Part shown: positions 1 to 64,000 of the stretch, one piece after another | Layout: each line of letters begins with the position of its first letter | How positions within the stretch are numbered: the stretch's first letter is position 1 | Assembly (NCBI RefSeq): GCF_003334385.1 | Contig: NZ_QOWN01000013.1 | Strand: one strand, 5' to 3' | Length of the DNA stretch: 64,000 nt | Source: Escherichia coli | GTDB lineage: Bacteria; Pseudomonadota; Gammaproteobacteria; Enterobacterales; Enterobacteriaceae | The notes under the pieces: generated by a model | The model's input: only the letters and a program-made list of their open reading frames with translations | What the model was told of the DNA's origin: nothing | The model's database searches: none | Made by a program: the position numbers and the translations under genes

Positions 1-182
1 CAGAACGGCTATTCCATTCGAAGGTGAGCGCCATAATGCACTTGATGACGCCCGTTACCAGGCAAAATACGTTTCAGCTATCTGGCAAAAACTGATCCCA
101 AATCAGGCTGATTTTTAATGTTCAACCCCGGTCGTTGCCCACCAGCTATAGTGGCGGCGACCATGATTAGCGAACGACGCTC

Positions 183-431
183 ATGGCAAGACTTATTCTG
201 CTCACTGAGTGGGCAAAAGAGGAATTCAGTGAACCGGTCCCTACTCCGAGTACGTTAAGTAAATACGCTAAAGCCGGAATGATATTTCCTCTCCCCAAAA
301 AAGTTGGAAGACGCTGGCGAGTGGATCCGCAAGCTCGCTTTGTCGGAATGGTAAACAAGCCGGAGGTGATCGCCACAGATCACCCTGCTTTGAAGAGGAT
401 ACTGGAAGATGGCGCGCCCGCGAAAATATAA
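183..431 (+). CDS. Excisionase-like small DNA-binding protein (Xis family)
   Basis: 82-aa ORF directly upstream of and overlapping the integrase start. It is basic, with an LTEWA...IFPLPKKVGRRW motif resembling lambda Xis (LTLQEW...IFPPPVKDGRE). Confidence 0.55.
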   Translation: MARLILLTEWAKEEFSEPVPTPSTLSKYAKAGMIFPLPKKVGRRWRVDPQARFVGMVNKPEVIATDHPALKRILEDGAPAKI

Positions 432-1539
432 AACCGATGTTCCGGGATTATCTCCGTATTTTGACAAAAGAAATAACAAAGTTTACTGGCGTTACAGGCA
501 TCCCATAACAGGCAAAAATCACGGTCTCGGCAGTATTGACCAGAAACTGGCAGAAACTATTGCAGCAGAAGCGAACAGCCGTCTTGCCCGGCAGCAAATG
601 GAACAAATGCTCAGTCTGCAGGAGAAAATTATTAGTGATACCGGCGGTTCATCAACCGTTACCATTTTTCTGAATAATTACAGAAAAATTCAACAGGAAA
701 GATATGAAAACGGCGAGATCAAACTCAACACGCTGAAACAGAAAGCGGCCCCTCTCAGGGTATTTGATGAACGTTTTGGCACCAGACCGTTAGATGCCAT
801 AACCGTAAAAGATGTGGTATCAGTACTGGAAGAGTACAAGGCCAGAGGACATAACAGAATGGGACAAATTTTCAGGAAAGTACTGATCGATGTTTTCCGG
901 GAAGCTCAGCAAACGGGCGATGTCCCGCCAGGCTTTAACCCTGCAGAATCGGCAAAAAAACCGCAGGTGCGGATATCAAGACAGCGACTGACTTTTGATG
1001 AGTGGATGATGATTTATAACGCAGCGGAAAAGAATGGTTACTTTTTACAGCGCGGTATGCTGCTGGCACTGATGACAGGCCAGCGCCTTTCAGATATTTG
1101 CAAAATGCAATTTTCGGATATCCGGGATGGTTATCTTCATGTCGAACAGCAAAAAACAGGAACCCGGATTGCCATCCCTCTGGCTCTGCGTTGCGATAAA
1201 TTAAATCTCACCCTGGATGATGTAGTGTCATCCTGCCGCGATTGCGTTCTTAGTCCGTGGCTATTGCACCACCATCACGCGAAAGGGACAGCTAAGCGCG
1301 GCGGGATGGTTAAGCCAGCAACATTAACCGTTGCATTTAAAAAAGCCCGGGATTCTGTGGATTACAACTGGCGTGCTAATGGCACCCCACCCTCTTTCCA
1401 TGAGCAGAGATCTTTATCAGAGCGATTGTTCAGAGAGCAGGGGGTTGATACCAAAATTTTGCTAGGCCATTCGAATCAAAAAATGACCGATATTTACAAC
1501 GATGTACGCGGTAAGGAGTGGAAAAAACTGGTCATTTGA
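409..1539 (+). CDS. int: Phage-type tyrosine integrase (lambda Int family)
   Basis: 376-aa ORF whose C-terminal catalytic region reads ...GQRLSDICKMQFSDIRDGYLHVEQQKTGTRIAIP...HEQRSLSERLF...LLGHSNQKMTDIYNDVRGKEW, collinear with lambda Int (R-K-H-R-H-Y signature region). Confidence 0.85.
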   Translation: MARPRKYKTDVPGLSPYFDKRNNKVYWRYRHPITGKNHGLGSIDQKLAETIAAEANSRLARQQMEQMLSLQEKIISDTGGSSTVTIFLNNYRKIQQERYENGEIKLNTLKQKAAPLRVFDERFGTRPLDAITVKDVVSVLEEYKARGHNRMGQIFRKVLIDVFREAQQTGDVPPGFNPAESAKKPQVRISRQRLTFDEWMMIYNAAEKNGYFLQRGMLLALMTGQRLSDICKMQFSDIRDGYLHVEQQKTGTRIAIPLALRCDKLNLTLDDVVSSCRDCVLSPWLLHHHHAKGTAKRGGMVKPATLTVAFKKARDSVDYNWRANGTPPSFHEQRSLSERLFREQGVDTKILLGHSNQKMTDIYNDVRGKEWKKLVI

Positions 1540-1545
1540 TGACCA

Positions 1546-1579
1546 GTTTTGCAGAAGAGTTTTGCAGAGGTTTTGCAGA
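1546..1579. repeat. Three direct repeats of GTTTTGCAGA (1546-1555, 1559-1568, 1570-1579) between the int stop and the ompW stop
   Basis: Seen directly in the sequence. Their position next to the int 3' end matches where arm-type Int-binding sites sit in lambda attP (P' arm). Confidence 0.45.
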
Positions 1580-1584
1580 GAAAA

Positions 1585-2238
1585 TTAAAAACGATATCCT
1601 GCCGAGAACATAAACACCCACGGGTCAAGGCGTACATTGTCGCTATAACTGCCTTTAGCCAGTTTACGACCATCAGATTTATACTTCGCGGTGGTATCGA
1701 TATCCATGTACCACACTGACATGTTAACCAACCAGTCACGGTTAATCAGATAATCAACCCCCACCTGCCCGGCAGCTCCCCAGGAATCTTTCAGACTGAG
1801 ATCGGAAAGCCCTGCCTCTTTGCCATGATCGTTAAATCCATTATCAAAGAAGGTGGTGTAGTTAATACCTGCCCCAACGTAAGGACGGAATTTGCTGCTG
1901 GCATCACCAAAATACCACTGCGCCATCAGTGTTGGTGGCAGATGATGAACGGTTGCAATATCGCCGGTCGCCCGGGTGCCGATTTTATGGCGGAACGGCG
2001 TCGCTGCCAGTAATTCCACACCAATGTTGTCGGTCGCCATATAAGTAAACGTAAGGCCCAGTTGCGTGTTATTGGTCACGCTGAATCCACCCAGACTTCC
2101 TAACGTACCACCAGCACCTTCTGTTGGACGTACGGTTGCAGAACCTGCACGCATAAAAAATTCGCCTGCTTCATGCGCAAAGGCACTGCCAGAGAGAAGA
2201 GTTGTTACTGCCAAAGCCGCCACTGTTAACTTTTTCAT
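1585..2238 (-). CDS. ompW: Outer membrane protein W
   Basis: 217-aa ORF with signal peptide MKKLTVAALAVTTLLSGSAFA and OMP C-terminus ...FSAGYRF, in conserved synteny with yciCBA-tonB. Confidence 0.93.
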   Translation of the reverse strand: MKKLTVAALAVTTLLSGSAFAHEAGEFFMRAGSATVRPTEGAGGTLGSLGGFSVTNNTQLGLTFTYMATDNIGVELLAATPFRHKIGTRATGDIATVHHLPPTLMAQWYFGDASSKFRPYVGAGINYTTFFDNGFNDHGKEAGLSDLSLKDSWGAAGQVGVDYLINRDWLVNMSVWYMDIDTTAKYKSDGRKLAKGSYSDNVRLDPWVFMFSAGYRF

Positions 2239-2341
2239 ATCCGCTCCGTCGTTATGGTTATAAAAACGTGACGAATATACCTACATTGGAGTAACAAATG
2301 ATCCTACATAGATCACATTACATATGATAATTCACCCTTTA

Positions 2342-2400
2342 TTGATCTGGATTAATTTAGAAGTTGCATTGAGAATCCTGGTTAATGTGATTTAAATCAA
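2342..2400 (-). promoter_or_regulatory. ompW promoter region with two FNR-type sites (TTGATctggATTAA at 2342-2355; GTGATttaaATCAA at 2387-2400)
   Basis: Both match TTGAT-N4-ATCAA with one mismatch each and their centres are 45 bp apart. ompW is a known FNR-activated gene. Confidence 0.45.
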
Positions 2401-2594
2401 TTTTTAAATATTTTCGCTACGCAAATATTAACTCGGTCGCCACTTGCCGCGATTTGCCCATGCCTGAAGGCCAGCAATTACCTCCGCTTTACAAAGATAT
2501 GCTTTTCCATACAAGACCTGATGCTGCCACCCGAGGCTTAACCAGGGTACAATTGCCCGCTAATTAACACCTGCATAAAACTCAAGGAGAGTGC

Positions 2595-3338
2595 ATGTCT
2601 ATCACGGCGCAGTCCGTATACCGTGACACCGGAAATTTCTTCCGTAATCAATTTATGACCATTCTGTTGGTATCGTTGCTATGTGCGTTTATCACAGTGG
2701 TGTTAGGGCATGTTTTCTCACCCAGTGATGCACAGCTTGCGCAGCTCAATGACGGCGTGCCCGTTAGCGGCAGTAGTGGGTTGTTCGACCTGGTTCAGAA
2801 TATGTCACCGGAACAGCAACAAATTTTGCTGCAGGCTTCAGCGGCGTCCACTTTTTCAGGATTAATCGGTAACGCCATTCTCGCCGGAGGCGTAATATTA
2901 ATTATCCAGCTGGTGTCTGCGGGTCAGAGAGTCAGTGCGCTGCGAGCTATTGGTGCCAGTGCGCCGATATTGCCAAAGTTATTTATTCTGATTTTTCTGA
3001 CTACCCTTTTAGTACAGATTGGCATCATGCTGGTGGTCGTTCCGGGAATTATCATGGCCATTTTACTGGCCCTGGCACCGGTGATGTTGGTACAGGACAA
3101 AATGGGCGTTTTTGCCTCGATGCGTAGCAGTATGCGGCTGACTTGGGCGAATATGCGTCTGGTGGCACCCGCAGTACTGAGCTGGTTGCTGGCAAAAACA
3201 CTGTTGCTGCTTTTTGCCTCTTCTTTTGCCGCATTAACCCCGGAAATTGGTGCCGTACTGGCGAACACCTTGAGCAACCTGATTTCAGCCATATTGCTCA
3301 TCTATCTGTTCCGCCTGTATATGTTGATTCGCCAATAA
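2595..3338 (+). CDS. yciC: UPF0259 inner membrane protein YciC
   Basis: 247-aa multi-TM ORF in conserved K-12 synteny. Confidence 0.9.
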
Positions 3339-3367
3339 CCTTAAGCATTTGATTACGGAATCGTAAA

Positions 3368-3907
3368 ATGAAGCAGTTTCTTGATTTTTTACCGCTGGTT
3401 GTCTTTTTCGCGTTTTACAAGATTTATGACATCTATGCGGCTACTGCGGCGCTGATCGTCGCCACGGCGATTGTGCTTATCTATAGCTGGGTTCGCTTTC
3501 GTAAGGTTGAGAAGATGGCCCTGATCACTTTTGTTCTGGTGGTCGTCTTCGGTGGCTTGACGCTGTTCTTCCACAATGATGAGTTTATTAAATGGAAGGT
3601 TACAGTCATTTATGCTCTATTTGCGGGAGCCCTGTTAGTCAGCCAATGGGTGATGAAAAAGCCGCTAATTCAGCGGATGCTGGGTAAAGAACTCACGCTG
3701 CCGCAACCGGTATGGTCGAAGCTGAATCTGGCCTGGGCTGTTTTCTTTATCCTTTGCGGTCTGGCAAACATCTACATCGCATTCTGGCTGCCGCAAAATA
3801 TTTGGGTCAACTTTAAAGTCTTTGGCCTGACCGCCCTTACCTTAATCTTCACATTGTTAAGCGGTATCTATATCTACCGCCACATGCCGCAGGAAGATAA
3901 ATCCTAA
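3368..3907 (+). CDS. yciB: Inner membrane protein YciB (intracellular septation protein A family)
   Basis: 179-aa membrane ORF, synteny. Confidence 0.9.
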
Positions 3908-4011
3908 CCAGACTGCCAGTCCTTCGGGGCTGGCGCTGTATCTCCTCTGTTCTCCTCAGGAAAATCATAGTAGCATCGCGCCTGTGATTTTCCTTTTAAG
4001 TCGGTTTTACC

Positions 4012-4410
4012 ATGTCTACAACACATAACGTCCCTCAGGGCGATCTTGTTTTACGTACTTTAGCCATGCCCGCCGATACCAATGCCAATGGTGACATCTT
4101 TGGTGGTTGGTTAATGTCACAAATGGATATTGGCGGCGCTATTCTGGCAAAAGAAATTGCCCACGGTCGCGTAGTGACTGTGCGGGTTGAAGGAATGACT
4201 TTCTTACGGCCGGTTGCGGTCGGCGATGTGGTGTGCTGCTATGCACGCTGTGTCCAGAAAGGGACGACATCGGTCAGCATTAATATTGAAGTGTGGGTGA
4301 AAAAAGTAGCGTCTGAACCAATTGGGCAACGCTATAAAGCGACAGAAGCATTATTTAAGTATGTCGCGGTTGATCCTGAAGGAAAACCTCGCGCCTTACC
4401 TGTTGAGTAA
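4012..4410 (+). CDS. yciA: Acyl-CoA thioesterase YciA
   Basis: 132-aa hotdog-fold thioesterase ORF, synteny. Confidence 0.92.
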   Translation: MSTTHNVPQGDLVLRTLAMPADTNANGDIFGGWLMSQMDIGGAILAKEIAHGRVVTVRVEGMTFLRPVAVGDVVCCYARCVQKGTTSVSINIEVWVKKVASEPIGQRYKATEALFKYVAVDPEGKPRALPVE

Positions 4411-4416
4411 TAGTCA

Positions 4417-4443
4417 AAAGCCTCCGGTCGGAGGCTTTTGACT
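4417..4443. terminator. Bidirectional rho-independent terminator between yciA and tonB
   Basis: Perfect inverted repeat AAAAGCCTCCG-gtcg-CGGAGGCTTTT flanked by A/T runs on both sides. Confidence 0.65.
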
Positions 4444-4449
4444 TTCTGC

Positions 4450-5169
4450 TTACTGAATTTCGGTGGTGCCGTTAATTTTAAACAGGATATTCACCACAAT
4501 CCCACTGCCTGGCTTACCCGGCTCATAACGCCATCTGCGCATCGCATTTTTCACCTCACGCTCAAACATGTTCGCAGGCTTGGCTGAGAGGATTTGTACG
4601 TTATCCACGCGACCATCCGGCGTAACGTCAAATTTAACTTTAACCTGCCCTTCAATGCGCAATGCCTGTGCTCGTGCCGGATACTGCGGCTGATTATGGC
4701 TTAATGCGCGTGGTCCTGAAGCCACACTGGTAACCGGCTTGCTGGTTGCAGCCGTTGCTGTACTTGATGTCAGGCGTGCCGGTGCCGTATTTTCAAACGG
4801 TGATGCCGGACGCGACTCTACGGGTTTGACATCGCGTTTTGGCTGCTCCTGTACCTTTTTCACCGGCTTCGGTTTTGGCTTAGGTTTCGGCTTCGGCTTT
4901 TCAATGACCACCGGTGCTTCTTTTGGCGGTTCGGGGATCGGCTCAGGTTCCGGTTCTGGCTCTACCACCGGCTCCGGTGGCGGCTGAACGGCTTGTGGCG
5001 GTTCGAGATCAGCAGGCGTAACCATCGTGACAGAAATCGGCTGCGCAGGCGCAGGTAGTTCAATAACCTGATGTACCGAGGTATAGAGCAGACCCGCCAC
5101 AACAGCACCATGAATGCAGACCGAAAGTAACGTCGGCCAGGGGAAGCGGCGAGGTAAATCAAGGGTCAT
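4450..5169 (-). CDS. tonB: TonB energy transducer
   Basis: Start set at MTLDLPRRFPWPTLL (239 aa); the ORF track extends 17 aa further upstream. Contains the characteristic (EP)n and (KP)n proline-rich repeats. Confidence 0.95.
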   Translation of the reverse strand: MTLDLPRRFPWPTLLSVCIHGAVVAGLLYTSVHQVIELPAPAQPISVTMVTPADLEPPQAVQPPPEPVVEPEPEPEPIPEPPKEAPVVIEKPKPKPKPKPKPVKKVQEQPKRDVKPVESRPASPFENTAPARLTSSTATAATSKPVTSVASGPRALSHNQPQYPARAQALRIEGQVKVKFDVTPDGRVDNVQILSAKPANMFEREVKNAMRRWRYEPGKPGSGIVVNILFKINGTTEIQ

Positions 5170-5392
5170 TGAAGTCATAATCATTTCAGTAGAAAAACCA
5201 GGTCTCGATTTTAAATGCAAATAGCAATCATATTCAATAAGGCAAGACGATCAGGATCAGTGAAAATGTCATTTTTGGCGTAATTACCCTTACTTTATGC
5301 ATGGCCTTAACAAAGACATCATCTTTCCGTTGCAGATCTTCGCCCTTTCAAATAACGTACTTTACAACTTTCCCGAACAAGGAGTTGTGCCC

Positions 5393-5689
5393 GTGTTGTA
5401 TGTTATTTACGCTCAAGACAAAGCTGATAGCCTCGAAAAACGCCTTTCCGTTCGTCCGGCACATTTAGCACGTTTACAGTTACTGCATGATGAAGGTCGT
5501 TTGTTGACAGCTGGTCCAATGCCAGCGGTAGACAGTAACGATCCAGGGGCTGCGGGATTTACTGGCTCAACCGTTATTGCTGAATTTGAATCGCTGGAAG
5601 CAGCTCAGGCCTGGGCCGATGCTGACCCGTACGTAGCGGCAGGAGTCTATGAACACGTTTCAGTGAAACCATTTAAGAAAGTGTTCTGA
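5393..5689 (+). CDS. yciI: YciI-like protein (Dabb-fold)
   Basis: 98-aa product from a GTG start at 5393 preceded by AAGGAG; the ORF track's 130-aa version starts upstream. A terminator hairpin follows (CACGGTTtttgcAACCGTG). Confidence 0.85.
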
Positions 5690-5988
5690 ATAGAGATTCA
5701 ATATTTAAGGGCACGGTTTTTGCAACCGTGTTCTTGTTTGGCCTTTCCTTATAGCCGGTCAGTGCATTCACCACCACAAGCAGATAATAACTTTATCTGT
5801 ATTTCTTTATATGATGTGAGCATATTCAGGAAAAATGACCTTTCCTGAGGTACAGTTGCTCGCTCAAATCCTTTGATTACTGCGGATAAAGTCATCTACT
5901 ATTGTTTAACACATTCACGCGCTGCATGTATGTTCAGAAAATGTGCACGCTAAGATAATTAAACAAAATTGTGGTTACAGAGGTATCA

Positions 5989-7242
5989 GTGAGTCACTGG
6001 GCTACATTCAAACAAACAGCAACAAATTTATGGGTGACCCTTCGGCACGACATTCTCGCGCTGGCCGTCTTTTTAAATGGATTGCTTATTTTTAAAACAA
6101 TCTATGGTATGTCGGTCAATTTGCTTGATATTTTCCATATCAAAGCATTTTCAGAGTTGGATCTCTCCTTGCTGGCAAACGCCCCACTCTTTATGCTCGG
6201 CGTCTTTCTTGTCCTGAACTCCATTGGCTTACTGTTCCGGGCAAAGCTCGCATGGGCAATCAGTATCATTTTGTTGTTGATAGCGCTAATTTACACCCTG
6301 CATTTTTATCCCTGGCTGAAATTTAGTATTGGATTTTGCATTTTTACGCTGGTGTTTTTGCTGATACTGCGCAAAGACTTCTCCCACAGTAGCGCCGCAG
6401 CCGGGACAATTTTTGCATTTATTAGTTTCACGACATTACTGTTTTACTCAACCTACGGTGCGCTTTATTTAAGCGAAGGTTTTAATCCGCGAATAGAAAG
6501 TTTGATGACCGCGTTCTATTTTTCGATAGAAACCATGTCAACCGTCGGCTATGGCGATATTGTCCCTGTTTCTGAATCAGCACGATTGTTCACTATTTCG
6601 GTCATTATTTCCGGCATTACCGTTTTTGCCACATCTATGACCTCAATTTTTGGTCCGCTTATCCGCGGGGGATTCAACAAACTTGTAAAAGGAAACAATC
6701 ATACAATGCATCGTAAAGATCATTTTATTGTTTGCGGACATTCGATTCTCGCCATCAATACGATCCTGCAACTGAATCAACGCGGACAAAACGTAACGGT
6801 TATCAGCAACTTGCCTGAAGATGATATCAAGCAACTTGAGCAACGCTTAGGCGATAATGCTGATGTTATCCCCGGTGACAGTAATGACAGTTCTGTATTA
6901 AAGAAAGCGGGAATCGATCGTTGCCGGGCCATTCTGGCGCTGAGTGATAACGATGCAGATAACGCGTTTGTTGTACTCTCGGCAAAAGATATGAGCAGTG
7001 ATGTCAAAACAGTTCTCGCCGTCAGTGATAGCAAAAACCTGAATAAGATTAAGATGGTACATCCGGATATCATTCTCTCACCGCAACTGTTTGGCAGCGA
7101 AATTCTGGCGCGAGTTTTAAATGGTGAAGAGATTAATAATGATATGCTCGTTTCAATGTTGTTGAACTCAGGTCATGGTATTTTCAGCGATAACGATGAA
7201 CTAGAAACGAAAGCTGACAGTAAAGAATCGGCGCAAAAATAG
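5989..7242 (+). CDS. kch: Voltage-gated potassium channel Kch
   Basis: 417 aa from a GTG start (MSHWATFKQ...). Has the TVGYGD selectivity-filter motif and a C-terminal RCK/TrkA domain. Confidence 0.92.
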   Translation: MSHWATFKQTATNLWVTLRHDILALAVFLNGLLIFKTIYGMSVNLLDIFHIKAFSELDLSLLANAPLFMLGVFLVLNSIGLLFRAKLAWAISIILLLIALIYTLHFYPWLKFSIGFCIFTLVFLLILRKDFSHSSAAAGTIFAFISFTTLLFYSTYGALYLSEGFNPRIESLMTAFYFSIETMSTVGYGDIVPVSESARLFTISVIISGITVFATSMTSIFGPLIRGGFNKLVKGNNHTMHRKDHFIVCGHSILAINTILQLNQRGQNVTVISNLPEDDIKQLEQRLGDNADVIPGDSNDSSVLKKAGIDRCRAILALSDNDADNAFVVLSAKDMSSDVKTVLAVSDSKNLNKIKMVHPDIILSPQLFGSEILARVLNGEEINNDMLVSMLLNSGHGIFSDNDELETKADSKESAQK

Positions 7243-7296
7243 AGTTTAAAGACGGAAGAGTAAACTTATTGGGCACCGCAATGGTGCCCAGTACAT

Positions 7297-7470
7297 TTAG
7301 ATATTGTAGATCGCAAACAATAACGAGTTACGCTGTTTGTTTAGAATGCACTTCCTGATGCTGTGGATACGCATATTTCGGCGCGATTGCCCCTCAAGCC
7401 AACGCGATTTACGTCGGCTAGCCTGACGCTGCATGCGCCAGCGCCCCACTTCCGTTCTACTCCGCTTCAT
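7297..7470 (-). CDS. yciY: Small basic protein, probably YciY (57 aa)
   Basis: Internal Met of the 94-aa track ORF gives a 57-aa arginine-rich peptide MKRSRTEVGRWRMQRQ... in the kch-cls intergenic region. The YciY assignment is from memory of its length and location only. Confidence 0.4.
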   Translation of the reverse strand: MKRSRTEVGRWRMQRQASRRKSRWLEGQSRRNMRIHSIRKCILNKQRNSLLFAIYNI

Positions 7471-7612
7471 GTTAACTACTCTATGCAATAACAGAATGGT
7501 CATTATACCCCCACCCCCGACGCTGACCAGTGCTTTTCCCGCGTTTTTATTTGCCAGATGAATCCATATGCGTAAACTCATAACAATGCGCTTTCAAAAG
7601 GATTTCTAATCT

Positions 7613-9437
<1,825 letters not shown>

Positions 9438-9456
9438 ATAATCGCTTTTAGCGTGA

Positions 9457-9490
9457 AAAAGGGCTGACAACTGTCAGCCCTTATTGTTTT
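9457..9490. terminator. Bidirectional terminator between yciU and oppF
   Basis: Inverted repeat AAAAGGGCTGACA-actg-TCAGCCCTT followed by a T-rich tract. Confidence 0.5.
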
Positions 9491-10494
9491 TAAAGCGGAT
9501 CGACTTTCAGGCAAGAAACGGCGTGTCTGAAACTCCCCTCCAGAACAGGACGTGTTTTGGCGCACTCTGGACCGGCAATCGGGCAACGGGTACGGAAAAC
9601 ACAACCGGAAGGCGGGTTGATCGGCGACGGTAATTCCCCTTCCAGTAACTGGATGGTTTTGTTCTTCTCCAGATCCGGATCAGGTATGGGGACTGCCGAC
9701 ATCAATGCCCTGGTGTAAGGATGTAGTGGATTGTGGTAGACCTCATCATAGGTCCCCAGTTCTACCGCATGGCCGAGATACATCACCAACACACGATCGG
9801 AAATGTGTTTTACCACGGCCAGGTCATGAGCGATAAAAATTAATGACAATCCCATCTCACGTTGCAATTGCTGGAGCAGGTTGACCACCTGTGCCTGAAT
9901 TGACACGTCCAGCGCCGACACCGGCTCATCACAGATAATCAGCTTCGGTTCAAGAATAAGAGCACGCGCAATCCCGATACGCTGGCACTGCCCACCAGAG
10001 AACTCATGCGGATAGCGGTTAATCAGGTTAGGCAATAACCCGACTTTCAGCATCATCGCCTTCACGCGCTCGCGAACTTCCTGGCGTGACATTTTCGGAT
10101 GATAAGTACGCAGTGGTTCAGTGATGATCTCGCCGATGGTCATACGCGGGTTTAGCGATGCCAACGGATCCTGGAAAATCATCTGAATATCACTGCGAAC
10201 GGCACGCCATTCATCGGGTTTCATGCCCAGCAACTCTTTACCTAACCAGGCAACATGACCGTCGGTCGCCTTGACCAAACCGATGATGGCGCGAGCAAAG
10301 GTGGACTTACCGCATCCCGATTCCCCTACCACACCTAATGTTTCCCCTTCATACAGGCGAAGAGTGACACCATCGACGGCTTTGAGCGTTTTCGGCGGTT
10401 GCCAGAACCACTGTTTGCCATCTTTGATTTCAAAGTGCACTTTAAGATCGGCGATTTCAAGGAGGACTTTTCTTCCTTCAGTTACAGCATTCAT
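9490..10494 (-). CDS. oppF: Oligopeptide ABC transporter ATP-binding protein OppF
   Basis: 334 aa with Walker A (GESGCGKST) and ABC signature (LSGGQ-like FSGGQCQR). Confidence 0.95.
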   Translation of the reverse strand: MNAVTEGRKVLLEIADLKVHFEIKDGKQWFWQPPKTLKAVDGVTLRLYEGETLGVVGESGCGKSTFARAIIGLVKATDGHVAWLGKELLGMKPDEWRAVRSDIQMIFQDPLASLNPRMTIGEIITEPLRTYHPKMSRQEVRERVKAMMLKVGLLPNLINRYPHEFSGGQCQRIGIARALILEPKLIICDEPVSALDVSIQAQVVNLLQQLQREMGLSLIFIAHDLAVVKHISDRVLVMYLGHAVELGTYDEVYHNPLHPYTRALMSAVPIPDPDLEKNKTIQLLEGELPSPINPPSGCVFRTRCPIAGPECAKTRPVLEGSFRHAVSCLKVDPL

Positions 10495-11504
10495 AACAGT
10501 TCCTCCACCGGTTTAAAGCAAGCACGCAGACGGCCAGGCGTAAACTCTTCCAGCGGCGGTGCGCTACTACAAATTTCCATCGCATGCGGACAACGTGGCT
10601 GGAACGGGCAACCTTTCGGTAATCGCAGCAGGTTTGGCGGATTACCCGGGATGGTCAACATTGTTTCACCTTCCGCATCGAGACGCGGCACCGCGTTGAG
10701 CAAACCGATAGAATAAGGATGAACGGGTTGATAAAAGACATCGCGCGCGTTGCCATATTCCATCGTGCGCCCGGCGTACATTACCAGCACTTTGTCGCAG
10801 ATCCCCGCCACCACGCCAAGATCGTGGGTGATCATAATGATGGCGGTATTAAATTCCCGCTTCAGTTCATTTAATAGCGTCATGATCTGCGCCTGTACGG
10901 TGACGTCCAGCGCAGTTGTTGGTTCATCCGCAATCAGCAGCTTAGGTCGACATAACAAGGCCATCGCAATCATGACTCGCTGACGCATGCCGCCAGAAAA
11001 TTCGTGCGGGTACATTTTCATGCGTTTACGCGCTTCCGGCATTTTTACCGCATCGAGCATCCGCACCGACTCTTCAAACGCCTCAGCTTTGCTCATGTTC
11101 TTATGCAGCATCAGCACTTCCATCAACTGCTCACCGACGCGCATATAGGGATTCAACGAAGTCATTGGGTCCTGAAAAATCATTGAGATTTGTTCAGCGC
11201 GCAGTTTATTGAGTTCATGCTCTGGCAAATTGAGGATTTCACGCCCATTGAAGGTTGCCGATCCGCCAATACGTCCGTTGGCAGCCAACAGGCCCATCAA
11301 CGCAAATGCAGTTTGCGATTTACCCGAACCAGACTCACCTACAATACCCAGCGTTTCTCCGGCACGTAGGGAAAAATTCAAATCATTGACCGCCGTGACG
11401 TCGCCGTCCGGGGTACTAAAGGTGACACGCAAATCTTTCACGTTCAGCAGTGCGTCAGCCTGTTGTTGTGCGAGCGGCACAGTTGCAGTTTCAATTACGC
11501 TCAT
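10491..11504 (-). CDS. oppD: Oligopeptide ABC transporter ATP-binding protein OppD
   Basis: 337 aa with Walker A (GESGSGKSQ) and signature FSGGMRQR; overlaps oppF by 4 bp. Confidence 0.95.
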   Translation of the reverse strand: MSVIETATVPLAQQQADALLNVKDLRVTFSTPDGDVTAVNDLNFSLRAGETLGIVGESGSGKSQTAFALMGLLAANGRIGGSATFNGREILNLPEHELNKLRAEQISMIFQDPMTSLNPYMRVGEQLMEVLMLHKNMSKAEAFEESVRMLDAVKMPEARKRMKMYPHEFSGGMRQRVMIAMALLCRPKLLIADEPTTALDVTVQAQIMTLLNELKREFNTAIIMITHDLGVVAGICDKVLVMYAGRTMEYGNARDVFYQPVHPYSIGLLNAVPRLDAEGETMLTIPGNPPNLLRLPKGCPFQPRCPHAMEICSSAPPLEEFTPGRLRACFKPVEELL

Positions 11505-11515
11505 GGCTGCACTCC

Positions 11516-12424
11516 TTAACGATCTTTCGGGTCGAGGGCATCACGCAAGCCATCGCCGATAAAGTTGAAACAAAACAGCGTCACCACGAGGAATCCCGCT
11601 GGGAACAACAATAACCATGGAGAGACTTCCATCGAGTTCGCGCCATCACTCAGCAATGCACCCCAGCTGCTTAACGGCTCTTGCGTACCCAACCCCAGGA
11701 AGCTAAGGAAAGATTCAAAGAGGATCATGCTGGGCACCAGAAGTGATGCGTAGACCACCACCACACCGAGTACATTCGGCACAATGTGGCGAATAACAAT
11801 GCCCGATGTCGATACACCGCCAACTTGTGCCGCCTCAATAAACTCTTTGCGCTTCAGACTCAGGGTTTGCCCACGCACAATACGAGCCATATCCAGCCAG
11901 GAAACCATGCCTATCGCCACGAAAATCAGCAGGATGTTTTGACCGAAAAAGGTCACCAGCAAAATGACGAAGAACATGAATGGGAAGGAGTTGAGGATTT
12001 CCAGCAGACGCATCATTACCGAATCCACTTTACCGCCCAGATAACCGGAAAGCGAACCATAAAGTGTCCCGACGACCACAGCCACCAGTGCCGCAGCAAC
12101 ACCGACCATGAGTGAGATACGCCCGCCAATCGCAACGCGCACAAGCAGGTCGCGACCGGATGAGTCAGTACCAAAGTAGTGACCGGACTCCATATCCGGG
12201 GCGCTGGACATCATCGCCCAGTCAGTATCGTCATAGGCAAACTGGGAAAGCATCGGTGCCAGGATTACAAATAACGCGATCAGCACCAGCACTATCAGAC
12301 TGGCAACCGCCGCACGGTTATGCATAAAACGTCGACGTGCGTCCTGCCACAAGCTGCGCCCTTCGACCTCCAGCTTTTCACTGAAATTTTCCAGCGTCTC
12401 GCTGTTTTTCTTACTTAACATCAT
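11516..12424 (-). CDS. oppC: Oligopeptide ABC transporter permease OppC
   Basis: 302-aa multi-TM permease, operon context. Confidence 0.95.
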   Translation of the reverse strand: MMLSKKNSETLENFSEKLEVEGRSLWQDARRRFMHNRAAVASLIVLVLIALFVILAPMLSQFAYDDTDWAMMSSAPDMESGHYFGTDSSGRDLLVRVAIGGRISLMVGVAAALVAVVVGTLYGSLSGYLGGKVDSVMMRLLEILNSFPFMFFVILLVTFFGQNILLIFVAIGMVSWLDMARIVRGQTLSLKRKEFIEAAQVGGVSTSGIVIRHIVPNVLGVVVVYASLLVPSMILFESFLSFLGLGTQEPLSSWGALLSDGANSMEVSPWLLLFPAGFLVVTLFCFNFIGDGLRDALDPKDR

Positions 12425-12438
12425 CGCGAGCTCCAGTA

Positions 12439-13359
12439 TCAGTAACGGATTTTCGGGTCGATAACCGCATATAGCACATCGACAATGGCATTAAACAAAA
12501 TGGTTAAAGCACCAACCAGGATGGTCAGGCTTAACACTAAGGAATAGTCACGGTTCAATGCGCCATTAACGAACAGTTGTCCAATCCCCGGCAAACCATA
12601 AATGGTTTCGATAACCATAGAACCGGTAATAATGCCGACAAATGCGGGGCCCATATAAGAGAGCACGGGTAACAGAGCAGGTTTTAATGCGTGACGTAAA
12701 ATGATCCGCCGCATAGGTAACCCTTTCGCCCGGGCAGTACGAATAAAATTGGAGTGTAATACTTCAATCATAGAGCCACGGGTAATACGCGCAATACTGG
12801 CGATATAAGCGAGTGACAACGCCACCATCGGCAATATCATGAATTTAAGCGCCCCACCATTCCAGCCACCGCCCGGCAGCCAATGCAAAATGATCGCAAA
12901 TATCATGACTAATAATGGTGCAACCACAAAACTGGGGATAACAACCCCGGTCATTGCCAGCCCCATCACGGTATAGTCCCATTTGGTGTTTTGTTTTAAT
13001 GCGGCAATAACGCCAGCACTAACACCCAGTATTACCGCAAGGAAAAATGCTGCGGCTCCCAGTTTGGCAGAAACGGGAAAACTGGATGCAACCAAGTCAT
13101 TGACCGAATAATCTTTATATTTAAACGATGGACCGAAATCACCGTGCGCCAGTTGTTTCAGGTAGCTGAAATACTGTGTCATGATCGGATCATTAAGATG
13201 ATATTTCGCTTCGATATTGGCCATCACTTCTGGCGGTAAAGTACGTTCGCCGGTAAAAGGGCTTCCCGGCGCAAGGCGCATCATAAAGAACGAAATAGTA
13301 ATAAGAATAAATAGCGTCGGAATCGCTTCCAGACAGCGACGTAGAATAAATTTTAACAT
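12439..13359 (-). CDS. oppB: Oligopeptide ABC transporter permease OppB
   Basis: 306-aa multi-TM permease, operon context. Confidence 0.95.
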   Translation of the reverse strand: MLKFILRRCLEAIPTLFILITISFFMMRLAPGSPFTGERTLPPEVMANIEAKYHLNDPIMTQYFSYLKQLAHGDFGPSFKYKDYSVNDLVASSFPVSAKLGAAAFFLAVILGVSAGVIAALKQNTKWDYTVMGLAMTGVVIPSFVVAPLLVMIFAIILHWLPGGGWNGGALKFMILPMVALSLAYIASIARITRGSMIEVLHSNFIRTARAKGLPMRRIILRHALKPALLPVLSYMGPAFVGIITGSMVIETIYGLPGIGQLFVNGALNRDYSLVLSLTILVGALTILFNAIVDVLYAVIDPKIRY

Positions 13360-13444
13360 TGCCCTACCTTCTGGCCTGTGCCTTCTGTAATGCGATAAAA
13401 ATCAGACACCGTGGAGCAGGACACTCCTGCCCCACGTATTGCCA

Positions 13445-15076
13445 TTAGTGCTTCACAATGTACATATTCCGGGTATAGGTATTATCCAGCGGATCTTTGC
13501 CGGTATAGCCACCAACCCACGGTTTCACCAGACGCGCATTCACGTAGTAATAAACAGGAACAATGGCCGAATCCTTATCCAGCTGTTGTTCTGCTTTAGT
13601 GTACAGAGCTGTGCGCTGCGCCTCGTCAGTCACTTTCAGCGTTTCCGCCATAATGCTGTCAAAGGCCGGGCTCTTATAATGCGCGGTATTCATCGAGCTG
13701 TTCGAAAGCATGGTGTTCAGGAAGGAAGTTGGTTCGTTGTAGTCAGCACACCAGCCTGCACGGGCCACATCAAAAGTACCCTGGTGACGGGTGTCGAGGA
13801 ACGTTTTCCACTCCTGGTTAACCAGTTTGACGTTTACACCAATGTTTTTCTTCCACAATGAAGAGGCAGCAATCGCCAGCTTTTTATGCAGATCGGAGGT
13901 GTTATACAACAGGTTGATGGTCAACGGTTTGTCTGCGGTATAACCCGCTTCAGCCAGCAGTTTTTTCGCTTCTTCGTTACGTTTTTCCTGGCTCCAGCCA
14001 AACCATTCTGGCTGAGTCAATTTTGCGCCATCAGTATACGGTGGAGTGTAACCATAGGCGGGCATGTCGCCCTGCGCTTTCACTTTATTAACAATGATAT
14101 CGCGGTCCATACCTAGTTTCAGTGCGGTACGCACACGCACATCGTTGAATGGCGGTTTCTGGTTGTTAATTTCGTAATAGTAAGTGCACAGGTATGGATC
14201 AACGTGAACTTCGTCCGGGATCTCTTTTTTCAGCTTCTGGAACAATTCGATCGGCATGTTGTTATACGTCATGTCGATTTCACCACTACGGTAGCGGTTG
14301 ACATCGGTAACTTCAGAAGCAATAGGCAAATAGGTTACCTGGTTAATAACGGTTTTCGCGTTGTTCCAGTAGGTCGGGCTGCGTTCAAGAACGATTCGTT
14401 CGTTTACGACCCAATCTTTTAAGGTATAGGCACCGTTGGTGACGATATTACCAGGCTGGGTCCATTTTTCGTCGAATTTCTCGATAGCGGCTTTTGGCAC
14501 CGGTGAAGTTGATGGGTGAACAAGTAATTTATAGAAGTACGGAACGGGTTCACTTAAGGTGACTTCTAATGTGTGATCATCAATAGCTTTCACGCCGAGA
14601 TCGGTAATCGGTTTTTTCCCTTCAAGAATTTCATCAATACCGGCGATATGCCCATATTGCAGATAACTGGCATACGGAGAAGCAGTGTTCGGATCAACAG
14701 AACGTTGCCAGCTATACACAAAGTCTTGTGCTGTGACTGGCGTGCCATCAGACCATTTCGCATCTTTACGCAAATGGAAGGTCCAGACTTTCGCGTCTTT
14801 ATTATCCCAGGATTCAGCGACGCCAGGTGCTGGATGACCGTCAAGATCGCTGACCAGTAAGCCTTCAAACAGGTCTCGGCTGATATTAGACTCCGGAACA
14901 CCTTCAATTTTGTGCGGATCTAATGACTGAACTTCTGAACCATTGTTACGTACCAGTGTTTGTTTTTCCGCCAGTGTGACGCCTGCGGGTACATCAGCTG
15001 CCAGCGCGACATTCCCTGCCATTAGCGCAGCCAGAACGCCAGCTGCTACTAAACTTCTCTTGGTGATGTTGGTCAT
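13445..15076 (-). CDS. oppA: Periplasmic oligopeptide-binding protein OppA
   Basis: Start set at MTNITKRSLVAAGVLAALMAGNVALA (signal peptide, 543 aa); the ORF track begins 24 codons upstream. Confidence 0.95.
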   Translation of the reverse strand: MTNITKRSLVAAGVLAALMAGNVALAADVPAGVTLAEKQTLVRNNGSEVQSLDPHKIEGVPESNISRDLFEGLLVSDLDGHPAPGVAESWDNKDAKVWTFHLRKDAKWSDGTPVTAQDFVYSWQRSVDPNTASPYASYLQYGHIAGIDEILEGKKPITDLGVKAIDDHTLEVTLSEPVPYFYKLLVHPSTSPVPKAAIEKFDEKWTQPGNIVTNGAYTLKDWVVNERIVLERSPTYWNNAKTVINQVTYLPIASEVTDVNRYRSGEIDMTYNNMPIELFQKLKKEIPDEVHVDPYLCTYYYEINNQKPPFNDVRVRTALKLGMDRDIIVNKVKAQGDMPAYGYTPPYTDGAKLTQPEWFGWSQEKRNEEAKKLLAEAGYTADKPLTINLLYNTSDLHKKLAIAASSLWKKNIGVNVKLVNQEWKTFLDTRHQGTFDVARAGWCADYNEPTSFLNTMLSNSSMNTAHYKSPAFDSIMAETLKVTDEAQRTALYTKAEQQLDKDSAIVPVYYYVNARLVKPWVGGYTGKDPLDNTYTRNMYIVKH

Positions 15077-15813
15077 TGTTTTTTGGACTCCCTCATTATA
15101 ATTACTGGTATTAACCAGCATGTGTAATCCCGGATTGGGACCCTGCACAGGCTCGGAGACTTTCTGCTGTCAGGTTACTTTATCGTTACGTATTACTATC
15201 ACCGACTTTATTTATTCTGGTGATTCAGACGATCACCTTATGTCGATTCGTACTGTGTCTCCCCTGTCGAGACACATTATTCTTTCGCGACGCTCTTTAA
15301 TTGTTAATTATTCTCATTACCAATAAAGAATCGTCTGGCGGTTGCCCGGAAAGTACCAAATGCGGTTCTTACTCGCCAATACATTTTGCAAAATTGTTAA
15401 GCAATTCTCTTTTATTGACCGTATCAGAATCTATAGCTTGCATCCATGCCTTAACAAACATCTTTCAATTCAATCAAATAGAGATTGGCTAAGCATGTCT
15501 ATCTTTTCTGATTACAGTTCCAGTAGTGAAATGCACAATAATTTAACAATTGATTATTATTTAGCACTTTCCTCTACCAAAGGCAGTGGAATTACTAATA
15601 TCATTTCAATTATTCTTCAGCAAGCCCAGGATTATGATGTGGCGAAAATAACATGATGGTGAGGAGAAGCAGTTAAGGAAATCCTTATAACTAACTGTAA
15701 TTTGAGAAGAATATTTTTACCTATTCCTTTTGCTTTTGATAACTGCGCGGGAACAAAGTAAAAATAATGACGAAGTAAACGGAGCATGGCAGCTCCGTTT
15801 CATTTGAAAGGAA

Positions 15814-16461
15814 TTAATTAAGCAGGCCGGGGAAAATCCCCTTAATACCAGTAACGATAAATTCAATCCCCAATGCCATCAGCAATAGCCCCATAATACG
15901 CGTAATCACGTTGATGCCGGTCTGGCGTAAAACCCGTACCAGCCACGGTGCCATGCGGAACAATCCCCAACAACATAAAGCGAACAATGCAATAGCCACA
16001 AAGAAACCAAACAGATAGCTAATGCTGTGATAACGCGTACCCCAGACGATGGTAGAACTGATCGCCCCTGGCCCCGCCATCAACGGCAACGCCAGTGGCA
16101 CCACACCAATGCTTTCACGTACCGCGGTTTCTGATTTTTCTTGCTTGTTCTGTTTATCCTCGCCAAGCTTGCCGCTGATCATCGACATCGCTATTGTCAC
16201 CACTAGGATACCCCCGGCGATACGGAACGAATCAATTGATATACCAAAAAGTTGTAGAATCGTGTCGCCGAGAAAAAGCGAGATCCACAAGATAATGGCC
16301 ACAGACAGGTTGGCTGTAAGGTTAGTTTTGTTTCGCGCTGCCGCTGTCTGATAACTGGTCATGCTGATAAAGACGGGAATAATCCCTACCGGGTTGACCA
16401 GCGCAAATAACCCGATGAAAAATTTGAAGTAAACGGGAAAATCAAAAAAGGTCTGAATCAC
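15814..16461 (-). CDS. ychE: MarC-family inner membrane protein YchE
   Basis: 215-aa multi-TM ORF, synteny. Confidence 0.85.
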   Translation of the reverse strand: MIQTFFDFPVYFKFFIGLFALVNPVGIIPVFISMTSYQTAAARNKTNLTANLSVAIILWISLFLGDTILQLFGISIDSFRIAGGILVVTIAMSMISGKLGEDKQNKQEKSETAVRESIGVVPLALPLMAGPGAISSTIVWGTRYHSISYLFGFFVAIALFALCCWGLFRMAPWLVRVLRQTGINVITRIMGLLLMALGIEFIVTGIKGIFPGLLN

Positions 16462-16937
16462 GGTTAGCTCCGAAGCAAAAGCCGGATAATGTTAGCCATA
16501 AATAAGGTTGAAAAGACGCGCTGACAATACGCCTTTTGACAGCATTTTTCACCTCCTAACTACTTAAAATTGCTATCATTCGTTATTGTTATCTAGTTGT
16601 GCAAAACATGCTAATGTAGCCACCAAATCATACTACAATTTATTAACTGTTAGCTATAATGGCGAAAAGCGATGCTGAAAGGTGTCAGCTTTGCAAAAAT
16701 TTGATTTAGATCACGTAATCAGTACCCAGAAGTGAGTAATCTTGCTTACGCCACCTGGAAGTGACGCATTAGAGATAATAACTCTAATGTTTAAACTCTT
16801 TTAGTAAATCACAGTGAGTGTGAGCGCGAGTAAGCTTTTGATTTTCATAGGTTAAGCAAATCATCACCGCACTGACTATACTCTCGTATTCGAGCAGATG
16901 ATTTACTAAAAAAGTTTAACATTATCAGGAGAGCATT

Positions 16938-19613
16938 ATGGCTGTTACTAATGTCGCTGAACTTAACGCACTCGTAGAGCGTGTAAAAAAAGCCCAGCGT
17001 GAATATGCCAGTTTCACTCAAGAGCAAGTAGACAAAATCTTCCGCGCCGCCGCTCTGGCTGCTGCAGATGCTCGAATCCCACTCGCGAAAATGGCCGTTG
17101 CCGAATCCGGCATGGGTATCGTCGAAGATAAAGTGATCAAAAACCACTTTGCTTCTGAATATATCTACAACGCCTATAAAGATGAAAAAACCTGTGGTGT
17201 TCTGTCTGAAGACGACACTTTTGGTACCATCACTATCGCTGAACCAATCGGTATTATTTGCGGTATCGTTCCGACCACTAACCCGACTTCAACTGCTATC
17301 TTCAAATCGCTGATCAGTCTGAAGACCCGTAACGCCATTATCTTCTCCCCGCACCCGCGTGCAAAAGATGCCACCAACAAAGCGGCTGATATCGTTCTGC
17401 AGGCTGCTATCGCTGCCGGTGCTCCGAAAGATCTGATCGGCTGGATCGATCAACCTTCTGTTGAACTGTCTAACGCACTGATGCACCACCCAGACATCAA
17501 CCTGATCCTCGCGACTGGTGGTCCGGGCATGGTTAAAGCCGCATACAGCTCCGGTAAACCAGCTATCGGTGTAGGCGCGGGCAACACTCCAGTTGTTATC
17601 GATGAAACTGCTGATATCAAACGTGCAGTTGCATCTGTACTGATGTCCAAAACCTTCGACAACGGCGTAATCTGTGCTTCTGAACAGTCTGTTGTTGTTG
17701 TTGACTCTGTTTATGACGCTGTACGTGAACGTTTTGCAACCCACGGCGGCTATCTGTTGCAGGGTAAAGAGCTGAAAGCTGTTCAGGATGTTATCCTGAA
17801 AAACGGTGCGCTGAACGCGGCTATCGTTGGTCAGCCAGCCTATAAAATTGCTGAACTGGCAGGCTTCTCTGTACCAGAAAACACCAAGATTCTGATCGGT
17901 GAAGTGACCGTTGTTGATGAAAGCGAACCGTTCGCACATGAAAAACTGTCCCCGACTCTGGCAATGTACCGCGCTAAAGATTTCGAAGACGCGGTAGAAA
18001 AAGCAGAGAAACTGGTTGCTATGGGCGGTATCGGTCATACCTCTTGCCTGTACACTGACCAGGATAACCAACCGGCTCGCGTTTCTTACTTCGGTCAGAA
18101 AATGAAAACGGCGCGTATCCTGATTAACACCCCAGCGTCTCAGGGTGGTATCGGTGACCTGTATAACTTCAAACTCGCACCTTCCCTGACTCTGGGTTGT
18201 GGTTCTTGGGGTGGTAACTCCATCTCTGAAAACGTTGGTCCGAAACACCTGATCAACAAGAAAACCGTTGCTAAGCGAGCTGAAAACATGTTGTGGCACA
18301 AACTTCCGAAATCTATCTACTTCCGCCGTGGCTCCCTGCCAATCGCGCTGGATGAAGTGATTACTGATGGCCACAAACGTGCGCTCATCGTGACTGACCG
18401 CTTCCTGTTCAACAATGGTTATGCTGATCAGATCACTTCCGTACTGAAAGCAGCAGGCGTTGAAACTGAAGTCTTCTTCGAAGTAGAAGCGGACCCGACC
18501 CTGAGCATCGTTCGTAAAGGTGCAGAACTGGCAAACTCCTTCAAACCAGACGTGATTATCGCGCTGGGTGGTGGTTCCCCGATGGACGCCGCGAAGATCA
18601 TGTGGGTTATGTACGAACATCCGGAAACTCACTTCGAAGAGCTGGCGCTGCGCTTTATGGATATCCGTAAACGTATCTACAAGTTCCCGAAAATGGGCGT
18701 GAAAGCGAAAATGATCGCTGTCACCACCACTTCTGGTACAGGTTCTGAAGTCACTCCGTTTGCGGTTGTAACTGACGACGCTACTGGTCAGAAATATCCG
18801 CTGGCAGACTATGCGCTGACTCCGGATATGGCGATTGTCGACGCCAACCTGGTTATGGACATGCCGAAGTCCCTGTGTGCTTTCGGTGGTCTGGACGCAG
18901 TAACTCACGCCATGGAAGCTTATGTTTCTGTACTGGCATCTGAGTTCTCTGATGGTCAGGCTCTGCAGGCACTGAAACTGCTGAAAGAATATCTGCCAGC
19001 GTCCTACCACGAAGGGTCTAAAAATCCGGTAGCGCGTGAACGTGTTCACAGTGCAGCGACTATCGCGGGTATCGCGTTTGCGAACGCCTTCCTGGGTGTA
19101 TGTCACTCAATGGCGCACAAACTGGGTTCCCAGTTCCATATTCCGCACGGTCTGGCAAACGCCCTGCTGATTTGTAACGTTATTCGCTACAATGCGAACG
19201 ACAACCCGACCAAGCAGACTGCATTCAGCCAGTATGACCGTCCGCAGGCTCGCCGTCGTTATGCTGAAATTGCCGACCACTTGGGTCTGAGCGCACCGGG
19301 CGACCGTACTGCTGCTAAGATCGAGAAACTGCTGGCATGGCTGGAAACGCTGAAAGCTGAACTGGGTATTCCGAAATCTATCCGTGAAGCTGGCGTTCAG
19401 GAAGCAGACTTCCTGGCGAACGTGGATAAACTGTCTGAAGATGCATTCGATGACCAGTGCACCGGCGCTAACCCGCGTTACCCGCTGATCTCCGAGCTGA
19501 AACAGATTCTGCTGGATACCTACTACGGTCGTGATTATGTAGAAGGTGAAACTGCAGCGAAGAAAGAAGCTGCTCCGGCTAAAGCTGAGAAAAAAGCGAA
19601 AAAATCCGCTTAA
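16938..19613 (+). CDS. adhE: Bifunctional acetaldehyde-CoA / alcohol dehydrogenase AdhE
   Basis: 891-aa ORF with an N-terminal aldehyde dehydrogenase domain and C-terminal iron-containing ADH domain; preceded by AGGAGA RBS and followed by a terminator hairpin near 19707-19736. Confidence 0.97.
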
Positions 19614-19736
19614 TCAGTAGCGCTGTCTGGCAACATAAACGGCCCCTTCTGGGCAATGCCGATCAGTTAAGGATTAGTTGACCGATCCTTAAACTGAGGC
19701 ACTATAACGGCTTCCACAACAGGGAGCCGTTTTCTT

Positions 19737-20633
19737 ATGCCACTTCTCAATGATCTGCTCGATTTCAGTGACCATCCGCTTATGCCTCCGCCCTCTGCAC
19801 AACTATTTGCAGAACACCTTCCCACCGAGTGGATACAACACTGCCTGACGCTTTCTGCTCATGCGACCGTTCGCCGCCGTCGTTTACCGGGGGACATGGT
19901 TATCTGGATGGTGGTGCAATGAGCCAATTACCGATGTTGTTCGCCGTCTGAACCTGAGCGCGGATGGCGAAGCGGGGATGAACCTGCTGGCCCGCAGCGC
20001 TGTCACCCAGGCGCGTCAGCGCGTGGGGGCCGCCCCAGTGGAATGGCTCTTCCGCCAGACCGCACAGACAGGGGCGCGGAACGTTACCTGAAGGATGACT
20101 GGCACGGCCTGCAACTTTTTGCCATTGATGGCGCACAGTTCAGGACACCTGATAAACCCGAGCTGCGTGAATATTATGGGTCTGCCAACACATCCACTAA
20201 GCGGCAGAACGCCTACCCGGTTATGCGTCTGGTGGCCTTAATGAACCTGGGAAGTCACATTCTGCTGAATGCCGTGACCGCACCTTACCGGCAGAGCGAA
20301 ACTGTGCTGGCCCACTCCATGCTCGCCACCATCCCGGATAACTCTATTACGTTGTTTGATAAACTTTTTTACAGCGAAGACCTGCTGCTGACGCTGAACC
20401 AGAAGGGTTGTAACCGCCACTGGCTACTGCCTGCGTGGAAGAATATCGCATCAGAAATGATAGAACTGGGAAACACGGCGTCACCAGGGACCATCCCGAA
20501 ACGACTGGAGCATCTTCGGGGTGCTCTGGAAGTGGTGTTCATAACAAAACGCCCCCGACCATCAAGGCCGAGGTCGGTTAAGATATCAAAAACCCGTTAT
20601 CCTGTGAAACATAGTGCCGCTCCTCTTAAGTGA
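19737..20633 (+). pseudogene. insZ: IS4-family transposase remnant split across frames (insZ/ychG-like)
   Basis: Three consecutive ORFs in frames 0/1/0 (19737-19922, 19861-20091, 20043-20633) resemble collinear parts of the IS4 transposase (...VRRRRLPGDMVIWMV...; ...LFAIDGAQFRTPD...). No intact transposase and no terminal inverted repeats identified. Confidence 0.7.
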
Positions 20634-20914
20634 ACGGCATTGCCCTTCTGGGGCCGTATTTTTTGTTTACCCAAAGCAACTTTTCCATAAACCGACAGCA
20701 TTAGCCTTCATCATATTTGCGACGATGTATAACGCCTAAACACAGGGATATTGTACTTTACAGGTCACAAGTCAACGTCGGTGCTTAAGAGCCCTGTGAG
20801 GCGTATAGCGGCGTTAAAAAACTGCCGAGAAGGGTATATAGCCCGGAAGAAGTGCGTAAAACGAACTGACAGGATAAAAGTGCCCTGCTCACCCTGTCAG
20901 TAAAGAAATTCTTA

Positions 20915-21532
20915 TTAATCGTGGCGATGCCTTTCCTGAATAGCCGTTAATGAGTCGACTTGTAACGCCTCTTTATAGTGTTTACGGCATACAGAAACGT
21001 ATCGTTCATTACCACCAATTACCACCTGCTCACCTTCGTTATAAGGTCTGCCTGCTTGATCAAGACGCAGCACCATGCTTGCTTTACGGCCACAAAAACA
21101 GATGGTTTTTAATTCAACCAGTTTGTCGGACCATGCCAGTAAGTATTGGCTGCCAATAAATAATTCACCTCGAAAATCGGTACGTAAACCATAACAAAGT
21201 ACGGGTATATCGAGTTGATCGACAACCTCCGATAATTCATATACTTGTTGTCTGGTTAAAAACTGGCATTCATCAACCAGTACGCAATGAATTGCCTGCT
21301 GTTCATGTTCCGCACGAATCTCATCAAATAATGATGAATTTTGGTTAAATAATTTTGCAGGCGATGACAAACCTATACGCGAACTGACTTTCCCGGCACC
21401 AAAGCGATCATCAATTTCTGCCGTATATACGACAGTGCGCATGCCGCGTTCCTGGTAATTGTATGAAGATTGCAACAATGCTGTAGACTTACCCGCATTC
21501 ATTGCGGAATAGTAGAAATATAGCTGTGCCAT
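20915..21532 (-). CDS. tdk: Thymidine kinase
   Basis: 205 aa with P-loop ([10 protein letters not shown]), synteny. Confidence 0.95.
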
Positions 21533-22136
21533 CAGCCACAGGCCCTCAATGATATGAAATAAAGTTGGCTGGAGTTTATCATAATTCGTCAGTTTTTCAG
21601 CTCAACAGTATGCACAGAAGTGGGTATATGCGTTCTCCCTTACGAAGCCTTGCATAATCCTTCTGAGCTATCATTACAACTGCCTCGCTTGTTATAAGCG
21701 GGTAAATGACTGCTGGTAACTATTCACAATCTTTAACCTGTTGCGCAAGTAATAGCCCTCTGTTGACCTCCAGGAGATAGTGCAATACTAAGTCCATGCT
21801 CTTATTGCGACTGTTCTACTTTTCATCATTCGCTTAATAGGGAATTCTCGTAAACACAACTAATACAGAAGACTGAAAGGTCGTCAGCCTACGATAATCT
21901 CCCCATAAAATGTGACATGAATCAGGAAGTTTTAACCTCACGTGCTGCGTAATCATCGGTGTAAATAGGGCTATATGCCGCGTCTTTTCTGGCTAATTTT
22001 ATGAAAAGATATTTATTGGCGGCACAAAATAAAGAACAATTTTGAATTCCTTACATTCCTGGCTATTGCACAACTGAATTTAAGGCTCTATTATTACCTC
22101 AACAAACCACCCCAATATAAGTTTGAGATTACTACA

Positions 22137-22550
22137 ATGAGCGAAGCACTTAAAATTCTGAACAACATCCGTACTCTTCGTGCGCAGGCAAGAGAATGTA
22201 CACTTGAAACGCTGGAAGAAATGCTGGAAAAATTAGAAGTTGTTGTTAACGAACGTCGCGAAGAAGAAAGCGCGGCTGCTGCTGAAGTTGAAGAGCGCAC
22301 TCGTAAACTGCAGCAATATCGCGAAATGCTGATCGCTGACGGTATTGACCCGAACGAACTGCTGAATAGCCTTGCTGCCGTTAAATCTGGCACCAAAGCT
22401 AAACGTGCTCAGCGTCCGGCAAAATATAGCTACGTTGACGAAAACGGCGAAACTAAAACCTGGACTGGCCAAGGCCGTACTCCAGCTGTAATCAAAAAAG
22501 CAATGGATGAGCAAGGTAAATCCCTCGACGATTTCCTGATCAAGCAATAA
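22137..22550 (+). CDS. hns: Nucleoid-associated protein H-NS
   Basis: 137 aa beginning [20 protein letters not shown], with the C-terminal [12 protein letters not shown]-binding motif. Confidence 0.97.
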
Positions 22551-22574
22551 TCTTTTGTAGATTGCACTTGCTTA

Positions 22575-22600
22575 AAATCCCGCCAGCGGCGGGATTTTTT
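22575..22600 (+). terminator. hns rho-independent terminator
   Basis: Inverted repeat AAAATCCCGCC-agc-GGCGGGATTTTTT immediately after the hns stop. Confidence 0.7.
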
Positions 22601-22693
22601 ATTGTCCGGTTTAAGACAATTTAATAAGAATAAGCTATAAAAAAACGGCGTCGATTGCTCAACGCCGTTTCGTGGATAACACCGATACGGATG

Positions 22694-34700: not shown

Positions 34701-35489
34701 CGGGGTACGCGTCTGCGGCACGTTTGCCCCCCAGGCGATGATGTAGCTGGAGTTGTACCAGTCAGCAGATTCCGGTACGTCAGTTTGCTCGCCCCAGGTT
34801 TGCGGAGACGCAGGAGGCAAGTCGCAGTACCAGTCGTAGAAGCTTAAGCAAGTACCGCCAATCAGCGAGAGATAGCGTGCACCCGATGCGTAAGAAACCA
34901 TCGACATTGCCGGAATTGGCGAGAAACCAGCAACACGGTCCGGGCCGTAGTTTTTGATGGTGTAAACGTTAGATGCGGCGATCAGTTCGTTCACCTCCTG
35001 CCAGGAAGAACGAACAAATCCACCGCGTCCACGCGCCTGCTTAAAGCTTTTCGCTTTATCGGCGTCTTCAATGATAGAAGCCCATGCCTCAACCGGATCG
35101 CTATGCAGCGCCTTCGCTTCACGCCACATTTTCATCAGGCGTTTGCGCATCATCGGGTATTTCAGGCGGTTGGCACTGTAAAGATACCAGGAGTAGCTGG
35201 CACCGCGCGGGCAGCCGCGAGGTTCATGGTTTGGCAGATCCGGACGGGTACGCGGATAGTCAGTCTGCTGGGTTTCCCAGGTGACCAGACCGTTTTTGAC
35301 GTAGATTTTCCAGCTGCAGGAGCCGGTGCAGTTTACCCCGTGGGTAGAGCGGACGATTTTGTCATGCTGCCAACGCTGGCGATATCCATCCTCCCAGTCA
35401 CGGTTGGTATTGAGAAGCTGGCCATGCCCATCGGCAAAGGTTTCACCCTTCTGTTTGAAGTAGCGAAACCGGTCCAGGAATTTACTCAT
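31746..35489 (-). CDS. narG: Respiratory nitrate reductase 1 alpha subunit (molybdopterin)
   Basis: 1247-aa ORF, N-terminal HGVNCTGSCSW Fe-S motif. Confidence 0.97.
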   Translation of the reverse strand: MSKFLDRFRYFKQKGETFADGHGQLLNTNRDWEDGYRQRWQHDKIVRSTHGVNCTGSCSWKIYVKNGLVTWETQQTDYPRTRPDLPNHEPRGCPRGASYSWYLYSANRLKYPMMRKRLMKMWREAKALHSDPVEAWASIIEDADKAKSFKQARGRGGFVRSSWQEVNELIAASNVYTIKNYGPDRVAGFSPIPAMSMVSYASGARYLSLIGGTCLSFYDWYCDLPPASPQTWGEQTDVPESADWYNSSYIIAWGANVPQTRTPDAHFFTEVRYKGTKTVAVTPDYAEIAKLCDLWLAPKQGTDAAMALAMGHVMLREFHLDNPSQYFTDYVRRYTDMPMLVMLEERDGYYAAGRMLRAADLVDALGQENNPEWKTVAFNTNGEMVAPNGSIGFRWGEKGKWNLEQRDGKTGEETELQLSLLGSQDEIAEVGFPYFGGDGTEHFNKVELENVLLHKLPVKRLQLADGSTALVTTVYDLTLANYGLERGLNDVNCATSYDDVKAYTPAWAEQITGVSRSQIIRIAREFADNADKTHGRSMIIVGAGLNHWYHLDMNYRGLINMLIFCGCVGQSGGGWAHYVGQEKLRPQTGWQPLAFALDWQRPARHMNSTSYFYNHSSQWRYETVTAEELLSPMADKSRYTGHLIDFNVRAERMGWLPSAPQLGTNPLTIAGEAEKAGMNPVDYTVKSLKEGSIRFAAEQPENGKNHPRNLFIWRSNLLGSSGKGHEFMLKYLLGTEHGIQGKDLGQQGGVKPEEVDWQDNGLEGKLDLVVTLDFRLSSTCLYSDIILPTATWYEKDDMNTSDMHPFIHPLSAAVDPAWEAKSDWEIYKAIAKKFSEVCVGHLGKETDIVTLPIQHDSAAELAQPLDVKDWKKGECDLIPGKTAPHIMVVERDYPATYERFTSIGPLMEKIGNGGKGIAWNTQSEMDLLRKLNYTKAEGPAKGQPMLNTAIDAAEMILTLAPETNGQVAVKAWAALSEFTGRDHTHLALNKEDEKIRFRDIQAQPRKIISSPTWSGLEDEHVSYNAGYTNVHELIPWRTLSGRQQLYQDHQWMRDFGESLLVYRPPIDTRSVKEVIGQKSNGNQEKALNFLTPHQKWGIHSTYSDNLLMLTLGRGGPVVWLSEADAKDLGIADNDWIEVFNSNGALTARAVVSQRVPAGMTMMYHAQERIVNLPGSEITQQRGGIHNSVTRITPKPTHMIGGYAHLAYGFNYYGTVGSNRDEFVVVRKMKNIDWLDGEGNDQVQESVK

Positions 35490-35580
35490 CGGTTTTCTCC
35501 TGTGGGAGCCTGTCGGCCCTCTGATAAATCGACATTGCTAATGTTTAAGGGCAAGGTAACGCTCTGAAACAGCGTGGGAA

Positions 35581-35594
35581 TTGATAACGATCAA
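35581..35594 (-). promoter_or_regulatory. FNR site of the narG promoter
   Basis: Perfect TTGATaacgATCAA, centred about 98 bp upstream of the narG start codon; consistent with FNR-dependent activation of narGHJI. Confidence 0.6.
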
Positions 35595-36004
35595 GAGTGA
35601 TGGGGATGAAAAATAAAGTAAATTCCTAAGATACCCCTTTAGGATAATTAACAGCCACCACATAACAGACTGTAAATTAAGACGTTTTATACCTGTAGTT
35701 ATTTAAACTATTAAGATTTTTATGCAGATGGGTATTAAGGAGTATTCCCCATGGGTAACATATTAATGGCTCTTAATGAAATCCGGCGAAATAAACCATA
35801 TAACATTAGTATGTTGTAACTAAATGACGCATAAAAAAAGCGCGACATCATGCCGCGCAAAGGATAATCAAATATTTTACTCTATATAATTCGGTTTACA
35901 GGAAGGCGGCAAGTGAATGAATCCCAGGAGCTTACTAAAGTAAGTGACTGGGGTGAATGAACGCAGCCGCAGCACATGTAACCCGAAGTATGACGAGTAA
36001 CGGT

Positions 36005-37396
36005 TTATTTTTTAGAATGCCGACCATATACCGCCCAGGTAATCACTACGCAGGCGATATAGAAAATCAAAAATACCTTCATTGCGCCGACTGGCGAACC
36101 CGTTAATGCCAGCGAGCTACCAAACGCTTTCGGGATAAAGAAGCCACCAATCGCGCCAATCGCAGAGATGAAACCCAGCGCCGCCGCCGTGTCGGTTGCC
36201 GCTTCACGCATCGCACGTTCGTCAGAACCCCCTTCTGCTTTCACGCGATCCATTGTCAGTTTACGGAAGATCACTGAAATCATCTGGAAAGTGGAACCAC
36301 TACCCAGCCCAGCTGTCAGGAACAGCGCCAGGAAGACCGCGAAGAACGCCATGAAGCTTCCGCCCTGCCCGTCAGTCGGTAAGGTCAGGAACAGCAGGCC
36401 GCTGAAAATCGCCATCAGAATAAAGTTCACCAGCGTGACACGAGTTCCGCCCAGACGGTCAGATAATGCACCACCTGCAGAACGCGCCAGCGCACCAATA
36501 AACGGCCCGAAGAAAGCGTATTGCAGAATCTGAACATCCGGGAACTGCGTTTTTGACAGCATTGCAAAGCCCGCGGAGAAGCCGATGAAGGAGCCGAAGG
36601 TTGCCAGATACAGCAGGCTCATAATCCACAGATGACCCCGTTTGAGTACCGGCAACTGCTCCTTGATGGAGGCTTTCGAGGTAGCAAGATCGTTCATGCC
36701 AAACCACGCCGCAATGGTGAAGATGGCAAGGAACGGCACCCATATCCAGGACGCATTCGCCAGATACAGCTCAGTCCCATCCGGCTGTTTGACGCCCTGG
36801 CTACCAAATACTGCGAAAATCGACAGTGATACCACCAGCGGAGCAACCAACTGCATGACGCTGACGCCCATGTTTCCCAGACCACCATTCAGACCCAGCG
36901 CGCCACCCTGCTTCTGTTTCGGAAAGAAGAAGCTGATGTTTGCCATACTGGATGCGAAGTTCGCGCCAGCAAAGCCGCATAGCAGAGAGATGATGATGAA
37001 GACGCTATAAGGCGTGGAGGTATCCTGCACGGCAAAACCCAGCCAGACGCAAGGAATAATCAGAATACCGGTGCTGAACGCCGTCCAGCGACGACCACCG
37101 AAGATAGGAACCATAAAGGAGTATGGAACACGTAATAACGCGCCAGAAACCGAAGGCAGCGCAGTCAACATAAATAGCTGATCGGTCGTAAAATTAAAGC
37201 CGACTTTCGGTAGGTTCACCGCAACAGCGCTGAACAACATCCATACGCAAAACGCCAGCAGCAGACAGGGAACGGAAATCCACAGGTTGCGGCTGGCAAT
37301 ACGTTGACCGCGTTGTTGCCAGAACGCAGGATCTTCCGGTCGCCAATCTGTAATGACAGCTCCAGTAGCCCTTTCGGGGGCGGATGAGTGACTCAT
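36005..37396 (-). CDS. narK: Nitrate/nitrite antiporter NarK (MFS)
   Basis: 463 aa from MSHSSAPERATG..., 12-TM MFS protein, synteny. Confidence 0.93.
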   Translation of the reverse strand: MSHSSAPERATGAVITDWRPEDPAFWQQRGQRIASRNLWISVPCLLLAFCVWMLFSAVAVNLPKVGFNFTTDQLFMLTALPSVSGALLRVPYSFMVPIFGGRRWTAFSTGILIIPCVWLGFAVQDTSTPYSVFIIISLLCGFAGANFASSMANISFFFPKQKQGGALGLNGGLGNMGVSVMQLVAPLVVSLSIFAVFGSQGVKQPDGTELYLANASWIWVPFLAIFTIAAWFGMNDLATSKASIKEQLPVLKRGHLWIMSLLYLATFGSFIGFSAGFAMLSKTQFPDVQILQYAFFGPFIGALARSAGGALSDRLGGTRVTLVNFILMAIFSGLLFLTLPTDGQGGSFMAFFAVFLALFLTAGLGSGSTFQMISVIFRKLTMDRVKAEGGSDERAMREAATDTAAALGFISAIGAIGGFFIPKAFGSSLALTGSPVGAMKVFLIFYIACVVITWAVYGRHSKK

Positions 37397-37455
37397 AGAC
37401 ACCTCTGATACTCGTTTCGATGTCTGCCACCTTAGTGTCTGTAGCTAAAGGCAAT

Positions 37456-37507
37456 TTGATGTAAATCAAACGATAAGATAACTTTATCTATCATTGATAT
37501 TTATCAT
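37456..37507 (-). promoter_or_regulatory. narK promoter with two FNR-type sites (TTGATgtaaATCAA 37456-37469; TTGATatttATCAT 37494-37507)
   Basis: Site centres are 38 bp apart, matching the known -41.5/-79.5 arrangement of the narK promoter. Confidence 0.55.
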
Positions 37508-37734
37508 TACCCATAGTGAGTACAGTGACTTCATAAAAATTATGAGATTTTTCACGGTGCTGTAAAATCCCTACCCTTACCGATGTAAAGCGACTAACCA
37601 CACGGCAAATAAGGAGTAACTCTTTCCGGGTATGGGTATACTTCAGCCAATAGCCGAGAATACTGCCATTCCAGAATGTATCGTCACATTCATTAAGGTT
37701 ATTGCTCATTTAAAGCCTGAAGGAAGAGGTTTAC

Positions 37735-39531
37735 ATGCTTAAACGTTGTCTCTCTCCGCTCACCCTGGTTAATCAGGTTGCGCTTATTGTGTTGCTTTCT
37801 ACTGCTATTGGACTGGCAGGGATGGCGGTTTCTGGCTGGCTGGTGCAAGGCGTTCAGGGCAGCGCCCATGCGATCAACAAAGCGGGATCGCTGCGCATGC
37901 AAAGTTACCGTCTGTTGGCGGCAGTGCCATTAAGCGAGAAAGACAAGCCCTTAATTAAAGAGATGGAACAAACGGCATTTAGCGCCGAGTTGACTCGAGC
38001 AGCAGAACGAGACGGACAACTGGCGCAATTACAGGGTTTACAAGATTACTGGCGTAATGAACTGATCCCTGCGCTGATGCGTGCACAAAACCGAGAAACG
38101 GTGTCAGCGGATGTCAGCCAGTTTGTTGCCGGGCTTGATCAACTGGTATCTGGTTTTGACCGCACCACGGAAATGCGCATCGAGACAGTGGTACTGGTCC
38201 ATCGGGTAATGGCGGTATTTATGGCACTTTTACTGGTGTTCACTATTATCTGGTTGCGGGCGCGACTGCTACAACCGTGGCGGCAACTGCTGGCAATGGC
38301 GAGTGCCGTCAGTCATCGCGATTTTACCCAACGCGCAAACATCAGCGGGCGCAACGAAATGGCGATGCTTGGAACTGCGTTGAACAATATGTCTGCAGAA
38401 CTGGCCGAAAGTTATGCCGTACTTGAGCAGCGGGTTCAGGAGAAAACCGCCGGGCTGGAGCATAAAAATCAGATCCTCTCTTTTTTATGGCAGGCTAACC
38501 GCCGTTTGCATTCCCGCGCCCCGCTGTGTGAACGCCTGTCACCTGTACTCAACGGCTTACAGAATTTAACCCTGCTACGTGATATCGAATTGCGGGTGTA
38601 TGACACTGATGATGAAGAGAATCATCAGGAGTTTACCTGCCAGCCAGATATGACTTGTGATGATAAAGGCTGCCAGCTCTGCCCGCGCGGCGTATTACCC
38701 GTTGGTGATCGCGGCACGACCCTGAAGTGGCGGCTGGCTGACTCTCATACGCAGTACGGTATTTTGCTGGCGACCCTGCCGCAGGGGCGTCATCTTAGCC
38801 ATGATCAACAACAACTGGTGGATACCCTGGTTGAACAACTCACCGCCACGCTGGCGCTGGATCGCCATCAGGAACGTCAGCAACAGTTGATCGTGATGGA
38901 AGAGCGTGCCACCATTGCGCGCGAACTGCATGATTCTATTGCCCAATCTCTCTCTTGCATGAAGATGCAGGTGAGTTGTTTACAGATGCAGGGCGATGCG
39001 CTGCCAGAAAGCAGCCGCGAACTGTTAAGTCAGATCCGTAACGAACTGAATGCATCCTGGGCGCAGTTGCGTGAATTGCTCACCACATTCCGCTTGCAGC
39101 TCACCGAGCCTGGATTACGTCCGGCGCTGGAGGCGAGTTGCGAAGAGTACAGCGCCAAATTTGGCTTCCCGGTGAAGCTGGATTATCAATTGCCGCCTCG
39201 CCTGGTGCCTTCGCATCAGGCAATCCACTTGTTGCAAATTGCCCGTGAGGCATTAAGTAACGCCCTCAAACATTCGCAAGCGAGTGAAGTCGTGGTGACG
39301 GTGGCGCAAAACGATAATCAGGTCAAACTGACCGTCCAGGATAACGGCTGCGGCGTGCCTGAAAATGCCATCCGCAGCAATCACTACGGCATGATAATAA
39401 TGCGCGATCGTGCGCAAAGTTTACGAGGCGATTGCCGCGTCCGCCGTCGTGAATCAGGTGGCACCGAAGTGGTGGTCACCTTTATTCCCGAAAAAACTTT
39501 CACAGACGTCCAAGGAGATACCCATGAGTAA
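37735..39531 (+). CDS. narX: Nitrate/nitrite sensor histidine kinase NarX
   Basis: 598 aa with two TM segments flanking a periplasmic domain, H-box ([11 protein letters not shown]) and ATPase motifs. Confidence 0.96.
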
Positions 39532-40174
39532 TCAGGAACCGGCTACTATCCTGCTGATTGACGATCACCCGATGCTGCGAACTGGCGTAAAACAGCTTAT
39601 CAGTATGGCACCAGATATCACCGTGGTTGGCGAAGCGAGTAATGGCGAACAGGGTATTGAACTGGCGGAGTCTCTTGATCCCGATCTGATCCTGTTAGAT
39701 CTCAATATGCCCGGCATGAACGGTCTGGAAACGCTGGATAAACTGCGCGAAAAGTCCCTCTCAGGGCGCATTGTGGTATTCAGCGTCTCTAACCATGAAG
39801 AAGATGTGGTCACCGCACTGAAACGCGGCGCGGATGGCTATCTGTTAAAAGATATGGAACCGGAAGATCTGCTGAAAGCATTGCATCAGGCAGCTGCTGG
39901 CGAAATGGTATTAAGCGAAGCATTAACGCCTGTTCTGGCCGCCAGCTTGCGCGCTAACCGTGCCACTACTGAGCGCGATGTTAACCAGTTAACCCCACGC
40001 GAGCGCGATATTCTCAAGCTGATTGCCCAGGGTTTGCCGAACAAGATGATTGCCCGCCGCCTGGATATCACCGAAAGCACAGTAAAAGTGCACGTCAAGC
40101 ACATGCTGAAGAAAATGAAGCTCAAGTCTCGCGTGGAAGCAGCGGTATGGGTGCATCAGGAGCGCATTTTCTGA
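39524..40174 (+). CDS. narL: Nitrate/nitrite response regulator NarL
   Basis: 216 aa from [19 protein letters not shown]; receiver domain plus LuxR-type HTH; overlaps the narX 3' end by 8 bp. Confidence 0.96.
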
Positions 40175-41569
40175 TTACGGTTCCCAGCGCAGTTCGTCGT
40201 TTGACAATGCATCGAACGGTTCGACAAGCGTTAGCGTGATCTCATTGGAGGAGACACGCTGCCCCTGGTTATCTTCCACCACCACAGACAATCGCCAGTG
40301 ATTGCTTGCCCCTTCCCCGTTCTGCCAGTCAGGCATGATCAGCGTCCAGCCCTCCGCGCTGTTGGCTTGTGCGCCCGGCGTCAAACTTAATATCTGCGTA
40401 TCGCCCTGCCAAATCAGTTGCCGAATACCGTAACGACTGCGGATTTGTAATTTCAGCGGCACTGTTTCGCCAGGTTTTAGATCCCACGGCGGTGTCGCCA
40501 GAAACACCGTTAACGTTTTTCGCTGTCGGTACTCAAGAGTCGGTAGATTATTTCGCTGCGGATTGTCATAGCGACTACCACGTAACGACTGACTTTCGGC
40601 AACCTCGCCCGCAGAAAGTTGTTTTTTGAGCGGTACACCAAAGCGGTAATTAAGATTCAGCCCGAGGTTATTTTGATTTTCGCCACTTTCACCCTGTTTA
40701 TGCTGGGCCGTCACAGTGACTAATGGCACAGGGGTGTAATTTAATCCCAGACTCAACGCGACGGGATTGTGATAACCCGTACCAGAGTTAAACAAATCAA
40801 CACGATCACCAAAATACTGTTCTAGGCTGACACTGGTATTGAGGTGTTGATAGAACGGCATGCGCATCCGAGCTGTCAGGTCGTACCCGCGCGCCATCCG
40901 TTGTTCCTGCGTGGCTGTCTGTTCATGCCATGCAGCAAACGGCTGATAAAAGTTTGCCGATAATCGCAAATATTCGCCCCACGCTTCGGCACCAAAGCCC
41001 GCTCGCTGAAGATTTTCGTCCAGCAAGTTGTCATAAAAAGTGTTATAACCCACCAGCCAGTTGCCGCGCGCCCAGCGTTGCCCAACGCCCACATTGCTCA
41101 CCAACCCATTATCCTGCTGAGTAAGACCAAGCTGGCTCCAGGTGAGATAACGATCATTATCTTGTAACGGCACAAACCAGCTTCCACGACTGCCGGTGAA
41201 ATGTCCTTCGTTATCCACTTTGACGTCAACACTGGCATTTCCCCACGGTGATAGCCAGGACTCTACGTGCTGATTAACCTGTTGACTAAGCGCGTCGCGG
41301 ACTTTTCCCAATGCGAAAGCTTTTGCCTGCTCGCCAGTATCCAGCCCGTTATCATTCATACTGGTTTCGCCGAAATCTTTCACAATTTCAGCAAAGTGTT
41401 TTTCCCCATCATGATTTTCGGGAGCCATGCCTAAATCCGGCAGACCATCATTGTTATTATCAAAGGGATTTGCCGCTTTTTGCTCGAAGGTAGATTGTGC
41501 GTTAGCTGTACCGCCTGCTACAAGCAAGAGTAAATAAAACGGGATAATGCGAGGAACGAAACGGCTCAA
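40175..41569 (-). CDS. ychO: Putative invasin/intimin-like outer membrane protein YchO
   Basis: 464-aa ORF with an N-terminal signal-like segment, convergent with narL; synteny. Start codon choice not verified. Confidence 0.8.
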   Translation of the reverse strand: MSRFVPRIIPFYLLLLVAGGTANAQSTFEQKAANPFDNNNDGLPDLGMAPENHDGEKHFAEIVKDFGETSMNDNGLDTGEQAKAFALGKVRDALSQQVNQHVESWLSPWGNASVDVKVDNEGHFTGSRGSWFVPLQDNDRYLTWSQLGLTQQDNGLVSNVGVGQRWARGNWLVGYNTFYDNLLDENLQRAGFGAEAWGEYLRLSANFYQPFAAWHEQTATQEQRMARGYDLTARMRMPFYQHLNTSVSLEQYFGDRVDLFNSGTGYHNPVALSLGLNYTPVPLVTVTAQHKQGESGENQNNLGLNLNYRFGVPLKKQLSAGEVAESQSLRGSRYDNPQRNNLPTLEYRQRKTLTVFLATPPWDLKPGETVPLKLQIRSRYGIRQLIWQGDTQILSLTPGAQANSAEGWTLIMPDWQNGEGASNHWRLSVVVEDNQGQRVSSNEITLTLVEPFDALSNDELRWEP

Positions 41570-41591
41570 AACGTCGGTAACTTCCGGTAAT

Positions 41592-41631
<40 letters not shown>

Positions 41632-41632
41632 A

Positions 41633-41736
<104 letters not shown>

Positions 41737-41753
41737 GAATACAGGAGTAAATA

Positions 41754-42107
41754 ATGCAAAAAATCGTGATCGTTGCCAATGGCGCACCTTACGGGAGCGA
41801 ATCCTTGTTTAACAGCTTGCGGCTGGCCATTGCGTTACGAGAGCAGGAGAGCAATCTGGATCTGCGTCTGTTCCTCATGTCTGATGCGGTCACAGCCGGG
41901 TTGCGCGGGCAAAAACCAGGGGAAGGCTACAACATTCAGCAAATGCTGGAGATCCTTACCGCTCAGAATGTACCGGTGAAATTGTGCAAAACCTGTACCG
42001 ACGGGCGCGGGATTAGTACACTTCCTCTGATTGATGGGGTGGAAATCGGTACTCTTGTGGAACTGGCGCAATGGACGCTGTCAGCCGATAAAGTGCTCAC
42101 ATTTTAA
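41754..42107 (+). CDS. ychN: DsrE/DsrF-like protein YchN
   Basis: 117 aa, synteny. Confidence 0.88.
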   Translation: MQKIVIVANGAPYGSESLFNSLRLAIALREQESNLDLRLFLMSDAVTAGLRGQKPGEGYNIQQMLEILTAQNVPVKLCKTCTDGRGISTLPLIDGVEIGTLVELAQWTLSADKVLTF

Positions 42108-42150
42108 TGTTTGAGGGGGCGTCTGACGCCCCACTATGCGGGAAGTTTAC

Positions 42151-42846
42151 TCAGGCGAATCCCGGACGTAACACACCATCCGGAAAATTCTCCGCCAGCA
42201 GTTTTTTTACCGATACCAGCAAATCATTCAGCCCATCGTCCTGCATTCCTAGTTTGATAAGCTCCTGTTCCAGTGAAAACAGGTATTGTGCGTTGGTTCC
42301 CAGCGGACCGCTCGCCGCCGCAATCAACGGCGCGATGACCTGAGCGCGAGTATCAGATTCATATTCTGGATGTCGCGGGTCCATAATAAACACAATGGCG
42401 TTTACTGTGCGTCCATCATCAAGATCAAGCTGACACCAGGTTGGCAGATAACAGCCGGTAATCATCTCTCGCTTCCACAACAGGGTTAGTTCCTGCTCCA
42501 GCGTCTCTTCTGGCAGTCGATAGGCGACGCCTGTGGTGCGTCCGCCCTCTTTCAGTGCAAGCATCCGTCCCGGCTGGTGCGCAGTCCCGCGCCCGGCGGT
42601 CAGGCGCAGGCAAAATGCGCGATGCCATCCAACCAGTGTACCGGTGCACGATTCGGTAAACTCCAGTGCCGGATTCCACATCAACGATCCATAGCCGAAG
42701 ATCCACACCGGTCCCTCATCAGGTCGACAAGCCAGCGTCGCCGCCAGCGAAGCCGCCCGTTGTTCTGCTGACCATAAGAGTGATTCTTCAATGGCACCAA
42801 ATGCCGTTTTACAATCGGCATTCATCAAGAAATCACGCGTTATCAC
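42151..42846 (-). CDS. chaC: Glutathione-specific gamma-glutamylcyclotransferase ChaC
   Basis: 231 aa from the GTG start (ITRDFLMNAD...) with the ChaC-family motif FGYGSLMWNP. Confidence 0.9.
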   Translation of the reverse strand: MITRDFLMNADCKTAFGAIEESLLWSAEQRAASLAATLACRPDEGPVWIFGYGSLMWNPALEFTESCTGTLVGWHRAFCLRLTAGRGTAHQPGRMLALKEGGRTTGVAYRLPEETLEQELTLLWKREMITGCYLPTWCQLDLDDGRTVNAIVFIMDPRHPEYESDTRAQVIAPLIAAASGPLGTNAQYLFSLEQELIKLGMQDDGLNDLLVSVKKLLAENFPDGVLRPGFA

Positions 42847-43003
42847 CTTACACCTCCGCCACTGCATACTTCCCTGCGACAACTTTTTGGTGTCTTCCGG
42901 ACATTTTTACTGCTCATTTTGAAACCACTAACGGGACAATATGCAATCCACGGACCACTTGCAAGGCAACACCGCACGAATAGCTTTAACTAAGCGACCG
43001 GTT

Positions 43004-43234
43004 TTACGATTTTTTATGCCATTTATCATCATCCCCTTTGGCATATTCATGCTTCACAGCAGCCCAGGCCACTTTATGCGCGGTTTCTTCGCGACTGGCG
43101 TCATCACGCCGATCTTCTTTATCTTTATATTGATCCCATGCGCTGTTGAACGCTTCTTTATAGATATCCTGGGCATGAGACGGTAGAACGTGCTTTACGC
43201 TTTCCGGCAGATCGCTTTTCGTTTTATACGGCAT
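43004..43234 (-). CDS. chaB: Cation transport regulator ChaB
   Basis: 76 aa beginning MPYKTKSDLPESVKHVLPSHAQDIYKEAF. Confidence 0.9.
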   Translation of the reverse strand: MPYKTKSDLPESVKHVLPSHAQDIYKEAFNSAWDQYKDKEDRRDDASREETAHKVAWAAVKHEYAKGDDDKWHKKS

Positions 43235-43503
43235 CGTTGACTCCTTTTACAAAGTTGAACATTAAGTGTGGTCAACAATATCTACTCTTGCCAAAACATA
43301 AGAATTTTCAGGTCAGACTCTTCTTAAGAAACGCTAAAACAAACATTGTCTAAACGTAATACTTATTTTTATGCCCCAATGAGTAAAAAATCGACAGCGG
43401 GGTAAAAATTCGTAAAATGTTACCGATATCCAGACACTTTCTGTTATTTTTCCTACCTATTTTTTACATTTTCGATAAATTCATCTGCAAAGGGATAACC
43501 ATA

Positions 43504-44604
43504 ATGTCAAATGCTCAAGAGGCGGTAAAAACCCGCCACAAGGAGACTTCGCTTATTTTCCCGGTTCTGGCGCTGGTAGTGCTGTTCCTGTGGGGAAGCA
43601 GCCAGACACTACCAGTGGTCATTGCCATCAATCTTCTTGCGCTTATTGGTATTTTAAGTAGCGCCTTTAGTGTTGTCCGTCATGCGGACGTATTAGCCCA
43701 TCGCCTGGGAGAACCTTACGGTTCGCTTATTCTTAGCCTTTCAGTGGTTATTCTTGAAGTCAGTTTGATTTCAGCTTTAATGGCAACCGGCGACGCCGCG
43801 CCAACGCTAATGCGTGATACGCTCTATTCAATCATTATGATTGTTACCGGTGGGCTGGTTGGCTTTTCATTATTGTTGGGCGGTCGTAAGTTTGCCACCC
43901 AATATATGAATCTGTTTGGTATCAAGCAGTATTTAATTGCGCTGTTCCCCCTGGCGATAATCGTACTGGTATTTCCAATGGCTCTGCCTGCGGCGAATTT
44001 TTCAACCGGTCAGGCGTTACTGGTAGCATTAATTTCTGCGGCAATGTATGGCGTATTTTTGCTGATCCAGACCAAAACGCATCAAAGTTTGTTTGTCTAC
44101 GAGCACGAAGATGACAGTGATGATGACGACCCGCATCACGGTAAACCGTCTGCCCATAGCAGCCTGTGGCATGCTATCTGGTTGATTATCCATCTGATTG
44201 CCGTTATTGCGGTGACCAAAATGAACGCCAGCTCGCTGGAGACATTGCTCGACAGCATGAATGCCCCTGTCGCCTTTACTGGCTTCCTGGTGGCACTGTT
44301 GATTCTGTCGCCGGAAGGTTTAGGTGCATTAAAAGCAGTGTTGAACAACCAGGTTCAGCGCGCGATGAATCTGTTCTTTGGTTCAGTGTTAGCAACCATT
44401 TCGCTTACCGTACCTGTCGTCACGCTAATTGCCTTTATGACGGGTAACGAATTGCAGTTTGCACTTGGTGCGCCAGAAATGGTGGTGATGGTGGCCTCTT
44501 TAGTGCTGTGCCATATCTCCTTCTCCACCGGACGTACTAACGTGCTCAATGGCGCAGCGCATCTGGCACTGTTTGCCGCCTATTTGATGACGATATTTGC
44601 CTGA
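43504..44604 (+). CDS. chaA: Ca2+/H+ (Na+/H+) antiporter ChaA
   Basis: 366 aa from MSNAQEAVKTRHK; multi-TM with acidic loop (EHEDDSDDDDPHHG). Confidence 0.92.
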   Translation: MSNAQEAVKTRHKETSLIFPVLALVVLFLWGSSQTLPVVIAINLLALIGILSSAFSVVRHADVLAHRLGEPYGSLILSLSVVILEVSLISALMATGDAAPTLMRDTLYSIIMIVTGGLVGFSLLLGGRKFATQYMNLFGIKQYLIALFPLAIIVLVFPMALPAANFSTGQALLVALISAAMYGVFLLIQTKTHQSLFVYEHEDDSDDDDPHHGKPSAHSSLWHAIWLIIHLIAVIAVTKMNASSLETLLDSMNAPVAFTGFLVALLILSPEGLGALKAVLNNQVQRAMNLFFGSVLATISLTVPVVTLIAFMTGNELQFALGAPEMVVMVASLVLCHISFSTGRTNVLNGAAHLALFAAYLMTIFA

Positions 44605-44889
44605 CAGTTATATCTCCTCCGATGACGGTAATCGGGGGAGATAATATAAATTCCTGCTTATTGTATTTCTTCATACTACCTGGACAGGTCGTTAATCAGA
44701 ATTGCGAGCCTGTACCACACCCTGCACGAAACCACTGCAACAGCTGTTGAAAAGCCGGAATGTACTCTTCATTGCAAACATTTCAGGGATGAAGTGAAGA
44801 TGAATTGCGACGTAGTATCCACACCAAGCCGGCGTTATCCGGTGAGGCGCAATGTTGCGGGGCTTTATCCCTGGTGGCATTGGTTGCTG

Positions 44890-44959
44890 GAAAGAGAAAC
44901 CCCCCGCACGTTGAGAGGTAAAACCTGACAACAAAACGGGGGCTAATCTTGAAACCAGA
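44890..44959 (-). ncRNA. rdl: Rdl antisense RNA (type I antitoxin), copy 1; coordinates approximate
   Basis: Minus-strand sequence GUCUGGUUUCAAGAUUAGCCCCCGUUUUGUUGUCAGG...CGUGCGGGGGGUUUCUCUUU ends in a hairpin plus U-run and has a TTGTAA-17-TATTCT promoter upstream. Matches my recollection of Rdl RNA. Confidence 0.5.
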
Positions 44960-45006
44960 CACTTCAAGAATAGCCGCAAAATGTTGTCATTACAACAAGG
45001 CGGCTA

Positions 45007-45114
45007 TATGACGCTCGCGCAGTTTGCCATGATTTTCTGGCACGACCTGGCAGCACCGATCCTAGCGGGAATTATTACCGCAGCGATTGTCAGCTGGTGG
45101 CGTAACCGGAAGTA
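45007..45114 (+). CDS. ldr: Ldr type I toxin peptide (35 aa), copy 1
   Basis: MTLAQFAMIFWHDLAAPILAGIITAAIVSWWRNRK, followed by a rho-independent terminator (GGCCGCAGGggtaacagCCTGCGGCC + T-run). Confidence 0.85.
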
Positions 45115-45425
45115 AGGTGAAAACGGGCGTCAGGCTGCCGTGATGGCAATATGCGCCCGAAACCGGCCGCAGGGGTAACAGCCTGCGGCCATTTTTGTCT
45201 TTATCTCTTCCACAAGTAAATATTGGCAACCCGAGCTGGAAGCATCATCCAGAGCACTCATGAAACGACTGCAACAGCTGTTGAAAAGCCGGAATGTACT
45301 CTTTATTGCAAACATTTCAGGGATGAAGTGAAGATGAATTGAGACGTAGTATCCACACCAAGCCGGAATTATCCGGTGAGGCGCAATGTTGCGGGGGCTT
45401 TATCCCTGGTGGCATTGGTTGCTGG

Positions 45426-45495
45426 AAAGAGAAAACCCCCGCACGTTGAGAGGTAAAACCTGACAACAGAACGGGGGCTAATCTTGAAACCAGAC
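45426..45495 (-). ncRNA. rdl: Rdl antisense RNA, copy 2; coordinates approximate
   Basis: Same arrangement as copy 1, with a few substitutions. Confidence 0.5.
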
Positions 45496-45542
45496 ACTTC
45501 AAGAATAGCCGCAAAATGTTGTCATTACAACAAGGCGGCTAT

Positions 45543-45650
45543 ATGACGCTCGCGCAGTTTGCCATGATTTTCTGGCACGACCTGGCAGCACCGATCCTAG
45601 CGGGAATTATTACCGCAGCGATTGTCAGCTGGTGGCGTAACCGGAAGTAA
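45543..45650 (+). CDS. ldr: Ldr type I toxin peptide (35 aa), copy 2
   Basis: Peptide identical to copy 1; terminator hairpin downstream. Confidence 0.85.
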   Translation: MTLAQFAMIFWHDLAAPILAGIITAAIVSWWRNRK

Positions 45651-45798
45651 GGTGAAAACGGGCGTCAGGCTGCCGTGATGGCAATATGCGCCCGAAACCG
45701 GCCGCAGGGGTAACAGCCTGCGGCCTTTTTTGTATCCGGCACCCATGAAAAAAGTCTTAACGCAGAACGCTAATACTTTATTTTTCAAGCAAAAAAGA

Positions 45799-46662
<864 letters not shown>

Positions 46663-46688
46663 TTAATCTTGAGTAAAATGTCGATTAA

Positions 46689-47498
46689 TTAATGCAGCAC
46701 AATATGTTTATGCGCGATGTTATTTATTTGCGCACGGATCATTTCGCTGATCGGGTCTTCCGGACACTGTTCAACGAAATAACTTAAATCGTTCAACGCA
46801 ACGTGTTCGCAATCCAGTTGCGCATAAATCAACCCGCGATCGCGAATTTCATAGGGATCTTCAGGGTTGAATTGTAATAAAGCTTCGCTGGTGCGTAACG
46901 CCAGCTCCATCTGATTTTCTTCCATCAACGAGGCTTTGAGTGTATCCAGCAATTTGCGGATTACCTCAATGTTATCAGCTTCATCAAGGTCTTCATAAAA
47001 CAGTTCCGCCGACGGGCTGATATTTCCCTTTAACCATACGTCCAGCATATGTTCGCTTAACGATTCACCGTTAAAAGGATTAATCAGCCAAATTTCGCCA
47101 TCCGGACATTCAATGCGCAATATCAGCTGCGTAGGGAAAATCACCGGCAGCAGCGGCAAATCGAGACGATTCGCGACCCATAATAAAACCGCACCTAATG
47201 ATACCGCACTGCCCTGTCGATTCTTTAACACCTGGTCCAGCCATAATGCATCGGAAAGACGATAAACACCGCGTGAGGCTTTAAATCCCCAGTCGCCGTA
47301 AAACAGCGCGATCAGTTTTTCCAACTGCTCTTCTAAAGGCAGAAGCTGGCTGATTTCTTCCTTCGCCAGACTAACGAGACGCTCCAGTTCGTCGTAAACA
47401 TCTTGCGAGGGAAAATCGCGGCGGATTGCTTCGCAAGCCAGGATCATGCCTTCGCACAATGGCGCTTTATTAAATTCGAAATCAGCTAACGATCTCAT
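46689..47498 (-). CDS. sirB1: SirB1-family protein (YchA)
   Basis: 269 aa, position in the prfA-prmC-sirB2-sirB1-kdsA operon. Confidence 0.85.
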   Translation of the reverse strand: MRSLADFEFNKAPLCEGMILACEAIRRDFPSQDVYDELERLVSLAKEEISQLLPLEEQLEKLIALFYGDWGFKASRGVYRLSDALWLDQVLKNRQGSAVSLGAVLLWVANRLDLPLLPVIFPTQLILRIECPDGEIWLINPFNGESLSEHMLDVWLKGNISPSAELFYEDLDEADNIEVIRKLLDTLKASLMEENQMELALRTSEALLQFNPEDPYEIRDRGLIYAQLDCEHVALNDLSYFVEQCPEDPISEMIRAQINNIAHKHIVLH

Positions 47499-47501
47499 GA
47501 C

Positions 47502-47894
47502 TTACCCCAGTAACGGTACTTTTGTGGTGGCGAGTTTAATGATGATGTACAGCACCACCAACGCCAGCGGGAAGGCAATAATGCGCGCCTGCTGACTGTG
47601 CATACGACGATAATCGAGTGCAATAAAACCCAAAACGATATAAATGATAACTCCAAACAGCTTTTCAGTCAGCCACTGTGCCTGCCCGGAAAATGGCAGG
47701 ATGTGCGCTTTAGCCATCAACGCAATGCCGCTTAACAGTAACAGCGTATCGACAACCGGCGGCACAATGCGCGTCCAGCGAGCAAATGCCTGTGGATGCT
47801 TCTGATAACGTAGCCAGAAACGTAAGGTTAATAGCCCAACAGAAAGCGCGATACTAATAAGATGAACACTAAGCAGTGTAGAAAAACTTGTCAT
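47502..47894 (-). CDS. sirB2: SirB2-family inner membrane protein (YchQ)
   Basis: 130-aa multi-TM ORF, operon position. Confidence 0.85.
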   Translation of the reverse strand: MTSFSTLLSVHLISIALSVGLLTLRFWLRYQKHPQAFARWTRIVPPVVDTLLLLSGIALMAKAHILPFSGQAQWLTEKLFGVIIYIVLGFIALDYRRMHSQQARIIAFPLALVVLYIIIKLATTKVPLLG

Positions 47895-48724
47895 TGATAA
47901 TAGCGGCCGAGCGTTACGCGCTCGTTATCACCATAGTCACGGCAGGTTTCGACGTCATGATACCCCGCGAGGATAAATGCTTGTCGCACCGCTTCGCCCT
48001 GCTGCCAGCCATGTTCCAGAAGCAGAAAGCCGCCGGATACCAGCGCGTTACGCGACTGTTCGATGATATGCACGATGTCTGCCATTCCACTGTCTGCCGC
48101 AACCAGCGCAGTGAGCGGCTCAAAGCGGACATCGCCTTGTTGAAGATGAGGGTCCTGCTCGTCAATATACGGCGGATTGCTGACAATCATCGCAAACTGC
48201 TGCCCGGCTAGCGCGCTAAACCAGTCGCTTTGCAGAATGTGGATATTTTTGATCGCCAGATGCTGGGCATTACGTTGTGCCAGGGAGACAGCATCAGGCA
48301 TACGATCTACAGCGATAATTTCGCAGTCCGGGCGCTCGCTAGCCAGCGCAAGCGCAATCGCCCCGGTACCCGTCCCGAGATCGAGAATACGGCAAGGTTG
48401 TTCAGGCAACCGCGCCAGTGCCTGCTCCACCAGACACTCCGTATCCGGGCGCGGAATTAAGGTCGCTGGCGAAACAAATAACGGCAACGACCAGAATTCT
48501 CGCACCCCGGTTAAATGAGCAATGGGTTCACCATCGCGACGACGTGTCAGTAGCGCATCAAGTTGCTGACATTGTTCGTCAGTCAGCTGCGTTTCACCAA
48601 AGGCGAGAATAAAAGTACGCCCTCTGCCGGTAACATGCTCCAGCAGGATTTCAGCATCACGCCGCGGGCTTTCGCTCGCCTGAAGTTGGCTTATTGCTTC
48701 ACGTAACCAGTGTTGATATTCCAT
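47891..48724 (-). CDS. prmC: Release factor glutamine N5-methyltransferase PrmC (HemK)
   Basis: 277 aa with SAM-binding motif (DLGTGTGAIALA) and NPPY catalytic motif. Confidence 0.95.
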   Translation of the reverse strand: MEYQHWLREAISQLQASESPRRDAEILLEHVTGRGRTFILAFGETQLTDEQCQQLDALLTRRRDGEPIAHLTGVREFWSLPLFVSPATLIPRPDTECLVEQALARLPEQPCRILDLGTGTGAIALALASERPDCEIIAVDRMPDAVSLAQRNAQHLAIKNIHILQSDWFSALAGQQFAMIVSNPPYIDEQDPHLQQGDVRFEPLTALVAADSGMADIVHIIEQSRNALVSGGFLLLEHGWQQGEAVRQAFILAGYHDVETCRDYGDNERVTLGRYYQ

Positions 48725-49806
48725 TATTCCTGCTCGGACAACGCCGCCAGTTGGTCGGCCTGATGTTCCTGGATAATCGGTTCAATCAGCATATCCAGCT
48801 TACCTTCCATCACTTCATCCAGGCGGTAGAGCGTCAGGTTGATGCGGTGATCGGTAACGCGCCCCTGCGGGAAGTTGTAAGTACGGTTACGGTCGCTGCG
48901 ATCGCCACTCCCCAGCAGGTTACGACGGGTAGACGCTTCGGCCTGTTGGCGTTTTGCCATTTCAGCAGCGTGGATGCGAGCACCGAGAACAGAAAGTGCT
49001 TTAGCTTTGTTTTTATGTTGTGAACGTTCGTCCTGACATTCAACAACAATCCCGGTCGGCAAGTGAGTAATACGAATTGCCGAATCGGTGGTGTTAACGT
49101 GCTGACCACCCGCCCCTGACGAGCGGAAAGTATCAATGCGTAAATCTGCTGGGTTGATGTCCGGCAGTTCTGCGTCAGGCAGTTCTGGCATTACCGCAAC
49201 GGTACAAGCAGAAGTATGAATACGACCCTGCGATTCCGTAGCAGGAACACGTTGCACGCGATGACCGCCGGATTCAAATTTCAGACGACCATACACACCA
49301 TCACCGCTAATTTTGGCGATGATCTCTTTATAACCACCATGTTCACCCTCGCTGGCGCTCATGATTTCTACCCGCCAGCGGCGGGCTTCGGCATAACGGC
49401 TGTACATACGGAACAGATCGCCCGCGAACAGCGCCGCTTCGTCGCCGCCGGTTCCGGCTCGGACTTCGAGGAAGGCGTTACGTTCGTCATCAGGATCTTT
49501 TGGCAGTAACAGAACCTGTAATTGCTGTTCCAGTTGCTCGCTTTTTTCTTTAGCTTCGCGCAGTTCCTCCTGCGCCATCTCACGCATTTCAGGATCATCG
49601 AGCATCATCTGTGCGGTTTCGATATCTTCCTGAACCTGTTGCCAGTCAGTAAAACAGCGCGAAACATCACTTAACTGCGCATATTCGCGTGATAATGCGC
49701 GAAAACGTTCCTGGTCGGCGATAGTTTGCGCGTCACCCAGCAACGCCTGAACTTCTTCATGGCGTTCATGCAGGGCTTCCAGTTTGGCAACGATAGAAGG
49801 CTTCAT
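48724..49806 (-). CDS. prfA: Peptide chain release factor 1
   Basis: 360 aa with GGQ motif (SGAGGQHVN) and PxT stop-codon recognition region. Confidence 0.97.
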
Positions 49807-49847
49807 AGGCGTAAATGCACCCTGTAAAAAAAGAAAATGATGTACTG

Positions 49848-51104
49848 CTACTCCAGCCCGAGGCTGTCGCGCAGAATATTCAGGCGTTCGTTATCCCCGT
49901 CACGGGCGGCCTGTTGAAGTGATTTCGTTGGCGCATGGATCAAGCGGTTAGTCAGTTTCCATGCCAGATCCTGCATAATGGCTTGCGCGTCGCCGCCCTG
50001 CTCAAGGGCCGCTAACGCTTTGGCGGTTAACTCATCGCGAACTTGCTCTGCCTGGCTGCGATACTCGCGAATGGTTTCGCTGGCGCTTTGTGCTCGCAGC
50101 CACGCCATAAATTCGCTGGTTTCCTGAGCGACAATAGTTTCCGCCTCAACCGCTGCGGCTTTACGCTGCGCCAGGTTGTGCGAAATGATGCTTTGCAGAT
50201 CATCAACGCTATAAAGATAAGCATTCGCCAGTTTGCCAACTTCCGGCTCAACATCGCGCGGAACGGCAATATCCACCAACAGCATTGGTTGGTTGCGACG
50301 GCTTTTTAATGCACGCTCCACCATGCCTTTCCCGATAATCGGTAACGGGCTGGCGGTGGAACTGATGATGATATCGGCTTCGCGCAGACGTTCGTCGATA
50401 TCACTCAGGGCAATCACTTCCGCGCCGACTTCATCTGCCAGAATTTGGGCACGTTCGCGAGTGCGGTTGGCGATAATCATCTTCTGTACTTTGTGTTCGC
50501 GCAGATGACGCGCCACCAGCTCGATAGTTTCGCCCGCGCCTACCAGCAACACTGTGACCGTAGAGAGCGATTCAAAGATCTGCCGCGCCAGCGTACAAGC
50601 CGCAAAAGCGACAGACACAGCGCTGGCACCGATATCTGTTTCAGTGCGAACGCGTTTCGCGACAGAGAAAGATTTCTGGAACATGCGTTCCAGTTCGCTG
50701 GCCTTCATATGACCTTTTTGCGAATCGGCAAACGCTTTTTTAACCTGACCGAGGATCTGCGGCTCCCCCAGAACCAGTGAATCCAGGCCGCTGGCAACAC
50801 GCATTAAATGGCTAACCGCGTCGTTATCCTGATGCCAGTAGAGGCTTTTACGCAGATCTTCTTCATTAAGATTGTGATAATCGCAAAGCCAGCGGATTAA
50901 CGCCTCTTGCAGGTTGTCCTGCTCTTCAACGCTAAGATAAAGTTCCGTGCGGTTGCACGTCGACAGCACCACGCCGCCCTGCACCATCGGCTGCGCAAGC
51001 AGGCTGTCAAGCGCCTGATCGAGCTTATCCGGCGAAAACGATACACGTTCTCGCAGCGATACAGGTGCCGTTTTATGGTTGATACCGAGTGCTAAAAGGG
51101 TCAT
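49848..51104 (-). CDS. hemA: Glutamyl-tRNA reductase
   Basis: 418 aa from [21 protein letters not shown]; the ORF track extends 66 codons upstream with no stop. Confidence 0.95.
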
Positions 51105-51248
51105 GTCTGCGGGAAATAATACCAACGTTGATAGGGTTAGTCTGCTTGCATCATACAGGATGCGTAAGATCAATAAAAGAGAGCGCCCCCTTTTGGAGTA
51201 ATTGCCGAAAGCCGTTAGATTCTGGCAATTAAGACAACTTGAACATAG

Positions 51249-51940
<692 letters not shown>

Positions 51941-51941
<1 letters not shown>

Positions 51942-52792
51942 TGCGGACACAGTGGCCCTCTCCGGCAAAACTTAATCTGTTTTTATACATTACCGGTCAG
52001 CGTGCGGATGGTTACCACACGCTGCAAACGCTGTTTCAGTTTCTTGATTACGGCGACACCATCAGCATTGAGCTTCGTGACGATGGGGATATTCGTCTGT
52101 TAACGCCCGTTGAAGGCGTGGAACATGAAGATAACCTGATCGTTCGCGCAGCGCGATTGTTGATGAAAACTGCGGCAGACAGCGGGCGTCTTCCGACGGG
52201 AAGCGGTGCGAATATCAGCATTGACAAGCGTTTGCCGATGGGCGGCGGTCTCGGCGGTGGTTCATCCAATGCCGCGACGGTCCTGGTGGCATTAAATCAT
52301 CTCTGGCAATGCGGGCTAAGCATGGATGAGCTGGCGGAAATGGGGCTGACGCTGGGCGCAGATGTTCCTGTCTTTGTTCGGGGGCATGCCGCGTTTGCCG
52401 AAGGCGTTGGTGAAATACTAACGCCGGTGGATCCGCCAGAGAAGTGGTATCTGGTGGCGCACCCTGGTGTAAGTATTCCGACTCCGGTGATTTTTAAAGA
52501 TCCTGAACTCCCGCGCAATACGCCAAAAAGGTCAATAGAAACGTTGCTAAAATGTGAATTCAGCAATGATTGCGAGGTTATCGCAAGAAAACGTTTTCGC
52601 GAGGTTGATGCGGTGCTTTCCTGGCTGTTAGAATACGCCCCGTCGCGCCTGACTGGGACAGGGGCCTGTGTCTTTGCTGAATTTGATACAGAGTCTGAAG
52701 CCCGCCAGGTGCTAGAGCAAGCCCCGGAATGGCTCAATGGCTTTGTGGCGAAAGGCGCTAATCTTTCCCCATTGCACAGAGCCATGCTTTAA
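51941..52792 (+). CDS. ispE: 4-diphosphocytidyl-2-C-methyl-D-erythritol kinase
   Basis: 283 aa, GHMP kinase motif ([14 protein letters not shown]). Confidence 0.95.
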
Positions 52793-52816
52793 GCCGGGCA
52801 AGCTGAGTTTCGGTGA

Positions 52817-53890
<1,074 letters not shown>

Positions 53891-53906
53891 TCGAACCCGG
53901 CTCAAA

Positions 53907-53929
53907 GACCCGCTGCGGCGGGTTTTTTT
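53907..53929 (+). terminator. prs rho-independent terminator
   Basis: AAAGACCCGCtgcgGCGGGTTTTTTTG. Confidence 0.7.
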
Positions 53930-54014
53930 GTCTGTAATATCCATTTGTATGACCTATGCCTCCTTCACCTGCCATTTAGTTGACAGATGATGCGCTCACG
54001 GATGAAACATTATT

Positions 54015-55694
54015 GTGAACAAAATATTTTCCTCACATGTGATGCCTTTCCGCGCTCTGATCGACGCTTGCTGGAAAGAAAAATATACTGCCGCACGGTT
54101 TACCCGTGACCTGATTGCCGGGATAACCGTCGGGATTATTGCTATCCCGCTGGCGATGGCGTTGGCTATTGGTAGTGGTGTGGCACCCCAGTACGGTTTA
54201 TATACCGCAGCTGTTGCGGGGATTGTCATTGCTCTGACGGGTGGGTCACGCTTTAGCGTTTCCGGTCCGACTGCGGCATTTGTGGTAATTCTCTATCCCG
54301 TGTCGCAACAGTTTGGACTGGCAGGACTGCTGGTTGCGACCTTGCTGTCGGGGATCTTTTTGATTCTGATGGGTCTGGCACGCTTTGGTCGCCTGATTGA
54401 GTATATTCCGGTTTCCGTCACCTTAGGTTTCACCTCGGGTATCGGGATCACCATCGGTACCATGCAGATTAAAGATTTTCTCGGTCTGCAAATGGCCCAT
54501 GTCCCGGAACATTATCTACAAAAAGTCGGCGCATTATTTATGGCGCTGCCGACCATTAATGTGGGTGATGCTGCCATTGGCATTGTGACGCTAGGTATTC
54601 TTGTTTTTTGGCCGCGTCTGGGCATTCGTTTACCCGGTCACCTTCCGGCCTTGCTGGCTGGTTGCGCGGTGATGGGGATTGTTAACCTGCTCGGCGGACA
54701 TGTTGCTACCATCGGTTCGCAATTCCACTACGTCCTGGCCGATGGTTCTCAGGGTAACGGTATTCCGCAACTGCTGCCGCAACTGGTGCTGCCGTGGGAT
54801 CTGCCTAATTCAGAATTCACGCTAACCTGGGATTCTATTCGCACACTGCTGCCTGCGGCATTCTCAATGGCAATGCTCGGCGCAATCGAATCTCTGCTCT
54901 GCGCCGTGGTGCTGGATGGTATGACCGGGACGAAACACAAGGCGAACAGCGAACTGGTTGGACAGGGACTGGGGAATATTATCGCTCCGTTCTTTGGTGG
55001 TATTACCGCTACAGCTGCCATCGCGCGTTCTGCCGCTAACGTCCGTGCCGGGGCAACGTCCCCTATCTCGGCGGTGATCCACTCTATTCTGGTTATTCTT
55101 GCCCTGCTGGTACTGGCACCGCTGCTCTCCTGGCTGCCGCTTTCCGCCATGGCAGCCCTGCTGTTGATGGTGGCGTGGAACATGAGTGAAGCGCACAAAG
55201 TGGTCGACTTGCTGCGTCATGCGCCGAAAGATGACATCATCGTCATGCTGCTGTGCATGTCGCTGACCGTGTTGTTTGATATGGTTATTGCCATCAGCGT
55301 GGGGATCGTGCTGGCATCGCTGCTGTTTATGCGTCGTATCGCACGTATGACTCGCCTGGCACCGGTAGTCGTAGATGTTCCAGACGATGTCCTGGTTCTG
55401 CGCGTTATTGGCCCGCTGTTTTTTGCTGCTGCTGAAGGCTTATTCACGGACCTGGAGTCACGTCTTGAAGGCAAACGGATTGTGATTCTGAAGTGGGATG
55501 CCGTTCCGGTACTTGATGCTGGTGGTCTTGATGCGTTCCAGCGTTTTGTGAAGCGTCTGCCCGAGGGATGTGAACTGCGCGTGTGCAACGTGGAATTCCA
55601 GCCACTGCGCACTATGGCTCGCGCTGGCATTCAACCGATCCCGGGACGCCTGGCGTTCTTCCCGAATCGTCGCGCGGCGATGGCGGATTTATAA
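54015..55694 (+). CDS. dauA: SulP-family C4-dicarboxylate transporter DauA (YchM)
   Basis: 559 aa with multi-TM SulP core and C-terminal STAS domain. Confidence 0.93.
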
Positions 55695-55748
55695 GTACGA
55701 GATTGACCAGTCAGCGCAAACTGACTGGTCAGCAAACTGCATTATTTG

Positions 55749-56027
55749 TTAGCTATGACGGCGATTATCGCTACGGCGGCAACGTTTGTCATAGTGGCGA
55801 ACCCACCAGTAACGGTCGCACACCTGTTCATGCCCGCCAACACGGGCACCCGCCAGCCAGAGAATGGCACCGACGAAAATACTTAGCACTGCACCATGTG
55901 CGAAATACTGGGGCATATTAAACTGTGGTAACTGGTTGAGGATTGAATACCCCACGCCGACCACCATTACCACCAGACCCAACCCCATGAGCACGTTACC
56001 GAGTAACGAAGCGTTTTTGCGTTTCAT
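55749..56027 (-). CDS. ychH: Small inner membrane protein YchH
   Basis: 92 aa with two TM helices, synteny. Confidence 0.85.
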   Translation of the reverse strand: MKRKNASLLGNVLMGLGLVVMVVGVGYSILNQLPQFNMPQYFAHGAVLSIFVGAILWLAGARVGGHEQVCDRYWWVRHYDKRCRRSDNRRHS

Positions 56028-56304
56028 ATGTCACCTCCGGAACTTTCTGGGTTGTAACAGGGAATACCCCTCTTCCTTATGTGTAAAGTATAGACAACAC
56101 TCAGTGGGTTATGTGCGGGCGTGATCACAATTACAACCCTTATTTCAACAAAACTTTACAAATAAACGCCTGAACACCTTGACTTTCTAATAGTCCACTC
56201 AGGCAATTATTACGTTATCTGCATTTGATACGCAGTTTTTTGTCAAGCGGGGCCGCAACCAGTAAACTACGCGCCAGTTATGTACACACTCAGGACAAAA
56301 AAAC

Positions 56305-56889
56305 GTGACGATTAAATTGATTGTCGGCCTGGCGAACCCCGGTGCTGAATACGCCGCAACGCGACATAATGCTGGTGCCTGGTTCGTTGACTTACTGGCA
56401 GAGCGTTTGCGCGCTCCGCTGCGCGAAGAGGCTAAATTCTTTGGTTATACTTCGCGAGTCACTCTTGGAGGCGAAGATGTCCGCCTGTTAGTCCCGACTA
56501 CATTTATGAATCTCAGCGGCAAAGCCGTTGCGGCGATGGCCAGTTTTTTCCGCATTAATCCGGACGAAATTCTGGTGGCCCACGACGAACTGGATCTGCC
56601 TCCTGGCGTCGCCAAATTTAAATTGGGCGGTGGCCATGGTGGTCACAATGGACTGAAAGACATCATCAGTAAATTGGGTAATAACCCTAACTTTCACCGT
56701 TTACGCATCGGAATCGGTCATCCGGGCGATAAAAATAAAGTTGTCGGTTTTGTGTTAGGCAAACCGCCTGTTAGTGAACAGAAGTTAATTGATGAAGCCA
56801 TTGACGAAGCGGCGCGTTGTACTGAAATGTGGTTTACAGATGGCTTGACCAAAGCAACGAACCGATTGCACGCCTTTAAAGCGCAATAA
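56305..56889 (+). CDS. pth: Peptidyl-tRNA hydrolase
   Basis: 194 aa beginning [29 protein letters not shown]. Confidence 0.96.
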
Positions 56890-57005
56890 GTCGTTGTCTG
56901 CGGCATTTTTGCCGAGTGCCGTGTATAATAGGCAAAGTTATTTCCATTTCTGCAATCTGTTAGCAATAACAGGTTGATTATTAAGATATTAAGGTGATTT
57001 AAATC

Positions 57006-58097
57006 ATGGGATTCAAATGCGGTATCGTCGGTTTGCCCAACGTCGGGAAATCTACCCTGTTCAACGCGCTGACCAAAGCCGGTATTGAAGCGGCCAACTT
57101 TCCATTCTGCACCATTGAGCCGAACACAGGCGTCGTACCAATGCCTGATCCTCGCCTGGATCAACTGGCTGAAATCGTAAAACCGCAGCGTACGCTTCCC
57201 ACGACCATGGAATTTGTCGATATCGCCGGTCTGGTAAAAGGCGCATCGAAAGGCGAAGGTCTGGGTAACCAGTTCCTGACCAACATCCGTGAAACCGAAG
57301 CGATCGGTCACGTTGTTCGCTGCTTTGAAAATGACAACATCATTCACGTTTCCGGCAAAGTTAACCCGGCTGACGATATTGAAGTTATCAACACCGAACT
57401 GGCGCTGGCAGACCTCGACACCTGCGAACGTGCGATTCATCGCGTACAGAAGAAAGCCAAAGGTGGCGATAAAGACGCGAAAGCTGAGCTGGCGGTCCTG
57501 GAAAAATGCCTGCCCCAGTTGGAAAATGCAGGTATGCTGCGCGCGCTGGATTTAAGCGCTGAAGAGAAAGCGGCTATTCGTTACCTGAGCTTCCTGACGC
57601 TGAAACCAACAATGTACATCGCCAACGTCAACGAAGACGGTTTTGAAAACAACCCATATCTTGACCAGGTGCGTGAAATCGCGGCGAAAGAAGGTTCTGT
57701 TGTGGTTCCGGTTTGTGCTGCTGTTGAAGCAGACATTGCCGAACTGGACGACGAAGAACGTGACGAGTTTATGCAGGAGCTTGGGCTGGAAGAGCCGGGC
57801 CTGAACCGTGTGATCCGTGCCGGTTATAAACTGCTGAACCTGCAAACTTACTTCACCGCTGGGGTGAAAGAAGTGCGTGCATGGACCATTCCGGTTGGAG
57901 CAACCGCGCCGCAGGCAGCGGGCAAAATCCATACTGATTTTGAAAAAGGCTTTATCCGTGCACAAACCATCTCGTTTGAAGATTTCATCACTTACAAAGG
58001 TGAACAAGGCGCGAAAGAAGCAGGCAAAATGCGTGCAGAAGGTAAAGATTACATCGTGAAAGATGGCGATGTGATGAACTTCCTTTTCAACGTCTAA
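57006..58097 (+). CDS. ychF: Ribosome-binding ATPase YchF
   Basis: 363 aa, Obg-family P-loop (GLPNVGKST) and C-terminal TGS domain. Confidence 0.96.
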
Positions 58098-58154
58098 TTA
58101 ATTTATTGTCTCATGAGGTTTCGCTAAATCTCATGAAGAGCGCAAAAGTATATA

Positions 58155-58180
58155 AAATCCACGCAATTGCGTGGATTTTT
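58155..58180 (+). terminator. ychF rho-independent terminator
   Basis: AAAATCCACGCaattGCGTGGATTTTT. Confidence 0.7.
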
Positions 58181-58865
58181 CATTTCACCGAGTCCTAATC
58201 ATTCTTGTAACATCCTACACTTTTGTGCTTATTGCCTATAGTGAACCACGAGAATAATTAAAGACATAAGTGTTCAGATGACGGATATCTCATTAGCAGT
58301 GATATAACGTAAGTTTTTGTATCACTACACATCAGCCCCCTTCACAGCTGATCAAAATTGATCACGCTCCAATATGCTGGCAAGATGAAAATGATAACCA
58401 GTAGCACAATAACAACGATAGGCCAGAAAACCCATTGACCAAAAATGAATATCGATGTTTTTTGCTTTTTCTTATTAGTAATGCAAAAATGGCGCATATT
58501 GTTTTTGTTATGCAGATACATCAAGCGAAATTCCCATAACTAATTAGGATTATTACAAAAAATCTTCACCAAATTTTTTAACCGCTGTTTGTTGTAATAT
58601 TTTTGCCATATTTATAGTAACGAATTGGAATAAGTAACGACAACTTAGGGAATAACTCGATATAAACTCACCTTTGTAAGGGGGATGTTAAATATATATT
58701 AATTCCTGTGTTCCTGATTTTGCCCGGTAATAGAGAATTATTCTCTGAGAAGCTCATCATGATTGCACCATACAAATATCATGATGATAAGAGGATATTA
58801 TTCATTGATTTAAACAAAATGACAAAATCCATAGACCCATAGTCTGGGTACTATATAGGAGTGGT

Positions 58866-61732
58866 ATGGGCATCAAACAACACAATGGGAATACCAAAGC
58901 AGATCGTCTCGCTGAATTAAAAATCCGTTCGCCCTCAATTCAACTGATAAAATTTGGCGCTATTGGTTTGAATGCAATTATCTTTTCCCCCCTGCTGATA
59001 GCTGCTGATACAGGAAGTCAATATGGCACCAATATTACTATTAATGATGGTGACAGAATTACAGGAGATACCGCCGATCCATCAGGAAACCTCTATGGTG
59101 TAATGACCCCAGCAGGAAACACGCCTGGCAATATCAACCTGGGTAATGATGTCACCGTCAATGTCAACGACGCCTCTGGATATGCAAAAGGAATCATTAT
59201 TCAGGGCAAAAACAGCTCCCTGACAGCTAACCGACTCACAGTAGATGTTGTTGGTCAAACCTCTGCCATCGGCATTAACTTAATTGGTGACTATACCCAT
59301 GCTGACTTAGGCACAGGCAGCACCATTAAGAGTAACGATGACGGCATCATTATTGGGCATAGCTCAACACTAACAGCCACTCAATTCACCATTGAAAACT
59401 CGAACGGTATAGGCCTAACCATCAATGACTATGGCACCAGTGTCGATCTTGGAAGCGGAAGTAAAATCACGACCGATGGAAGTACAGGTGTTTATATCGG
59501 TGGTCTCAACGGCAATAACGCCAATGGTGCTGCGCGTTTTACGGCTACAGACCTGACAATCGATGTTCAGGGCTACAGCGCCATGGGGATAAACGTACAG
59601 AAAAACTCTGTTGTCGATCTCGGAACAAACAGTACCATTAAAACCAATGGCGATAATGCTCACGGCCTCTGGAGCTTTGGCCAGGTTAGCGCGAATGCAC
59701 TCACTGTTGATGTAACTGGAGCCGCGGCCAATGGCGTCGAAGTTCGTGGTGGTACAACCACTATCGGTGCAGATAGCCATATTTCTTCCGCGCAGGGCGG
59801 TGGCCTCGTCACCAGTGGTTCAGACGCGATAATCAATTTTACTGGCACGGCAGCGCAACGAAACAGCATCTTTTCCGGCGGTTCTTATGGTGCCTCGGCC
59901 CAGACGGCAACGGCTGTTGTCAACATGCAAAATACCGATATTACAGTTGATCGTAATGGCAGTCTGGCGCTGGGTTTGTGGGCTCTCAGCGGCGGTAGAA
60001 TAACCGGAGACAGTTTGGCTATCACCGGCGCGGCAGGAGCCAGGGGAATTTATGCCATGACCAACAGCCAGATCGACCTCACGAGCGATCTGGTCATTGA
60101 TATGAGTACACCCGACCAGATGGCCATCGCAACGCAACATGACGATGGTTATGCCGCCAGCCGCATCAACGCCTCGGGTCGTATGCTTATCAACGGTAGC
60201 GTTCTTTCCAAAGGTGGGCTAATCAATCTGGATATGCACCCTGGGTCGGTTTGGACAGGTTCCTCCCTCAGCGATAATGTCAATGGCGGAAAACTGGACG
60301 TTGCAATGAATAACAGCGTCTGGAACGTAACAAGTAATTCTAATCTCGACACGCTGGCGCTGAGCCATTCAACTGTCGATTTTGCCAGCCACGGGTCAAC
60401 TGCCGGCACATTTGCCACATTAAACGTAGAGAACCTGAGCGGTAACAGTACCTTTATTATGCGTGCTGATGTTGTTGGCGAGGGTAATGGCGTTAATAAT
60501 AAAGGGGATTTATTGAATATCAGCGGGAGTAGTGCTGGTAATCACGTATTGGCTATCCGCAACCAGGGCAGCGAGGCCACAACGGGAAATGAAGTTCTGA
60601 CAGTGGTAAAAACCACTGACGGCGCGGCCTCGTTCAGCGCGTCTTCTCAGGTTGAGTTGGGGGGATATCTGTACGATGTGCGTAAAAATGGCACTAACTG
60701 GGAGCTTTACGCTTCCGGGACAGTTCCGGAACCGACTCCTAATCCTGAACCCACACCAGCTCCCGCTCAGCCTCCCATAGTCAACCCCGATCCTACGCCT
60801 GAACCCGCTCCCACGCCTAAACCCACCACGACCGCAGATGCTGGCGGCAATTATCTCAATGTCGGTTACTTATTGAACTATGTTGAAAACCGTACGCTGA
60901 TGCAACGGATGGGTGACCTGCGAAATCAGAGTAAAGACGGTAATATCTGGTTGCGCAGTTATGGGGGAAGCCTGGACTCCTTTGCCAGTGGCAAACTGAG
61001 CGGCTTTGACATGGGTTACAGCGGTATCCAGTTTGGTGGGGATAAACGTCTCTCTGATGTAATGCCGTTGTATGTCGGTCTGTATATTGGCTCAACACAT
61101 GCATCGCCGGACTATAGCGGAGGCGACGGTACCGCACGTTCAGACTACATGGGAATGTACGCCAGTTACATGGCACAAAACGGTTTTTACAGCGATCTCG
61201 TTATAAAAGCATTGCGCCAGAAAAATAGTTTCCACGTACTGGACAGTCAGAACAACGGCGTTAACGCCAACAGCACTGCGAATGGAATGAGCATCTCCCT
61301 GGAAGCCGGGCAGAGGTTCAACCTGTCCCCTACTGGTTATGGGTTCTATATAGAGCCGCAAACCCAGCTTACATACAGCCACCAGAATGAGATGACTATG
61401 AAGGCGAGTAATGGCCTCAATATACATCTGAATCACTACGAATCGCTGCTGGGGCGTGCCAGCATGATACTGGGGTATGACATCACCGCAGCAACAGCCA
61501 GCTGAATGTCTATGTGAAGACTGGCGCTATCCGCGAGTTTTCAGGGGATACCGAATATCTGTTGAACAACTCCCGGGAGAAGTACAGTTTCAAAGGTAAT
61601 GGCTGGAATAACGGCGTGGGAGTCAGTGCACAGTATAACAAACAGCACACATTCTATCTCGAAGCGGATTACACGCAGGGTAACCTCTTTGATCAGAAGC
61701 AAGTCAACGGAGGATATCGCTTCAGCTTTTAA
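58866..61732 (+). pseudogene. ycgV: Autotransporter adhesin YcgV, reading frame broken near 61480-61505
   Basis: The passenger and most of the beta-domain lie in one frame (58866-61505, 879 aa, ending ...DITAATAS*). The last ~76 residues including the terminal aromatic ...GGYRFSF lie in the +2 frame (61481-61732). One extra base near 61498-61503 would restore a ~955-aa protein. Confidence 0.75.
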
Positions 61733-61831
61733 GTGCGGGATAGACAAGCCCTTAAACGATGCTGAAAATTGTTAGCGTGCGCCGGAATGAAATACAGATC
61801 ACTCTGATGTATCAGAAATCGTTTCTGTCTT

Positions 61832-63751
61832 TCATACCCGGCGCTTAAACTGCCCTGCATCAATGCCATGTTGCTTCATTTTCCGCCACAGCGTAGTGCG
61901 GCCGATCCCAAGTAAAGCCGACATTTCCTGAATGCGACCGCCTGTGACCTGGGCTGCGTTAATAATTGCCTCTTTTTCAACTTCCGCAAATGACAGACTG
62001 GTGGAAAGGCGGGTGGCGCTGACATCATCTGTCGCCTGCTCGGTAAACAGATGTTCCGGCAAATCACTGACGCGAATGCGCCCGTTATCACTACTCAGAG
62101 CAAGATTCTCGATGACGCTGTAAAGTTCAAAATCGTTGCCTGGCCATGCACAAGAAACCAGGCGAGCGAGGGCATCGTCATCAATTTTCAGCCGCGTAGA
62201 GAAGCGTTTTTCAAGACTGCGTAATTTGTTATTCACCAGCGCCGGAATGCTGCCACGCCGCATACGCAGAGGCGGGATGGTAATTTCAAATGCATGCAGC
62301 GCGTAATACAGCTGGCGACTAAAACGATTTTGTTCCACCAGCATTGCGAGGTCCGCGGTCGTTGTTGCAATCACTTTGACATCAATTGGTATTAAACGCC
62401 GCGCATCCAGTCGCGTGATAACCCCCTGCTTGATAACCTGAAGCAAAGCAGACTGTAACTCCACCGCCAGATATTCAATCTTTTCAAGAAACAGCGTGCC
62501 GCCGTGTGCCAGTTCCAGCCGACTCAGACGGCCATTTTCATTGTCCGTGCGATCGCCACCAATAAATTCTTCCGCCAGCGCAGCATCACCATATAACTCA
62601 CAATTGACGGCGATATAAGGACCTGCAGCACGCTCGCTTTCATTATGAATTGCCTGACTTAGCAGTGCCTTGCCCACGCCCTCTTCTCCACAAAGCAGGA
62701 CAGGAAAGCTACTGCGCGCCGCCTGGCGACCAAAATGAATCAAGCGGCGGGTTTGCGGATCGTCCTGTGGCATATGAGCGAAGGTATGGCTGACTTTTCC
62801 TAATTGACTGGTCATCAACTGCCGCATCTGTTCCACAGGATGGAGCAACAAAATAAAGCTGGTTCCCTGCGTTTCTATTATCGGTTTAAGGGTTATCACC
62901 GCATCAATAAACTGGTGCTGGCTTTCAAAGGTTGCTTCTACGTGTTTGAGCGGATGTGCCTGTTTTATTGCTTGTTGCAATACGGCGGGTAACGTTAAGA
63001 GTTCAGTGATTGCCCGTCCCTGACTTGCCGTCGCGTCAAGGCGCAAGACCCGCGCCGCCTGGGCATTAATAAATTGCAAATTACCCTGCTCGTCCCAGCT
63101 AATCACGCCATCATCCATACTTTCTAACAGGGCATTAAGTTGATTTAAATGACGGTTAGTTTCAGCGAGCAAACTGTCCGTCAGCAGTAAATTTCCGACC
63201 TCGCGGGCGATTGCCAACGTCAACGGCAAATCAGCTGCGGTAGTTTGCTCAACCGGACACGCCAGCGCTATTGTTCCCGTCAATCGGCCCTTGCTGTCAA
63301 ACAACGGCGTTGCACAAAAGGCCCAGTTCCAGAGTACCTGTTTGAAATGTTGATCGGCCATCGTTTTCACGGCCTGACCAGAGATAGCCGCTAACGATAG
63401 CGCACAAGTACCAATAATTCCCTCGGCGCAATACGTGCCGTCATTGAATCCCAGTGCACTTAGCTGCTGCAAGGTTTGCGGATCGCCATTACGGCTGAGA
63501 ATGCAGGCGGTTTCATCGAGGATAAACAGCGCACACTCTCGCGGTGCCATATATTCCCAGGCATCTTCCAGCGCAGCCTGCCCGAGCGTCAGCATCGCTT
63601 TCTTACGCCGATAAATAGAAGCAAATGTCACGCCCTGGGCCTGATGTGGTACGTTCCATGTCTCCCGTTTCATCAGCTTATTGCATCGCTCCCAGGAGGT
63701 TGCAATTAAGGGAGATATGCCCCGACCATCGTTGTTAAAAGCGCCACTCAT
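61832..63751 (-). CDS. dhaR: Sigma-54-type transcriptional activator of the dihydroxyacetone kinase operon
   Basis: 639 aa from MSGAFNNDGRG, with GAF/PAS N-terminal domains, AAA+ sigma-54 interaction domain (GEEGVGKALLSQAIH...) and C-terminal Fis-type HTH. The ORF track extends 3 codons upstream. Confidence 0.93.
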   Translation of the reverse strand: MSGAFNNDGRGISPLIATSWERCNKLMKRETWNVPHQAQGVTFASIYRRKKAMLTLGQAALEDAWEYMAPRECALFILDETACILSRNGDPQTLQQLSALGFNDGTYCAEGIIGTCALSLAAISGQAVKTMADQHFKQVLWNWAFCATPLFDSKGRLTGTIALACPVEQTTAADLPLTLAIAREVGNLLLTDSLLAETNRHLNQLNALLESMDDGVISWDEQGNLQFINAQAARVLRLDATASQGRAITELLTLPAVLQQAIKQAHPLKHVEATFESQHQFIDAVITLKPIIETQGTSFILLLHPVEQMRQLMTSQLGKVSHTFAHMPQDDPQTRRLIHFGRQAARSSFPVLLCGEEGVGKALLSQAIHNESERAAGPYIAVNCELYGDAALAEEFIGGDRTDNENGRLSRLELAHGGTLFLEKIEYLAVELQSALLQVIKQGVITRLDARRLIPIDVKVIATTTADLAMLVEQNRFSRQLYYALHAFEITIPPLRMRRGSIPALVNNKLRSLEKRFSTRLKIDDDALARLVSCAWPGNDFELYSVIENLALSSDNGRIRVSDLPEHLFTEQATDDVSATRLSTSLSFAEVEKEAIINAAQVTGGRIQEMSALLGIGRTTLWRKMKQHGIDAGQFKRRV

Positions 63752-63978
63752 ATCCCGCATCCCTTATGACAAAAGGTGTTCCGGCTCGCAATTTTAAGTA
63801 TTAATACACGTAAAAGTTTCAATATGGAACATTCATTAAAGCATATGTTTCACTATGAAACATAATTTGGGCTAATTTTCTTTTCCCTTGCCTGATGCAC
63901 AATGGATTCATCGGCAGTCAGTGGTCGCCGTGTCGTTGAACATCATCCATGCCCTACCGTAATTGCTGGAGCAAAATA

Positions 63979-64000
63979 ATGAAAAAATTGATCAATGATG
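63979..64000 (+). CDS. dhaK: Dihydroxyacetone kinase subunit DhaK, first 7 codons only (truncated by window end)
   Basis: ATG at 63979 encodes MKKLIND..., divergent from dhaR. Only 22 nt lie in the window. Confidence 0.6.

What the first reader, a model, noticed from the sequence alone, without database searches (positions are those of the whole stretch)
58098..58865. AT-rich ychF-ycgV intergenic region with a candidate 50-60-aa single-TM small protein
This ~770-bp AT-rich region is the kind of sequence H-NS usually silences and would contain the ycgV promoter. The minus-strand ORF 58342-58524 encodes a basic N-terminus followed by one strongly hydrophobic helix (WVFWPIVVIVLLVIIFILPAYW), a typical small membrane protein architecture. 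It lacks a convincing RBS and is not known to me as an annotated gene, so it is a weak candidate.
Basis: inference. Interest (0 to 1): 0.25.

Follow-up and report, generated by a model that had tools for sequence, protein, structure and literature searches.

The report
Unconserved orphan ORF in silenced spacer
The AT-rich spacer between ychF and ycgV in E. coli is an already described H-NS-bound "promoter island", and the 59-codon membrane-like reading frame inside it is an E. coli-only orphan that evolves like non-coding DNA, so it is probably not a working gene.

Summary
The spacer 58098-58865 has 34% G+C. It starts with the ychF bidirectional terminator (58154-58179). On the minus strand it holds an ORF (ATG 58521 to stop 58342, 59 codons) with a basic N-terminus and one very hydrophobic helix.

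ORF length is what chance gives: at least 60 codons in 48% of shuffles. The hydrophobic, T-at-codon-position-2 stretch is not (0.3% or fewer of shuffles).

The evidence does not support a gene under selection:
- No relative exists outside E. coli/Shigella in any library searched.
- It is absent from RefSeq annotation, including K-12.
- Across 17 haplotypes there are 5 synonymous and 20 non-synonymous changes (omega about 1). ychF next door shows 16:0.
- Substitution density matches the flanking spacer.
- Length is polymorphic among 5,426 complete genomes. About 1,990 have a 75-bp deletion (59 codons, as here). At least 1,621 have a stop at codon 68. At most 435 could have 84 codons. About 1,300 lack it.

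Published work lists this spacer among 78 H-NS-bound "promoter islands".

Verdict: an ordinary silenced regulatory spacer with a non-conserved orphan ORF, either a decaying relic or a proto-gene. I could not reach any translation data.

The parts
58098..58865 (.). ychF-ycgV intergenic spacer, 768 bp, 33.7% G+C
   Evidence: Present with at least 80% coverage in 4,096 of 5,426 complete E. coli genomes. Replaced by an integrase/IS island in an ST131-type strain.
58154..58179 (.). Perfect 13+13 palindrome flanked by A- and T-runs: intrinsic terminator of ychF, usable in both directions
   Evidence: Terminator scan and inverted repeat I3. Folds at -15.5 kcal/mol (z -4.2) on the + strand and -17.5 (z -3.9) on the - strand. 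The sub-threshold Rfam Leu_leader hits are this hairpin.
58342..58524 (-). Candidate ORF: TTG 58524, ATG 58521, internal ATG (Met9) 58497, stop TGA 58344-58342. 59 aa from the ATG: MYLHNKNNMRHFCITNKKKQKTSIFIFGQWVFWPIVVIVLLVIIFILPAYWSVINFDQL
   Evidence: The exact 59-aa sequence is in public protein collections on more than 1,000 contigs as hypothetical/membrane protein. No family match. Omega about 1.
58378..58443 (-). Codons 27-48, the hydrophobic (TM-like) stretch, with T at codon position 2 in 73% of codons
   Evidence: only 0.4% of shuffles of this stretch reach its hydrophobicity in any frame.
58372..58381 (.). Junction of a 75-bp deletion relative to the long allele. The deletion lies between two CTGGC direct repeats and is in frame (25 codons). 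It removes the stop at codon 68 that most long alleles carry.
   Evidence: Alignments. Short allele in about 1,990 genomes. Long allele in about 2,115.
58407..58707 (.). 'Promoter island' of Panyukov and Ozoline 2013 (1255333_301 in U00096.2), H-NS-bound in all ChIP data sets compared. It covers the ORF's first ~38 codons and 186 nt upstream.
   Evidence: PMC3661553 Table 1. The conversion to window coordinates uses a U00096.2-to-.3 offset of about +778 taken from my own knowledge. It is consistent with the gene coordinates and accurate to within a few bases.
58740..58865 (+). Fragment used as the 'ycgV promoter' in a YbdO gel-shift assay
   Evidence: Primers from PMC11681634 mapped to the window. 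The authors did not map a transcription start.
58797..58825 (-). The only sigma-70 consensus match in the spacer (TTGTCA-17-AATAAT, 10/12), pointing toward the ORF about 275 nt upstream of its ATG
   Evidence: 1 site found against 4.3 +/- 2.3 in shuffles. A consensus match only, not evidence of function.
58866..61733 (+). ycgV autotransporter adhesin gene. In this strain it is frameshifted near 61492 (879 codons instead of 955).

Best explanation
The region is the AT-rich regulatory spacer that came with the strain-variable autotransporter gene ycgV. At its left end a palindromic intrinsic terminator stops ychF transcription, and it would also stop any leftward transcript. The rest is an H-NS-bound 'promoter island' that keeps ycgV nearly silent. 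The ycgV promoter and a YbdO-binding fragment lie in the last ~125 bp. These regulatory steps come from the literature, not from tests here. The minus-strand 59-codon ORF is real as sequence, but it is not a gene held by selection. It is confined to E. coli/Shigella and accumulates amino-acid changes at the neutral rate. Its length varies among strains (59, 67 or 84 codons, plus frameshifts). The strongly periodic hydrophobic stretch suggests it is more than a random frame: either the decaying relic of a short membrane-protein gene that arrived with the island, or a lineage-specific proto-gene. In K-12-like strains the present 59-codon frame is an accident of a 75-bp deletion between CTGGC repeats. 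That deletion happened to be in frame and removed a stop codon. This last step is inferred.
For: AT-richness. Terminator. H-NS binding and promoter island: PMC3661553. YbdO binding: PMC11681634. Orphan status: phmmer against 1.84 billion representatives found only alleles of this locus plus low-complexity noise. The word-indexed search of 5.8 billion proteins found only E. coli/Shigella alleles. The scan of GTDB species representatives found only two stray E. coli-like contigs. Plasmid hits were all E. coli and there were no phage hits. There was no Pfam, NCBIfam, PHROG or PADLOC match. Not annotated in NC_000913.3 or PGAP genomes. Neutral evolution: 5 synonymous and 20 non-synonymous minimal changes across 17 haplotypes, with a synonymous-site fraction of 0.20. 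Omega of 0.3 or less is rejected at p = 0.008 and 0.2 or less at p = 0.0003. The ychF control gave 16:0. Substitution density is 0.089 per site in the ORF, against 0.11-0.16 in the adjacent spacer and 0.053 in ychF. Length polymorphism: including a 1-bp deletion inside the helix in strain C4. ORF length is within chance.
Against: The hydrophobic helix with T at codon position 2 is far beyond what shuffling gives, so the frame looks like coding sequence. The first 48 codons (basic N-terminus plus helix) stay open in 17 of the 18 haplotypes read, and most replacements in the helix are V/I/L exchanges. For a single-pass membrane peptide, only hydrophobicity may be selected. ycgV itself, an accepted gene, shows 5:14 in its first 300 nt, so omega near 1 does not prove non-function at this locus. 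A weak SD-like GGGA precedes the ATG. No expression data could be consulted.
Confidence: 0.7

Rival explanations
1. It is a genuine small inner-membrane protein (N-terminus in the cytoplasm, one transmembrane helix). It would be made only when H-NS silencing is lifted. The first ~48 residues would be the functional unit and the C-terminal tail would be free to vary among strains.
For: Basic N-terminus plus a helix with Kyte-Doolittle mean 3.06 and strong codon periodicity. The first 48 codons are open in 17 of 18 haplotypes, and helix replacements are mostly conservative. Weak SD-like GGGA. A bidirectional terminator lies downstream. Gene callers predict it on more than 1,000 contigs.
Against: No homologue outside E. 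coli. In codons 1-48 there are 11 non-synonymous and 2 synonymous changes, and omega is about 1 overall. Codon 34 inside the helix has four alleles: P, L, H and S. One complete genome has a frameshift in the helix. An extra hydrophobic segment is present or absent among alleles, which would change topology. It is not among the validated small proteins in the 2026 RefSeq K-12 record. Keeping 48 codons open over about 13 substitutions is expected by chance roughly half the time (inference).
Confidence: 0.18
2. It is a pure chance ORF. T-rich, AT-rich silenced DNA happens to read as a hydrophobic peptide, and it was never a gene.
For: ORFs this long are expected in this spacer (48% of shuffles at 60 or more codons; 11% at 84 or more in the long allele). 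Evolution is neutral and truncations are common. From my own knowledge, thymine-rich intergenic DNA is known to yield TM-like ORFs (Vakirlis et al. 2020, not checked here).
Against: Shuffles that keep the local composition almost never reproduce the hydrophobic run (0.06% or fewer for the ORF, 0.4% for the 66-nt stretch). None of the other 205 ORFs of 50-100 codons in the window has one.
Confidence: 0.3
3. It is the toxin of a type I toxin-antitoxin pair: a small hydrophobic membrane-damaging peptide kept off by an antisense RNA.
For: A small hydrophobic peptide with a poor RBS in horizontally acquired DNA.
Against: No match to any toxin family in Pfam or NCBIfam. No antitoxin RNA family and no other RNA above threshold in Rfam. 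No repeats or long structured leader near the start; the fold z-score is +0.8. Nonsense and deletion alleles are common, with no sign of a paired partner.
Confidence: 0.03

Closest known systems
Promoter islands / H-NS-silenced xenogeneic spacers of E. coli (Panyukov and Ozoline 2013, PMC3661553)
   Same: This very spacer is entry 1255333_301 of their list. It is AT-rich, upstream of a strain-variable surface-protein gene, and H-NS-bound in all ChIP sets compared.
   Different: Nothing differs for the spacer itself. Their table does not mention an ORF inside the island.
Validated small single-TM proteins of E. coli K-12 (Hemm/Storz class, e.g. YohP, AcrZ; from my own knowledge)
   Same: 50-60 residues, a charged N-terminus and one transmembrane helix.
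   Different: Those were shown to be translated, and many are conserved across enterobacteria. This ORF has no relative outside E. coli, omega about 1 and truncated alleles, and no expression evidence was available.
De novo TM-encoding proto-genes from thymine-rich intergenic DNA (Vakirlis et al. 2020, yeast; from my own knowledge, not checked here)
   Same: A species-restricted ORF in T-rich non-coding DNA that encodes a TM-like helix and evolves neutrally.
   Different: The periodicity here is stronger than local composition explains. No evidence of expression or benefit is available.
Type I toxins (Hok, Ldr, Ibs, TisB, ShoB)
   Same: A small hydrophobic peptide.
   Different: No sequence family match, no antisense RNA and no conserved leader structure.

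Membership tests
Functional small membrane protein gene | Short ORF encoding a predicted transmembrane helix | tested here: met
   19-aa Kyte-Doolittle mean of 3.06, rare in shuffles.
Functional small membrane protein gene | Reading frame conserved and under purifying selection in related genomes | tested here: not met
   No relatives outside E. coli. 5 synonymous to 20 non-synonymous changes, omega about 1. Stop at codon 68 in at least 1,621 genomes, 75-bp deletion in about 1,990, plus frameshift alleles.
Functional small membrane protein gene | Ribosome-binding site at proper spacing | tested here: inconclusive
   GGGA 10 nt upstream, -4.2 kcal/mol. This is like pth and ychF, but 10% of all spacer positions match it.
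Functional small membrane protein gene | Evidence of translation (initiation-site ribosome profiling, epitope tag, mass spectrometry) | not testable with these tools
   The Stringer supplement is cut off before 1.25 Mb. Weaver and Meydan are not held, or have no supplements. INRI-seq covers annotated genes only. The ORF is absent from the 2026 RefSeq K-12 record.
Type I toxin-antitoxin | Membership of a known toxin family | tested here: not met
   No significant Pfam or NCBIfam hit.
Type I toxin-antitoxin | Cognate antisense RNA | tested here: not met
   Rfam gives only sub-threshold chance or terminator hits. This covers described families only.
H-NS-silenced promoter island | AT-rich relative to the genome and next to a variably present (horizontally acquired) gene | tested here: met
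   34% G+C against about 50%. The ORF-bearing part of the spacer is found in 4,118 of 5,426 genomes and is replaced by an integrase island in an ST131-type strain.
H-NS-silenced promoter island | H-NS occupancy and an excess of promoter-like sites | not testable with these tools
   Taken from PMC3661553 Table 1. The simple sigma-70 scan here found 1 site against 4.3 expected, so the excess rests on that paper's own predictor.
Intrinsic (bidirectional) terminator | G+C-rich hairpin followed by a T-run, on both strands | tested here: met

The most novel reading that the evidence does not exclude
The ORF is a young, E. coli-specific membrane micro-protein gene embedded in an H-NS-silenced promoter island. 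It would be expressed only when silencing is lifted and would exist in the population as 59-, 67- and 84-residue alleles. That would make it a natural snapshot of gene birth, or of gene death, in silenced AT-rich DNA.
Probability: 0.15. Interest if true: 0.4.

Novelty: already known. Interest (0 to 1): 0.12.

Why it matters
It matters little. The spacer's nature (AT-rich, H-NS-bound, promoter island upstream of a cryptic adhesin gene) is published. The ORF is already in public databases as an automatic 'hypothetical/membrane protein' call. The useful outcome is negative: a tempting small-membrane-protein candidate in K-12 fails the conservation test, so it should not be added to annotation without direct translation evidence. 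If it did prove to be translated, its three natural length alleles would make a convenient case study of a proto-gene or a dying gene.

Tried and rejected
- **Remote homology.** Searches used were phmmer against 1.84 billion representatives, the word-indexed 5.8 billion set, Pfam, NCBIfam, PHROGs, PADLOC, tblastn on plasmids and phages, and GTDB species representatives. Only alleles of the same locus turned up.
- **An outgroup within the E. coli collection.** A distant-mode search found nothing below about 93.5% identity, so the ancestral state (stop or no stop, long or short) could not be polarised.
- **Ribosome-profiling and TSS tables.** Stringer 2021 is truncated. Weaver 2019 has no supplements as a preprint and the mBio version is not held. 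Meydan 2019 is not held. The Cappable-seq, smORFer and 'Cryptic microproteome' supplements have no entry. INRI-seq covers annotated genes only. A full-text search for the peptide and its coordinates gave only noise.
- **Rfam.** Only sub-threshold hits, explained by the terminator hairpin.
- **Selection on hydrophobicity.** No changes at the 16 T2 positions against 5 at positions 1 and 3 of the same codons gives p about 0.13, which is not significant. A widespread allele (P0067) does carry V42A.
- **Type I toxin idea.** Rejected for lack of any family match, antisense RNA or leader structure.

Full report
**Context.** The window is E. coli, one base different from K-12 MG1655 in this spacer, with the gene order dauA-ychH-pth-ychF-spacer-ycgV-dhaR. 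K-12 runs the other way: the NC_000913.3 coordinate equals 1314818 minus the window coordinate. The spacer runs from 58098 to 58865, after the ychF stop at 58097 and before the ycgV ATG at 58866.

**Check of the observation.** The spacer is 768 bp and 33.7% G+C. In 300-nt windows G+C is 30-38%, against about 50% in the neighbouring genes. It has a TTG at 58524, an ATG one codon later at 58521, a second ATG (Met9) at 58497 and a TGA ending at 58342. From the ATG it encodes MYLHNKNNMRHFCITNKKKQKTSIFIFGQWVFWPIVVIVLLVIIFILPAYWSVINFDQL.

Length alone is not evidence. 48% of dinucleotide-preserving shuffles of the spacer contain an ORF of at least 60 codons. For the long allele, 37% reach 67 codons and 11% reach 84.

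The helix is a different matter. Its 19-residue Kyte-Doolittle mean is 3.06. An ORF of at least 50 codons with a window of at least 2.8 occurs in 0.3% of spacer shuffles. The observed value is reached in 0.06% or fewer of shuffles of the ORF itself. Among the 206 ORFs of 50-100 codons in the 64-kb window, only this one has such a window. T sits at codon position 2 in 73% of codons 27-48, against 27% at position 1 and 41% at position 3. So the frame looks like coding sequence, beyond what composition explains.

The RBS is weak. A GGGA lies 10 nt before the ATG, with an anti-SD duplex of -4.2 kcal/mol. That is comparable with pth and ychF, but 10% of all positions in the spacer do as well. Met9 has no SD-like sequence at all.

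**Other features of the spacer.**
- A perfect 13+13 palindrome at 58154-58179, flanked by A- and T-runs, is the ychF terminator and reads as a terminator on both strands. The sub-threshold Rfam Leu_leader hits are this hairpin.
- Published work lists the ycgV/ychF spacer as one of 78 'promoter islands'. These bind RNA polymerase but are transcriptionally suppressed. This one is scored H-NS-bound in all ChIP studies compared (PMC3661553). After coordinate conversion the island is about 58407-58707, covering the ORF's 5' third and its upstream region. The conversion uses an offset from my own knowledge and is good to a few bases.
- A genomic SELEX study lists an RNA polymerase binding peak in this spacer, in its section on heat-shock sigma promoters, at about window 58206 (PMC5493296).
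- A 126-bp fragment at 58740-58865 was used as the ycgV promoter and shifted by YbdO (PMC11681634).
- The simple sigma-70 scan here finds one site, on the minus strand at 58825-58797. This is fewer than in shuffles.

**Whether the ORF is known or related to anything.** It is not annotated in NC_000913.3 (2026 copy), in another K-12 record, or under any of the PGAP genomes listed. The exact 59-aa sequence is in public collections on more than 1,000 contigs as 'hypothetical protein' or 'membrane protein', including a UniRef entry.

All searches returned only alleles of this locus from E. coli/Shigella:
- The word-indexed search of 5.8 billion proteins.
- phmmer over 1.84 billion cluster representatives, with only low-complexity noise beyond these alleles.
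- Pfam, NCBIfam, PHROGs and PADLOC, with nothing significant.
- tblastn on plasmids, where all hits are E. coli records, several of them chromosome-sized.
- tblastn on phages, with no hit.
- The GTDB species-representative scan, which found two contigs filed under Actinomycetes and Streptomyces. One of them carries E. coli ychF next to the spacer, so they look like E. coli contamination.

Within E. coli the ORF-bearing DNA is in 4,118 of 5,426 complete genomes and never falls below about 93.5% identity. In an ST131-type strain an integrase and an IS element follow ychF instead.

**Population structure of the frame.** Alignment of 18 haplotypes shows three main states.
- The long allele has 75 extra bases (25 codons, GSHVITLFGGFICWILPFRQVLFSP), which add a second, weaker hydrophobic segment and give 84 codons.
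- Most long alleles carry TAA instead of CAA at codon 68, giving 67 codons.
- The K-12 type lacks the 75 bases. The deletion lies between two CTGGC direct repeats, is in frame, and removes the codon-68 stop.

Outside the deletion the K-12 type is nearly identical to a stop-bearing long allele (L005). So the K-12 frame most likely arose from an already truncated allele; this is an inference.

Counts in the 5,426 genomes are as follows:
- The deletion junction is in about 1,990.
- The long allele is in about 2,115.
- At least 1,621 of 2,056 scorable long alleles have the stop, and at most 435 do not. That remainder still includes stop-bearing O157 genomes with an unrelated mismatch to the probe.
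- Frameshifted alleles of 77 and 81 residues occur on several long contigs.
- Strain C4 has a 1-bp deletion inside the first helix.

**Selection.** Across 17 haplotypes the candidate frame has 5 synonymous and 20 non-synonymous minimal changes, not counting a TGA-to-TAA change at the stop. The synonymous-site fraction is 0.20, so omega is about 1. Omega of 0.3 or less is rejected at p = 0.008, and 0.2 or less at p = 0.0003. In an earlier count on 8 haplotypes, the other five frames gave similar or higher synonymous counts.

Substitution density in the ORF is 0.089 per site. The spacer on either side shows 0.11 and 0.16, and ychF shows 0.053. The ychF control gives 16 synonymous and 0 non-synonymous changes.

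There are caveats. The first 300 nt of ycgV itself give 5:14, so relaxed or diversifying evolution is general at this locus. Most changes in the helix are V/I/L exchanges. No T at position 2 changed in the 17 haplotypes, but that is not significant (p about 0.13), and a widespread allele does carry V42A. Codon 34, inside the helix, has four alleles: P, L, H and S.

**Interpretation.** What is shown here or taken from the literature: an AT-rich, H-NS-bound, strain-variable spacer with a terminator at one end and the ycgV promoter region at the other. Also shown: an orphan ORF whose sequence evolves neutrally and whose length is polymorphic.

What is inferred: the ORF is not maintained as a gene. 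Its coding-like periodicity makes a decaying relic or a lineage-specific proto-gene somewhat more attractive than a pure chance frame.

I put 0.7 on 'not a gene under selection', whether relic or chance. I put about 0.18 on a genuine conditionally expressed small membrane protein whose first 48 residues are what matters. I put about 0.03 on a type I toxin.

**What could not be done.** No table of translation initiation sites or transcription starts covering K-12 position 1,256,297 could be reached. Translation therefore remains untested. Because H-NS covers the region, a negative result in wild-type K-12 would not be decisive either.

**Verdict.** This is an ordinary locus of low interest.

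Noticed in passing
window 61492-61505 (ycgV): Relative to K-12, this strain's ycgV has a one-base length difference near 61492 that shifts the frame. The ORF stops at 61505 (879 codons instead of 955). ycgV is also annotated as frameshifted or partial in several other genomes (PT62, O157:H7, O145, STN0717-11), so the adhesin gene is often a pseudogene.
   Followed up: partly
window 58376/58377; long allele e.g. L005 577-651: A 75-bp insertion/deletion polymorphism flanked by CTGGC direct repeats splits E. coli roughly in half (about 1,990 short, about 2,115 long). The 75-bp segment occurs once per genome as a rule, so it does not look like a mobile repeat.
   Followed up: yes
window 58420-58422 (codon 34 of the ORF): One codon carries four alleles (CCT, CTT, CAT, TCT) among 17 haplotypes. 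This is far more than any other site in the spacer. It could be a mutational hot spot or recombination; it is unexplained.
   Followed up: no
L011 (NZ_CP018983.1) 3081-5625: In an ST131-type strain only the ychF terminator is kept. A tyrosine recombinase gene and ISEc24 follow, so the point just downstream of the ychF terminator acts as an island integration or replacement point.
   Followed up: partly
L003 (JAEWQO010000123.1) and L004 (NZ_JARVKW010000136.1): Contigs filed under an Actinomycetes MAG and Streptomyces sp. DH24 (coverage 0.84) carry this E. coli spacer almost unchanged. They are likely E. coli contamination in those assemblies.
   Followed up: partly
hit H1, NZ_CP123255.1 2728132-2729672: In strain YZMc17-1 the spacer matches at 100% but is split in two by an IS1 family transposase insertion. 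The position within the spacer was not determined.
   Followed up: no
window 58708-58842 (+): A 44-codon GTG-started ORF lies just upstream of ycgV on the same strand and overlaps the YbdO-binding fragment. It was not examined for conservation.
   Followed up: no
window 58270-58341: All the small (1-2 bp) indels among the haplotypes cluster in the 70 bp just downstream of the ORF's stop, and substitution density there is the highest in the spacer (0.16 per site).
   Followed up: partly

Follow-up and report, generated by a model that had tools for sequence, protein, structure and literature searches.

A single-base deletion turns the autotransporter gene ycgV into a frameshift pseudogene in a lineage of Escherichia coli

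In the window (the whole 64,000-nucleotide stretch of E. coli DNA analysed here), the gene for the autotransporter YcgV has lost one G within the part that encodes its beta-barrel, and we conclude, with a probability of about 0.9, that this gene is a genuine, vertically inherited pseudogene whose truncated product is not assembled. The hallmarks of a frameshift pseudogene are all present: intact orthologues exist that differ by one explanatory indel, the lesion is reproducible, and it removes residues that are both conserved and required. Thousands of orthologues differ from the window at this one defined base pair, so that chance is not in question. Window ycgV is an ordinary case: a dispensable adhesin gene turned pseudogene by a frameshift in one lineage.

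YcgV is described as a group-4 (AIDA/Ag43-like) classical autotransporter that was first noted in K-12 (PMC3796261, PMC9289746) and that, when expressed, promotes adhesion and biofilm formation, like YfaL and YpjA (Roux et al. 2005, as cited in PMC3796261 and PMC9289746). Its C-terminal 334 residues are reported to function as an anchor for surface display if supplied with an exogenous signal peptide (PMC13101318).

The ycgV locus and the missing base

The locus is flanked by ychF (57006..58097) on one side and by dhaR (61832..63760, minus strand) on the other, a position that bears out the identification of the gene as ycgV in an earlier note on this DNA. On the plus strand, the open reading frame 58866..61505 encodes 879 residues ending in ...ILGYDITAATAS (...DITAATAS*), with its TGA at 61503-61505. 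Past this premature stop, frame +2 reads ...LNVYVKTGAIREFSGDTEYLL...NGGYRFSF* (and includes ...VYVKTGAIREF...) as far as the native stop at 61730-61732. The open reading frame, the stop and the continuation in the +2 frame are all as the earlier note had described them when it proposed that a frameshift splits ycgV in the beta-barrel domain. The length of about 955 residues that it gave for K-12 YcgV also proved right, since intact ycgV in both K-12 DH5a and E. coli C spans 2,868 nt and encodes 955 residues (WP_001334788.1).

Alignment of the window with intact ycgV reveals a single indel, in which GG has become G, the remaining G being window position 61491; against K-12 DH5a and E. coli C, this G at 61490/61491 is the only indel across the whole gene. 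The junction changes from GCAGGCAAC in the intact gene to GCAGCAAC in the window or, in longer context, from CACCGCAGGCAACAGCC in K-12 to CACCGCAGCAACAGCC. At the protein level, native D-I-T-A875-G-N-S-Q-L-N-V-Y-V becomes D-I-T-A875-A-T-A-S-stop. The missing base had been placed at gccagc/tgaatg (61502/61503), and a base added there does restore a product of 955 residues; the true site, though, lies about 12 nt further upstream, and the repair at 61502/61503 would leave four wrong residues, because codons 876-879 are already out of frame at that point. The features of the broken gene are as follows.

58866..61505, plus strand: truncated ycgV frame, comprising 875 native residues, ATAS and TGA (ORF listing, translation and codon table)
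61490..61491, plus strand: 1-bp deletion in codon 876, where the wild type has GCA-GGC and the window GCA-GC, in the beta8-beta9 periplasmic turn (alignments and junction 40-mer searches)
61491..61505, plus strand: four aberrant codons, GCA ACA GCC AGC (876-879, ATAS), followed by the premature TGA (codon table)
61493..61732, plus strand: out-of-frame remnant corresponding to native N877-F955, with strands beta9-beta12, extracellular loop 5, the beta-signal G-Y-R-F-S-F and TAA (translations, AlphaFold2 strands and conservation)

Distribution of the deletion allele

The complete RefSeq genomes of E. coli were searched with a 40-mer centred on the deletion junction, using a 28-nt exact word in megablast, so that only the deletion allele is matched. 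A match was found in just one of 5,426 genomes, that of SCU-104, in which PGAP labels ycgV (NZ_CP053284.1, HHJ22_RS09985) a 'frameshifted' pseudogene, whereas the wild-type 41-mer counterpart matched 3,416 of the 5,426. Reference ycgV does not share the premature stop; a shared stop was the observation that the earlier note had named as able to refute its reading. The allele is, by virtue of the RefSeq flag in SCU-104, already known as a pseudogene; a literature search on ycgV as a pseudogene returned nothing relevant.

Further carriers came from draft and metagenome data. An exact-protein look-up placed the 879-residue window product, which includes the substitutions S783L and G803S, on at least four further contigs, among them ones from the Logan assemblies ERR1948963 and SRR3823653 and from the NCBI draft GCA_012504395.1. 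The product that bears the deletion only (the 879-residue SCU-104 form, otherwise K-12 in sequence) was found in 178 index blocks of public assemblies, ENA and JGI metagenomes included. In every carrier fetched the junction 40-mer is identical, and one contig, DABAMG010000018.1, is identical to the window over 8,135 bp. Private SNPs at positions 57271, 58836, 62948, 62990 and 63784 separate the carriers from one another; because these differ, the carriers are independent samples rather than copies of one data set.

Lineage of the allele and order of events

Between 46 and 64 kb the window differs from SCU-104, which is listed under phylogroup A, ST8125 (PMC11251922), by five SNPs, and identity over window positions 1-27992 is 99.36%; the window is therefore not SCU-104 itself. 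With E. coli C used to polarise the differences in window 46000-64000, the SNPs at 56101, 61213 and 61272 are private to the window and those at 47097 and 63784 to SCU-104. In this region the deletion-only haplotype equals that of E. coli C but for the two SNPs private to SCU-104 and three unpolarised differences at 49567, 49648 and 50313. The window and three of the contigs fetched form a sub-lineage in which three extra transitions lie on the deletion background, two of them nonsynonymous changes in ycgV:

61213, plus strand: SNP C>T giving S783L (TCA>TTA), on the frameshifted background only (carrier alignments and complete-genome search)
61272, plus strand: SNP G>A giving G803S (GGT>AGT), on the frameshifted background only (carrier alignments and complete-genome search)

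These two transitions lie 59 nt apart, within the barrel-coding part of ycgV that stays in frame, and are private to the window sub-lineage. A search of the 3,939 complete genomes with a ycgV gene found neither SNP, and we therefore place both changes later than the frameshift; the same absence rules out their import by recombination from another ycgV allele. Residues 783 and 803 are both variable among homologues, and the fall of two of the three sub-lineage SNPs inside ycgV does not amount to significant clustering (p about 0.07 by our own calculation), so that relaxed selection is compatible with the two substitutions but not demonstrable from them. They are possibly the early decay of a dead gene.

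Taken together, the haplotypes point to a history in which the deletion arose once, in a phylogroup-A-like background matching K-12 and E. coli C, a single origin being inferred here from shared flanking sequence rather than from a genome-wide phylogeny. The allele now circulates in many isolates and metagenomes, and the window sub-lineage acquired its two further amino-acid changes after the deletion, in a gene that was already dead. SCU-104 has the ancestral form of this dead allele.

Other losses of ycgV and the question of selection

The 3' part of ycgV is unmatched in 27% of complete genomes. Of ten genomes sampled broadly, seven have an intact ycgV and three are affected: O145:H28 strain RM13516 retains a C-terminal remnant whose N-terminus is missing, EcMAD1 carries an internal stop, and A30 (NZ_CP092500.1) has a shortened CDS of 2,742 nt that diverges at its 3' end. 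Independent inactivation of ycgV is commonplace in E. coli.

These losses bear on a reading in which the mutation is indeed inactivating but was selected, through adaptive loss of an adhesin or antigen, instead of spreading by neutral drift. The breadth of the allele (178 index blocks) speaks for it, as does the independent disruption or absence of the gene in so many lineages. Yet a dispensable gene would be equally expected to show frequent independent loss, the allele may have hitch-hiked in a successful clone, and the two later substitutions lie at variable positions with the insignificant clustering given above; we regard selection as unlikely, at about one chance in ten. A more specific version, in which loss of YcgV was adaptive in a successful commensal lineage of phylogroup A and the repeated disruptions are the mark of recurrent selection rather than of neutral decay, is somewhat less likely again. 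If true, the lineage might, for example, have gained by shedding a surface antigen or a protein that is sticky and costly. Loss of YcgV might be adaptive in this sense, but positive support for the idea begins and ends with the wide occurrence of the allele.

Protein anatomy and consequences of the truncation

To locate the break in the protein, we used models and profiles of the intact orthologue. Pfam assigns residues 494-615 to Pertactin (PF03212, E=1.4e-37) and 694-935 to Autotransporter (PF03797, E=1.6e-37); PF03212 is also listed for the 879-residue product. The C-terminal 294 aa show end-to-end homology to the solved barrels of BrkA (E=1.7e-24), Vag8, EspP (about 1e-13) and Hbp, those of BrkA and EspP aligning with YcgV 668-955. 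A single-sequence AlphaFold prediction of the beta-domain reached a pLDDT of only 30.5 and was replaced by an AlphaFold2 model of intact YcgV built on a 100-sequence alignment from an exhaustive representative search, which gave a pLDDT of 91.4 and a pTM of 0.83 at full length. In this model the passenger is a beta-helix, a linker is disordered and PT-rich, residues 655-685 form a helix and the barrel has twelve strands. In the passenger, short strands run continuously from 56 to 616, and here and in the helix pLDDT is above 90. The later strands are beta8 at 858-875, beta9 at 878-893, beta10 at 912-924, beta11 at 928-939 and beta12 at 943-954, and from these positions the break after residue 875 puts the frameshift in the periplasmic turn between beta8 and beta9. 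At the N-terminus, the hydrophobic stretch IKFGAIGLNAIIFSPLLIAAD marks a putative signal region, where pLDDT falls below 50 (residues 1-43); SignalP 6.0 is reported to give K-12 YcgV a probability of only 0.47 (PMC13101318). The parts retained in frame are:

60345..60710, plus strand: pertactin-type passenger domain, residues 494-615 (Pfam PF03212)
60828..60920, plus strand: alpha-helical linker, residues 655-685, expected in the barrel pore (AlphaFold2 model of intact YcgV)
60939..61490, plus strand: barrel strands beta1-beta8, residues 692-875 (AlphaFold2 strands E692-704 to E858-875; PF03797)

Set against the layout of a type Va autotransporter, the upstream elements (beta-helical passenger, pertactin-type or autochaperone region and helical linker) all precede the frameshift and are kept. 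Only eight of the twelve strands of the C-terminal barrel remain in frame in the window ORF, and the C-terminal beta-signal of the form GXX-Phi-X-Phi, which is G950-Y-R-F-S-F955 in YcgV, is found in the shifted frame only. The loss of the last barrel strands and of the terminal aromatic motif, as the earlier note had predicted, is borne out by Pfam, by barrel homology and by the model. Across 100 homologues, the lost 80 residues have a mean conservation of 0.58, as against 0.55 for the retained barrel, and include 13 columns conserved at 90% or more, with E891, G919 and Y951 invariant. Y951 is found in 100% of homologues and R952 in 98%; 97 of the 100 end in F or W.

A recent review of the BAM complex (2026; PMC13067283) describes how the GXX-Phi-X-Phi beta-signal pairs with strand beta1 of BamA, so that folding nucleates from the C- to the N-terminus; in EspP, it is strands 12-9 that are resolved first on BamA. 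According to the same review, a small number of outer-membrane proteins have no canonical C-terminal beta-signal and depend on internal signals instead. Since such exceptions exist, loss of the beta-signal is in itself no absolute proof of inactivity, and the four missing strands weigh more heavily.

The sequence of events that we propose is as follows. Spontaneous deletion of one G of GG in codon 876 causes translation to stop four codons on. The product extends from the leader through the beta-helical passenger, pertactin-type domain and pore helix to strand 8, and lacks strands 9-12 and the GYRFSF beta-signal. Because these elements are lost, the truncated YcgV would, by the mechanism described for EspP and BAM, neither be recognised by BAM nor close to form a barrel. 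The passenger would then remain undisplayed and the polypeptide would probably be degraded in the periplasm. Failure of outer-membrane assembly, with no export of the passenger and loss of adhesin function, is a well-grounded prediction from this analogy.

Could the truncated protein nevertheless work in part, either because an eight-stranded barrel inserts or because the missing strands are supplied in trans? Its passenger, pertactin domain and eight strands are intact, and a 72-residue ORF (61514..61732) spans most of beta9 through beta12. This ORF begins with GTG, though, and has neither a Shine-Dalgarno sequence ahead of that codon nor a signal peptide for the periplasm, which makes complementation in trans implausible. 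The terminal strand and the beta-signal that nucleates BamA-dependent folding would sit on a separate, unexported peptide, and PGAP calls the SCU-104 allele a pseudogene. We consider partial function very improbable.

Bypass of the frameshift and sequencing error

Full-length YcgV might still be made in some amount if the frameshift were bypassed, by a programmed -1 shift or by transcriptional slippage, or if the window had captured the OFF state of a phase-variable gene. Several autotransporter adhesins are phase-variable, among them Ag43, by a different mechanism, and the downstream frame in the window is fully open to the native stop. Codons 855-880, however, contain no X XXY YYZ slippery heptamer, and no homopolymer longer than four is found within 61440-61520, the mutated tract being just GG as against G; the heptamer or long A/T run expected of programmed frameshifting or slippage is thus missing from these intervals. 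Nor is there a variable repeat tract of the kind expected of phase variation: all carriers are in one state and all wild-type genomes have GG, so that the OFF allele is fixed in all carriers fetched, and it has accumulated extra substitutions. In a scan of the gene region for promoters and terminators, fewer matches were found than in shuffled controls. Some production of full-length YcgV by these routes is extremely unlikely.

The surroundings of the gene bear on whether the base is really missing. Comparison of window 46000-64000 with E. coli C and SCU-104 yields one indel only, the missing ycgV G. In the 27.7 kb aligned with SCU-104, the first 2 kb aside, there is no 1-bp indel, and the only internal indel in those first 27.7 kb is one of 15 nt at the ompW/prophage edge. 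Over 50 kb of SCU-104, the 'frameshifted' flags fall on ycgV and a well-known IS4 remnant only. That the G was lost through a sequencing or assembly error, and that ycgV of the strain is really intact at 955 residues, can hardly be right: single-base indels are typical of long-read error and just one complete RefSeq genome has the deletion, but the identical junction recurs in independent Logan/SRA short-read, NCBI draft, ENA and JGI metagenome assemblies with differing private SNPs, the site is a GG and no long homopolymer, and comparison with relatives turns up no further scattered 1-bp indels in the window. The proviso of a sequencing error in the earlier note can accordingly be dropped, the deletion recurring in SCU-104, in at least four contigs with the window allele and in 178 deletion-only index blocks. 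With the same junction in independent assemblies and a window free of scattered 1-bp indels, we read the ycgV deletion as a genuine inherited allele.

Implications for annotation

The ycgV of this strain should be labelled a pseudogene and left out of counts of virulence or adhesin repertoires. Adhesin classifiers that score presence by nucleotide identity would report window ycgV as present. The lineage can conveniently be recognised by the junction 40-mer, ACTGGGGTATGACATCACCGCAGCAACAGCCAGCTGAATG; its allele is found in one of 5,426 complete genomes yet is common in draft and metagenome data.

Other differences within the window

Three further regions of the window differ from relatives in ways that are separate from ycgV. 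In the tyrT-rtT repeat region (27437-28109), three tandem tRNA-Tyr(GTA) genes are spaced at 294 nt, where the annotations of SCU-104 and E. coli C list two tRNA-Tyr genes and four rtT units; either the copy number is polymorphic or the repeat array has been assembled differently. Between 44700 and 45750, two copies of the ldr type-I toxin are detectable (45008 and 45543), where SCU-104 and E. coli C have three each, and the ldr region of SCU-104 is longer than that of the window by 536 nt, or one repeat unit. At the window edge (1-2240), an excisionase-like ORF (183-431) and an integrase-like ORF (409-1539) adjoin ompW (1585-2238, minus strand). This 2-kb edge accounts for 112 of the 122 mismatches that separate the first 27.7 kb from SCU-104, and the 15-nt indel relative to SCU-104 lies here too (1645-1659), close to where ompW ends at its 3' side. 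This pattern suggests that the window edge belongs to a different prophage from that of SCU-104 at the same ompW attachment site.

Comparison with known systems

The closest counterpart of the window allele is ycgV of SCU-104, which has the same single-G deletion, the same junction 40-mer and the same flanking haplotype; it differs in lacking S783L, G803S and the SNP at 56101, and in having its own SNPs at 47097 and 63784. K-12 YcgV (b1202, WP_001334788.1) is encoded at the orthologous place, with ychF and dhaR on either side, and has its passenger, Pertactin domain and strands 1-8 in common with the window product; within the gene its DNA is that of the window but for the 1-bp deletion and two SNPs; the window allele, by contrast, ends after 875 native residues, without strands 9-12 and the beta-signal. 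The lesions of RM13516, EcMAD1 and A30 affect the same gene but are of independent origin, and none of them is the deletion of a G in codon 876. The beta-domains of EspP and BrkA (PDB 2QOM/3SLJ and 3QQ2, with the BAM-EspP intermediates 7TTC and others) are homologous twelve-stranded barrels with a C-terminal aromatic beta-signal; unlike the window product they are intact and functional, they carry other passengers, and here they serve as a mechanistic model only.
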